A stretch of 63,066 bases of DNA, counting the filler, from Globobulimina sp. (Eukaryota): assembly GCA_003354225.1 (NCBI GenBank). It is 17 parts of 17 records of this genome, joined end to end, with 100 filler letters (N's around TTAATTAATTAA, not from the genome) between each part and the next. Parts side by side here need not be neighbours in the genome. Positions count along the whole stretch, not along the records: positions 14,877 to 18,494 come from PIVH01002393.1; 16 more parts are not named here. One strand, given 5' to 3'. Each line of letters starts with the position of its first letter. The stretch's first letter is position 1. Made by a program: the position numbers and the translations under genes. The notes under the pieces are model-generated. The model was not told the DNA's origin, did no database searches, and saw only the letters and a program-made list of their open reading frames with translations. Shown piece after piece: positions 1 to 63,066 of the stretch.

Positions 1-3000
1 ATTTTATCTGTAAAAGTTTGACACATTTGGTGCGCGTATGCTTTTTCATCATTTTTGCTCAAACTGCCGAACATCCAAATATATTCCTTCATAGTTGAGG
101 GTAATGGATAAACGCGATACACATATTCAGACAAACTGTCATAAACCACTGTTTTTTGCTTTTTGAGTTTCCGTTTTCTGTACGGATTACACGCTGCAAT
201 TATTTTCATATTGGTTGGCAACGGCTCCCCATCAAAATATCCGTCGCAGAGTATCTCTTTAAAGCATCCAATGTCCGGCGAGGTGTTAATTTCATCAAAG
301 AATATGTATAAATTATCAGATTGCAACATTTCATGCTGTATTTCTATATCATGGCAACATCTGTCTTTGTATTCGCCCTCTTTCATCTCACCAGTTTGCT
401 GAATCACTTTTAATTGCAGCATTTCTTGGGAATCTTTGCGTTTTTTATTTGCAATTTTGATCCATTCAATCATTTTATTTTTGAGATCTTCATATCGAAA
501 TCCACCGTGAACGTCTGCCCTTTGAATGTCTTTCTTTGCCGCTTTGGCCAAATATGTCAGCAACGCAGTCTTTCCGCAGCCTGTTTCACCCATTAACTAT
601 AAACACATAATGAATATCAGTATCAATCTATAAAATATAAGGCATCAAACTTAACTATTACAGGAATATTCGCTTTTATACGGAAAAATATAGCAATCAT
701 TTTAAGCATATTATCACTGTTTATTAGTACGTACTGCATATACTATTACTGTGCAACAAGGAAAACACATACAATGTCAAAGCATAATCACAATACGGTT
801 TGATTTGCGCCAATTCAATCAATAATATGTCATCATAGGTCCCCAAAATTGTCAACAAGAGTCTGATTTTTTCTTCTTTCGACTGATTTTGATCCTGTTG
901 TTGCCAGCCCAATATATTAAACTTGTGATGAACTAATGCATTTTTTAAATGTTCGTCCATTATATTTTTGTCAACGACTAAGAATGATATGCTTCCAAAA
1001 CAGGATTGGTTCAATAATACAATGGGCTTCTTCTGATTCTGCCACTTCTGTGTTAAATGAAAATGTTCAGTCCCAGTAGATTCGTCATCGTTATCATAAT
1101 ATTTCCCATCGTCATCATATAATTTTTTCGAGAAATCCTCCGCTAAATCGATGATGGATTCAGTTGTTAAATGCTTCCAATGTTTGAATCCTCCATAATC
1201 TCTGTACCATTCATTTGAAAGAGGTGTTGAATGCACCACTTGCTATATATTTAGAATTATTTTAAAAAAGAAAACTAATACAATACAAATAGGACATATA
1301 CATAACTTGAAATTGAGTGTATAAATACCGCCAAATGGATTGTTGATGAATTGGCGAACGCAGTGAATTTGCAAATCTTTGCGCCATAACTTGTTTTATC
1401 TCGATTTCATTCACTTTTTGATGGATTGGATTTGGATCATTTGTTTTGAGTTCATCAGAAAAAAAATGCTGAAGAAATTTTGCGGCGTAATGGATGGTGC
1501 TATCATTGTATCGGAATGGATTGCTTCGAGAATCGATATGTTTTCGAGCAAATTGAATCGGTGAATGCAGCAAATAAAATTCGTCCTTAATTTGATGGTC
1601 TTTGGTGTGCAGCGATGCCAATTTTGTTGGTAATTCAATCAAAAATGCCATATTTGAGGATACTGAAAAACATTCATGTTTTGTGGTTGAAACATAATTT
1701 AAAAACAATAAATTAAACAACAAAATATTAATCGATTCCGATGCTGCTGGCGAAATATCGATATGATAGATAATTTTATTGCGTTCAATGCCATCATAAC
1801 ATTGATATAATCGATTAATAATAAAATCTAAATTAATATTTGAACTATTTACGGGTATTCTAATTATATTATCACTTTTATTCGCCTGTTTATTTATAGC
1901 TGCCGCTTTTTCATAAATTTTAAAGGATTTCCCTATGCCAACCTGCTGGCTGTCATAAAGTTGAACAAATAATTTATTTTGTTTTAAAATATCACCATCT
2001 TTTCCATTAAATAAATTATTACATATCTTTTTGGAATGTTTGTCGGTGAACATTGAAGAAATATCATTTATTTTAAATTGACTCAATACATCACAGATTC
2101 GATTACAATTTTCCTTACAAGATATAACCACAAATGAATAACGCTTTGTTTGTTGATTTTTGCTCAATAAATATTTATCAAAAATCTCTATCGTTTTATC
2201 TACGACAGAGAAATTTAAATATTCTGGAAATAATAAACAAAACAATGGAATCGAAGATGGATCCATAGATTCAAACCGTTGGCTGGTTTGCAAACAGCGA
2301 AGTATAAAAATATGAATATGCTCAAATGTGGTACGTTCATTGCAAATTAATATTTGATTTGATGGTATTGACAATGTATGCATATTATAATACAATTTTA
2401 ATGTTGAAAACATGGCATTTTTCTCCGATTTAGCAATAATTAAATTTGGTTGGCCATTTGAAATCGCATTAAAATTCTTAGATTTATATGATTTATATTT
2501 ATCTTTGCATATTTTGGGTTTTTCCTTCATTTCTTTGGGTTTTTCTTTCATTTCTCTGTGATTATTCAAATGAGAAACAATGTTCATCCTCTTTTCATCG
2601 CTGAAATATTGATGGAAATATTCTAAGGCATCGGTTGAATTTGCATCGACGTGTACCCAGTCCTCCAAATGTGCTCTGAATTCAACCTCTGTAATTCCAG
2701 CATTTATGAAACGAAAATGAGACAATAATTGTTCAAATAAACATGATGGAGAAATAGCAGGTTTCTGTGGTGTTACATAAAATGGATTGGGTGTATTGCA
2801 CATGTTACATCCAACACAATCCAAAGCATTGGCAAATGTACATACATGGCATGCCCACATTTCATTTTCATCCGCATTACTTTTATGTTCTTTGATATGC
2901 TCAAAAGTATTTGTATCGACATTGTATTTATTTAATTGGCCAATGATAATGCGAATTTTGTTGATGGTAAAATAATTAAATAAATGCGAATTTGTCCGTA

Positions 3001-3529
3001 ATTCAAAAATATAATCACTCCAAACCGCCACACAATTTTTCCATTCATTCCAAAGATCATTGAAATCGTCCAAACTTGCACTGGCTGTTAACTTTGCATT
3101 TGCTAATTTTTTACCCATTCGGCCACCATTCATAATATATTCGACTCGCAATAAGCTGATTTCTTTACAAATCTCGAGCTTTCTGATGTATTCAGATACG
3201 TCTTGTTTGTCTTCGGTGTCGTCGTCATCCAAAACCATTTTTTTTTCATCCTGCTCAACATGGTCATGATCAATATTCGTTTTCCGACATAACAGAATAA
3301 TATCGATCTTGTCCTGCATCTGATTGCAACTCATTTTTTGACGTTCTTTGTTGGATTCAAAATATAACGTAAAACATTTGGAAGCAATGATGTCTGTCTC
3401 GGACTGGTTGGAATCATGTACGCTTTGTTCAATATTTTTTTGTTTGGCAAATGCAAAATATCCATTACTCATTGCTTGATCTAACTTTTCCATATCCCTT
3501 TGCTGCGCCATTTTGCCTGCATCGCACAC
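1..3529 (-). CDS. RNF213/mysterin-like giant AAA+ ATPase, internal multi-exon fragment, with a RanBP2/NZF-type zinc finger
   Basis: Spliced reading (exons ~3529-1305, ~1245-775, ~718-655, ~598-1) gives RNF213-type motifs: SQQVGIGKS, YHIDIS, DNMLKMIAIFFRIKANIPVI-LMGETGCGKT (Walker A) and IFFDEINTSPDIGCFKEILCDG...IIAACNPYR (Walker B/sensor). Zinc finger WACHVCTFANALDCVGCNMC lies at ~2795-2855. Confidence 0.85.
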
Positions 3530-3620
3530 CTAAATTATAATACATATAAAACTTTTAAATAATGTGTAAAAACTGTATAATCACTTAACAATTTGTTTGA
3601 TTTTTATCTCATTTTCGTGA

Positions 3621-3720
3621 NNNNNNNNNNNNNNNNNNNNNNNNNNNNNNNNNNNNNNNNNNNNTTAATTAATTAANNNNNNNNNNNNNNNNNNNNNNNN
3701 NNNNNNNNNNNNNNNNNNNN
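3621..3720. other. Artificial contig linker (N44-TTAATTAATTAA-N44), first of 16
   Basis: Identical 100-nt linkers with stops in all frames start at 3621, 7341, 11059, 14777, 18495, 22213, 25929, 29645, 33360, 37075, 40789, 44503, 48217, 51930, 55643 and 59355. Contig lengths decrease monotonically. Confidence 0.98.
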
Positions 3721-5115
3721 CATCCGGAGAGTCATTTCATTAAAGAACTGACGTATCGGTCGGCTGCGGATGGCGGCGGCGGCGGCGGCGGCAATAATTT
3801 AAATTATGTGTATCAGCAATTGAAGGAGTTACAGAAACAGTTTAAGGCCAAGAAAAAGAACAAGATGTTGAATAATACCATGACTAAACAGGACCGATTG
3901 CAACGCGGTGCGTCGAATAAGGTGTTGATATTAAAAGAGTTGAGTTTGAAGCCATCGCTGGGCGGTCGCAAGAGAGGCGGTGGCCGCTTGGAGTGCCATT
4001 TGAATGGCTTTCGATATGTGGACCATAAGAAGAACCAATTGGACATTTTGTTTAATAACATCAAGAATGCGTTCTTTCAGAAATCAAAGAATACGCCGGC
4101 AGTGATTATCCATTTCCACTTAAAAAATAAGATAATGATCGCCAAGAAGGCGTCGGCCAACGTGCAAGTGTTCAGAGACGTCATTGAGAGGTTTGAGGAG
4201 TTGGGCCGACGGCGAAGCAATTATAACTATGATGGGATGCGGGCGGAACAGGAGGAACAAAAACGTATAAAGAGAACCAATAATCAATTTAAACAGTTTT
4301 GCGATGCCGCCGCCATTTTAGCCAAAGAGAATGGATTTAATTTAGAGTTTGATAAACCAGCCATGGATTTGGTATTTAATGGTGTGCCGCATAAGCAATC
4401 TACGAATATGTATCCCACTGAAAGTTGTTTAGTTGCATTGGAAGATTCCCCCGCTTTCGTCATTGATACCAATGATATCGAAATCGCACATTTTGAGCGC
4501 GTGTCCTATTCATTGCGTAATTTTGATTTGGTTTTTGTTTATAAAGACTTTACCAAAGAACCACATCGAGTTACGACTATACCCAGGCGGAATTTGGATA
4601 CATTGCAGGATTTCTTGAATTGGAAAAATGTGTTATATGCCCAAGGCAAAATTAATTTGGATTGGAAGTCGTTAATGACGAAAATTAAAAGCAATTTGGA
4701 TGGATTTGTGCAGAGTGGCGGATGGGATTTCTTGTTGGAAGAGTCTGAGACCGCCGCTCCAGGCAATGATAATCGGGAACCGTCTGCGGATGAATATGTA
4801 CCGAGTGAGGACGATGCGTATTCCTCTGATTATTCTGACGATGATGAGGACGGCGATGATGACTATGACGATGACTATGAAACGGATTATTCTGATGATG
4901 GGAATAGAAACCATAATTATAATGATGAGGAGGAGGACGATGATGATGAAGATGGAGTGGATTGGGAGGAATTGGAGAGAAAAGCTGCCGAAGATGATAG
5001 GAAGGCGAATAGAAAGGATGTGGATGATACCAGAAGGTCGAGAATGCAGCAGAGAAATAGTTCCTATAGGTCCAATAACCAACGATCTGGAACGAATAAA
5101 AGAAGGAGATATTGA
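3721..5115 (+). CDS. SPT16: FACT complex subunit SPT16, C-terminal part (5' truncated)
   Basis: Motifs FIKELTYRS, GRLECHLNGFRY, DILFNNIKNAFFQ, IHFHLKNKIMI, IEIAHFERV...NFDLVFVYKDF and GGWDFL, followed by an acidic tail with DWEELERKAAEDD. Confidence 0.96.
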   Translation, partial: HPESHFIKELTYRSAADGGGGGGGNNLNYVYQQLKELQKQFKAKKKNKMLNNTMTKQDRLQRGASNKVLILKELSLKPSLGGRKRGGGRLECHLNGFRYVDHKKNQLDILFNNIKNAFFQKSKNTPAVIIHFHLKNKIMIAKKASANVQVFRDVIERFEELGRRRSNYNYDGMRAEQEEQKRIKRTNNQFKQFCDAAAILAKENGFNLEFDKPAMDLVFNGVPHKQSTNMYPTESCLVALEDSPAFVIDTNDIEIAHFERVSYSLRNFDLVFVYKDFTKEPHRVTTIPRRNLDTLQDFLNWKNVLYAQGKINLDWKSLMTKIKSNLDGFVQSGGWDFLLEESETAAPGNDNREPSADEYVPSEDDAYSSDYSDDDEDGDDDYDDDYETDYSDDGNRNHNYNDEEEDDDDEDGVDWEELERKAAEDDRKANRKDVDDTRRSRMQQRNSSYRSNNQRSGTNKRRRY

Positions 5116-5245
5116 GACATGTATAATTGTGACTATTTTTTTTTTATATTTTCAATTTCTGAAAGTGTAGCACAGAATTTATTTATTTAAAACTTTAATT
5201 GAACTTTGTACCTATTGCGAACAAAGTTCATTTTATTTATTGGAG

Positions 5246-7114
5246 TTAGTTTGCTTTTGTGAGTGATGTAAATTGAAATAGATATTCTCTCGCTTCCGCA
5301 TGTAATGGATCTTTTTTATCTGTTAATGCTAACACTTTATTGACACATTGTAAGGCGTTTGGATTGTCATACAATCTGTTATGATATATATTTGCTTTAA
5401 TCAAATAATAATAAAGATTATCCGGTTCTAATTGCATCGTAATATCCAAATATTTCAAGGCCAATATATAGCTCTCTGCAAATTGAAACAAATATTGTGA
5501 ATATAAAAAGTTTAATTGTGCACTCTTTGGGTACTTATTCAAGCCCATTAAACAATATCTTTTCATATTGGTTTTTTCCTTTTTAATATTTAAATAACAT
5601 GACGCCACTGATATAAATAAATATTCCTCCAATCTATAATCTTGACATACCGCAATCTCATCCAATCCACACAAATAGCAATGTACTGCAGCTCTATAAT
5701 CCACTGCACTTTTATTCAAATAAAAATCGCCAAATTCTTTATAAACATCAACTCGTGTATTGATTATATTATTTACATTATAAATCTCATTTTTCACATA
5801 AAATAATTGCGGATTTATTTGTCCATCATCTTGTTTCATGGAATCAATTGTTTTTTGCATTGCAACATCATAATCATCCATGCTCTGTAAACGTAGCAAT
5901 GTCAACGCATAATTAAATTGTAATAAATTTGTGTCTGCATTTATTTCAATTCCTTTTTCCAAATATTCCAATGCTTGATCATATTCTGCCATTTCAGTGG
6001 ATAATGTGGCCAAATATACATAACAATTTATTTCTGTTGGCTCACTGTCTAAAACATAGTTGAATAAATCCACGATTTCATTAATATTTTCCATTCGATA
6101 GCCACTAAAATATAATGCAAGCGCTTTATAATAATATGACACATAATGTTTAGGATCAATTTCTTTTGCTTTATGCAAATATTTCAATGCATCATTTGCT
6201 CTTTCTTTGGATATTAAATATTTTGCATAAAATATATTTGAATAAAAATCGTTTTCATTTTGTTCTATATCATCTAAATAAAAATTTTCCTGAATTTCTG
6301 CGTCATTTTTATACTTATTGCTGTTATGTAAATGTTCATAGACTATTCTTAAATTATCATAAATATTTGTATCTGCTGATTGTTTTGTAAATTTTATTGC
6401 GTTTTCAAAATCTTTTAATTGTATATAACAGGAATTTATTAACAGATTTATTTCATTTTTGGTAGGATGATGCGGGTTGTTTTCATCATGATAATTCGAC
6501 GCAAAATGCAAAAACTCAATGCATGATTCATAATTCCTTAACATATTTAATGTTTGGGCGTAATTAAAAAATGCGTTACAATTATCATCACCAATCTCAT
6601 TGACGGCAATATTTATGTATTTTTCTGCTAATTGCAGTTTATGTGTCATTCCATAAATTTGAGCTAATAAAATATATGGACTCGCTAATGGGGGCGATAC
6701 ATTTTTACATTTTATTGCAGTGTGTGCGTATTTGAGTGATAATTCATAATTTTGTTGGCAATGCATTAGAAAATGTGCGTAATAAAAATTCAAGTCTCCA
6801 TTCATCCTATCTTTGGACAACGCAGTTAAATACAATGCATTGGCTTGTTCAGTCTCATTGTTTAAATGATACTGCATCGCTAAATTGGATATATCATAAG
6901 ATGTATGACATGTGTCAGGTATATTAAAATCTTGTATTGTTGTTTGCATTTCCAAAATTCCATTCAATTTTAGTGTTTGTTGCAGTCGTTCCCAGTACGA
7001 TGACCATTTGAATGATGGTGATCCACGAAATTGTCTATTATTTCTGACTAGAAAATATGATGACGATAACATGTGTTTCGTTATGACCGCTCTGCTCAGT
7101 TTGGTTAACATCAT
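5246..7114 (-). CDS. TPR-repeat protein with possible mitochondrial presequence
   Basis: 622-aa ORF with repeated TPR-like helix pairs (ALKYLHKAKEIDPK, ALEYLEKGIEINAD, LKYLDITMQLEPDN) and an Arg/Ser-rich N-terminus lacking acidic residues. Confidence 0.75.
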   Translation of the reverse strand: MMLTKLSRAVITKHMLSSSYFLVRNNRQFRGSPSFKWSSYWERLQQTLKLNGILEMQTTIQDFNIPDTCHTSYDISNLAMQYHLNNETEQANALYLTALSKDRMNGDLNFYYAHFLMHCQQNYELSLKYAHTAIKCKNVSPPLASPYILLAQIYGMTHKLQLAEKYINIAVNEIGDDNCNAFFNYAQTLNMLRNYESCIEFLHFASNYHDENNPHHPTKNEINLLINSCYIQLKDFENAIKFTKQSADTNIYDNLRIVYEHLHNSNKYKNDAEIQENFYLDDIEQNENDFYSNIFYAKYLISKERANDALKYLHKAKEIDPKHYVSYYYKALALYFSGYRMENINEIVDLFNYVLDSEPTEINCYVYLATLSTEMAEYDQALEYLEKGIEINADTNLLQFNYALTLLRLQSMDDYDVAMQKTIDSMKQDDGQINPQLFYVKNEIYNVNNIINTRVDVYKEFGDFYLNKSAVDYRAAVHCYLCGLDEIAVCQDYRLEEYLFISVASCYLNIKKEKTNMKRYCLMGLNKYPKSAQLNFLYSQYLFQFAESYILALKYLDITMQLEPDNLYYYLIKANIYHNRLYDNPNALQCVNKVLALTDKKDPLHAEAREYLFQFTSLTKAN

Positions 7115-8114
7115 GCACTATCTAACTAAAAGTGAAAGAAAGTTTTTTTTTAGTTTATATTTTTGAGCCTAGGTTTCCTAAATAGTTGCTAAATAGTTGC
7201 CGCTCAACATAAATCTGCTGAATGGAAGTCGACGAACCAGAGTTTGAAGAATGGTTAAAAAGTCAAAATGCAAAACCAGGATTAATTAAGAAACTCATTG
7301 AAGCAGGAATTGATTCTATGTTTGTTGTTTTTTATTTATTNNNNNNNNNNNNNNNNNNNNNNNNNNNNNNNNNNNNNNNNNNNNTTAATTAATTAANNNN
7401 NNNNNNNNNNNNNNNNNNNNNNNNNNNNNNNNNNNNNNNNTTTTGTAGGCCGGAATAAATTACTTATATGAGTTATATCACACCCAAATTCTTGGTACAT
7501 TTGTATGAATGAAATTCGATCAATGATAAACATTGCATTCCAATAAACCAACATTAATATTAAACAAAACATGAATTGAGAATCATTTCTTATTGACATC
7601 AACAATGTAAATGTTTGACAAAACTCATATTTTGCTTCATGTGTCTGGTCCACTTCTTTTGTAGATAATTGTTTATATCCCAAAATATACCAAACAAAAG
7701 AGCAAACCCCATGACAATCCATATATATAAATACACATTCGATGCCATAAACATCAATTAATTTGCCTGCCTGCACGAGCTTAAACCCCATGATAATATT
7801 CGATCGATCATCGATGGGCATGATACGTTTATTACGTTAATATGGCCAGAATACATTTTTTTCATTTTTGCTGTAGCAAACTAAATGATGTCGATAAGTT
7901 GAAAATTTAATTCGGTGAAAAACTAATCCACACACAAAAAGTCAAAAACTGTCCATTGACTAATTTGACATATTGTTCAATGTCATGGATACTGCAGCAT
8001 AAAATCAAAGGAAAGAATTAAAATTACAATCCACCAAACAACAACACGCAATTTCGCAACAAAAAAAGCACACAAAAAAAACAAAATTAAAAATAAATTG
8101 GATTTATCAGTTTT

Positions 8115-9769
8115 TTATCTTCTTTTTCTTTTTCTTTTATGACTCGTACAAAGTACATTCACCATTTGATATAAACCAACTCTCAAAGTGTCAAATATCA
8201 TAAATGGCGATAATATAAATCTTAACATATGCCGTTTTTTAAAATGTATTTTCCTCGGCGACTCAAATGTTTTCGACCATATTCTCAAATCTTGAATAAT
8301 AACATAAGATTCATCCGAATCAAATATATTTATCATATCATCAATCTCGAATATAAATGACAATGCAAATGAGTTCAATACCAATTCAGAATATTCTTGT
8401 GTTTGAAGTAAAAAAAGTAAAGCTATGCCCGAGATAACTATCGCAATCACTATGTTTGACATAAAATCAGCAAATCTGAAAAACCACGGAATATCATACA
8501 CCAAATCAATATTTTTATAAAAGCGCACAAATAACTTTGCCGTGGCATTGGATGTAAATGATATATAACAAAATACCAACACACTACAAATAACGATAAA
8601 AATATCTGGATCGCCATTAATTATTTTTTCCTCAAAATTTCTGTACACATCGATTGAGATTGCGATGGTTAATGCGATCTGAATGATTAACGCCAACATC
8701 GCCATTGGTACTTTTTCAGCTTTCTCATCAAAATAATATGACCGATATATATTAAATTCACTGTCTGCACCTTTTAACAAAACATTTTTCAAAAACACAT
8801 AGCGCCACATAGTTAATACTTGATTTGTGATATTTTGACCGCCATAATTTTGAGCTTTTAATGTGTCATAATATAATACATCTAACTCCTTATCATAATA
8901 TGCGTGATACCCATCTCCATTCTCATCAACCTCGTAATACCGATGCAATGTCCTATATTCACTTAAAAACATCTCATAATCATCGCGTATCAACTGAGCA
9001 GCACAGAGGTTTGTAATTAGCTAATCAAGAAACTGCAAATTAAGTGCAAACTGCAAACCTGATATGGAGGAAAAACGAGATCACCAAAATCCATTTCCGA
9101 GATCAACAAACCGTTTCGTTTGTTTTCTTTAAGCATTATAAATAATTCTTTATTGGAATCGATCCATTTGAGACTGAATTTATTTAATTTTTTATTTTCA
9201 TCAACCTGCGACATACATTTATCTCTTTTCCTTTCCATGGCAAGCTTTAATTTGTCAAATGTCGTGGCTTTGTAAGCTAAGCGAACATGTATTGTACCCT
9301 TAATTTTATCCAAATGGCACAATTTATTAAATTGAGCCGAATCTGCGGATAACATGTCTTCGGATTGTAAGTCCAAAGTATATGAACCAATTTCCTCGTC
9401 ATCTCCCCAAAAATCATAATCCCAAACGGTAAATTTAATCTTCTTAGGAATTTCAGCCCGGCGCTTATACACATAACGTTTGCTGAAATTCCATTTTGGC
9501 CAACCTTGGGTTCGATGGATTTTACCTGTTTGTATTTTACTGGATTCGTTCCCATCAAACATAATCTCGCAATAAGCATCACAATTTGCTGAGAGTGCGG
9601 CACGACAAAATTCAGCAATGTCTGCGCATTTTACTGTCAGTATTAGGATATGTAAATGGTTCTCATCGGCAATATAGTTTTTTTTGACTTCTTCTTCAGT
9701 CTGGTCGCCGCCATTTTGCTTGTTCATTTCCAAGTGCGTGGTTACCTGTACATAATCTTCCTCTGCCAT
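8115..9769 (-). CDS. C2-domain multi-pass membrane protein (2 exons, intron 8994-9058)
   Basis: C2 domain (DAYCEI...PKWN...FTVWDYDFWGDDEEIG) is joined in frame by a 65-nt GT-AG intron to a region with ~4 TM helices and the motif ELVLNSFALSFIFEIDD. Confidence 0.8.
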
Positions 9770-9869
9770 GAGTTGTGCTGAAGATGAAAAGCTAGAATGT
9801 TTTTTACCCCAAAATCATCGTTTACTGCTAATTATTAATAACAACTGTGACATATAAAAGTCAGTTAAG

Positions 9870-10865
9870 TCACCAAACTTTACGTATTGTTTTTTTACAT
9901 TTAATTTGCGATTTAAGTTTTTCATATCTTTTCTTTTTGATTACAGCATAATTTTTCAAAACCTCTTGTTTTCTCATTTGCTGAGCACGATTCTTTACAA
10001 GATTTGCAAAACTAAGCGCACCAATATTCACATTATGCTTATTCCGATCATTTGGATCGTTCACCAGTTTCTTAAACAAAGTGCCTCCCAATTTATGCAA
10101 GTCCACCGGGGGCCGATCATTCGTTGACCCAAATGGAATATATTCCTTTTTTGGCCGAATTTTGCGTTTCCAATCCCTTTCTTCTTTGCGCCTTTGTCTC
10201 TGCTCCAATTTTCGAAGCCGTTTTGCTTGAGCTTCTCTCTCAATTCTCCTTAATTTTTTTTCCAAATTTTTCTCTCTTCGCCTCAATATCCGCTCATTTT
10301 CTTTATATTTCCTTTTATTCAAATGACAGGAAGTGGTGTAATTTACTCTTCGTACAAAGTGACTAAATGTTTCATTTTGCATTCTTGACAATTTATGCAT
10401 GGATGGAATCCGCTGTTTATTTCCAACGACGGCCGCAATTCCTTTTTGCTGCGGCATCAAATTATTTGCTTTCGTATCAGTTGCTTGCTTTGATAGCCAT
10501 GGATTTTGTTGCATTGCTAACTTTGCTGCTTTTCCCTTTTCATACTCTTCGTTTTGTTTCCTCTTCTTTGCATTTCTTCTTTTGATGAGTTTCTTGGGCC
10601 CACGTATCATATCTTGTATTTCTTGAATTTGCCTCTTTTCAATCTCGAATTCTCTCTCTAAGTCAATGGGGACATTGCGATATCCTTTCTTTATTCTTCC
10701 AGTGCGACTAAAACATTTACCATCGAGTCCTGATAAATATGTTTTGCCCATCACTAATTTACCGCTATGTGGCCCATTTGGCCGATTGTACAATGCTTTA
10801 CGCACTTTATCCTGGCAAAATGGATCACATGCTTTCCAACCTCTTTTTCGTTTGGATTGAGGCAT
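9870..10865 (-). CDS. Basic coiled-coil nucleolar-type protein, possibly CCDC137-like
   Basis: K/R-rich ORF probably starting at MPQSKRKR. ETFSHFVRRV and IPFGSTNDRPP resemble the CCDC137 family. Confidence 0.55.
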   Translation of the reverse strand: MPQSKRKRGWKACDPFCQDKVRKALYNRPNGPHSGKLVMGKTYLSGLDGKCFSRTGRIKKGYRNVPIDLEREFEIEKRQIQEIQDMIRGPKKLIKRRNAKKRKQNEEYEKGKAAKLAMQQNPWLSKQATDTKANNLMPQQKGIAAVVGNKQRIPSMHKLSRMQNETFSHFVRRVNYTTSCHLNKRKYKENERILRRREKNLEKKLRRIEREAQAKRLRKLEQRQRRKEERDWKRKIRPKKEYIPFGSTNDRPPVDLHKLGGTLFKKLVNDPNDRNKHNVNIGALSFANLVKNRAQQMRKQEVLKNYAVIKKKRYEKLKSQIKCKKTIRKVW

Positions 10866-11158
10866 GATTATTGAGACAAAGTCAAGTGTTTTTTTAATAA
10901 AACATCTTGAAGTAACCTTAAAAAAATAATTCGTTTTCTTTCGTTGGAAACGCGTACAATAATAACAATATCCTACCACATTTACTATTGTTGTCTTAGG
11001 ATGAAATCAGTGAATCTATTACTGGCATTAATTTATAAAGTCGAAACAAACAAACAAANNNNNNNNNNNNNNNNNNNNNNNNNNNNNNNNNNNNNNNNNN
11101 NNTTAATTAATTAANNNNNNNNNNNNNNNNNNNNNNNNNNNNNNNNNNNNNNNNNNNN

Positions 11159-13917
11159 GGATTTGGTATCTGTATCATATTTAATTTTATCCACACGACA
11201 TAATAATTTGACTGTCTCCATGTTAATATCACTGATATCTGTGTCCTGTATGTAAGCCAATAACGGCGACACTCGATCTTCGCTCAATGTGCCCATATCC
11301 GCGTACAAAGCTTGCCATTTTAAGATATTATAATAAAAAGTCTTGAACCAATTCTCATTAATTTCCTGCGCATCATCTAAATCCTGCAATTCTTGTTTTT
11401 CTCGATCTGAAAACTGAGAGTCACGAAATTTCTCATCATCAGTGTCAGTAAATTCTTTTTGAATTTTTAAACATTCCCTCGCATATTTAATATCGTGTCG
11501 TTTCTTTTGAGCCCGTCTGCGTTCATATTGCATCTTTTCCCAATATACCTTAAACGCAGTGTAATGATTTGCATTTTCTGCATTTATATCCAGCGCAATC
11601 CTGGAAATATCTTGTTTATATTCGCCACCTTCCACACCCGTAGTACTCCATTTTTTAACCACATCATCAAACTCAACGTCAATAATATCACAGGGCGTCA
11701 CTTTGATATATCTGATCAACACATTATCGCCAATCTTATCCGCCTCTAACTTATCCAACTCGTCCTCCGGTTTAATACTCTGATCATTGATATTTGCGCC
11801 TAATTTGATCATAATATTAACTTCGCCCACATCAAATTTCTCCGACGGCACGCGATCTAAAAACGTACTCAGCGCAGTTCTTTCTGATCGCTTATCAAAC
11901 CTGAATTAATTTGCAATTGTTAGTAAATGGAACAATATAACTTCACAGAATGCAAACCTGTTCATTCGATATCCAAACTGCAACATTTCACTGAAAGCGT
12001 CCCAATCCCGCTTCTGTAGTACATTAACAATGTTTCTTTCATTGGTCCCGAATTTATCCCGCATTGAGTTAAATGCTCCAAAGAATACAGAACCACTTAA
12101 ACACGCAAAGGACCACGCCATGATCAGCAGCAATTTGGTGGCGTTGACTTCTCCCTCCAACTGACAATCGCACACAGTTCGGTCGCCACCGGTATTTGCA
12201 TTGCAAATTCTTTCTGCCCGGTTAGAAAGTTGCAAACAGTCCGCATAGCCAGGCCAGGCATGGCCGCTTAGATCATTGCCATAATACAAATTCCATTCAC
12301 TTTCAGCACAGTAATTCTTATAACATGCTACTATGGAGTCATCAGTGTAGTTTTTATGGAATAATATCACGATACTTACCCCGACCAAATACAATAATGA
12401 CTCGATGCGACGGAAAAAACAATATGAAACCGTCTGTTTTCGGTTATCTTCGCTGAAGTAGGTCGCGACCAAAAATTGGAAAAAGTTATATTTCCCAATA
12501 CTGGTGGCATAAAACACAAACGTGGTCACTTCAAAGACTAAGATGAAACCAGTTACAGTGCCACTCAACGAACACCAAATCAGTGCTAATATCATTAGGC
12601 GCGAGAAGACATCGCACATTCTAAAGCCATACCGGAATAAATAGGCTCGGTTAAAGCCGATATGGTTCCACATTTTCCAGCGAGACCATAGTATTTCATG
12701 CAACATGGCTTCGTTTGCGTTGTCTGTTGTGGATGCATATGGTTCAATGTCTGGATCATCATCACCGACAGGCACTGCTTTGAGTAATGTGTTTGCTGTC
12801 TTTGGTGAAACTAATGAAGGATCGGATTTCATTGAATCTGAATACATTCGGGCCAATGCTTCCGCATCTCCGGTTCCTTCATCTGTTAATTTATTGTCGT
12901 TTTTATCTGTTTCGGATGTTGATTGTACGTTTTTTTTCTTTCTTTTGTTCCATTTTAAACCCAATGATTCTGCGTTTTGATTGAAAAAAATCTGTTTTTT
13001 TTTATCAATATGAGTCTAAATAATATATTATGTATAAATATTTTGTTTTTACCTTATCATCAGATGTGAATCTTGCTGCTACGCTGAAGAATGAGAGACC
13101 GATACTGGACATTATTAAAGGCGAATAATCAGCGGTCTTGACAATATAAACCAACTGCAATCTAAGGGAGTGTGCAAGGATAAGATATATGGGCTAAATA
13201 TCAGAGAAACACATTAGAAACATACAGAGCTTGCGGTGCCTATATATTTTTATATTTATTTTTATATACAAATAATGTCACATATATATATTTATGGACT
13301 CATACCGATTCAAATATAGCCTCGAATTTCTGTAACCATCGTTGTAAATTCCCAGCTTCTTCTCTTCCTAATTTATGTGTGATATAAATTGCATTATAAA
13401 TTTCTAAATCCAGGAATTGGATGCAGGCTCTACCAATTTTACCAGTGAACTCCCAAACAAATCCAGCCGAAATAAATCGATATAAAAAGAATGCCAAAAT
13501 GGATGAGGCGAATAATCCCATCATATTTACACCGCGAACATCCTTTTTACCATTATATTCATCAAAGGCCTGGTAGCCCCAATCTACGATAATGCCAACA
13601 TCTGTACCAATATCATAAATATGTACCAATGCAGATAAATAAATTGATTTCATTCGCCATACTAATCGCATCCAATAAATATATCTCTTACATTTATGAT
13701 GTTTCGATGATTCTGTCTCAGATTCACGTAGTTTCATAACCTTCCAACCTTAATGGAAATATATGATTATATAAATATTGCAATTTTATCATGGTAACAT
13801 ATGGTAAAAGGTAATACCATAAACACAAACTACGATGAATATAATGAATGACGCCAATGAATAAACAACTGATGCAGCAAGCGACGCTGTCACCGTCATT
13901 CCAAATAATTTAGCCAT
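11159..13917 (-). CDS. Multi-exon XK-related-like multi-pass membrane protein (3' truncated)
   Basis: ATG at 13917. Spliced reading gives LVHIYDIGTDVGII...FEAIFES-APQAL-LQLVYIV, which is the XK-family ESAPQxxLQ motif, and FRMCDVFSRLMILALIW. Includes a 14-nt micro-exon at 13226-13239. Confidence 0.7.
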
Positions 13918-13995
13918 TATGTGGTTGGCTGTACAAGTTTTTCAAGTTTAATTAATTTTAAACATGTCCACTAAAAACGACAGAAACGTTCTTTG

Positions 13996-14776
13996 TTACA
14001 CGTTACCGTTTTCGCAATAAACAATAGTAATATTTTGAGGATGAACCATTCCTATTTCTTCAATTAGAACTATATCATTTGATTGTCCAGATGGATTTAA
14101 ATAATCTGTTGGCAATGAATAATATCTTTGTAATGGTAAATGTTGTGTACAATAAGTATGATCCCATTCCATTGTTACATCAGAATGTGAATGTGGTTGA
14201 CCATTACAAATTGATGGAATCATCCAATATCTTCCTAAATTATAACCATTTACATAAATAAACCCCTTGATAGCACCACTAATATCAATTGCCAATGATT
14301 CAAACTCTGCAGGATTTATATTGTTTGGGGTCTTGAAAGTACTGCGCCACCACGATAACTTCCTATGTATCCCATCAGTCATATTATTATTCCACGTTAC
14401 TTTGTTAAATGAATCCTTATCAAATAACTCCAAATATTCACCATATAATTTCCCTTCAGATATCCATCCAGAATCACTAATATCTTTATTATCCAACATG
14501 ACTTTTCCAACAATCCCTTTTGTATATGTCTGTTGTGTATAGCCTCCATTATCCATTCCCATCCCAGCTATTAACATTGCAATCTTATATTCATTGTTTG
14601 GCACACTATAATTATTTGCGTTAAATTTTATTTCAGAGCTTGTGGTCAAAGAAGTCATGGCCAATAATACGTGATTAGATATGTCATAAATATAAATATA
14701 TTGAAACTTCCCTACATTTGGAAATTGTAATGTGTACTCAGTATTTGCTTTAAATGATTGTATTCTTTCATCTGTG
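13996..14776 (-). CDS. GH35 beta-galactosidase, C-terminal part
   Basis: Motifs GMGMDN, KGIVGKVMLD, LSWWRSTFKTP, KGFIYVNGYNLGRYW and QRYYSLPTDYLNPSGQSNDIVLIEE. Confidence 0.9.
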
Positions 14777-14902
14777 NNNNNNNNNNNNNNNNNNNNNNNN
14801 NNNNNNNNNNNNNNNNNNNNTTAATTAATTAANNNNNNNNNNNNNNNNNNNNNNNNNNNNNNNNNNNNNNNNNNNNTTTCGTAATATTAAACTAGGAATT
14901 AA

Positions 14903-17900
14903 ATGATGTCGTCGTTTCTGAGTTTCTACCATATGCATATACCAATAATATTATTATTTTTCCAACTCAGTTCCACATCAAACATCACCCGGCAAATCCC
15001 AATAGAAAACAATGGATTTGAATTAGATGTAATCCAAGCGTCTGGGTTAAGAATACCAAACAATACCTATGAGTATGGCGGCAGCATAATATCGCGTTGG
15101 ACACACTACGATCCGTTTAATATTGCCAAACTATGGACGTTTGGCATAGCTAACCCAAGCGGAGGAATGTCGTTTACGTCACCAACCGAAACTGCTACAT
15201 ATCCGCCAACAGAGGGCACACAAAGTGCATATATTGAACTAGAGACAAAACGAACGGGTGAAATTGGAATTGTTCAAATATTATCTGCCTATGTCACTAG
15301 TATCACCACGTATAAATTATATGTCCGAGTTGGTAATCCCGCATCAAACACATGGTCAGATGCATCGAAAGATTTGGGCGGATATTCTAAGGTCGATGGT
15401 TTCCCAGGATATAGAATTGATTTATTAGCTGGTAATCGGACAATGGCATCTGATGACAATACATTATATACAAATGGCGATTTGCCCGATGGTATTTGGG
15501 CAAAAAGTGTAATTACAGTCACACCCAATGTAAGCAGCCAATATATTGGACAACAATTAGCCGTACGGCTGCTTAATTTAAATGGTGACGGCGGTGTGGA
15601 AGTGTTTTTTGATGATGTTGTATTGGAAGCAATTGGACCACGAATATTGACAAATATTACTGCGATATTCTCGGATGATTATCTCTCGGTATTTGTTTAT
15701 TTTGTATTTGATTATAATAATATTCAAGTGATGATACGTGACGATGCGATGCATGAATGTGGCAATATATTTGTTGCAAAAAGTAATGTTTTATTAGGTG
15801 CGAACGCAAATTGTATGTGGAAAAACGAGAGCGACTATAAATTACAAATTGATTTAGGTTCGAATTCGATTATTAATATGAATGATGAATTGATAATATC
15901 TAAAAACGCATTTTATTATGTCTTCGCAGACATTGTTTACAATTTAACTGAGAACATTGCAGTAAATATAGCAGCCGCAAATAATCCCATTCCACCACAC
16001 ATAATCGTTGATAATTTGCCCTCCGTTATTTCCATTTGTGATGATTTAATGTTAAATGCAGCATCGACGCGTGATTTGGGTGGAAGGGAAGCAATATTTG
16101 AGTGGCAATTTGTTTCTTCAGTACCAAATAGCTCAAATTCTTATTTAATTGATGATATTCTCTCCATGTATGGCGACATTGTGGTGATTGCTGCAAATCA
16201 GATTGATAGTGATTCGGTGCTAGGTATACAGTTATCTGTTTTCACCTGGTTCAACACCACAGAAACAACAGAAATGTTTGACATTTACAAATCGGATGAG
16301 GTCCATATTACATTATCTGGGCCAAATACATACAGTGTGACAAATAATAATTATAAACATGATTACATCAATTTTAATGCGATAATATCCTCAAATACAG
16401 ATTGTATGAAAGCAAATAACATCTCAATTATGTCAGTATTCAATTGGTCGGTGAGCTCCACTTCGTTGACTGACACAGCTTTAAATCAAATAGCAACATA
16501 TCTAAATACAGCGCATTCAGATCATGTTGCTATTGATACAGATTTAATATCCCCCGGCAACGATTATATATTTAATGTCACTGCAACCAAAACATCCTCC
16601 TCCGCCTCATTGAGTTTATATTATGAATACAGTGACATTGCCTGTTCCATCAACAGCGGTGGTGGCGACACCATGTATTTAGAGTCAATCACAAAGCAAC
16701 AATTCGTACACGATTATATTTTATATTTGGACGGTTATACAATGAGCTATGATCCAAATGCGATGACTTTGGATTACAAAACACATTTAAAATGGGATTG
16801 GCAATGTATTAATGTCCCATTTAATCTGTCCTGTACTGAATTATTTGATGATAACTCGCAAGTTTACAGTAAATATATTACATTTAATAATATTACAAAT
16901 GTTTCTGATCATTATCTATTTTCGATGCGTGTTTCTGATGCTAATAATCTAAACAGAGCTGCGTGCACATCACAGTTACATTTAATTATCGATTTCATAG
17001 CAAATCAAAATATCAATGTAAAGTACTTATCTTTATCAATTTCTGTGACATCAAATATTATAAATTCAGAGGATAGATTAAGAATTATTTTGTTGTTAAT
17101 CAATGACGAAATCGAAGGAAACAATGAATATTATAATTATGAATGGGTAGAAACGAATAATTTTATCTCAAAAAGAAAGTTAAATCGACTTAATATTAAT
17201 GATGCAGCAAATGGTAATTTAATATTAGAAGCTGGTGTATTACAAAAAGGATATTTATACAAATTCAAAGTAACTGTTACAAAATGGTCAGTAAACAATG
17301 ATGGAACAGCCGTGTTAATTGGAAATGGCGCATCTCAGTCCATTGATATTTACGTGTTAAAAGCACCGACAATGTCTCAGTTCCTTGTTTATCCGCCATG
17401 TAACAATCAAAAATATTCATCATTATTGGATTTAGTCAATACAAAATATTACATTTCAGTGAGCGGAGACAGTGATTATTTGCCTTTATTTTATCATTTT
17501 TTATATTATTTTGACTCTGACCCAGCGTATGAATATTCGATGCATAATTCATTATTATTCGAACCGTTTTTATTTGATATAATTTTGCCGTTTGGTACGT
17601 TTACGTTGAAGTCAATTATCTATGATTCAAAACAGAGCTCAGTTTCACAGGAATTGCCATGTGATATTTCCATAGAAAATGTTGATCGAAATGAATGTAT
17701 TTCATTTCAAAATGATATTGTAAATAATTTTGAGTCCGTATCAAATACAAAAATATTAAATCACATCTTTCAAATGACACCAATTTATTTGAGTTATATT
17801 GGTGACTATTACAGCGATGTGGTGTGTTTAGAAACAATTTTATCCGAAATGATAGGTGTTTATACCAGCGACATATTTACAAATTATAATTTTTGTGTTA

Positions 17901-18494
17901 ATGACTGGTCATTATTATATGGCCAAATATTTACAGAATATTTGCAGATATTAATTGCATTCGATTTTGTTCCATTCATATTTAGCGAGAATATGAATGA
18001 AATAAAATCAATCATATCATTAATATTGGACCCATGCAATGCGACATTAAGCATTATACATGATATTAATTTATTGTTTTTATCGCCAAACTCAATCATT
18101 GATAAAAATGTAGTCATTTTTTATGAAACACCACAAAATGATATAACCAATCAAATAAATCAAAACATATTAAGGTACGGTATACAGCAATTGTCAATAA
18201 GTCACTCTTTCGACGGAAACGGCACGATTTAGCAACTTTTTTGTTTACAAAATCGTACCGTTTCTGTGAAAAGCACCAATATGATGACGAAAACGCTTAT
18301 GAATCTGAAATATATTTGAGATCTAGAAATGTTTTCATTATCGAGAAACAGAAACATTGTAAACGTGCTTCTCAAATACTAACAATTGCTGTTCTGATCT
18401 TAAGTGATATGAAACATTCCAACATTTTATACGAATTATCCTCGTCGTTATTAACAATTATTGACATATTAAATGGTGGCGGTGAGCACGAAGA
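14903..18494 (+). CDS. Large secreted/surface REJ (polycystin-1-like) protein with N-terminal Stig-cyclase-like beta-sandwich (3' truncated)
   Basis: Signal peptide. Residues ~31-245 resemble cyanobacterial Stig cyclases. Downstream REJ-type motifs: PSVISICDDLMLNAASTRDLGGR..FEW, LDGYTMSYDPN..WDWQC, GNLILEAGVLQKGYLYKFKVTV, PLFYHF, LPFG. Probably continues via an intron into 18241-18494. Confidence 0.8.
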
Positions 18495-18790
18495 NNNNNN
18501 NNNNNNNNNNNNNNNNNNNNNNNNNNNNNNNNNNNNNNTTAATTAATTAANNNNNNNNNNNNNNNNNNNNNNNNNNNNNNNNNNNNNNNNNNNNAAGACA
18601 AGGAGACACCATCTGTCTTCGTTGCAGAATTCAAATGTAGTCCAAGCCGCGCAGTCAATGGAGTCATCCAATGTCAAATAACAAATTACGACACATTACT
18701 TAAGATAAATGAATATCTTACTGCTGGAGATGGTAAATTTATGTTTTTTAATTAAAAATGCATAACACAACCAGATAACACTTAGATTTT

Positions 18791-19927
18791 ATGGAATTGG
18801 TTTATCGTTCAATGCCCACAGTTAAAGATAGTTATCCTTCAATTGATAAGCTATGGAAAGTTAAAAATGTATACCTATCCAACATTGCCTTTAATGGTGA
18901 TTTTTGTATTCGTGCTCCAGTGTATCTCCATCATTATAACTTTGAATTTGGCATTAAAACGTTTGATACTTCGAGTATCAAAAAATGGTGGCCACGATCA
19001 CCAACGCAAACAGTCCAAATACCATCGTTCTTATCGGAAAATAACTACTCCATTGGCGATATCATAAACTTTCGCAATCCATTAAATTGTCGGGTTTCTG
19101 AAGGTAAAATTGTTGCGAAATTACATGATGAAAATTATAAAATACGGTATCAAAGGTATGATGAAAAGAACAATCCAACATTTTCGCATGAATTAACTGT
19201 GCATATTTCAAAAATATGTCGGAAAGATGTTGGCGACCAACCTCCGGTTCAAATATGTGACGATGCAGCAATGTATAAAAATTTATTGATACAACGCAAT
19301 GATGAACAAAGTATGAATATATTCGAAGCTATAAAAAGTTATTTTGAAATGTCAACGATAGATTATTGTACTGAGCTTTATGGAAACGACGAGTTCATGT
19401 TTCATTGGGAGAGTATGGCCGATTTTGTGTCTAAAAACATATTCGATTGTTTATTTGCAGCACAATTTTGTTACAAATTGGAGTGTTTGGTTGATGGCAG
19501 ACACCATCTGTTGGAATTATCAAATTTGAGAGTTAAAGATATTAAAAACGATTACGAAATGGTAAAACATGGAGTTGACAATGCAGAGATTAATATAAAT
19601 TCATTTGATTACATACAATATCACTGTGATTGTTGTAGGACATTGCTAATGGAATGGGATTATGTATATTCTTGTTTTGCTGCAGAGTGGGATGATAAAC
19701 ATGATTTTTGCTTATTATGTGTTGACACAGTCATTCAATTAAATCGACAGTTAGCTGACTTATTGGTTAATATATTAAATGGCGTACTTAATGTTGATTG
19801 CGTTCAAGAAATTGTTAACTGTGTTACTGGGAAAGTAATCTATATGGAATTGGAGATAAATGACAATAGGAAGAGGAAATTGGATGATGAGGATGCGCCA
19901 AATGCAAAGAAAAGGAGATTAGAATGA
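18791..19927 (+). CDS. Hypothetical nuclear protein with Tudor/Agenet-like segment and Cys-rich zinc-binding motif
   Basis: 378-aa ORF containing YSIGDIINFR...GKIVAKLHDENYKIRY, HCDCC...YSC...HDFCLLC and a C-terminal bipartite NLS (RKRK...KKRR). Confidence 0.6.
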   Translation: MELVYRSMPTVKDSYPSIDKLWKVKNVYLSNIAFNGDFCIRAPVYLHHYNFEFGIKTFDTSSIKKWWPRSPTQTVQIPSFLSENNYSIGDIINFRNPLNCRVSEGKIVAKLHDENYKIRYQRYDEKNNPTFSHELTVHISKICRKDVGDQPPVQICDDAAMYKNLLIQRNDEQSMNIFEAIKSYFEMSTIDYCTELYGNDEFMFHWESMADFVSKNIFDCLFAAQFCYKLECLVDGRHHLLELSNLRVKDIKNDYEMVKHGVDNAEININSFDYIQYHCDCCRTLLMEWDYVYSCFAAEWDDKHDFCLLCVDTVIQLNRQLADLLVNILNGVLNVDCVQEIVNCVTGKVIYMELEINDNRKRKLDDEDAPNAKKRRLE

Positions 19928-20079
19928 GGCCATAACTGACAATTTAACCCTGCTAAATAACGCATTTTAAAAATAACAAAAAAAAACAATTATAATTTAA
20001 TATTGCAACGCACACAAAAAATAGATTCATAGTCATTCCACTCATTTGCATATGCATTCTAACCAATTTTTGAAGCATT

Positions 20080-21243
20080 CTAACCACTGAGTTTCAAATC
20101 GTATGAATCAAGTCGTCGTTTTTTATTTTGGAATGCAAACTCATTTTCATTTTCTATAATATCATTAAATTTTCTTTTTCGATTGAACGATTTTGTGCGA
20201 TTTTGCAGTGTTTCCTGGTTATTTGTCAAACTATTCTCCGAATGCAAATTTTGTCGTTTTGATTGATAAATGTTATGTTGTTGCAACTTTTCAACTCTTT
20301 GTTTTATGATTTGACTTTCCGAGTGTTGAGCGGCAATCCCTTCTTTCAAAACATTTAATGCTTTTTTTATTTCTTCGATTTGGGTCAATGCATATTTAAT
20401 ATCGCTCTGTTTACCATATTTAATATCGTTATTTTTATCATATTTAATATCATTATTTTTAATATCGCTGTTTTGAGCATGCTTAATATCACTGTTTTTA
20501 GTATATTTAATATCACTGTTTTGGGCATAATTAATATCGGTGTTCTTACCATGTTTAATAACATTTTTATCGTATTTAATATCACTGTTTTGAGCATACT
20601 TAATATCGCTGTTTTGAGCATATTTAATATCGCTGTTCTTACCATATTTAATATCATTATTTATATCATCGTCTTCGTCATATTCCTCAACTGCGTTATT
20701 ATTATGTTTGATATACCGAATGATATTAACATTTTCAATTTGCGTTATTTGTGCATTATTGTTATCATTTTGTGGGCGCTGAAACGTAAAAGGGTCGTTT
20801 TGCGATGACTGATAAGAGTCATTTAGTTTTCTTAAATTATCAGAATTTAAATAAGTTTGTTGGTTTTGATGCTTTTCATAGTTTGTATAATTTGGATGAT
20901 TTGGATTATTATTATCGTTTTTTTGAAATTCATATATCTGTTCCTCATCTAACTCATGTTTCGGAATGTATTGGTTGTAATTTTGTTGATTATATTTGTT
21001 GATATTATTCTCATTTCTACTCATATTTGGCTGCGTGTTTGGAGGATTACGATGATTGCGATGGTTATTGCTCATTTTATTTAAGTTGTTTGTTGGTATA
21101 TTTCTATTATTTGCATATTTATTATAAGATTCGTGTTTGTTGTTATTATTAGTATTATTATTCCACGAATATACATTATCACCGAATCCAAAGGTATTCA
21201 TATTGGAATCTATTAAAGTTTTTGATTGATAATTTTGTATCAA
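20080..21243 (-). CDS. Asn-rich low-complexity protein with 8-aa tandem repeats
   Basis: 387-aa ORF with NSDIKYAQ-type repeats, a coiled coil and a C-terminal NLS. Confidence 0.6.
   Translation of the reverse strand: MIQNYQSKTLIDSNMNTFGFGDNVYSWNNNTNNNNKHESYNKYANNRNIPTNNLNKMSNNHRNHRNPPNTQPNMSRNENNINKYNQQNYNQYIPKHELDEEQIYEFQKNDNNNPNHPNYTNYEKHQNQQTYLNSDNLRKLNDSYQSSQNDPFTFQRPQNDNNNAQITQIENVNIIRYIKHNNNAVEEYDEDDDINNDIKYGKNSDIKYAQNSDIKYAQNSDIKYDKNVIKHGKNTDINYAQNSDIKYTKNSDIKHAQNSDIKNNDIKYDKNNDIKYGKQSDIKYALTQIEEIKKALNVLKEGIAAQHSESQIIKQRVEKLQQHNIYQSKRQNLHSENSLTNNQETLQNRTKSFNRKRKFNDIIENENEFAFQNKKRRLDSYDLKLSG
20385..20660. repeat. 24-nt coding tandem repeat (~11 units)
   Basis: Units like 'tttaatatcgctgttttgagcata' recur with a 24-nt period and encode (N/S)DIKY. 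Confidence 0.85.
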
Positions 21244-21687
21244 AGTATATGGATTGGATTAACTGTTTGTTTGCGGCTTTCGTTGTTGGCGAAAATTCAT
21301 TAAATTACTCTGGACAAATGTTGTGATACACGTTGTAGATTACTTGTACAAAGGAGCAAGTTGACGAGCGGATGAGTAGAGTCAGATTGAAAAAGAGAAA
21401 ATGTAGTAAAGTTTTTTTGTTGATGCGGATAAACACAATAAACGCTGTACAACATGTCTATTATACTGGTTGTAATACGTATGATTACACTGTCATTAGC
21501 AATAAAAATAACAATATGTGTGGTTTTAAGGAACGGTGGATAATGGCGTGTAATCATAAGGACTTTGAAAAATATTATGCGAAAAACAACATTCTGACGG
21601 TTTTAGCAATTACTTGATATATAATAGCTGCATATGTGACTATAGCTAGCGCCTAAAAACTGTACATTACGTGAAATGAAGCATATC

Positions 21688-22194
21688 TTAATGATGTTGG
21701 GTATTTCCAACACCTTCGCTTTGTCTATCATTTTGATTATTGCTTGTTTTTAAATCTTGTATATGTTTTAATAAATTCTTTTTATCCTTGTAATCATTAA
21801 TACCCATTCGATGAATATCATTCATATCAAATTCAACGATACATTGTCCGTCGATATTTTCATTATTCATATTTTCTCTCAATGTCCCTTCATACTTTAA
21901 ATATTTTTTATTCTCCAAAGTTATAATCCAATCCGTGATATCATTGGCATCCCACATTAAATAATTTGTTGCCTCCATTTTTTTCTCTTTTTGCAATAAT
22001 TCATATTTTAATTTATATTCATTTCGTTCTAATTCCAATTCTTTTTGATCGTCCATCAATTTATTGTTCATTTTCTTCAATTCTTGAATCTCTTTTTCTT
22101 GCTTCATATAATTTGATAGAAATTCTTGAATCTCTTTTTTTTGTTTAATTCGATTCGATTTGGTCTGTTTCATCAAATCATTTTTTTCTGTCAT
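21688..22194 (-). CDS. Coiled-coil protein with C-terminal SAM domain (probably 5' truncated)
   Basis: SAM consensus WDANDITDWI...YLKYEGTLRENMNNENIDGQCI...IHRMGINDYKDKKNLLKHIQDL. Confidence 0.8.
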   Translation of the reverse strand: MTEKNDLMKQTKSNRIKQKKEIQEFLSNYMKQEKEIQELKKMNNKLMDDQKELELERNEYKLKYELLQKEKKMEATNYLMWDANDITDWIITLENKKYLKYEGTLRENMNNENIDGQCIVEFDMNDIHRMGINDYKDKKNLLKHIQDLKTSNNQNDRQSEGVGNTQHH

Positions 22195-23239
22195 TAATTT
22201 ACTGTTTGTTTCNNNNNNNNNNNNNNNNNNNNNNNNNNNNNNNNNNNNNNNNNNNNTTAATTAATTAANNNNNNNNNNNNNNNNNNNNNNNNNNNNNNNN
22301 NNNNNNNNNNNNAAAAAGTATTGATACTAAACGTAAACAAGGAAGAGCATTGATTTTAGAATGTGGCATTCAAGGTGATAATGGATGGTATATTACCGGT
22401 ATAAATGATGAAAATATTAACAAATATTCAAGACCGGCAGTACAACAGATATTAGATAAATTGTTGCCTGATATGAATTTGAACCATCATCACTTTGTGC
22501 ATGCAACTAGCAATCAAAAGCATAAATAACGATGAATAACAATAACACGGCTGATACAAAGCTATCGCCACAACTTGGTAGCAATAATAAGCATAATATA
22601 TTTGATTCAATAGAAATCCAACCAGCACGAAACTATACTGTTTATCGTAGACAAACAAATGTTTCTATGTTAATTATGCGCTTAACAAAATACAACGTAC
22701 AAAACTTTGCAGTGAACTTGAAGTTTTTGTGTATTTTTCGCTTTACCTCCACAGAGCATAACCACAAAAACACTTTCCACAAGAACACTACCACCACAAG
22801 CTATCATTCGAATGAAATAGAATTATGATGCTTACGATAGCAGCATTGACGATATAGGGAATCAGCGCATGGATACTGGCAGAAAGTGTTGGAAAAAGAG
22901 CTCGTAGTCGGAGGATATGCATGGTAGTGATAATGGGAAGAATAATACTAAAGAAGGAAGAAAACAACGGTTTGTTCGGTGTTTTTATACTCTATCCTTT
23001 ATATTCTATCCTTTCACGGTTTGCTGACTTGGAAACTTTCGTGCTAAAGTTTGGCGTGGGTCAGCATAACCTTTTGGGGGCTTAATAGTATCGGCTGTTA
23101 TTTGTGTTAAATAACAGGTGCCGAGTAGCCCGAGTTGGACGTCATTGACGGTGGAATGATACAATAAGTATTCGAGACCCACCTAGATGTTAATGAGAGA
23201 TTATTTATTTTAAAATATTTAAATAATAAAACAATGATT

Positions 23240-25180
23240 AAAAAATTGTTGTTGCCAGCAGTACATTGCCAGGGAGCAGTACGAGGCTAGGCGTGTGAAT
23301 TGGTAATGAGTATAATATGTGTTGATGAATAATAATTTGTTGTGTGTGTGTTGATGAATAAATTGCTGTTTTTTCTGTGTATGTTGATCAATTTTAACAA
23401 TAATAAATTAAAGTTGGTTACATTGTAGTACTTGTGATGAATAATAAGTTTGTGCCATTGTAGTTGGCTACGAATAATAGTCTTTGAAAGATGACTCAGT
23501 GTACGTTTGGATCGATCAAAAGTTATTTGCGTGTTAATGTGTGTTGACTATTGTCATTATTCGCGTGTTAATAGATAACAAATTGTCGCCATTACTGTAC
23601 GTGTTGAGACAAATAATTTGTTGTCATTTTTCAGTGTGTATTGCCATTGCTGTGACTGTTTGTTTACAATAAATGTTGTCATTTCTGTATGTATTGAGTT
23701 ATAATGAATGGTTGTTATTGTTGTATGTATTCGTGTTGATTCATAATAAATTGTTGTATGTGTTCAAACAGACACTTTTCTCAACCACGACGAAGACATG
23801 CTTTCATTGGCGGAGAAGCCACTGTAATATATCGGTATAATAAATTGTGTTGTTTACTTTCAATAAATTGTCGCCTTGCTGTACATGTTGAGTCAATATA
23901 TTGTTGGCATTCAAGTATAATAAATTGTTGTTGTACATGTTGAGATAAATAAACCATATGTTACTATTAAGATTTGTAATTTGATTGACTTGATCTTTTT
24001 ATTGTTGATCAAACAGATACTTATTTATTTGTTTTGAAAAAAAAAAGTTATTTAATGACTTAAATAAAATAAAGTTGCAGTACGTAACTACGACTATTAA
24101 TTTGGTGCCATCACAATACGAAGGGATAGATAATAAATTTGTGCCATTCCAGTACATGGCTACAACATTTGGTGCCATTGCAGTACGTTGTTTTGAATAT
24201 TAATGTGGTGTCATTGCAGTACAAGGCATAGAAGGAAATTGCCCAAAGATACACAATTATCGCAACAGATTATGGTTGATTTTTAGCCGAAATCAGTGAA
24301 TATTTACAACGCGATGTGACTGACATTCATCCTGTCAGAGAGCTTTGATATTAATTCAGCGCATTGTGATGAATTTAGTGGATATTATAATGTCTGGTAA
24401 TGATAAATTGCAAGCTATGTTATTGTTAACTGATAAAATGTCCGCGTTATTTATGTTTTACGTACAATAAATTGTTGCCATTGCTGTGTATGTTTATAAA
24501 TTATATATTGTCGCCTTTGCTGTACGTTTTGTCATACAATGAATTGTTGTCATCGCTGAATGTGTTCATATACCATAAATTGTTGCCATTTGCGGTGTTT
24601 ACATAATAGATTCTGGCCATTGATGTACGTATTGACGTACAACATATTGTTGCCTTTGCGGAGTATGTTTGTACTATAAACTGTTGTCACTGCTAAGCGT
24701 GTTTATAAGTATTAAATGGTTGCCATTGCTGAGTCTCTTTATATAATAAATTGTTGCTTTTGCTCAGTATGTTTGTACTATAAATTGTTTCCTTTGCTGA
24801 GTATGTTTATATATAATAAATTATTACCATTGCTATAGATGTTGACGTACAATAAACTGTTATCTTTGCTGAATGTGTTTATGCTTAAACTAACATAATT
24901 GGAAGATGACTCAGTGTATCTATGGAGGGATCAAAGTGTTGCAATTGTCGCCATTGTTATAATTGTTATAATGAATAATAAAATGTTATAATTGTTGTTG
25001 TGTATTGTTATAATAATTGTTGATGAATAATAAATTGTTGTTATTGCTTTATATGCCGATGGATCGTAAGCTGTTATAATAGACAAATGTTTCTTTGCAT
25101 GACTTGATATTTCTGTCATTGATTAAACAAATACTTTCTCGAGCACAACGAAGACATGCTTTCTTTGGCTGAGAAGTAAC
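23240..25180. repeat. Degenerate ~35-bp satellite-like array with a ~1.4-kb higher-order duplication
   Basis: Consensus is roughly TACAATAAATTGTTGCCATTGCTGAGTATGTTTA, clearest at 24460-24885. Spacer blocks are duplicated at ~23487/~24902 and ~23766/~25125. There are no credible ORFs. Confidence 0.75.
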
Positions 25181-25344
25181 TTTAAAATATCAAGTGCAAA
25201 GTCGACTTCGTCTTAGTTACTGCGTGTAATGGTATAAATGGATATATTGGATACATTGTAATGGTTCATTGAAAGTATTCATTTTAATGACCTCAATGAT
25301 ACTGATTCAGCCCTCAAAAAGGCAAAAGAGAATGTAATAAGATC

Positions 25345-25440
25345 TCATCCTACAATTTACAATTCCATGATGAGCTAATTATTGGCTGTATTTTATTTCC
25401 TCATCCTGCAATTTACAATTCCATGATGAGTCAATTATTA
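25345..25440. repeat. Short direct repeat (2 x ~40 bp)
   Basis: tcatcct(a/g)caatttacaattccatgatgag..aattatt occurs twice, ~55 nt apart. Confidence 0.8.
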
Positions 25441-26149
25441 ACTGTGATTTTTAATTTCTTTCATTTGGTTTCATAAAAGAAATCTCACAGTTTTGAGCGA
25501 TTGGTGACGTGTGGTATTTGGTTTTTATACTCTGCATATATTCGGAGTTATGCATTCGGACTTATGCATGGGCTGAATATATGTTATAGTCGGTTGCTTT
25601 TATAATATCAACCAATTATTCAGAGTTTAGTTTTTCCACCAATCGTTGGGACTTTGTCCCGCTAATTATCAAATACAAACAATTTCGGTACCGTAACAAA
25701 TCATACACGTCCAACTGTTTCCGATTTATCAATGGGTAATTTAGCCAAGCATTTTGATAGTCAGCTATCGCAGTCGCAAAATCAAATGAGCGAAGCCATG
25801 CTAGAAGACCAAGAATACTAAATAACAAGAATATGTAACCAAGCTGAAAACCTTGTTCAGTTTGTATTGACTATTGATTGAGCAGGAAAGCTCTTAGTAT
25901 GTTGTTCCTGATGTGCTATTTAGTCTGTNNNNNNNNNNNNNNNNNNNNNNNNNNNNNNNNNNNNNNNNNNNNTTAATTAATTAANNNNNNNNNNNNNNNN
26001 NNNNNNNNNNNNNNNNNNNNNNNNNNNNATTAATTATTCTGTGAATACGATTATTTTTACCATTTAATTTTGGACCTTTTGTTTGTTCGATCAATGCATT
26101 ATTAGAGCTTGAAATGCCGTAAAACTTTTAAGAAAAACCTGGCAGCTCC

Positions 26150-27814
26150 ATGCCGCACTCGCAAAAGTTAAAACGTGGCATAACCAAAAAATTCAAACGT
26201 TTAGGATTGTCACTAAAAAAAGATGCATTAAATAAATTATTAGAATTGCATGATGAATGTTCAAATGAAGATGAATTTGCTCAACTTTTAGAAAAGTTGG
26301 GTGAATTAACATTATCACAGAAACTATCAACGCCAATCATCTCATTAAGTCAAATACAGCCAGTCATTGATCAAATCATTAACAACTCAAACTGTGATCA
26401 AAAGTTTGCTCATATATTTATATTTTTTATTTGTTTTTTTCCGATTCCAAGCCAATAATATTTAAATATCCACAGTGAAGAAAACTTATTATCATTGGAG
26501 AGTGCCTTTGATGCAAAAAGATTTAAATACAAACGTGTGGGAAAACAGTTTGTTTTACAAAAAAATGGGCCGATTCATGGCAATGCAAATGATTTATCAT
26601 CGGTCTTTATCGATCGATATGAATTATTATTACAACGTATGTTGCGGCATAAAATATTTCGTCGGTCCACCTTGAAAGACAAGAATGAGAATGAAAATAA
26701 GTTTGAGCTGACCAGCACATCGGAATTGATTGGTACCCGTTCTCTAAAACGAGTGTTCGGAATGTTATGCGAATTGGACGAAGGCAAAATATATTTGCAA
26801 GACACCTCCGGTACGGTACCCATTGATTTCAGCAAATTGGAAATCACAAAACTAGGCCAAGGCTTATTTACATTTAACTCATTTGTGCTCTGTGACGGAC
26901 ACATGAATAATAGCAATATTTTCGAAATAAAAAGTATGAACGCACCGCCTTACGAACCGCGCAGAAAAACGATAAAAACACACAATAATCTAAATTTTCT
27001 ACCATTTAATAAACAGCAAACTATGATGCAGTTAGAAGAGAAATCTGTGGATGACGTGTTTATATTTGTGAGCAATGTGTATTTGGATGAAAATGAAACC
27101 TTTCATAAATTAAGCAAACTATTTGATGGTTATGAATCCATTGAGATCCCGCCGACTTTATTTGTGTTTATGGGTAATTTTACGCGGCAAAAATTAGGAG
27201 CAAATGCTAAAGACATTAAGTTATTGGCAACATTATTTGATAAATTGTGTGATTTGTTTATCAATAAATATTCAAATTCTTTATGTAAAACATCGGATTT
27301 TATATTCATTCCCGGTCCAAATGAGATGAATTTCATTGGTAATTTATTGCCGCAGCCGCCTTTACTCCGGTCTTTATGCAAAAAATTTCATCATTACGCT
27401 GAGAATGGACAAATGGCAGTTCATTTTCAATCGAATCCGTTTCGTATTCGGTTCGGTACGCAAGATATTGTATGTTTTCGCCAGGATTTATTAGCAAAAA
27501 TGAGGAGAAACTGTGTGCTGACACCGAAATTAGAAGATACCACCGATTTATCCGAACATTTATGTACAACGATAGTGGATCAATCACATTTGTGTCCATT
27601 GCCACTCCAAATATGTCCGCTTTATTGGAATTATTCGCATTCATTAAATTTATACCCAACGCCGGATTTGATTGTTTTAGGTGATATGCACAAAGATTAT
27701 GTTTGGAATTATAAGGATACACAAATTGTTTGTCCCGGAATATTTTCTGATACTGGAAAATTTATATACTATCAACCAAGCACGAAAACGGTTGACGTCA
27801 GTGGTGTCTCTTGA
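26150..27814 (+). CDS. POLE2: DNA polymerase epsilon subunit 2 (intron 26404-26475)
   Basis: N-terminal Dpoe2NT-like helices and motifs FIDRYELLLQRMLRH, YLQDTSGTVPID, LFVFMGNF, FIFIPGPNE, FQSNPFRI, QDIVCFRQDLLAKMRRN, QSHLCPLP and LYPTPDLIVLGD. Confidence 0.96.
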
Positions 27815-28254
27815 CATTTTATGAAAACATTATTTAAGACTTTTAGTTTTATAACTTTTATTCCCATTTTTTTAAACAAGTCTCAAGAATTGTTTTTAAA
27901 AACATTTCTTCAAAATATACTGACTCTTTCGTCATTTTGCTTGCCTTTTGAGTTGTTGTATTTTTGTGTGTATTGTATGTAAAAGTAAAGACTTCAAAGA
28001 GGTATACAAATAATCCAAACATGTAAATAAAACATTTCCATGATTTTTAACATTTTTTCAACTTTGGATAAATAAAAAGGGGGACATCGTTTCGAAATCC
28101 GTAATAAATGCAAAAACCAAACAAAAACAAAGCGTCATCACAAACTGACACAGACACAAAACAAACTGACACAAAGACAAACTGACACAAACATGTACAA
28201 ACAAAAAAGTAGGGGTATATAAATGAATTAATAATATTATATAAATTATTTTAA

Positions 28255-29631
28255 TTAATCATCCAAGCAACCAACAACCGCTGTAAAATCAGAGCTATTC
28301 CTAAATCTCGTCAATGAGAACATTTGCAAAGGTACCATTTGCTGTTTTGCTCTTTCAAATAACATAAACAAATCATCAAATGTCACATTATACAATAACA
28401 ATGTCTCTGAATCGCTTAAAATGTTTCCTAATTCCTTTCTGTGCGCGGAACTAATATTTATTTCAAACGGTGAACCGACTCTGACATATTTGTTAAACAA
28501 TGCATGAGCCTTTATTTTAGAACTCGATATCCCATCTTTGCTCTCTTCTTTTTTTTCAACAATCTCTGAAATTGGTATTTTTGCTGCAAAATCAATTAAT
28601 TTTGTACTCTTTAATATTTCCTCATTTATACAGTGTCGGATTGATTGCTGAAACTGCGTAAATTCAATATACGAAAGCAATATTTCCATACTATACTCTT
28701 TAGACAAATGGATCATAAACCAATGCATAGCTTTTCTATTCGTTAATATTCTCTCCAATGTAACGTCCATTGTATTAACGTGTGATATACGCTGTGTGTG
28801 TAACTCTTTCTTTTTATTTTGATTTCTTGGTAATGTCACTGTTGAGATATAATTCATTGCAAATAATATGAAGCTGAGTACAAAGCCACCAATAAAATAG
28901 GCTCGGAAATCTTGAAATATTACAAAAAAAATATTCATTATAAATAAAGCGATGACAAGCAATATCAATAATTTTGCATGAATTTTACTTTCTGAATGAA
29001 TATCATAAATGTCATTCAAATGAGGAGTTTTTAACACAATATAACAATAAAAGAGTGATAATGGGCCGAAACCTATGAACATAGCGACGAGCGACAAAAT
29101 CAAAGGTATGATATGGAAATCTGAAAAAACTACAAACATCGTAGGAATAATGCATAGAACACAGCCGCTAAAACACAAAAATCCAAACAATTTGTAATTA
29201 TAAAATAGATTTCCATATTTTTTATTGTTTGCAATGTACCAATTTTGTTGGCGTTTGATAGAAACGGCGTTTCGATTTATGATATATTGCCAATCCATTT
29301 CGATTGTATAATATGTCCATTTGAATTTGAAATATATCATCCAATTTTTAATAATTAGACAGAATAAAAGCAACCATGTTGAAGCCATCGCAAATGCACT
29401 GATTAACGCAAACATTTCACGATTTTCATATAAATGTATAAATGCAAAGGCTGCACAACAGAAAGATATCATTGCTGTAATCAATGAGATATTTAATAAA
29501 TAGAAGGATAAAATAGATCGTTTTTGAATGTACATTTCTCTCCAAATCTTTTCTTTACAGAGTCGAATATTTGTGTAAACCGATAATATGATAATTATTG
29601 ACCACACTGCATAGCAACATACTTCTACCAC
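28255..29631 (-). CDS. Multi-TM (7TM-like) protein with C-terminal RGS domain (5' possibly truncated)
   Basis: About 7 hydrophobic helices, then the RGS consensus FMIHLSKEYSMEILLSYIEF...ALFNKYVRVGSPFEINISS...MFSLTRF. Confidence 0.85.
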   Translation of the reverse strand: MVEVCCYAVWSIIIILSVYTNIRLCKEKIWREMYIQKRSILSFYLLNISLITAMISFCCAAFAFIHLYENREMFALISAFAMASTWLLLFCLIIKNWMIYFKFKWTYYTIEMDWQYIINRNAVSIKRQQNWYIANNKKYGNLFYNYKLFGFLCFSGCVLCIIPTMFVVFSDFHIIPLILSLVAMFIGFGPLSLFYCYIVLKTPHLNDIYDIHSESKIHAKLLILLVIALFIMNIFFVIFQDFRAYFIGGFVLSFILFAMNYISTVTLPRNQNKKKELHTQRISHVNTMDVTLERILTNRKAMHWFMIHLSKEYSMEILLSYIEFTQFQQSIRHCINEEILKSTKLIDFAAKIPISEIVEKKEESKDGISSSKIKAHALFNKYVRVGSPFEINISSAHRKELGNILSDSETLLLYNVTFDDLFMLFERAKQQMVPLQMFSLTRFRNSSDFTAVVGCLDD

Positions 29632-30034
29632 TGTCCAAAGCTTTNNNNNNNNNNNNNNNNNNNNNNNNNNNNNNNNNNNNNNNNNNNNTTAATTAATTAA
29701 NNNNNNNNNNNNNNNNNNNNNNNNNNNNNNNNNNNNNNNNNNNNTAATTGATAAGAATCCATTTAGGCTTCAAAACACTAAGAAATCAACGATAAAAAAA
29801 AGTATGAACTGAGACAGACGAGCTGTAAATTTCAGTTTTCAATACTTTTCATGGCGAAACATTTTTTTGTTATGCTGCCAGAAACATAATAAAACAAAAA
29901 GCTCTTTGTATAGATTTTATTGAAACCCCATTAATTTTAATTTTTTGATTGTCACAAACACAAACAACGAATTTTGAAATATGAAAACAGTGCAATTCAA
30001 TGAGATTTAAAACAATTATTCCTCGTTTACTCAT

Positions 30035-30411
30035 TTAGTCTTCCGATGCATTATCATTTTGAATTACGATTAATGTAAAATCGCGATCTGGAGCTACCAT
30101 AATTTCATGTTTTTGAGACCTTATTCTTAAAAAAGTTAAATCATTCTGTGTGTATTTATATATTTATATTTATCAGCAAACCATAATAGAATATAATATA
30201 ATATATTGTTAACATTTGGATCCAAATCTCTTATCACAGCACGCGCTTTTTGTGTTAATTCCGTGATGTGAGCTGCATATTGTTTTGATGTTTGATCATT
30301 CATTCCCTTTGATGGTCGAATCGGTACACCATCTTTATTCACAATTATCACTGCTTCCACGCCTTTGTGTTGTTTCATTCTTTCCAATGTTTGTTCTACT
30401 TCGGATGCCAT
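30035..30411 (-). CDS. DYNLRB: Dynein light chain roadblock-type (2 exons)
   Basis: [18 protein letters not shown]...AVIRDLDPN is spliced to [29 protein letters not shown]. Confidence 0.95.
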
Positions 30412-30539
30412 ATTATATCTAACCTTTACTCTCAAAAAGGGTGCTTTTTATTTTGGTGCTTTTGCAAACGAATCAATGGCGTTGTTATACTTTTGAATAT
30501 ATTCTGTGCTGTTTTTTGAGTGAAACTCAAGCAAAAACC

Positions 30540-31570
30540 ATGGGTAATCTGTGTACTTCCAACGAACCAACATTGGAAGAAAAATTACGTAACCAACTAT
30601 GTCGTATCGTAAAAGAATACGAAGCCGTAGATTTAACTTGCGGTTATATAGCAATCTTTGAAATGTCAGTAGCATCGGCCCGACCCACACCCGCCACCAA
30701 TCCAAATACTTTAGCGGCGCCCGATTTATTACCACCAACTCATAGTAACTCCTCCTCGATGGTCAATAACAACGACAACAACCTCCAACACTACAAAAAT
30801 GGCTACAGTCACAGTCATTCATTCAATAACCAGCATCATTACACTTCATCGACCCGCAGCAATTTGAAAGTAAAAGTGAAGGCAAAGAAGGAAATCACGA
30901 AAATTACAGAGTTGGACTATACACAGTTCATACAATGGAAGATAGAGGAAATAAAACGTGCGATCGAAGAGGTCAAACGTAAGAACCCCGATATTACAGA
31001 GCAACAATTGAAAGATGAGCATGGTTTGGAGATCAATTCATCCTCAAATAATATTCTACGAAATATATCCATCTCCAAACGACCATCGCAAGGCAACGCG
31101 AACGTGATATCTGCTAAAATAAAGGATATGAATGACGAAAAAGAGGCTTTATTGCCTGCGGATAATAAAGAGGATCACAGCTATAATGAGAATTTAATAC
31201 TAAATGATGGATCTACCACCAATAATATCCATGACATTAAAAATATTTTGCAAAATAATGACATAAAATCGTCGGTGCAGTCGTTGGGCGATACTACGGA
31301 TCAATTGTTACAGATATTAGATCGCGCAAAAGTGATACACAAAATGAGGAACCATTTGGGGAATAAGATTATACACATTCGCGGCAATAAAAAGACCATC
31401 TTCTCCTATTATTTAATCTTAAATAAATATATTATTATCTGCTATTCTGAATATAGCAAATCCATTGATCTCGAGTTTAAAGAATGGATCAAAATACAAT
31501 CCAAATTGGAGAAATTACAAATCACATTGAAGGATATGGAACAATTACTACCGAAGACAAAAAAAACTAA
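30540..31570 (+). CDS. Hypothetical N-acylated protein (MGNLC start)
   Basis: ATG in a good context with a myristoylation/palmitoylation-like MGNLCTS start. The true end is probably near the poly-A/TAA at ~31568, and the ORF tail beyond that looks like non-coding read-through. Confidence 0.6.
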
Positions 31571-31758
31571 AATTTTGTTTCTATTTCCATTGTTTGCAAA
31601 GTGTTTCAATAAAATTGTTTACTTTTTTTTAATGCGTTTTCTGTGTTTTTTTTTTCGTTCTTTGAGAAATTGTATACACGATCCTATAAAAACAATATTG
31701 CAAACTATAAAAAAAACGCACAAACAGTCCAAATTAAAAAAACTCAAAAACCATGTCA

Positions 31759-33359
31759 TCAAATCCCACCCTTAGCGTGTACAATATGTTCCCTTCTACA
31801 CATCGAACCAAACGAGTACAGTCCAAACAACACCGCCGTCATATTTTTGCCATCAAACAAATCCTCCGCACCAAATATATTCTCATCCGAAAGTCCGATT
31901 TCTTTGGCAACGCGCGAGAATTCGTTAATTCTTTGCTTATCTGCAAAATTCGCCATAGCTCCAGTCTTGCCGATATTTGCCTTAATCACGCGCGTTTTCA
32001 CAGATTTCGGTTGGAGTATATTCACCAATCGGCACAAAATCACGCCATTCTTCAAAGAATTTTGCAATTGCTCGGGTGCGCCGCGCATTGCCCGCATATT
32101 CCTATCGTCCACCAGAGCATTCAGCCAATCGACCACAGCCTTCTCCATCTCCAAATTGTATTTTTTCGCCGCTTTCTCCGCATCTTCTGCAGACAAACCA
32201 GGTATGGTCAAGCCAATGGAGAGCGCGTTTTGTTTACTGATTCGGTTCTGTTTCTCTTCGAGTTCGAAATATTGATCATTTTTCATGTCTGGCGGAGCAT
32301 TATAATCCAATTTGGCGTCATTCTTCTCCACATAAATGATGTGCTTATCGCGCTTGGATTGCATGACCTGGGCGTCCAATTTGCGTAGCCTCTGATTTAA
32401 AGTATAATTCTTCGATTCCAACTCATCGATTCGAATGCGTGCATCCGTCAATTCCTTGCTGATGTCCTTGATGCGCTCCTTTTGCACTTTGATGATATTG
32501 GACGAGATATCGTCGACTTTGCCATCTCTGGCGGCGAGCGTACGTTTTGTGTCTCGTAGCTCTCGTTTTAGCCTTCGAAGTTCGCCATGTTGCTCCACAT
32601 TGGCGCCTTGGATGAAGGCCATTTTCGACGAGATGTACTTTTTCTGCTCTTCAGTGGCTTTTTGTGTGCGTAAATTGGTCGTTAACTCGGAGATTGCCTC
32701 CATTAACGCAGTGTTTTTATTCTCTAATTCACTGTTTATAGGTCCATAGGACAGCTATTAGCTATTTATCACAATGTCAACTGCAATATGCACAGTACTG
32801 TACATACCTCAATGTGTAATTTGTATTCGTTGATTCTATCTGCAACTCCTCCAATCTTTCCCTTTCCCTCTCATTCAAATCCTTAGTCGCTTTCAGCTCT
32901 GCGCGTATCTTCATAATCTGGTGGATTTTCTCGTTGTTGTCGTCCTGTATGGCGCGGATCTGCCTCCTCGCAGTGTTCAACTGCGCCTCCAATTCCATGA
33001 TATGGTCATCCTGCTCACAATCCGCACGCTTGCAACCCTCCAACTTGTCGTTCAACGCCGCAATCTCGCCGCGCTGCCGCTCATTCATTCGCTTATAAGC
33101 CTGCAACTCCTCGCTCAAACCCTCAATTTCCCCGCCTTGCTTCCCTCGCTTCTTCAGCAAGCGCTTCATTTCCTTGTTGACATTCTCCAGTTCGGCCTCC
33201 AACTCATAGATCCTTTGAAACTGCACATTGGCAAAGATGGGCCGCTTAAAGGTGATGGATACGGGCAAGCCGCCACCGCCGCCATTCTCGTCATAGTACT
33301 TGTTGTGGAAGATTTGTTGGATCTTTTTGCCTCCTAAATCCTCCACAATTTCATCATTG
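31759..33359 (-). CDS. Coiled-coil protein with C-terminal calponin-homology domain (5' truncated, intron ~32745-32806)
   Basis: Long heptad coils followed by the CH consensus KYNLEMEKAVVDWL...SLKNGVILCRLVNILQP...FGAEDLFDGKNMTAVLFGLYSF. Confidence 0.88.
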
Positions 33360-33624
33360 NNNNNNNNNNNNNNNNNNNNNNNNNNNNNNNNNNNNNNNNN
33401 NNNTTAATTAATTAANNNNNNNNNNNNNNNNNNNNNNNNNNNNNNNNNNNNNNNNNNNNAATCAACAGACACAAAATAAACACACCAACTGCTCCAATTA
33501 CAATCCAAAGAATATAATGAGTGTCTTCTGTTGCACTCTGACATTCATTAACTGCACACTTACCATTCGATATTGATACAGTATCTTCAAACTACAATTT
33601 CAATATAAAAACATATTGACAATG

Positions 33625-34086
33625 TTAACAACTATATATATAGCAACATACATACGGTCCCGAATAATTGTCACATTCTACCGGACTGCTACCGCTTACT
33701 TGAGATTCATCACAAATTACAATATACTCAGCGTTGGCATTGCTTGCATTCATTCCGATTTGCCATTTCTCATCGTTCCAATACAAATATACTTCTTTAT
33801 TTCCATTACATGCAGGTTTTACATATTGATCATTGGTTAAATAATATTCTCCTGTTATTACATCCAAAGTTGCGTTTGTCAGATATAGACTGGAAGCAAA
33901 TTCAGCATTTGCCTCCGGCTCCACAGCAGTTGGATTAAGAGTTGGTTCAAGAGTTGGTTCAAACGATGGTTCAGAAGTTGGACTTTTCGTTGGATCTTCA
34001 GTTAATGCATTTGGTGAAGGCGTTGTTATCTCCTTTATCGGATTTACGTTTACACATATTGTATTTGACAATGTCGGTGATGCCAT
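33625..34086 (-). CDS. Pro/Thr-stalk (PTxxPT) surface protein fragment
   Basis: PTKSPTSEPSFEPTLEPTLNPT repeats followed by GEYY...YLYWNDEKWQI. Probably continues through introns. Confidence 0.5.
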   Translation of the reverse strand: MASPTLSNTICVNVNPIKEITTPSPNALTEDPTKSPTSEPSFEPTLEPTLNPTAVEPEANAEFASSLYLTNATLDVITGEYYLTNDQYVKPACNGNKEVYLYWNDEKWQIGMNASNANAEYIVICDESQVSGSSPVECDNYSGPYVCCYIYSC

Positions 34087-34269
34087 GGCACAATTAGTTG
34101 AACTTAAATTTTAATTCTGCAGAAAATCCACACACTATTTTGCGTTTATAATTAATTACTACACATACAACAATTAATACAAGAAATTTGAAAAAAAAAC
34201 ATAAACAAAAGCACATAATTATAAAATATTGACATTAAATCAGGTTTATCAACAAATGTATATTTATCA

Positions 34270-36908
34270 TCAACCATCATGTTTATAATCATACCAATCC
34301 GATTGGACTGCCATTGGTGTCCCAGATTCTAAACTCCCACTAAAATCAGAAACATTATCATCACTTTCCACACATTGTACATACGGCCATAACCATCCAT
34401 CACTATCATTATCTTTCGCTTCCTCCATTTTTTGCGATTGCTGTTTTTTACCATCATAATTATTAATATGCAAAGTCGAATTCGGCAATTTACACAATCC
34501 ATAATAACATGTAGATATTTCCTGTGCTGTTCTATATTCAGCTAATTTCCATAATAAACTGTCATTTGGATCTGGTTCCATAATTCCATACAATCCACGC
34601 AATCGAGATCCAAGCGGGAATATTGCTTTTTCCTTTCCATTACGGCTGAATGCTATGATTTCATTCTCATGTTTTTGTGATGAAAATATAGTTTTAACAT
34701 AATTATTTAATTCTGATTCATCGTCGAATCTACCTCCAAAATCATTGAATAACGCAGTACCGCCGCTTGTATCCAATACTTCCAACTCGACATCGCCACC
34801 ATACCTCGATGTGAATGGCCATATATTTTTACATTTATCATTTTCATTTTGTTTCGTATCGTCCTTTAAGTCTTTATACATGTTTTTAAATACATTTTTG
34901 TGATCCGATAATCTATAAACTAAATCAGCATAACATAAATATAATGGTTTATCTAAATCATTCCAATTAATTATATCATGATTATCGATATCCAATGCAT
35001 TTTCGATAAAAAAACGTGATAAATATGGATGTATATCTTCATTCCAATTGTTTTCGTCCAATTCATTCGTACCTGCTTTAAATCTTAATTTCCACCATTT
35101 ACTGCAACATAAATCTTTTAATGTTAATGGCAGTACACTTCCATCGCAATGCCAATATATTTTAATCGCGTTACGCAATCTGTACTTGTAAAAATGAATA
35201 GAAACACCAACTTTATTGCGAAGACTACCAATTGCTCGCATTAAATCGAACCACGTGTTATGTTCTTTTATCATTCAATCAAATCAGTAATGTTTATATG
35301 GCCAAAAAAAACAAATTAAGGTTTTTTTTAGTAAATTGGAGTGTTTTGGCATATAAACATCACTGAAATCAATATCGTTCGCAGTTCGTTCTATATATGA
35401 AACAGATACTTTCTTTAATGCATTAACGGCACAATATATCATTTTGTCATTCTTATTTTTATCAAATATATTGAATAAATCTTCATTTTCCTCCATAAAT
35501 GAGGCAAATGTCTGTTGCAGTTGTTGATTCATTACAAAATCTGTAATCTCATAAACTGCGCAATAATTTCCATGCATGTCACGTTTTAATGCGTATTTTA
35601 AGAATGTGACAACATTAAAATAAATATATAGTTGCACTGCACGTAAATTATAATCAAATCCATCATCATCTTTCTCATCAACTTTATATTCATCATCATC
35701 AATATGTTTTTGTTGTTTATCCATTTTCTGTATCCGTTCCAAAAACGGTGCTGTTGTCAATAATCTTTTTCGAATTACACTCATTGCCTCAAAATATTTT
35801 GTAGAATCTAATTTTAATTTTTTATCATTGAATACATAATGTCTGAAATTGCAACGAACAAAACCATTAAAAATCGTTTCAAAACATTTATCATTGATCG
35901 TATTATATTCTCCATAATTAATTGCCTGGCACACTATGCGTGATATCATATCATTTAAACATAAAATATCGTTAAAATCATCAAATGCTAATAATAATTT
36001 AGTTAATTGTTCATCGTCATTATTATAAATGTCATTTTTATCCAATCCTCTAATTGTTTTAAGATTTATCACTAGTTTTTGAACAAAATAATACTTTTCA
36101 TTACATTTATCAATATTTTTCGGTGCCAATATCTCATTCCATCTAATTTTGTTCGCCACAGATTGTGCACAGCCATGGAATCGCTGAAATAATCTGCCTT
36201 TTTCAGCTGGACTGAGGGTAGTCGCAGTAATAAAGCGTTTCAACTCACAATCATCGTAATTGTATACAGTGCGCTGTTTCAAATAACATTCGATTTTGTT
36301 AAGTATAATATAATAAAACGTAACTTTTTGTCTTATGCAATGATTTATAAATGGTCGAAAATATGATATCGGAGCGTCATTACATTTTAAAATATGAATC
36401 AATTCGTTCCATAAATGATTTTCTGTGGGTTCTGGCAGTTCTGTAACAAAAACAAAATATGTCGGATTTTATTTATTTCTTCTATATATAGACAAAAATA
36501 TGCCGGATAACTGTGTGGTAACAATGCGTTATTTATGGTTCCATTGCATTTTGGAACTATTTGTTGTTGTATATATTGATCGGATGGAGGCGCACTATGT
36601 TGATAGCAATATTGAAGGATATAAAATATAAATGCATCTTCGTTTTCATGTGGTATTTGGATAGAAAGAGGAATCGGGAATGTTCCAGTTTTTCTGCACA
36701 TGCATGAATATGCACAATCATTTGGATCACTTTCAGGGCCTAATTCATCATCGATTGGTAACTCTGGATCATTAAACTTTTCTTCTTTTATGAATTGTAA
36801 AAATCTCCCATCACCATCAGCATTGCGGTAGTTTGGAACATTGAAACGAAGATAGTATAATGCTAACGCATCATCTATTTTTTTAAACGGATCTGACTGT
36901 CCAGACAT
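34270..36908 (-). CDS. Multi-exon hypothetical protein
   Basis: Three consecutive same-strand ORFs (36399-36908, 35284-36402, 34270-35274) separated by short AT-rich intron-like stretches. Confidence 0.7.
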
Positions 36909-37302
36909 TTACAAAAAAAAATGCATGTTTTTTGGGTTTTTTTTTACTAATGTTTTTTCAAAGCGTTTAATTTAATACAACCAAAATAAAAATTGTATAT
37001 GTGCAATATGTCACAGAAATCAAATATAGCCAAAGAAGTCATACGAAAAACAAGAATTTCACATAACATGCACGNNNNNNNNNNNNNNNNNNNNNNNNNN
37101 NNNNNNNNNNNNNNNNNNTTAATTAATTAANNNNNNNNNNNNNNNNNNNNNNNNNNNNNNNNNNNNNNNNNNNNATACACTGCGGCAAATAATAAACCAA
37201 ACGGGAAAAAAAAGCCTTGCGTAGGTGACATTATAACGACTGACATAATGAGTAGAAAAACTTTTCACAAAAATCCAAGTACTTTTTTATATTAACAAAA
37301 AC

Positions 37303-38427
37303 ATGGCACGACGATTTCTTCAACAACAAGCTGTATTACATTCGCAAAAAACATCACTATTTCGCATTGTTCAACTCCTATCAAATTCCAATCCATTAAA
37401 ACTATCGAAATATGCAATTTCTTCTCAACCACATCAGGCTCTGCCATCAATTACAGATTCCAATCCATCTGATCTGGATTTCAGTGATTTGTTTAGTTCT
37501 GATGATGACTCAGATTTATCAGATACAAATGACAATGAATCTGATCACAAAGATAACAGTACTTCACAAACAGCACATTTTTCAACACCAAAATATGCGT
37601 CAAATCGAGTAATCATTTCAAACATTGATGACAAAGTACATAGCACAGATTTGAATGATTTATGTTCCAAATACGGGAATATCACAGATATTTATTTACC
37701 AATGAACAGAAATGACAATTCAATGCATCGTGGCTTCGGATACGTTAGTTTTGAAAACAAAGAACAATCAAAACAGGCCATTCCAAATATAAATGGAACT
37801 ATTCTGCACAATAAAGTATTGCGAGCTGGATATGCTAAGACTATTCCTCCTAAAAAGGGAAAAACAAATATTAACCAGAAACAAAGTTATTTTCATTGAA
37901 ATATCTTGAAATTTCTTGTATTTTATAGCAACGTTTTTTGAACAGAGCGGAGTTTGTCGGAGTTGGATGAGTATAAAATGAAACATAAAATGGAGTGTTA
38001 TGAGAATGCAAAGGATGTGACGTCGCCATGTACTTTGAAACAAACGACAATAAATTTGAGTGGTTTGCCAAGCAATGTGACGATCAATCAAATACAAAGA
38101 ATGTTTAATGGGATTGGCAAATGTTTGTCAGTGTATCTGTATGAATACGAACAGTTTGATATAAAATTTATAAATGCTGTCATCAGATTGGATTTGGAAT
38201 CATTGAGTTTTAATAATATCTGTGATGAGGACTTGATAGTGGATGTTTTGCAGCCAATGCAAACAGAATTGTGTACTGCAGAGAAACAAGTGAATACAAA
38301 CAAAAATGACATTGATGTTTACACAAAAAGACGAAATAGACACAAAAGTGACAAAGCACTCAATCAAACAACTGATGAAAATGTATTGAGCACCAATTTA
38401 GAGGATATTTTGAATTCTGAACAATGA
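37303..38427 (+). CDS. RRM protein, probably organelle-targeted (intron 37886-37945)
   Basis: RNP2 VIISNI and RNP1 RGFGYVSF. A 60-nt GT-AG intron joins in frame to a second, degenerate RRM (INLSGLPSNVT). Confidence 0.85.
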
Positions 38428-38689
38428 TAAAACGTCTTTGACATTGTTACGAAAATATTAACTACAGTATGTCAGTATGAATAATATGATACATCTACAA
38501 TTTCTATTAGATTCCAGAAAAAAAATAATAAAAACAGCTAAATAGAACGTACTAACAAATTAGAACACAAAATCAACTCCAAAATAACCCATAGTAACGT
38601 ACAAAAAATAAAAATTCGATCTGAGAAACGCTTTGCAAATCCAGAAACAGTTTGCTATATGTTTGTCTTGTGTTTGTTCTGATATTGTT

Positions 38690-39321
38690 GTGAAATGAGT
38701 GGTCTATCCGGTAAGTTCAATTCTTTCCATTTCCTTATTCCAACAACCAAATAATATGTTTTTGCCAACTGTATATTCCTAAAAGCAATTCCTTGATCAA
38801 TCTCATTTACTGAATATCACATTTCTCGTTTTTCAAAATCAACTCTCATGTCAATTACATCACCAACACCCCATTTAATTCCATATTTTTTACCTTTTCC
38901 TGCATGCCATTTCGCAGCAGTCCATCCATCATATCCATAATCTATCTCATTCCACGTAGCATAAACATTCCTGTTTGCAATTGATTGAATACCAATTAAC
39001 ATGAAACCTCTCCTTTCCTTGCATGTCAACCTCCATTTATATTTATATTTATTTTTGCTGCTTGCCTCAATTCCTATACTTCCAAATGCATTGCCATAAT
39101 CATACGAACGACCATTTGCTTGTAACAGTTTTCCCATTCTTTGAGATTGTAATCCTTTTATGAGCAATTTTGAATGTGTCTACAATATTTTCATAATAAT
39201 CGTCATAATAATTATAACACATTTGATTAATGGAAATTGGAATTATTTTCTGTTTAATTTTTTTTTGAACTTTTCGTATGTAGCCATTAACAATCACAGA
39301 TTCAAAACCATTCAAAAACAA
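38690..39321 (-). pseudogene. SPRY/B30.2-like protein with a frameshift (~39118) and an in-frame TGA (38817-38819)
   Basis: YKWRL...MLIGI...YGIKWGVGDVIDMRVDFEKREM*YSVNEIDQGIAF. The SPRY consensus continues past the stop, and the N-terminal part is in another frame. Confidence 0.7.
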
Positions 39322-39348
39322 CCAACAAAGGCAAGATAATAATATTAA

Positions 39349-40455
39349 CTACAATTTAGATGCAATGGCATTGTGTTGATGGTATTCATACAAACGATTA
39401 TAACTTGAAACAACATCCATTTTATTTCTTCCTCCTATATAGATCCTATGTATATTCTTTTCATTTTTTTCAAAATCTATATTACATTCTACTGCATCTA
39501 AATCCAACTCATCATATAAATAATCCCTATTCCACACTATCACAATTTTCTTAGTCTCAGTACAAACTGCAAGTTTTGGCCGAATTGCTTTAACATTCCT
39601 AGTAAAAAAAGCGTTTTTATATTCCGTTAACAACGAATCTTCCTCATTACAAATGATATTAAGTTCCTTCATTTTCATCACAGTCGGCGGAGGGAAACGA
39701 AACTTTCCTTGTGATCCATCAGTAATATCCACCCAATCAATTTGTGCTATTTCGCGACCGATTGGCTGTATTAAATTATGTTTAATCTCTTTTGTATCAA
39801 TACAGGATAAATAAAACCGTGCGTCCCATCTCCTGCCCGTCCTCCATGGCGTTTGTACGCGAGCCCATGGAACCATACATAAAATATCTGGTACTGTTCC
39901 GATCGATCGATGTAATAACTCAAACTCATATGGATCGGATAATATTTTCCTCCGCAATTCGAGTGTTTGTTGATCATCATTGTTAAATGAATGCATTTTA
40001 GCTTTGATGGGATAAACTGTATCAATGTGGCACTCCTCATTCAATTCATTAATATTTCTGCATAATAAAATGCCGGTTTCTTCAAATAATTCGCGTAATG
40101 CATTAATACGATACACTAAATCATCAAATACGAAATTATATTTTGCAATATATGCACTGTAATGTTTGCGGAGATAATTTACCAATTTCCGGTCAGAAGC
40201 GTCTGTCAAACCGCCTGGGAAAACCTATCAAGAAACAGAATGAGCTCAAGCTGATCAGTAAAATGGATAGGTATTAAATTTAACAGTTTGTCCACCAAAA
40301 TCAATTTTCTTTTTTTTGGTTACCATACATATTTTGTTTCGACGATCATCAATCAAAAGAATAGCAGCAGATGATGCAGTTGTGGCTGGTTTGAATGATG
40401 CTGTTAATTTCTTGAATGGCGCTAAGCTTTCAACTTGTAATAAACGTTTCGCCAT
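39349..40455 (-). CDS. Nudix hydrolase, NUDT19-like (intron 40225-40284)
   Basis: Motifs SAAILL...VFPGGLTDASD, ALRELFEETGILL, WARVQTP...RRWDARFY and FPPPT. Confidence 0.88.
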
Positions 40456-41179
40456 GGCACAGTTTAAAGATGTTGGTTCGGAGATTCAGTGGTAACACTC
40501 ACTTTATTTTGCAGTGGAAATGACACATCAAAATATTATTTATCCTACAACAAGTTGACTCTGGAGGTGTAATACACGCTCTTAATGGGCATCAAACCTA
40601 TCTAAATTTTAAGAACTTTTTCTGTACACTGTACAGTATATTATAGTATAATAATTAAAATAAATAAACTTAATCTACTTCAAAACGTTGCCAATGTCAA
40701 AATATGCAACGTAAACACCAACAACAATACAGAATGCTAATAATAATAAATGGAATATTTTGCTGTATATTGATAATTGCTTTGCTTTNNNNNNNNNNNN
40801 NNNNNNNNNNNNNNNNNNNNNNNNNNNNNNNNTTAATTAATTAANNNNNNNNNNNNNNNNNNNNNNNNNNNNNNNNNNNNNNNNNNNNTTAACAGGACAT
40901 TGTCTCAAAAAACACCCCCTGTTTGCGGATATGTTTGAAGTGTGCATGCTATGTTTGTAATATGCATGGTGGTGTTTGGTCATGTTTGCATAGTGCATAC
41001 ATATGCACACATATGCACACACCTATGTGTGCATAGGGTGTTTACTATGTTTTAGTGGTGTATACAGGGTGTCAACATACACCGGCTGATCCACACATAT
41101 ATATAATGCAGGCTGATTGTCACATAAAAACATGCATTTGTTCTGTTTGTAGTGAGTGACTGTATTTGTGTTCCATTGA

Positions 41180-43993
41180 GTTTTGTATTTTCAACATATA
41201 AACGTATTACACCATTATAAGGGAGAAACCATATTTACACGAAAAAGCAGAGAAAATTATTTTGTACACGTTTATGCTTTGTCTGATTTGTTCATTACAA
41301 AACACAATGGATACCGATGGCAAATACAGTCCATATCTGATATCACCTATCGACTGCTTATAAACTCAAGTAATCCATTAACAAATAAATAATGACAGAT
41401 GATCCAGACAACTTTTGCCACGGTGGCCACGGCATTGCCAGCCATTGAGACAACGCCATCGCCAGCACTTCAGTTAAACACTGAATATCATTATACGTTG
41501 TATCAAACGCAAAGAAGTTTAAAAGTTACATTTGGTGTTAATGATAGTTATGTGTATGAAGATATCTATGATTATGCGACTGGCTCAGGTGAATCGCATC
41601 CCATTATAATGAATCAAGACATGTATTTAGGGTCTGACTGGCACGATGACTTTGATGCGACAATCAGAAATTTAGTAGTTACTACGGCGAATTCACCGGA
41701 AACAACATTCTGGTATTTTTTATTTTGTTTATAATTTATACATATTAAATAACTCTGTTTTTGTTCATGTTTGAAGGAATTATATTTGTGATTGGGATGA
41801 CAGGTTTACGGAACGTAGTGGTACCTGGAGTTGGGCAGGGATTGGTAGTGGCATTGATGGAGATTGTAGTGTCAGGCAAACGGATACGGCAAACGAGATT
41901 AGAATCGCGTGGATGGGGGAAAAAGATCCGGATTCATTGCTTTGGGCCGACTATAACATAGAAGTCATAATGAATTTAATGTAAACTTAGTACCACAACC
42001 TATGTATTAGAGATATTTTGTGTAGATTAATAACACAAAAACGAATAAGCTTTTTTTTGTGCATGTTTCAATGTCAATTATTCGTTTCGTGTTATTATGT
42101 AAACTATCACTTTGATTCATATGTTGTGGTACTCTGTTCTTAAGATCTGGTAATTATATGGGAATTATTTTCCGTGCGACGGGTCAAGATTGTGGTACCC
42201 CGGATTATTGTGGCGATGCTTACTATTTAAAAATGGGTACCAGTGGCTATGAGTTTGCACAGCTAAATGGTGCGTATAACCTATTAAATACGTATTCGAA
42301 ATCACATTCAGTGAATACACCGTATTTAGTTCGTGTTGAATGCGTGGGCAATACATTCAAAATTTATGAAGCAAATAAGTATTTAGTCACTTGGACAGAT
42401 TCTAGCTATGCCGTTGGATCTGTTGGCCTTAGAACCCTAACTTCTGATGGCAGATTTTCCAAACTCCGTATTACGTTTCCGGAAAAGGAAAAACTAGAAT
42501 GCCCAGCTGGCTCCACACAACAAGGCACTATCAATGCTGATCTTCTTGGCTGTGGAATGGAAGCATGTGAGGCCAGATATACCCAAGCCACCATTGATGA
42601 GTGTTTCACGCATTGTAGTAACACTGCCGGCTGTCGATCATTTAATTGGGCGCCTCTTGGTGGTGATGAGGGGCATCTGGACCAGAGAGTATGTAACATT
42701 TATAGTGAGTTATCACCAGATCAGATATGGGGACCATATACAATATTCTGTAGGAAAGATACTGATTCACCCACTGATAATCCAACATCGAATCCAACAT
42801 CGAATCCAACATTAGCTACAGCTGCGCCAACCCTATCTACAACTCCTCCATCCAATGCACCTACGACTCCTCCGTCTAATGCACCTTCAATTTCACCTAC
42901 AACACCACCTACTCAGACACCTTCTATTTCGCCGTCAGTTGCTCCAAATAGTGCACCTTCTATGGCACCAAGCCATGCTCCAACATCACCACCAAGCAAT
43001 GTTCCATCTGTGGCGCCAACAACATCTGTGCCATCTACTTTGGTGCCAACCAAATATCCATCCAAGTCACCAAGTAAAGCACCAACATTCGCAGAACAAG
43101 AACAAGAACAAAGAGAAACAACAATATATTCCACAGGGAATGATTATGAAAGTAACATTGCAGCAAATCAAAAAGGTAGTAATTCTGGTCTATATATTGC
43201 AGTGATTATAATTGTTATATGTTTTGTATTTGGTGTTGCTGCATTATTTTTTTATAAATTTTGGAAGAAAAAACAAAGAAATATTTCAATGACTATAAAG
43301 GATCGTGTGTCAAGTATGAGTGATGTCGAAATAGTAAATGTAAAAAGTAGCGGAGATGATGGCGTTGTTATGGCGGATATTAATGAAACATGTTTGGATA
43401 TTATGCATAATTCGGGAGATAATAATGATAGTGATTTGGTGGAAATTATTAATAAAACAGATATGGGAATGATTAATATGAGTGATGACGATAAAGTTGC
43501 TGTGGATAATGATGTATTAGAAATGGTGAATTCCACGGATTTTGGAATTATGGATAATTTACATCATGTGGATGTGGTTGAAACTGATGGTGGATATATT
43601 GATGTTTTTGTTATTGATGATTTATCAGAAAAACAAACAATTGGAAATGAGCCAATTATACAAGTTGACTCTAATGAAAATAATTTTATTATTGACGATT
43701 TTTCAGCAAAACAAATAGTTGATACTGAGCCAGGCACTATGCCTAAACATGCGGAGAATAATTTGATTGAAGGGATTGATTATGATATCAATGAGGATGG
43801 AGCTAAAGAGATTTATGTATGGTTGGATTCAATTGGATTGCTTAGATATTATGATATGTTTATTCAAAATGGTTTTGATTCGCTTGAAATGGTTCAGGAA
43901 ATAAATAATGAGAATGTTTTAAATAGGATTGGTGTTACATTGCTTGCACATCAAGTAAAAATTATAAATCATATTAAAAAAATTGGACATTAA
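41180..43993 (+). CDS. Type I membrane protein: lectin-like/DUF1080-like domain, PAN/Apple domain, Pro/Ser/Thr stalk, TM helix, cytoplasmic SAM domain (multi-exon, start uncertain)
   Basis: WADYNIEV...GIIFRA...VRVECVGNTFKIY...GSVGLR (DUF1080-like), TIDECFTHCSNTAGCRSFNW (PAN), PTxxP repeats, TM IAVIIIVICFVFGVAALFFY and SAM WLDSIGLLRYYDMFIQNGFDSLE. Confidence 0.8.
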
Positions 43994-44602
43994 TTCTTTC
44001 TTTTGATGATCATAAATATTAAATATGTGCTTGACTTTCAGATCAAGATATATTGTAAACACGGATTGTGTCATTTTGTGTATATAATGTTTATAACTTA
44101 GTTTGAATTTCACAAAATAATGTCTTTTTATTTGATTTGAGAAAAACAGTGAAAATGTAAAAGACAAATGAATAACAAATTATTCATCTCAATCTTATAA
44201 ACATTTAAATTTGGTTTGCCAATTTGCGCCAAATTATAGAATCACACAATTTCAGTTTAAGTCAATTCGGGAAATAAATAAATTGAAAGAAAATAATAAA
44301 GCATTGCATGATTTGATTGGTATTGACGGCCATCGCATTGATTACTTCGCATAAAATGAATATTGAAAATAAAAACGTTAATATAAATGGTTTGACTTCA
44401 TTCACTGACTGCAGCATAAGAGTCAAAGATAAAATGGTTTGGTACATTGCCATGTAATACACAAATTGAGTGTATATTGTAATGTTATAATATGTGGTAT
44501 ATNNNNNNNNNNNNNNNNNNNNNNNNNNNNNNNNNNNNNNNNNNNNTTAATTAATTAANNNNNNNNNNNNNNNNNNNNNNNNNNNNNNNNNNNNNNNNNN
44601 NN

Positions 44603-46343
44603 AAAGCAAGAGCAAGAGCATATATAGTTTGTTTCTGCCGTTCTCATTGCCAGCATTGTCGAAGGTGGCGCCAAAGGCGTTATGTGCAGTTACAACTCAG
44701 TCAATGGTGTACCAAGCTGCTGTAATGATTTCTTGCTGAATCAAACATTGCGACAAAGCTGGAGCTTCACAGGATATGTTACTTCGGACAGTGGGGCCAT
44801 TAATGACATATTTACCAATCATAAGTATGCCAACGAGTCGCAGGCTGTTGTTGATTCATTGACAGCTTCGTGTGATATTAACAGCGGTGTAGATAAATCA
44901 TCCATGGGTGGCAATTGGTATTTTTTCTGTACTTATATATGCTTCAAATATATATAAAACAATGCGAAAATGTTAGGGGAACAGGCAGCAAATATCAAGA
45001 AACGATCCCATCGGTGGTGAACAGCGGTGCTTTGGACATAAAATTCGTAAATAAAGCGTTGTTTAATACGTTAAAGTTGCGGTTTGAGTTAGGTTTATTC
45101 GATCCAATCGCGAACCAGCCATATTGGAAAGTGCCCGGTTCCATTATTAATAATGCACAACATCGACAATTAAATGTGTTCGCGACGCAGTCCAGCATGA
45201 CATTGTTGAAAAATGATGGCATATTACCCTTCAATCCAAGCGATAACAAACAATATGCAGTGATCGGGCCACATTACAATGCTTCGCATGATATGTTAGG
45301 CTCTTATTTGGGACAAATTTGTTACGATGGCTCTTCTCGCTGTGTCCCAGGAGTGTTACAAGGTGTTGCTAACTATGTCGGTGCATCGCATTTATTCCAA
45401 GCGCAAGGATGCGATGTGGAATGTACGTCGAGTTCAGGCTTTGCTGCAGCTTTGGATGTAGCAAATAAAGCTGATAATATTATATTGGTCATGGGGTTGA
45501 ATATTGCTGATATTGAGAAAGAATCATCTGACCGAACCAACATTTCTTTGCCTGGTTACCAGTATAATTTAGCAGAGCAAATATGTAATTTGAAGAAACC
45601 GACTGTTTTGGTGCTGATTAATGGTGGAATGATAGGCATTGATGGATTAAAGGAAAGCTGTCCAGCCATTGTTGAAGCATTTTATCCCGGATTTAGAGGT
45701 GCTGAGGGTATGGAATATATAATTTTTTGTTTAGGATTAACTAAAATATACAAAATATGAATGAAAAGGTATAAGTGATGTATTGTTTGGCAAAGTGAAC
45801 CCCGGCGGAAAGTTAGCGACTACCATGTATTACAGTAACTATTCCAAAGTATCTAATTTTACTGAAATGGATTTGACTGTGGGTTTGGGCAAAACGTATA
45901 AATATTGGAAGGGCGAAACTATTTATCCATTTGCGTACGGTTTGAGTTATACGCAATTTACATTTCAATCTGATACAAGTTGTGTAGCTCCAAAATATTG
46001 TGTTGTTATCAGTAATGTTGGTGATCGAGAAGGACGTGAAACTATTTTTGTATTTGTGGTTCCACCGACTACCATTCCTTCAAACGAACCTGCATCGAAT
46101 ATGAAAAAAAGGTTGGTTGATTTTGATAAGTTTTATTTGGAGAAAGGTGGCTCAGTGACGTTTGAATATGTATTGGATGAAAAGAAGGATTTGATGCTTT
46201 TTAATAGCAAAGGTGAGCCTACTTTGTTCAGTGGAGAGTATGGCGTGTTATTTTCGAACGGTGTCGATCAAAATTTACATGTAACTGTTAAAGTGAATGA
46301 AACTGTTTCGTTGGGGAAAGCAAAAGCATTTCCAAGAAAATGA
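44603..46343 (+). CDS. GH3 beta-xylosidase/beta-glucosidase, C-terminal part (introns ~44918-44976, ~45708-45768)
   Basis: Motifs VMCSYNSVNGVPSC, FTGYVTSDSGA (nucleophile), LRFELGLFD, TLLKND, EKESSDR...LPGYQ, AFYPG...NPGGKL and YPFAYGLSYTQF. Confidence 0.95.
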
Positions 46344-46490
46344 ATAACATTCAGACTCTGTTGTGTTGTATATGTAAGTTTTAATCATATCCCATTTAAT
46401 ATTAATAGTACGTAGTATATTTACTATTTTATGACATTTTTGGAGGTAACCTATTTTCCTCTCATTTCCAAGATAACTTATTATGGGACA

Positions 46491-47419
46491 ATGGGCTCAG
46501 TTAGTTCTTTAAATGAAAGGAACTTCAATACTTTCTATGAATTAGGGAAACAAATTGGAGTCGGATCATTTGCAACAGTCAACAAATGTTCTCGTAAACA
46601 CGACGCAGCAGAATTTGCAGTCAAAATAATCAATAAATCGTACATATCACACAAACAGAGCATCGCCCTACGAAATGAGATATTAATATTAAAAAAAATA
46701 TCACACGAAAACATCGTAAAATTAATTGACGTGTTCGATGATGGAAAATTCGTGTATCTGATATTGGAAATGTGTAACGATAAAAACTTATTTGACGAAA
46801 TTTTATCGTCAAAACAAAAACATTTCTCTGAAAGAAAAGCCGCACAAACAATGTACTCATTATCCAAAGCATTACAACATTTGCATAAAAACTGCGTAGT
46901 TCACAGAGACATGAAGGTATTGTTGCATTCCAATTCACATATTCAAGCCGACAAAAATAAGTTGTATCATTACACTGATTACAGCCACAAAACATTTTAG
47001 TTGGTTTGGACGGTACAATAAAGATATCCGACTTTGGATTGGCTCGTTTCTATCAACAGCTATCTGCGCAGGCCTCATATGACTCTATTTTGCTGCATAC
47101 AACTTGTGGAACGCCCCGCTATGTCGCACCAGAAATACTATCAAACAACGGATACGATAAGAAATGTGATCTTTGGTCGATGGGCGTGATTTTGTATCTT
47201 TTGTTGGTTGGTTCTCAGCCATTTAATGCGGACTCAGTGTATGAAATTTATAAATTAATCGTAAAAGGAAAATACGATTTTGATTCTGCGGCATGGGAAG
47301 ATATTTCTGATGCGGCGAAGAATTTAGTTACCTGTTTGTTGCGGGTTGATCCCACAAAGAGGTATTCTGCAAAAGACATCGAATATCACCCGTGGATCAT
47401 GAAAAATATTGCAAATTAA
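46491..47419 (+). CDS. CaMK-group Ser/Thr protein kinase with N-myristoylation signal (intron ~46917-46984)
   Basis: MGSVSS start and motifs IGVGSFATV, FAVKII, VVHRDMK-PQNIL, KISDFGLA, CGTPRYVAPE and DLWSMGVI. Confidence 0.95.
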
Positions 47420-48475
47420 TCATAATGTTTGTATAACTTTCTCTGTCTCTTAATTTATTCTATTAATACTCTACACTTATTTTATTAATACAAAGTAACT
47501 CTTTATGTTGTTTATCATTTTAATTTTCAATTTGTTTTTCGTTTTTTGGGGTTATATTTGTATACTAAAATATTAAATATATCCATTTTGTATATTGATA
47601 TCGTGAATGTTATTTGCGAAGTGATCAATGTAATTTGCAAAATATGCTTTTTTTATGGTTTTTGATTCGTTTGTAATATCTCCATATCAATGTCACATAT
47701 GGTTTGTACATATTGCTTTGCATGTGATTGTTTGTAACACTGTACTAATTTTTAACTTTAATTATACCTCTCGCTTTTTACCATGATTATGCTGAATTCA
47801 TTTATGTACAAGATTTATATTTATTAAAAACAGTTATATTTGAGAGTAATTCGTTCGGTGATCGGATTTCTATTTGTTTGTTTGTGAAGTAGCTAATTAA
47901 ACGTTATGGCTACTTGAAGTCAATTTAATTATATAATAAATAATTAAGAAAAACAAGTACACGATCCTATCAGCTCAATTTTCTCTGGACTAGGTCCGAT
48001 CACCAAGTTAAATCACTGTTCACCATAGAAGTTTGTATTGAGTGCCTACGTACTAAAAAAAACGGTTTGTGAAACTAATAACAGTTTGTAAATTTCATAA
48101 CGCAATAACCTTGTAAATCTGCAAGTGTTCGATTGACTGCAATACTGTCATAAAACTTAGTGACTAAAATCTGTTTTTAAGGTAAATCTGTTTTGTTTGA
48201 ATGGTATCAATTACAANNNNNNNNNNNNNNNNNNNNNNNNNNNNNNNNNNNNNNNNNNNNTTAATTAATTAANNNNNNNNNNNNNNNNNNNNNNNNNNNN
48301 NNNNNNNNNNNNNNNNGAATGCCTTTAAATAAATACATATCCAATCAATTACTGGATTGTTTCCTTACCTTTTTGGTATTGTGGTACCTTGTTGAACTGA
48401 CTAGAAAAATAAGAGCTGTTTGACAAGTTTTTGTACATCATGATCATCATCATCGGAAACCCCTATTCATCTTCT

Positions 48476-48680
48476 TTTTTTATTCAAAATCAAACCGCTG
48501 CATTTTTGCTTGTAAATTATCGTAATTTTAAGTGGTTTTATTTGGATGGCTTTCTATTTATTGCAATTAAAAATAAGTGTTTTTATTCAAAATCAAACTG
48601 CTGCATTTTTGCCTATAAATTATAGTAATTTTAAGTGGTTTTATTCGGTGGGCTCCGCGATTTGCGGCAATTAAAAACAA
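48476..48680. repeat. Tandem duplication, ~103-bp unit (2 copies)
   Basis: tttttattcaaaatcaaac(c/t)gctgcatttttgc...ttttaagtggttttatt...gcaattaaaaa starts at ~48476 and ~48580. Confidence 0.85.
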
Positions 48681-49108
48681 TGAAATTAGCTCAATACACA
48701 AAAAAATTGAGTGAAAAAAATAAAAAAAAAAAAGAATTTTTATTAAATACATTTACATAAACAATCTGATGCACCATGACATCGAGGCAAACATTTGAGA
48801 TTCAATCATTTCTCGAATAGAATTTGCGTCCAATGAATATTGTAAATTGATAACTTTTTGGTACGCAAACTGTGGCGGATAAAATCTGGAAATATTTTTA
48901 TTGTGATTATTAATTATTTTTAAGAATGGCAACACATATTTGCATCCCTGATTGATGCCAATTTTTTATTATTTTATTTCAAGTGTTTAAAATAAGCTGA
49001 ACCAGTACTAAATGGGAAATATTAATTTATATTAAAAAAGCACTAAAACAATCAAAAAAAGAAAAGAAAATAAACAATGACAGAAATAATGAGTTATCTT
49101 TATTTTAT

Positions 49109-50630
49109 TCAAAATGTTTTTGATCGTTGATATCTTTGACATGCCGTAAACCATTCAATACATATTTTACATCTTTTTTTCGAATCGTACTTGTTATTAA
49201 AATATTGGGTAATAAATTCTTGCTTTGTCGGGTCATCGCAATGTAGATCTAGAAAATGCGCATTATTGTTAATAGTTTGCACGACAATATTTTCAACTTT
49301 CTTCTTGTCGTACTTATAGAGCACATTTAATAGCTTTGCTAAATTATTGGCAATTTCATATCGAACCTGTCCCGATAATCCATATAAGATCTTAAAAATA
49401 ATCTGATTCGCAGTGGGTTGATTTTGGTTTTGGTTTTGATTCGCATTGCAATCAAACAACATTTTATCCACAATCTGCCGCGGGATGTTATAGACAAACT
49501 GCGTAAAAAACTGACAAATGGCATCATTCGATTTAATTTGGTCCAACAATAAGCCATACGTCGCTTTTTCGAAAAGCACAAATAAGAAATGCACGCCGTC
49601 CTTGTTCTGTGTCAACAATTGATTGGATTTCTTAATATATTGCACCAACAACTCATAGAAATCCTCCACGATATCTTGGTATTTGTTGAAAACCTCCTCG
49701 TCATTCTTCAAGATATTGAAGGTGCACTGCGATATTTTAATCAATGTATCGAGCAATTCCTTGGCGGCATACTCGTTCTTCTCAATGAACTCATCCACAT
49801 AAATCCAAATAATATACAAAAACGACGAGCGCTGCGACTTGGTGCAATATAACATCGTCATCAACTTCAAAGCCTCGATGCACAGCGACGACTGCATAAA
49901 GAACTGATAATTGCCGCAATTGTTGCGTATCACATGCTTGATGATTCGCGTCGTTTTCTCCATAATGCCGTCGTGCGCAGTGAACTTATTTAGTATCAGC
50001 TCCATGCTCGGCCACATATTCTCCAACAACTTGACATTCAGATCGCTGTTCTGCTTCTCCTCCGGCCGAAAATACTTGAATATGCACGAAATGCAATTCA
50101 TTCGGTCGTACAACGCCTCCTCGTCTTCCATCTCGACGTAGCTGTCCAATAACTTGCACTGTTTGTCCAGCAGCTTATTGATGCCCTGTTTCATGTCATT
50201 CTCATTCTGAAACGTGCAGATTAAACACGTTATGCCTTCCAGCAAAACCAGCTCGTCTTTGACGTGCAAGCTGTTATTGGCATAGATATTGAACAGAGCA
50301 ATGATGAAGGAACCGGAGAAGATGTCCGCTTCGAAGCGCGTGCAAATCTCACGGATGGCACGAACGCATTCGCGCGGCACTAACAACAGGTTATTGAAGA
50401 TGTACTGGTACAGATATTCGAACATTGGCGCGTCGAACGTAGGGTGGATGAAATTGCAGTGCACGTTGACCAACTGGATGCACATGGAATTGACAATCAT
50501 TTCATTCGGCAATGCCGGCAATAACTTGAATATTTTATACAAAGGATGGCTTTCCTTCTCCTCGGCCATTGGCAGAGCTTTGTACGTATTGCGGATACAA
50601 AACAGAATGGCTTCGCAGCGGTAACATTTG
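49109..50630 (-). CDS. Importin-beta family (transportin-3/Mtr10-like) HEAT protein, C-terminal half
   Basis: YRCEAILFCI upstream in frame, then LENMWPSMELILNKF...MEKTTRIIKHVIR, SSFLY and FNKYQDIVEDFYEL. Confidence 0.7.
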
Positions 50631-52029
50631 CGATTTATAGCGCCAGCTTTTCATATCTGACGAACTGTAGACTGAGATCGCGGGATATTCATATTTGTAT
50701 TGCCGTCTTAATTCATTGTGCTCATTGTCTGTCATTTTGCGAATTGGCGAAATGCTTTTTGTGTTTGTATGGCTGATTGGTTGATATTGCAAATATTGCT
50801 TTTGCTTTCAAACTAGTTTGTACGATGCGAGCTGGATTCAATTGCCACAAACCTTGACACAAACAAATGTTAAACGCTACAATGTTTTAAAAAATACCTG
50901 CTGCCATGATAAAGATGAGAAAAACTACTGCCGCACTGAAAACTACTTAATTTAATTTAGTTTAGTTAGGAAATGAAGGAGACAAAAACTACCAAGAAGA
51001 CAAAAACTGATCTGGGTATTTCTTATTTGCTATTAACACCAATTCCGCCTCAATTCAATTAATTATAATCTGTATATTTTTTATTTAAAATTCAAACAAT
51101 TAATTAGTGTAAATAGAATATATTTGATTTCAACTGATCGATCTGGATATTTCTTAATTATTTGCCACATCTGTATATTTGAAATAGAAAAAATGAGTGT
51201 GAATTTAATTCAAAAAATTCTACATAACCCGAAATGGACAAAATCAACAAAAAAGCGAGCAATCTGCTACATCCACAACATAGGCAGCGCTTGGCCGTAA
51301 ATAATGCTGGACCTATTTTAGGAGTTGACCAATGGACGTATTGGATCGCGACAGGTGGGCCAACAACGTTGCTTCCTCCATAGCTGCTCGCTTTTTGTCT
51401 CTTTTGGTTTTCTTTTTACCCCATATAATCCATAATTTCTATTTTCTATTTTCTATAGGCAAATTAGATTAGACTTTGATGACTGGACATTTGAGATAGC
51501 AAAATGGCATGGTCACAGAAGAAAAAAGTAGAAAAGTTTTTTTTTTATGGAACAGATCTGAATCCAGTAATTCACCATTCACAAACTTAAAAATTAATTC
51601 GTAATTATTCCCGTACTCCATTAAAATTAGATTAAACAGAACTTATTAAAGTCCCAACACCTATCCATAGAAACAAGCATTTAATAAATGAATTGAAATG
51701 GTACAGAACAAAAAATTGGATAAAGATCAACAAAAATGCTGTATTTATCTAGGGAAATTGCAAAAGGAAATTAAAACGTGCAACATTATGCGCAGTATTT
51801 TTATTCTGTTCATTCTTACACCAGTTTATGTGTTATATGACCCCACCACCCACACCACACCACGCACCACACCACAGCACCCCCGCTCCACACCACCACC
51901 TCTCCTCCCTCCCAAAGCCCCCTCGCCACNNNNNNNNNNNNNNNNNNNNNNNNNNNNNNNNNNNNNNNNNNNNTTAATTAATTAANNNNNNNNNNNNNNN
52001 NNNNNNNNNNNNNNNNNNNNNNNNNNNNN

Positions 52030-52175
52030 GCGGATAGTGCGGTTTGATGCAACAATGTGAAATATAATAAAATGGAAATGATTGCAATTGCAAATGATGG
52101 CATTATCCACCATTCGTACCATTTGTTCTTGGATTTCTTTTTCTTTTTGGATTTCTTCTTGTGTTTCTTTGGCAT
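52030..52175 (-). CDS. N-terminus of a type II membrane protein (truncated by contig end)
   Basis: Polybasic start MPKKHKKKSKKKKK followed by a TM helix. Confidence 0.5.
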
Positions 52176-52213
52176 TATTATACAACTCAGGTTTTTTTAA
52201 GTAAGTAAAATAT

Positions 52214-55200
52214 ATGGACGCGTTCACTGAGGAATGAATATTTTGATACAATACTCAAACAATTAAATGATAAAAAATATGAATTACAATCCTCACTGCA
52301 ACAATTTGAGAACAGCCGTATAAATCCGTTGTATAAACAACTTGAGGATGTTGACCATGTTTTGCATTCATACAATAATGTAAAACGTAATGTGCTTCAA
52401 CAAATCACAAGCGATAAAAATGAGAATGAGGATGAGGACGATGAAGAGATGAAAGATGGAGAAATAATAAGTGATATCAGTCATACTTTAAGTAAACATA
52501 AATCCTTTCGACAACCAAAATTATCCACCATTCCATACTTTGATAAGAATGAAGAAATCGTAAATTATGTACATTGTATAGCCAAATCTGGAGATATTTA
52601 TGAAGAAAAATTAAAGAAAAAACGGTTTGTTCACAATGAATATACCAAATATAATGATGATGTTATGCAAGAAATGGAGAACGAGAGAAACGAGAAAGCA
52701 TTGACAGAGTTGGAGTTATTACACGATATTATTTATATCCATTGTACACTAAATAAGATATATACGGAATGCCAGAAATATGACGCATTGATTCAAGTCG
52801 ATTTACACCCAAAATTGCCCCTATTTATGCATCATTTGTTAGTCGAAGAGGATGAGGATGAGGATGCGGGCAAATATGCACTGAGATCATTGATTGAGAA
52901 AAGCAAAGAATATGAGAATGAGGATAATTATTTGGTGCATGGCTTGGAATATTGTGTTTTATATCGAATTATCGAATTATCCAATCATTACAATGCGTTC
53001 TCAATGCATTCAAACGACGCTGTCATAGTTAAACAAGAAAAAGAATTGCAATATTTTGTGGATTGGATAATTCCTAAATTAATTACAAAAAATAAACGAG
53101 ATTTGTCGCGTCGTAATTTATGGAATGAAATTAATACCGTTCATGGTCATTGTATGAGGGATATTTTTAAAGCAATATCTTTTCATTCTGGTAAGAATGC
53201 ATTTGTTTTGTGGTTTAAGTTCTTATTAACAAATCTTTACAATAATAATACTGCGTTGCTGCAGATTGATATATTGAACGAATTGTGGTTTTACGACATT
53301 TGCAATGTTCATAACATAATAACCAATCAAATAATAAATATATTTCATAATGATTTAAATAATTTGATCCAATCTATAAATTATAAATCGTGCAAGCATT
53401 GGTTACAAGATATTGACGATGTTATTTATAAATTAATTTTATCGAAAACGTTTGATTTCAATGAAATAAAATCAACACAAACTATTAAACGCATTAAATC
53501 AAAGGGCAATTTTAAGAAAATACAAGGCATTTTATTGCAAAATATTTGCGCAATGTTGCCTCGATGGTGTTTCTTGTTTGATTTTATTCAGAAAATGCCG
53601 CATAAACAGAACCAAACATATCCGTATACGCAACAAATATTTTATTTAAGTTTAATATTCGATTTTATGTTAATCAGACCATTGATAGCTGTGATTGAGG
53701 ATGGCGATGATGGGAATGATGGAAATATTGCAAAATTTAAGCAATTTATAGATTCATTATATTCAATGTTTCAGCAAATTATTAAAAATTATAAGATTGA
53801 ACAAAATAAGATGGCATTTATTGCGGATTTGATGCAATTGCCAGAAACTACAAACAAATCCATTCCAAAACAAATGGAAGAATCCATATTCAAATTGCTA
53901 TATATTTCCGAGAAACAATTTTTATCAACATTTGAACAGCCAAACTTGGAAAAGGTTGGATATGAGCAAACAAAGAATAATTCAGATAACGAATGGAATA
54001 AAATAACAAAAAAAACAGTAAACAATTCAGCATTGCATTATACATTGAAAACATTACAAAGCAAGAAACGGAGATCATTGTCAATGATACAAAAATTAAT
54101 TATTACCAATTGCAACGATGATGAGAATAGGAATGAATTTGATATTAAATTATTGAAACATTTATTATGTGCACATTCTGAATATATTCAATCGCTGTCG
54201 GAGTTTATATTTAATGTCAAATTTAGATTTGATTTAAACGAAAAACAGATGGATTTATGGAAAAATAAGCAATGTACATTACACATTCCACCGCAAAGCT
54301 TAATGTTAATGAATGATTCATTGATGTTATTAAACAAAATCGTATCACCCACTAATATGTGCGATGAATTTATCAGCATTTTTCGGTCAATTTGTATTAT
54401 TTTACATATTTCGCGACAAGCAATGAGCGAATCGTATGAAATTAATCAAGAATATACTTGGAATAATTGGGACAACCAATCATTTGACAACAATCTCGAT
54501 ATTTTATTAAAATTTATAAAGGTGAAATTATCACAAAAAGCAACAATTAATTATGCAAAATGCCTTCATTCGTTATCTCATTCAATTCCGAGTTTAAAAT
54601 CAAAGGAAAATGAAAAGCATTTATTATATCAACAAATCACTGATATTTCATTTCGAGTTTTACCAATTTATTCAGATTCAGATTCAAATCATTTTGAAAT
54701 CTGTAAAATTTTGATTGACTGCATTTTAAATTGTTGCATCAACGACGAACAAATTATTCATTATTTACTGACAAAGATTCAAAACGAATTAAAATTGTAT
54801 GGCAAAATAGATGGTAATAATTATAAAAATATTCTATCAATGTTGAAAATGATGCAATTATTTTACAAAAATATTGACAAAATATACCAGACATCAACCT
54901 TTTGTCTAAAAATAAATAAGGACATTTTAGTGCGAATTACAGACATTAACTGCCTCATTGATAAAAGAGAAGAAATATATTGCAATGTTATTGATTGTTT
55001 GAATGCACTCTTTCAACAAAATATGTTTTATTTAAAACGCAAAGATATCCGTACAACGTTACAATGCATTTCGCGAATTATTAAATCATTTGGATCTGAG
55101 ATTTCATTTTTTTTATTTAGTAAAATATCGCAGATGTTAATTAGTATCGTATTTAAATATAAACAGTGCATTTCCCACATATCTGCTCATTATTTTTTAT

Positions 55201-55623
55201 TATTGAAGCAAATGATAAATATCACATTCCATCACATTCGATTTCAAAATGATGTATTATTTGTGGAGGAATGTTCGAGGATGCTATGTATTGTGATGAC
55301 GAAACCTAAAAAAGAGGATATGGAGATTGAGTATGATGAGGATGTGGAGAGAGAGCATACATATTTACGCATTGATGAATTATTACGGAATAAACATGTC
55401 TTAATTTGTAAAATTTATCAATGCCTTTCCAGTGCAAAGCGTCGCAAAAAGAATATTAATGCCTGCAATATTTGCAATTATCGATAATTTAATGTTTATG
55501 AATGTAAAACGAACTGGAAATTGTATGGAGCAAATATTGTTTGCATTGCCCAATAAATTAAAACAAACATTAAAAGATATTTATTCAAAATACCATCAAA
55601 CTAAACTTTCTCGCAAAAGATAG
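52214..55623 (+). CDS. URB2/Npa2-like nucleolar pre-ribosomal protein (apparent frameshifts near 52232 and 55403)
   Basis: Large helical protein. The C-terminus in the shifted frame (ILMPAIFAIIDNL...QILFALPNKLKQTLKDIYSKY) matches the Urb2 C-terminal pattern. Confidence 0.65.
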
Positions 55624-56082
55624 TACGTTGAACTTTAATTTANNNNNNNNNNNNNNNNNNNNNNNNNNNNNNNNNNNNNNNNNNNNTTAATTAATTAANN
55701 NNNNNNNNNNNNNNNNNNNNNNNNNNNNNNNNNNNNNNNNNNATATTGTTAAAAAAAGGAAGAATTGTTCGGCTAGTATTATATGTGAAATATTTCGTGC
55801 TCAAAAACGTTATATGGAGGAGTTTGGAAAAGGGAAAGATTTCTCTGTGGCTGATGTGCAAAGATTATTAATAATATTATTATCTAAGCAAATATTAAAA
55901 GACGAAATGATTCTGTCCACTTTTGTGATGGATTTGGGACCAAAATATTGTGATTTTGAATTGGGTAAAACCAAGTTATATTTGACAAAAACCAATAGCT
56001 GTAAAATTTAATTTTTCTTTTCTACAGTTCACGTTTTGTATATATTTGATAGTTTCCAAAAAACTAACTCAAGTGCTCGACA

Positions 56083-58011
56083 ATGTCAACCGCTTTATTA
56101 CTTTTGCTATGCACAATCAAATTAGCAGCACCAGTATTAAGTAGTAATGCAGCAAGTCATCCCAATATAATGTTTATTTTAACAGATGATTGGGGAATGA
56201 ATGATGTCGGTTGGACTAACGACAACACAAAGATACAAACACCATTTCTAAACAATTTAGCAACCACTGAATCTTTAATATTATCCAATTATTATACCCA
56301 ACGTGTGTGCACAGCCTCGCGCGCAGCATTCCTAACCGGTCGCTATCCGTCAAAACTAGGCTTGCAAGCTGGCGTATTGCACCAAAACCAGCCCTTCTCA
56401 TTAACTCGCCAAGTCTCAATGTTATCAAATGAGTTGCAATCCGCTGGCTATTCCACTCACATCATCGGCAAATGGCATTTGGGCTATCAATCCTATGAAT
56501 ACACGCCAACATATCGCGGATTTGATACATTTTATGGTTATTATAATGGAGCTTCGTCCTATTTCACGCACAAATCCTCCATTCATTATGATCTCGATAC
56601 TGGTCCACCATTAGCTGCCTATGACTTATTCATCAATGACGGCCCCGCCGTTCAGAATCCATACAACAATATTTACGGAGTGTGGTGGCAACGCGACGAA
56701 GCTATCAAATTACTTAAATATTACGCCACTGCAGACAATAAAAATAAACCACCATTTTTCTTTTATTTTGCATTGCAAGCAAGCCATAACCCGAGGGAGG
56801 CACCGATTGAATACGTTGAAATGTATGACAGCAATGATGGTTACGACAGGAATACATTTGCAGCGCAAACCAGCACAGTCGACGATGCTTTGAAAGATAT
56901 TATTTCGTATATGAAAGATAGTGAGTTATGGGAGTCCACTTTGGTAATATTTGCATCCGATAACGGCGGACAAAAAGGTATCGGCGACAATGCGCCGTAT
57001 CGCGGCTATAAGAATACATCGTGGCAAGGCGGGGTAAAAGTGCCTGGATTTGTGACTGGCGGCGTGTTGAATGATGACAGAAAAGGTGTGACATTGGAAT
57101 ATAATATGCATATAACGGATTGGTACAAAACTCTGTTGTCTGCGGCCCGCGTTGAGATTAAATATATTCGTTCGAGGAAAACGTTGTTATCACAGCAGGA
57201 GAATGATAATAAATGGATGGATACCGATGAGTTGGCCTTGGATGGTATGGATTTGTGGCAATATATACAGAATAATGATGTGGTGGAAGGAGAGAGGGAG
57301 ATATTGTTGGATTTGAATGAGGTTTGGTGCCCGTATTCAAGTTGTGGGGCACTGCTAATTGGTGATTATAAATATATTCGCGGAGAGAATATCGCATCGC
57401 TTTTACCTGACTATGATGGGAATGATTGGGACCGCTTATTTGCTGAAAATGAAGAGCAGTCAGAAAGTTTTTGTGTGGAAAAGAAAGCTTTGTTTAACCA
57501 ATATCATCAGACTCAGTGGGAATGGGTAAACAGTGTCAGTTGTGTTGGTACAGAACGTGGCTGTTTGTTCCATTTGAAATATGATCCGTGCGAATATTAT
57601 GATTTAGCTGCAGTTTATCCAGATTTAGTGGAGAGATTTCAGACTCGATTGGATGGATATCAGTCGGAGGCAGCACATGTGTTAATGGGTGAGGATAACG
57701 AACAGGATTTGGTTGTTAAAGAGGTTATAGATCCAAGTCTTGTTTGTTCTGATCCAATGTATTGGTGTCCGTATCAAACATATGAGTCTGTGACATGGGA
57801 ATATGAGTTATTTGAAAATAAAAATGAAGGGAAACAAGATAAAACTAAAAAGAAAGAGGATGTGATTATTATTAATAATGGATTATATTTGTGTTTATGG
57901 GTTGCAATGTTTTGCGGTTTATTGTTTGTTTGTAGACATCAACAAAATAAGAAATATGGACATTTTGCCAATCAAAGTAATAATGAATTGCAACCATTAA
58001 TTGTGCATTAA
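56083..58011 (+). CDS. Arylsulfatase (ARSB/I/J-like, family S1) with C-terminal TM anchor
   Basis: Signal peptide and motifs PNIMFILTDDWG, CTASRAAFLTGRYP, GYSTHIIGKWHLG, PTYRGFDTFYGY, IFASDNGG, PYRGYKNTSWQGG and LFHLKYDPCEYYDLA. Confidence 0.95.
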   Translation: MSTALLLLLCTIKLAAPVLSSNAASHPNIMFILTDDWGMNDVGWTNDNTKIQTPFLNNLATTESLILSNYYTQRVCTASRAAFLTGRYPSKLGLQAGVLHQNQPFSLTRQVSMLSNELQSAGYSTHIIGKWHLGYQSYEYTPTYRGFDTFYGYYNGASSYFTHKSSIHYDLDTGPPLAAYDLFINDGPAVQNPYNNIYGVWWQRDEAIKLLKYYATADNKNKPPFFFYFALQASHNPREAPIEYVEMYDSNDGYDRNTFAAQTSTVDDALKDIISYMKDSELWESTLVIFASDNGGQKGIGDNAPYRGYKNTSWQGGVKVPGFVTGGVLNDDRKGVTLEYNMHITDWYKTLLSAARVEIKYIRSRKTLLSQQENDNKWMDTDELALDGMDLWQYIQNNDVVEGEREILLDLNEVWCPYSSCGALLIGDYKYIRGENIASLLPDYDGNDWDRLFAENEEQSESFCVEKKALFNQYHQTQWEWVNSVSCVGTERGCLFHLKYDPCEYYDLAAVYPDLVERFQTRLDGYQSEAAHVLMGEDNEQDLVVKEVIDPSLVCSDPMYWCPYQTYESVTWEYELFENKNEGKQDKTKKKEDVIIINNGLYLCLWVAMFCGLLFVCRHQQNKKYGHFANQSNNELQPLIVH

Positions 58012-58205
58012 GCTTGTAATTATTATTTTTTATACTATTGACGATGTTGATTTTTTTTTTGTTTGAAGATCTCAATTATAATTTTATTAATTTGTGAACA
58101 TGCTCCACAGAGAATATATCGCTGTGTCGTTTTGATAACATCCTCACATTTGTTTTTCGTGGTTTTTAGCCTTTTGTTCTATTAAACAATTAATTAATTG
58201 AGAGT

Positions 58206-59123
58206 ATGTCGTGGAAAAAGAAATGTGGATCTAAAGTGATGGGTGTATGTGCGAAAGAAATGCAAATATGTAAATGTCCAGAGCCACAATTCCTTTGTCC
58301 GGATTGTCACCAAGTTGATGCTGGAGGTTATTTGGTGCGGATAGATTCAAAACCAGAATATGATGGTGATTCGAGACCATGTACTTGGAAAGGAAAAAAA
58401 ATGTCATATGCTGCACATAATAAACAATATCATGCATCAACAAAAAACAATAATCATTTGATTGGATTCAAAAAACCAGATAGCGGACATATTCATAAAC
58501 AATGTATAAACAGGCTAAGAGCTGGAAAAAAAAGAAAACGTACGCGTCGAAACAGAAGAAGAGGTCGAAACAAAGGAAGAGGTAAACAGAATTATAACGA
58601 TACGGAATGGATATTGATATCTTTCAAAGGTGTGCATATTAAATGGTATCGGTGGAACAATAAATGTGATGATTATATTCATATTAAGAATTTAAGTTTT
58701 TATTTGAAACGCGTAGTGGATGCATATTATTCATATAAAAATGATAGAAATGGCGATTGTATTAAGCTTGGTACTTATTCAAGAATATTTTGTGAATACG
58801 CATGTAAATTTTTATTAAAAAATGATTATTCCGATTTGTCATTGGAAGAAAAAATTGAAAGAGTTAATAAAACATATTTTGATAAATCGTTTCCACTCCG
58901 TCAGGTTCAATGGGTACGAGAAAAGACGAATATATTTGTTTATTCCGTAGAATATGGAACTGTCGTAAAGGACGGATATTTATCAAAAAAAGAGTGTGAT
59001 CAAATGGTGATAAGTATTGGCGAATTGGTTCAATGGATCGAAGTCTATTTTGAAGCACTCAATACAACTAAAAAGAACAAATATGCAATATTATATTGCA
59101 GATCATTCATCAATGAACATTAA
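58206..59123 (+). CDS. Hypothetical basic protein with Cys/His-rich N-terminus
   Basis: 305-aa intronless ORF with CKC..CPDCH...CTWKG..HNKQYH..HIHKQC and an R/K-rich NLS. Confidence 0.6.
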   Translation: MSWKKKCGSKVMGVCAKEMQICKCPEPQFLCPDCHQVDAGGYLVRIDSKPEYDGDSRPCTWKGKKMSYAAHNKQYHASTKNNNHLIGFKKPDSGHIHKQCINRLRAGKKRKRTRRNRRRGRNKGRGKQNYNDTEWILISFKGVHIKWYRWNNKCDDYIHIKNLSFYLKRVVDAYYSYKNDRNGDCIKLGTYSRIFCEYACKFLLKNDYSDLSLEEKIERVNKTYFDKSFPLRQVQWVREKTNIFVYSVEYGTVVKDGYLSKKECDQMVISIGELVQWIEVYFEALNTTKKNKYAILYCRSFINEH

Positions 59124-59455
59124 AACAATTATATGGCACTAATATCACATTGGAGAAGGTCAATCATTATTTATATTTGTATACTTTAATTGTTTATTGT
59201 TTACGGTTTATTGTTCACTGTTTATGTGCACACCTATTAAATCCCCATATCCTAAATCCTCATGTCCTAAACCATCATCTCCACTTTGCACATCTCCAGA
59301 TGCAAAATTATTCAATGTCCCCATAACCAATCTATTTCCCCATAGTTTATCTTTNNNNNNNNNNNNNNNNNNNNNNNNNNNNNNNNNNNNNNNNNNNNTT
59401 AATTAATTAANNNNNNNNNNNNNNNNNNNNNNNNNNNNNNNNNNNNNNNNNNNNT

Positions 59456-61031
59456 TATCCGCTTCAAAGAAACCAAGAACAGTTTCAACGTCAATTTTCC
59501 AATGTTTGCCATCACTTTTATTAAACACATGTATATCATTGGTCATACTCCACAATAATATCAAATAAATAACATCATTCCCAATACTTTTATCAAATTC
59601 CTGCCGCACATATCCCCTCAACAAAATCTCATATTTTCCTGAATTATCCATTAACATCGCGTTTATTCCACCAGCACCACCAACAAAAGGCATCTCCTTT
59701 GGACTTTTTTTACTTTCCATCGTATCCACATCAAATATCAATATATCTTTGGAACCACCAAACAGAACAATATATTTTCCATCATTTGTTATAATCCATG
59801 CAAAATTAGCCATTGCGTGTGGCAAATTACCACGTTTAATCCATAAATGTTCATCAAATAAATACTCCCAAATATCACTAGTTGTTCTTGAATGACGCCC
59901 GCCGGCATCATTTCCACCAAACAATAATAATCTGTTACTTCTTTCAAGATACACGACACCAAAATAACTCATCTTTCTTTTGTTAATATCTCCAAAGCCT
60001 TCCACACATTTTAATGACTTAACAAAGGGATTCCATAATAAATGAAAGTGATCGCCACCAAATATATGCACTCGAGAGTCCACCAATAATGACACTGGTT
60101 TATCCCCCGCGGATTTCAAATCTTTTCGTATATCAAACTTTTTATTTTGCATATTAATCTCTGCCATTTTGCCAGCATTCCTTGCCTTATTTTATGCATA
60201 TAAATCATTGTCAAGCTCAAATAACGCAAATGTTGTAAAAACTGCAACAAAAAATACCTTGCTAAACATATATAATATCTGTTTATCTCTATCCATGGCC
60301 AAAGTGCATTTATCAAACATTTTTGCTTTTGCAGCATATGCTGATTTATTATCATACGGTCCCTTGTAACCTGTGGGATATTTGATATATAATCTCCAGC
60401 CTTTGCGGTTATATTTATATATTCCTTTGTTAGTCGCCAACACAAATTCAGATAAATTAATTTGCACTGCGTTGGAAAAGTTAGTGCTTGGCACATTCTT
60501 CAATTTGACCCATCCTCTTTCACTTTTTAATGTTATCCTATCACTGCTTGCTTTTTTCGACACTTTTTGCTGTTTTTTAGATATTGTTTTATTTGTTTTT
60601 TGTTTCTGTGCGGTACTGTTTGCTCTGTGTTTACTATTATAGCATTTATTGCATTTATTATAATTACAAATACGACATCTTCTCATTTGTTGGCTGGAAA
60701 CGGGTTTAATTCCACACTGTGAACACGTATCGATATTGGATGCATCAAACAATTGTAATAAGTGCATGTTTGGACATCGCGATGCTGGACCAGTTGCTTT
60801 ATACTCTGCGATACGTTTCTCTTTCTGTGAGATTTTATTGTTTATTGTGTTTTGTTCAGATTGTAATGAATCTAAATTGTTGGTTAAATTCAAAATGCTG
60901 TCTTTCATATTCATCATTTGGTCATCTAGCTTTTGGATTTGGTCATCTTTGTCTTTGGTAGTTTTAGTATTATTTTCAATGGTTTCTTGCAATGTTTTTA
61001 ATTGATTTTTTAAATCTTCATTCTCTGACAT
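59456..61031 (-). CDS. Coiled-coil + zinc finger + Kelch-repeat protein (intron ~60187-60257)
   Basis: Coiled coil, CPNMHLL..CSQC..CRICNYNKCNKC finger, and Kelch motifs VHIFGG, LLLFGG..IWEY..W and YIVLFGG. An in-frame GT-AG intron joins the two ORFs. Confidence 0.85.
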
Positions 61032-61149
61032 GATTGCATCGGCTTCAGGTGATTTATTATTACTTTTACCTTCAATATACGAATGGAGGTTGATTTATAT
61101 TCAATATGAGTTTAAAGAGTACCTAAAGACAGCATGGTCAAAACAAAAA

Positions 61150-62598
61150 ATGCCAAAAGAAATCCGGCAAGTCCAACTATGACAATGTGGCAATCAAATT
61201 GGAAGTTCCTTTTGGAACATAGTCGTTGAAGACCATGGACTCTCCAAAGACGGTATTTTTACAGCTTCATCTAAGCATAATTGCAAATTGGAGAACGTTG
61301 GTGTTTATTTTGATGAATTGAAATCCAAATCTGGCACAAAATATGTACCAAGAGCATGCTTTGTTGATTCTGAGCCAGGAACCATGGATGCGATAAAACA
61401 ATCTCCATTGGGCAGACTATATAGATCTGACAATATGATATTTGGCTGCGGGCGTTCTTATCAGGTAAATCCTATCAGAAATATATACACGACAGGCGCA
61501 GAAATCATTGATGAAACTGTAGATGTTATACGCAGAGAGGCAGAACTATGTGAATCTATACAAGGTTTCCAATTATCGCATTCTATCAGTGGTTATACAG
61601 GCTCTTTTCTTGGCACTTTGCTGTTATTAAAAATTAGAGATAATTATCCTGATAAGATTACTGTCACATATTCGGTATTCCCGTCACAAAAAGTAGCGGA
61701 TACTGTTGTTGAACCATATAATGCAATATTATGCATTCACCAATTATTAGAAAATGCTGATCAAACATTTGTGTTGGACAATGAAGCGTTGTTTAATGTT
61801 TCTCATAACCGACTGAAACAAAAACAACCCAAATATGCGGATTTGAATTGGATTATCGCAATGGCAATGTGTGGGGTTACCGCTTGTTTGCGGTTTGAAT
61901 GTGAATTAAACAGTACTTTGAGAAGAATGTCGTTAAATGTGGTGCCATTCCCTCGCTTACATTTCTTATCAATATCGCAATCACCATTATTTATACCAAA
62001 TACGGTCATGACACTGACTGTGGCAGAACTGCTCCAACACTTAAGTTCAGACAGCAATGCATTGACAATATTAGCTAATGAAGGTAAGCTATTGACAAAA
62101 ACAAGCATTTATCGTGGAGATATTGAGCAGATTATAGATGGGAAATCATTAATTGATATGTTTGTTAATTATCTGAATTTGAAATATTTGAAGGATAAAA
62201 TTATACCAACATCTATTATGAATTTGTGTCATGTGTACTATGGCAAACAGAGTGTGCATGAAAAGGAGTTTGTAGAATGGATTCCTGATCAAAATAAATC
62301 TGAGATTTTAAGAATCTCTGCCAATTATACGGATATATCCGGCAGTTCAATAGCAAATACAACGAGAATAAAATCTGTATTTATGCGGTTAGCAGCGCAG
62401 TTTGCGAAAATGTTTAAACGGAAGGCATATTTACATTGGTATATAGGCGAAGGATTTGATCTGATGGAGTTTGAAGAATCGGATAAAAATGTTCGAGATT
62501 TACTTACTGAGTATCAGGAAAAACAGGATGTTGTTGTTGACTTTGATACTGATGGAGAGTACGTAGATGGCAGTGACAGTAACGGTGACTATTTTTGA
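61150..62598 (+). pseudogene. Highly divergent Retaria-type beta2-tubulin with in-frame TGA at codon 11 and a ~35-aa insertion
   Basis: MPKEIRQVQL*QCGNQIG, YVPRA..D.EPG, KIRDNYPDKIT, VVEPYNA, HQLLENAD, LKQKQPKYADLNW (beta2 signatures), PFPRLHF, FVEWIP and MFKRKAYLHWY. Confidence 0.8.
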
Positions 62599-63066
62599 AC
62601 ACCTTTGAAAGGGTACTGTCTTTTACACACCATTTAATTATAAGCATATCAGAAGAACCTAAAAGTCATCAGTTAAGCACTCAAAAACCATCGTTAGTTA
62701 ACTACTACCATCTTTATATTAAATGGCGTGGCTTCCACAAGCTTGGAAATTATATGAAAAATTGGCGAACTCAATTTATGATTCCAAGTCAAAATATTGG
62801 GCTACATTCGATACCGCTTGGAAAAATATTGAACCTATTCTCAAAATATCAGGTTCCAAATCATCATTGTTACCATTTGCAAAGATAAACGAGGTGTTGC
62901 AACAAAAAGAAATCTGGGCCACACATGAAACGAATGTTGAACAAATCTTAAAAAATATAATATTCCATGGAAATCATAGAGCAATGCATTGGTTCATTGC
63001 AGATTATCATCGACCATCCATCGGAAAAAGAAAAAGAAGACAATGGCGGGTTTGGATAATAGCACA

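Follow-up and report, generated by a model that had tools for sequence, protein, structure and literature searches.

An HpiC1-like domain joined to a REJ-type ectodomain module in a gene of Globobulimina sp.

Contig PIVH01002393.1 of the Globobulimina sp. assembly GCA_003354225.1 carries a gene in which an HpiC1-like (PF22825) domain, otherwise found in bacteria, is fused in frame to a divergent REJ-type module. The same fusion occurs in Bolivina argentea. The domain is probably a Ca2+-stabilised binding tip without catalytic function, which passed from bacteria to this lineage a single time and was then exchanged between paralogous foraminiferal REJ-GPS-7TM receptors.

Results

The gene and its HpiC1-like domain

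The window (the whole 63,066-nucleotide stretch that was analysed) is a concatenation of 17 contigs of 3612-3620 bp each, separated by spacers of the form N44-TTAATTAATTAA-N44, so that paired 44-N runs recur every ~3716 b. The contigs are mutually unrelated, and therefore only positions 14877-18494 (3618 bp, flanked by other contigs) count as context of the gene. An ORF of 1109 aa lies on the plus strand at 14903-18232. It encodes a leader, the HpiC1-like domain and the REJ-type module. An in-frame TAA (14900-14902) stands immediately 5′ of the first ATG, and the first 30 residues (14903-14992, plus strand) are hydrophobic and form a putative signal peptide. The domain starts directly after the leader, as it also does in the Bolivina and bacterial relatives. 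The peptide quoted in an earlier, sequence-only reading of this DNA was located inside this ORF, in the plus frame of 14993-15636.

The stretch 14993-15636 (plus strand, aa 31-245) was identified as an HpiC1-like beta-sandwich domain by Pfam, by comparison with Stig cyclases in the PDB and by family motifs. Residues 31-242 matched positions 2-174 of the 174-position PF22825 profile with 116.7 bits (E 1.6e-33; the gathering cut-off is 27 bits). At E<=10, a phmmer search of the PDB returned 16 distinct sequences, of which 13 were Stig (hapalindole/fischerindole) cyclases, colinear over query positions 2-212 (E 3.4e-17 to 4.1e-14); the three non-Stig sequences were noise (E 0.36-6.6). In a 43-row alignment of the family (A2), the domain retained the family-invariant motifs. 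The Stig-like identity proposed earlier was thus confirmed.

The label "cyanobacterial", given in the same reading, did not hold. PF22825 spans many bacterial phyla. The best identities to the domain were 41-42%, with Verrucomicrobiota and Rubrivivax rows, whereas the most similar pair of Stig-type rows, L042 and L069, reached 33-34% and most other bacterial rows were higher than these. A scan of metagenome contigs added 84 relatives with 31-45% identity, none of them closer than the matches on genome contigs. Among 80 genome loci with bacterial PF22825 homologues, many had PEP-CTERM tails, as had been expected. Verrucomicrobiota ORFs of ~690-700 aa fused the domain to a dienelactone hydrolase in all three cases scanned. 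A search by alignment length (1193-3405 aa) gave 14 long carriers (1216-3009 aa), in which the HpiC1-like domain was accompanied by Ig-like, cadherin-like or RHS domains; all 14 had domain sets of bacterial adhesin or Rhs type. No PEP-CTERM sorting signal was found in the window protein, where the REJ-type module follows the domain instead.

A word-index search yielded no fused forms of 609-1941 aa among its 883 candidates. As it also missed a Bolivina carrier of 681 aa (P0063, below), this search was insensitive to eukaryotic carriers. The literature searched contained no mention of an HpiC1-like domain, PF22825 or HpiC1 cyclase, in agreement with the earlier view that the fusion had not been described. 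The available part of PMC9850573, a paper on PEP-CTERM proteins and floc formation, does not mention the HpiC1-like domain.

The Ca2+ ligand positions

All five side-chain positions that correspond to Ca2+ ligands of Stig cyclases were retained, as the sequence-only reading had proposed. For the Ca2 site, these are Glu at E39 (GAA, 15020-15022; Glu in 43/43 rows), Glu at E95 (GAG, 15212-15214; 34/43) and Asp at D216 (GAT, 15611-15613; 42/43). For the Ca1 site, they are Asn at N137 (AAT, 15335-15337; 42/43) and Asp at D/E175 (GAT, 15452-15454; 39/43). All five codons are on the plus strand. The residue after N137 (position 138) is Pro (CCC). In the published accounts available to us in part, FamC1 uses E39 as a ligand at its Ca2 site, the FamC1 N137A mutant kept about 2% of its activity, and E95, D/E175 and D216 are given as Ca2+ ligands in Stig cyclases; two papers number the E95 ligand differently (95 and 98). 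The domain may bind Ca2+. The positions are near-invariant across PF22825 and are therefore not specific to the cyclase enzymes.

The REJ-type receptor family

The remainder of exon 1 (15638-18174, plus strand, aa 246-1090) encodes a divergent REJ-type ectodomain module. For the 864 aa downstream of the HpiC1-like domain, 133 relatives were found; 23 reached E<=1e-30, and the best match, P0017, was 40% identical over 840 aa. Of 20 relatives looked up, 10 were entries of Bolivina argentea or Nonionella stella, which placed the fusion in a foraminifer-like eukaryote, as first suggested.

The proposal that the domain runs in frame into REJ-type repeats was upheld through relatives and not by a direct match, since the window protein did not match Pfam REJ (PF02010) at E<=1. 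Among 21 close relatives, REJ was above the cut-off in P0029 alone (E 1.4e-9); of the 19 distant ones, 17 carried it, with E values between 1e-18 and 1e-70. In REJ-carrying relatives, the matches to the window protein fell at or just upstream of the REJ regions. A REJ-GPS protein of a starfish was among the distant matches.

A downstream GPS and TM segments, for which a search had been suggested, were found in the relatives. Of 21 close relatives, 17 have GPS, which is followed by 5-9 (mostly 6-7) TM segments in every one of them. In P0017, GPS lies at 1200-1238 and seven TM segments follow. Across 16 relatives, the C..C.H..F residues of GPS were invariant and the Thr after H-L was nearly so. 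Neither PLAT nor PKD_channel was detected in the 21 relatives scanned. Therefore, the window protein is not polycystin-like, contrary to the earlier description.

The family profile matched GAIN/GPS regions of adhesion GPCRs (ADGRL3, E 6.9e-13). A TM-only profile of six relatives had Frizzled-7 as its best PDB match (E 0.18), and a Pfam scan of the TM region gave no GPCR family and nothing meaningful in six of six members. As no family could be assigned to the TM region, the adhesion-GPCR matches stem from the GAIN/GPS part. An identity of the TM bundle with the adhesion-GPCR 7TM domain, which had been considered, was dropped.

Different members of the family carry different N-terminal tips: Kelch in P0053 and P0081, a C-type lectin in P0078 and LRR in P0030. 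A literature search for REJ, GPS or adhesion GPCRs in foraminifera showed nothing relevant among the papers listed. Within the window, the other 96 of the 97 ORFs of at least 90 aa contained no further member of the REJ-type family. Comparison of these ORFs with the family gave PT low-complexity matches and one weak match (E 2.6e-6 over 85 aa).

From relatives with at most 40% identity, we infer that the window gene continues beyond the contig end into a GPS and about seven TM segments. The gene would then encode a large receptor at the cell surface, of which the contig contains the ectodomain: the leader, the HpiC1-like beta-sandwich and ~850 aa of divergent REJ-type sequence. Beyond these would come a GAIN/GPS motif for autoproteolysis, about seven TM helices and a tail in the cytoplasm. 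Signalling would pass through the GPS and the 7TM part. The two Ca2+ sites would hold the loops of the fold in place, and with the catalytic Asp replaced, the domain would act as a Ca2+-stabilised, CBM-like ligand-binding tip. This reading is based on the kinship of the fold with CBMs and on the domain context. The tip may sense small molecules or glycans, and the most plausible ligand would be a glycan or a bacterial matrix polymer.

Alternatively, the domain could be a cap or spacer that is stiffened by Ca2+ and binds no ligand, or an oligomerisation unit, since Stig cyclases are dimers. We regard this as possible but rather unlikely. The retained positions are structural ones (Ca2+ ligands and core motifs), and the former pocket acid varies among the domains of the eukaryotic clade (F, G, A and Q), which suggests relaxed constraint there. 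HpiC1 is described, in the part of the source available, as forming dimers and Ca2+-bridged higher oligomers. However, the equivalent position in the family is occupied by modules known to bind ligands, namely C-type lectin, Kelch and LRR. A diverged copy of the gene in sequencing run X6 may also speak against a spacer. Among its listed differences (31 of ~170), 12 of 17 were residue-changing within aa 34-113 of the domain, whereas 3 of the 14 that fall in the REJ part were. Such a pattern would fit a diversifying binding surface.

The 3′ end of the gene

It is also conceivable, though quite improbable, that the gene product has no signalling function and is instead a matrix protein, secreted or adhesive. 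In that case, intron retention would make 18230-18232 a genuine stop in some isoforms, or the relatives would be unrepresentative. With the intron kept, the ORF does end at 18232, none of its 1109 aa form a TM segment, and four of the 21 close relatives lack GPS, some of which may be fragments. The structure of the 3′ end argues against this possibility. A 230-nt intron with GT..AG ends was found at 18175-18404 (plus strand). A contig from run X2 joins 18169 to 18400, and shifting its cut by 5 gives the GT..AG ends. The same intron is present as DNA in run X1, and both ends were checked in the sequence. The apparent stop at 18230-18232 falls inside this intron, and so the last 19 codons of the ORF and its stop are intronic. 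The length of the intron (230 mod 3 = 2) agrees with the open frame +2 downstream. Exon 2 starts at 18405 and is open in frame +2 up to the contig end (18405-18494, plus strand), where the gene is cut at its 3′ side. The exon-2 peptide aligns with residues 1010-1030 of P0017, and the alignment of exon 1 ends at P0017 residue 1009; thus, the two exons are colinear with a protein that has GPS and seven TM segments.

The library kind of run X2, which carries the spliced form, is unrecorded, and no listed run is recorded as RNA. For this reason, transcription of the gene, which belongs to an AT-rich, foraminifer-like eukaryote, is probable and not proven.

The former active site

At the position of the catalytic acid D214, the window domain has Phe (TTT, 15605-15607, plus strand; local sequence E-V-F-F-D), as the sequence-only reading had noted. 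In the L-D-F-D-N motif of HpiC1, as described in the source available in part, the first Asp is D214 and the second is D216. The D214 column of the 43-row alignment contains 32 D, 8 N, one F (the window protein), one Q and one gap. Going by these counts, Asp at this position is a family-wide residue and not a hallmark of the cyclases. None of the four members of the eukaryotic clade has Asp there: the window protein has F, the two Bolivina proteins have G and A, and P0002 has Q. The Glu two residues before this column is retained, as in the family consensus.

By these residues, the HpiC1-like domain of the receptor is not a Cope/cyclisation enzyme. It is very unlikely to be an active Stig-type cyclase that performs Cope rearrangement and indole isonitrile cyclisation on the cell surface, even though it is similar to the solved Stig cyclases over its full length in colinear order, retains both Ca2+ sites needed by the enzymes and the Tyr at the Y101 position, and may be placed as sister to the Stig-type rows (AU test below). 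The D214A mutation is reported to abolish HpiC1 activity. The partner residue Y89 is described as strictly conserved in Stig cyclases and hydrogen-bonded to Asp214, with more than 90% of activity lost in Y89F; both statements come from sources available in part. Opposite Y89, phmmer placed an Ala of the window domain, and a Tyr lies two residues downstream in a loop with an insertion. None of the five columns that distinguish the Stig-type rows is common to the foraminiferal clade. Furthermore, the domain is a module of an ectodomain of more than 1100 aa and not a free enzyme of ~200 aa.

The junction

The junction between the two parts at 15636 is not a chimera. It was bridged by contigs from four runs belonging to three studies: X1 (15531-15959, 0 differences), X2 (15060-16161), X6 (14971-16870) and X7 (15350-16393), which took up the check by reads or transcripts proposed earlier. 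The X6 copy is ~94% identical, and every indel in it either has a length divisible by 3 or belongs to a +1/-1 pair that restores the frame. The domain has a GC3 of 0.30, which matches the 0.28 of the remaining gene; three bacterial homologues range from 0.62 to 0.90.

The domain HMM was also matched against the 133 relatives of the REJ part. It hit two of them, P0063 and P0097, both from Bolivina argentea, and Pfam confirmed HpiC1-like in each (E 1.5e-40 and 1.2e-35, respectively). The search of other foraminifera for the same fusion, which had been recommended, was thus successful. As the join recurs in another foraminifer, it is real. It is therefore extremely improbable that bacterial contaminant DNA was assembled onto a eukaryotic REJ gene: the contig is short, the assembly is highly fragmented and the family is otherwise bacterial, but the ORF runs uninterrupted through the junction, the bridging contigs include a diverged copy with a preserved frame, the Bolivina proteins have the identical domain order, the domain has the GC3 of its gene and no bacterial match exceeds about 42% identity.

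Origin and exchange of the tip

In a quick tree, the four eukaryotic-clade HpiC1-like domains formed one clade (SH-aLRT 100). This clade was separated from the Stig-type rows by a split with support 98, and Verrucomicrobiota were its sister (support 93, unstarred). The window domain also has one derived F-to-W column in common with seven Verrucomicrobiota rows. The foraminiferal rows of this tree have long branches and odd composition. Holding the eukaryotic clade together with the Stig-type rows improved on the free quick tree by 2.67 lnL (p-AU 0.541). Since a Stig-type sister is compatible with the AU test, a Verrucomicrobiota donor, suggested by the first tree, was dropped and no donor is claimed. 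The otherwise bacterial distribution of the family fits horizontal acquisition, as originally proposed, and the direction of transfer would be from bacteria to foraminifera.

A second tree, built from the ~275 aa with which the REJ part begins, grouped the window protein with P0017 and P0018 (support 94), both of which are without an HpiC1-like tip. The two Bolivina proteins fell inside a different clade (support 99). As the window and Bolivina proteins belong to separate REJ-part clades, at least two tip changes are needed on this tree. These trees are consistent with a single entry from a broad bacterial PF22825 family of secreted, surface-anchored PEP-CTERM proteins, esterase fusions and giant adhesins. 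The domain may then have become one of several interchangeable tips, beside the Kelch propeller, the C-type lectin and LRR.

Discussion

Significance of the receptor family

The gene offers a clean, cross-checked case in which a protist captured a bacterial extracellular module and reused it by domain shuffling in a lineage-specific receptor family. It also indicates that the "hapalindole cyclase" fold serves chiefly as a surface module of wide distribution. Taken alone, the gene is of modest weight; the larger lead is an undescribed foraminiferal family of REJ-GPS-7TM receptors, which is large and has lectin, Kelch, LRR and HpiC1-like tips. These receptors are candidates for foraminiferal sensing of prey, substrate or symbionts.

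A more speculative idea is that foraminifera, independently of animals, built a large repertoire resembling adhesion receptors, with a REJ module, GAIN/GPS, about seven TM segments and exchangeable sensing tips, and that the bacterial HpiC1-like tip lets reticulopodia recognise bacterial matrix or prey surfaces. We consider it unlikely. Bacterial relatives of the tip sit on exopolysaccharide-associated PEP-CTERM proteins. If the idea is true, the coupling of GAIN/GPS to a 7TM bundle in proteins with elaborate ectodomains extends beyond holozoans, and a module taken from prey now serves to sense prey.

Comparison with known systems

The Stig cyclases HpiC1, FamC1 and their relatives (PDB 5WPP, 5YVP, 5Z53 and 6A8X) belong to the same Pfam family and are colinear with the window domain over ~210 aa. 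Like it, they have, as judged by sequence, a flattened beta-jelly-roll and the side-chain ligand positions of both Ca2+ sites. They differ in having the catalytic Asp214, where the window domain has Phe and, in the phmmer alignment, no Tyr opposite the partner Y89, as well as in the Stig-specific columns and in their 33-34% identity. They are free cyanobacterial enzymes of ~200-230 aa from hapalindole-type clusters, whereas the window domain is a module in a eukaryotic ORF of more than 1100 aa.

Bacterial PF22825 surface proteins, like the window protein, have the domain at the N-terminus right after a signal peptide, and they have consensus motifs in common with it and the best identities (41-42%). 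In contrast to them, the window gene is eukaryotic, with an intron, host-like codon use and no PEP-CTERM anchor. Its domain has longer loops and has lost the Asp found in 32 of 43 rows.

The fold closest to that of HpiC1 is reported to be the CBM of a Rhodothermus xylanase (PDB 2Y64), and the Ca2 site is common to HpiC1 and beta-sandwich CBMs, according to the part of the source available. A Ca2+-stabilised binding module is the role proposed for the window domain as well. There is no match between CBMs and the window domain at the sequence level, and the same partial source describes CBMs as lacking the Ca1 site, the ligand residues of which are near-invariant across PF22825.

Polycystin-1, PKDREJ and the sea-urchin REJ proteins have a REJ-type module followed by GPS, as does the window family in its relatives. 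Polycystin-1 differs by its PLAT, PKD_channel and 11-TM layout; none of these was seen in the 21 relatives, and the 17 with GPS have 5-9 TM segments. Adhesion GPCRs differ in their TM bundle, as that of the window family has no detectable 7tm_2 similarity, and in their hosts, as the host here is a rhizarian; according to the available part of a 2025 survey, GAIN and 7TM became linked in stem holozoans. In other respects, adhesion GPCRs are like the window family, with a large modular ectodomain, exchangeable tips, GAIN/GPS, the H-L-T motif and about seven TM segments.

Identity and residue states of the HpiC1-like domain

The ORF at 14903-18232 (+) encodes 1109 aa. It starts with a hydrophobic leader, and an in-frame TAA lies directly upstream. 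Pfam PF22825 (HpiC1-like) matched residues 31-242 with 116.7 bits (cut-off 27; E = 1.6e-33; profile positions 2-174 of 174). A phmmer search of PDB with the domain returned 16 sequences at E ≤ 10. Thirteen were Stig cyclases (E = 3.4e-17 to 4.1e-14), all colinear with the domain, and the remaining three were noise. The sequence-only reading had placed a Stig cyclase-like domain at 14993..15636; its coordinates, quoted motifs and colinearity agreed with these searches.

According to the accessible text of 10.1101/173674, on HpiC1, and PMC9063808, on calcium in FamC1, D214 is the catalytic acid, and the D214A variant has no activity; a hydrogen bond links Y89 to D214, and Y89F costs >90% of activity. 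The same text gives N137, D/E175 and main-chain carbonyls as Ca1 ligands and E39, E95 and D216 as Ca2 ligands, the numbering (95 or 98) differing between the two sources. We read the residue states from a 43-row alignment of the family (A2) and checked the window codons, all on the + strand. The Ca2+ ligand positions were retained: Glu at E39 (15020-15022; E in 43/43 rows), Glu at E95 (15212-15214; E in 34/43), Asn at N137 (15335-15337; N in 42/43), Asp at D175 (15452-15454; D in 39/43) and Asp at D216 (15611-15613; D in 42/43). The D214 position was Phe (15605-15607), the column holding D in 32 rows, N in 8, F in 1, Q in 1 and a gap in 1. The sequence-only reading had mapped the Phe correctly.

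Most of the 32 rows with Asp at this position were non-cyanobacterial surface proteins. Because the residue is common far outside the cyclases, it is a family feature and no cyclase signature. In the eukaryotic clade the position was F in the window protein, G and A in two Bolivina proteins and Q in the metagenomic protein P0002; the clade is marked by loss of the Asp. The available part of PMC9063808 calls the Ca1 ligand residues special to Stig cyclases; in A2 they were near-invariant across the whole PF22825 family. The Stig cyclase active site seems to have been built on pre-existing family residues.

Gene model and authenticity of the junction

Paired 44-base N runs flanked TTAATTAATTAA every ~3716 bases along the window. 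These N44-TTAATTAATTAA-N44 spacers (3621-3720, 7341-7440 and so on to 59355-59454) divide it into 17 pieces of 3612-3620 bp, which shows that unrelated contigs, sorted by length, are strung together in the window. The real context of the gene is 14877-18494 only, and gene neighbourhood across spacers is meaningless. Other pieces carried eukaryotic hallmark ORFs (SPT16, DNA polymerase subunit B, tubulin and transportin TPR), and overall G+C was ~0.26-0.41.

Frame 0 stopped at 18232, and frame +2 was open from about 18163 through the contig end. One contig from sequencing run X2 joined 18169 to 18400. Once the cut was shifted by 5, its ends were GT..AG, giving an intron at 18175-18404 (+, 230 nt), which run X1 spanned contiguously as DNA. 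The end of exon 1 aligned with residues 923-1009 of the relative P0017 and the exon-2 peptide with residues 1010-1030, directly colinear. The X2 junction and this colinearity indicated that the last 19 codons and the stop of the ORF are intronic; the contig end cuts the gene 3'. The X2 contig is likely a spliced transcript, the kind of X2 library not being on record.

A chimeric junction was ruled out for practical purposes by bridging contigs, codon composition and recurrence. The contig of the gene was present in runs of three studies, and the boundary near 15636 was bridged by four contigs: X1 (15531-15959, 0 differences), X2 (15060-16161, 6 differences), X6 (14971-16870, 117 differences, about 94% identical) and X7 (15350-16393, about 94% identical). 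The HpiC1-like domain had a GC3 of 0.30 and the remainder of the gene one of 0.28, compared with 0.30-0.48 in four other window genes and 0.62-0.90 for three homologues from non-cyanobacterial sources.

With the REJ-type part (aa 246-1109) as query, an exhaustive phmmer search found 133 relatives (23 at E ≤ 1e-30). The domain HMM matched exactly two of them, P0063 (681 aa) and P0097 (474 aa), and Pfam confirmed PF22825 in both (E = 1.5e-40 and 1.2e-35). Both are Bolivina argentea entries of EukProt, a data set that we take to be transcriptome-derived. The fusion was thus found in other foraminiferal data. In P0097 the REJ-type module starts directly behind the domain; in P0063 a Cys-rich insert of ~170 aa (residues ~240-410), which had no Pfam match, lies between the two.

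Six indels were listed for the X6 copy, which may be a paralogue: four of 15, 3, 3 and 9 bases, and a +1 and a -1 that lie six bases from each other. Together they leave the reading frame intact. Of the 31 X6 differences listed, 17 fall within the HpiC1-like domain (aa 34-113), and 12 of these change the residue; the other 14 fall in the REJ-type part, where 3 do so. As far as the listed differences go, they hint that the loops of the domain change faster.

Bacterial relatives and origin of the domain

Short relatives in a large protein collection were 33-44% identical; all 15 had PF22825, and one had a PEP-CTERM domain. Scanning one genome per prokaryote species gave 89 relatives, from which 80 loci were retained; these belong to Verrucomicrobiota, Planctomycetota, Pseudomonadota, Cyanobacteriota and Myxococcota, among others. 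Many of the bacterial relatives end in a PEP-CTERM-like tail. In three Verrucomicrobiota ORFs of about 690-700 aa (L003, L007 and L009), the HpiC1-like domain is N-terminal and is fused to an esterase domain of the dienelactone-hydrolase type, the arrangement of a hydrolase that bears a targeting module. The domain occurs together with Ig-like, cadherin-like or RHS domains in 14 proteins of 1216-3009 aa. In the precomputed Pfam list of the bacterial protein P0150 (2119 aa), an HpiC1-like domain at the front is accompanied by IPT/TIG and RHS-repeat domains, an Rhs-type architecture. A metagenome scan added 84 relatives (31-45% identity), none closer.

In a quick IQ-TREE search of 95 rows, the window protein, both Bolivina proteins and P0002 formed one clade (SH-aLRT 100); P0002 has the same PT-rich linker as the foraminiferal relatives. 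The sister of this clade was seven Verrucomicrobiota rows (support 93, unstarred), and a split with support 98 parted it from the clade with the Stig-type rows of Westiellopsis, Nostoc and Scytonema. Long branches and unusual composition were flagged by the tree tool. The AU test did not reject a tree in which the eukaryotic clade was constrained to group with the three Stig-type rows (p-AU 0.541); its likelihood exceeded that of the unconstrained quick tree by 2.67 lnL. In a character scan, the clade shared none of five columns derived in Stig-type rows and one of five derived in Verrucomicrobiota (F to W, in a column 94% F elsewhere), no more than a weak hint. There is good support for a bacterial origin and for one capture event, in line with the horizontal acquisition first proposed. 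No donor is assigned, and the label "cyanobacterial" was not supported.

The receptor family and exchange of tips

No Pfam REJ match was found in the window protein at E ≤ 1. The best relative of aa 246-1109 was P0017 (1666 aa; 40% identity over about 840 aa). Among 21 close relatives, one passed the REJ cut-off (P0029, E = 1.4e-9), and 17 had a GPS motif about 190 aa past the end point of the window protein; PLAT, PKD_channel and PF22825 were absent in all 21. Among 19 distant relatives scanned, including a starfish protein, 17 had REJ (E = 1e-18 to 1e-70) and six also GPS. In each of the 17 relatives with GPS, hydropathy placed 5-9 TM segments (mostly 6-7) right behind the motif. Across 16 aligned relatives the C, C, H and F of GPS were invariant, and the Thr after H-L was nearly so. 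The profile of these relatives matched the GAIN/GPS part of solved adhesion GPCRs (ADGRL3, E = 6.9e-13) and gave no polycystin match. With a TM-only profile the best PDB match was Frizzled-7 (E = 0.18), and no GPCR family was matched in Pfam. The family therefore combines a REJ-type module with GAIN/GPS and a bundle of about 7 TM helices, as yet unclassified. Of the earlier description as REJ/polycystin-like, the REJ part stood and the polycystin part did not.

Half of the 20 relatives looked up were Bolivina argentea or Nonionella stella entries, and one was the starfish protein. Other N-terminal tips occupied the same position: a Kelch propeller (P0053, P0081), a C-type lectin (P0078), LRR (P0030) and unassigned Cys-rich modules, often joined by PT-rich linkers. 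At least one member (P0031) had a SAM-domain tail. On a different contig of the window, the ORF at 42158-43993 (+) had a weak PAN domain, a PT-rich low-complexity stretch resembling the family's linkers and a C-terminal SAM domain.

A receptor tree (44 rows, quick search, LG+G4) was built from the REJ-type part, using its first ~275 aa. The foraminiferal family (30 rows, support 99) stood apart from the 14 rows of canonical REJ proteins. The window protein grouped with P0017 and P0018, both lacking the HpiC1-like tip (support 94), and the two HpiC1-tipped Bolivina proteins sat in a different clade (support 99), surrounded by members with Kelch or LRR tips. Therefore, at least two changes of tip are needed, though the tips themselves form one clade. 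The pattern fits a once-acquired module shuffled among paralogues, or repeated replacement.

Proposed working and comparison with known systems

The finding is real and was correctly read at residue level; "cyanobacterial cyclase fused to polycystin" is too specific a framing. The architecture combines known domains in a new way and recurs in foraminifera; beyond it lies a larger foraminiferal receptor family, as yet undescribed. In the literature searched, "HpiC1-like", "PF22825" and "HpiC1 cyclase" were not found, and a search for foraminifera with REJ, GPS or adhesion GPCR gave nothing relevant.

By its sequence, the protein has a secreted-type leader, an N-terminal HpiC1-like domain in which the Ca2+ ligand positions are intact and the catalytic acid is missing, and a long stalk of REJ type; its relatives add a GPS cleavage motif and about 7 predicted TM helices. 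The domain would fold as a Ca2+-stiffened β-sandwich of the PF22825 family and serve as a distal binding tip, where paralogues have lectin, Kelch or LRR modules. Binding may be passed on via the GAIN/GPS-7TM part, or may mean mere adhesion. Our best guess for the putative ligand is a glycan or matrix polymer, because in bacteria the relatives are either surface proteins associated with exopolysaccharide or modules that target esterases.

The accessible text of 10.1101/173674 and PMC9063808 places the HpiC1 fold closest to xylanase CBMs, with the Ca2 site common to both; this likeness is HpiC1's and would extend to the window domain by inference. GAIN/GPS domains are known in protists, e.g. Tetrahymena and Dictyostelium (PMC3321182, as far as its accessible text goes), and a 2025 survey (PMC12716839), in the part available, traced the linkage of GAIN with 7TM to stem holozoans. 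Once its TM bundle is classified, the foraminiferal family could prove relevant to this placement. Similar to adhesion GPCRs, it has GAIN/GPS and about 7 predicted TM helices, but its TM part matched no GPCR family. It differs from polycystins in that the 21 close relatives scanned lack PLAT and PKD_channel.
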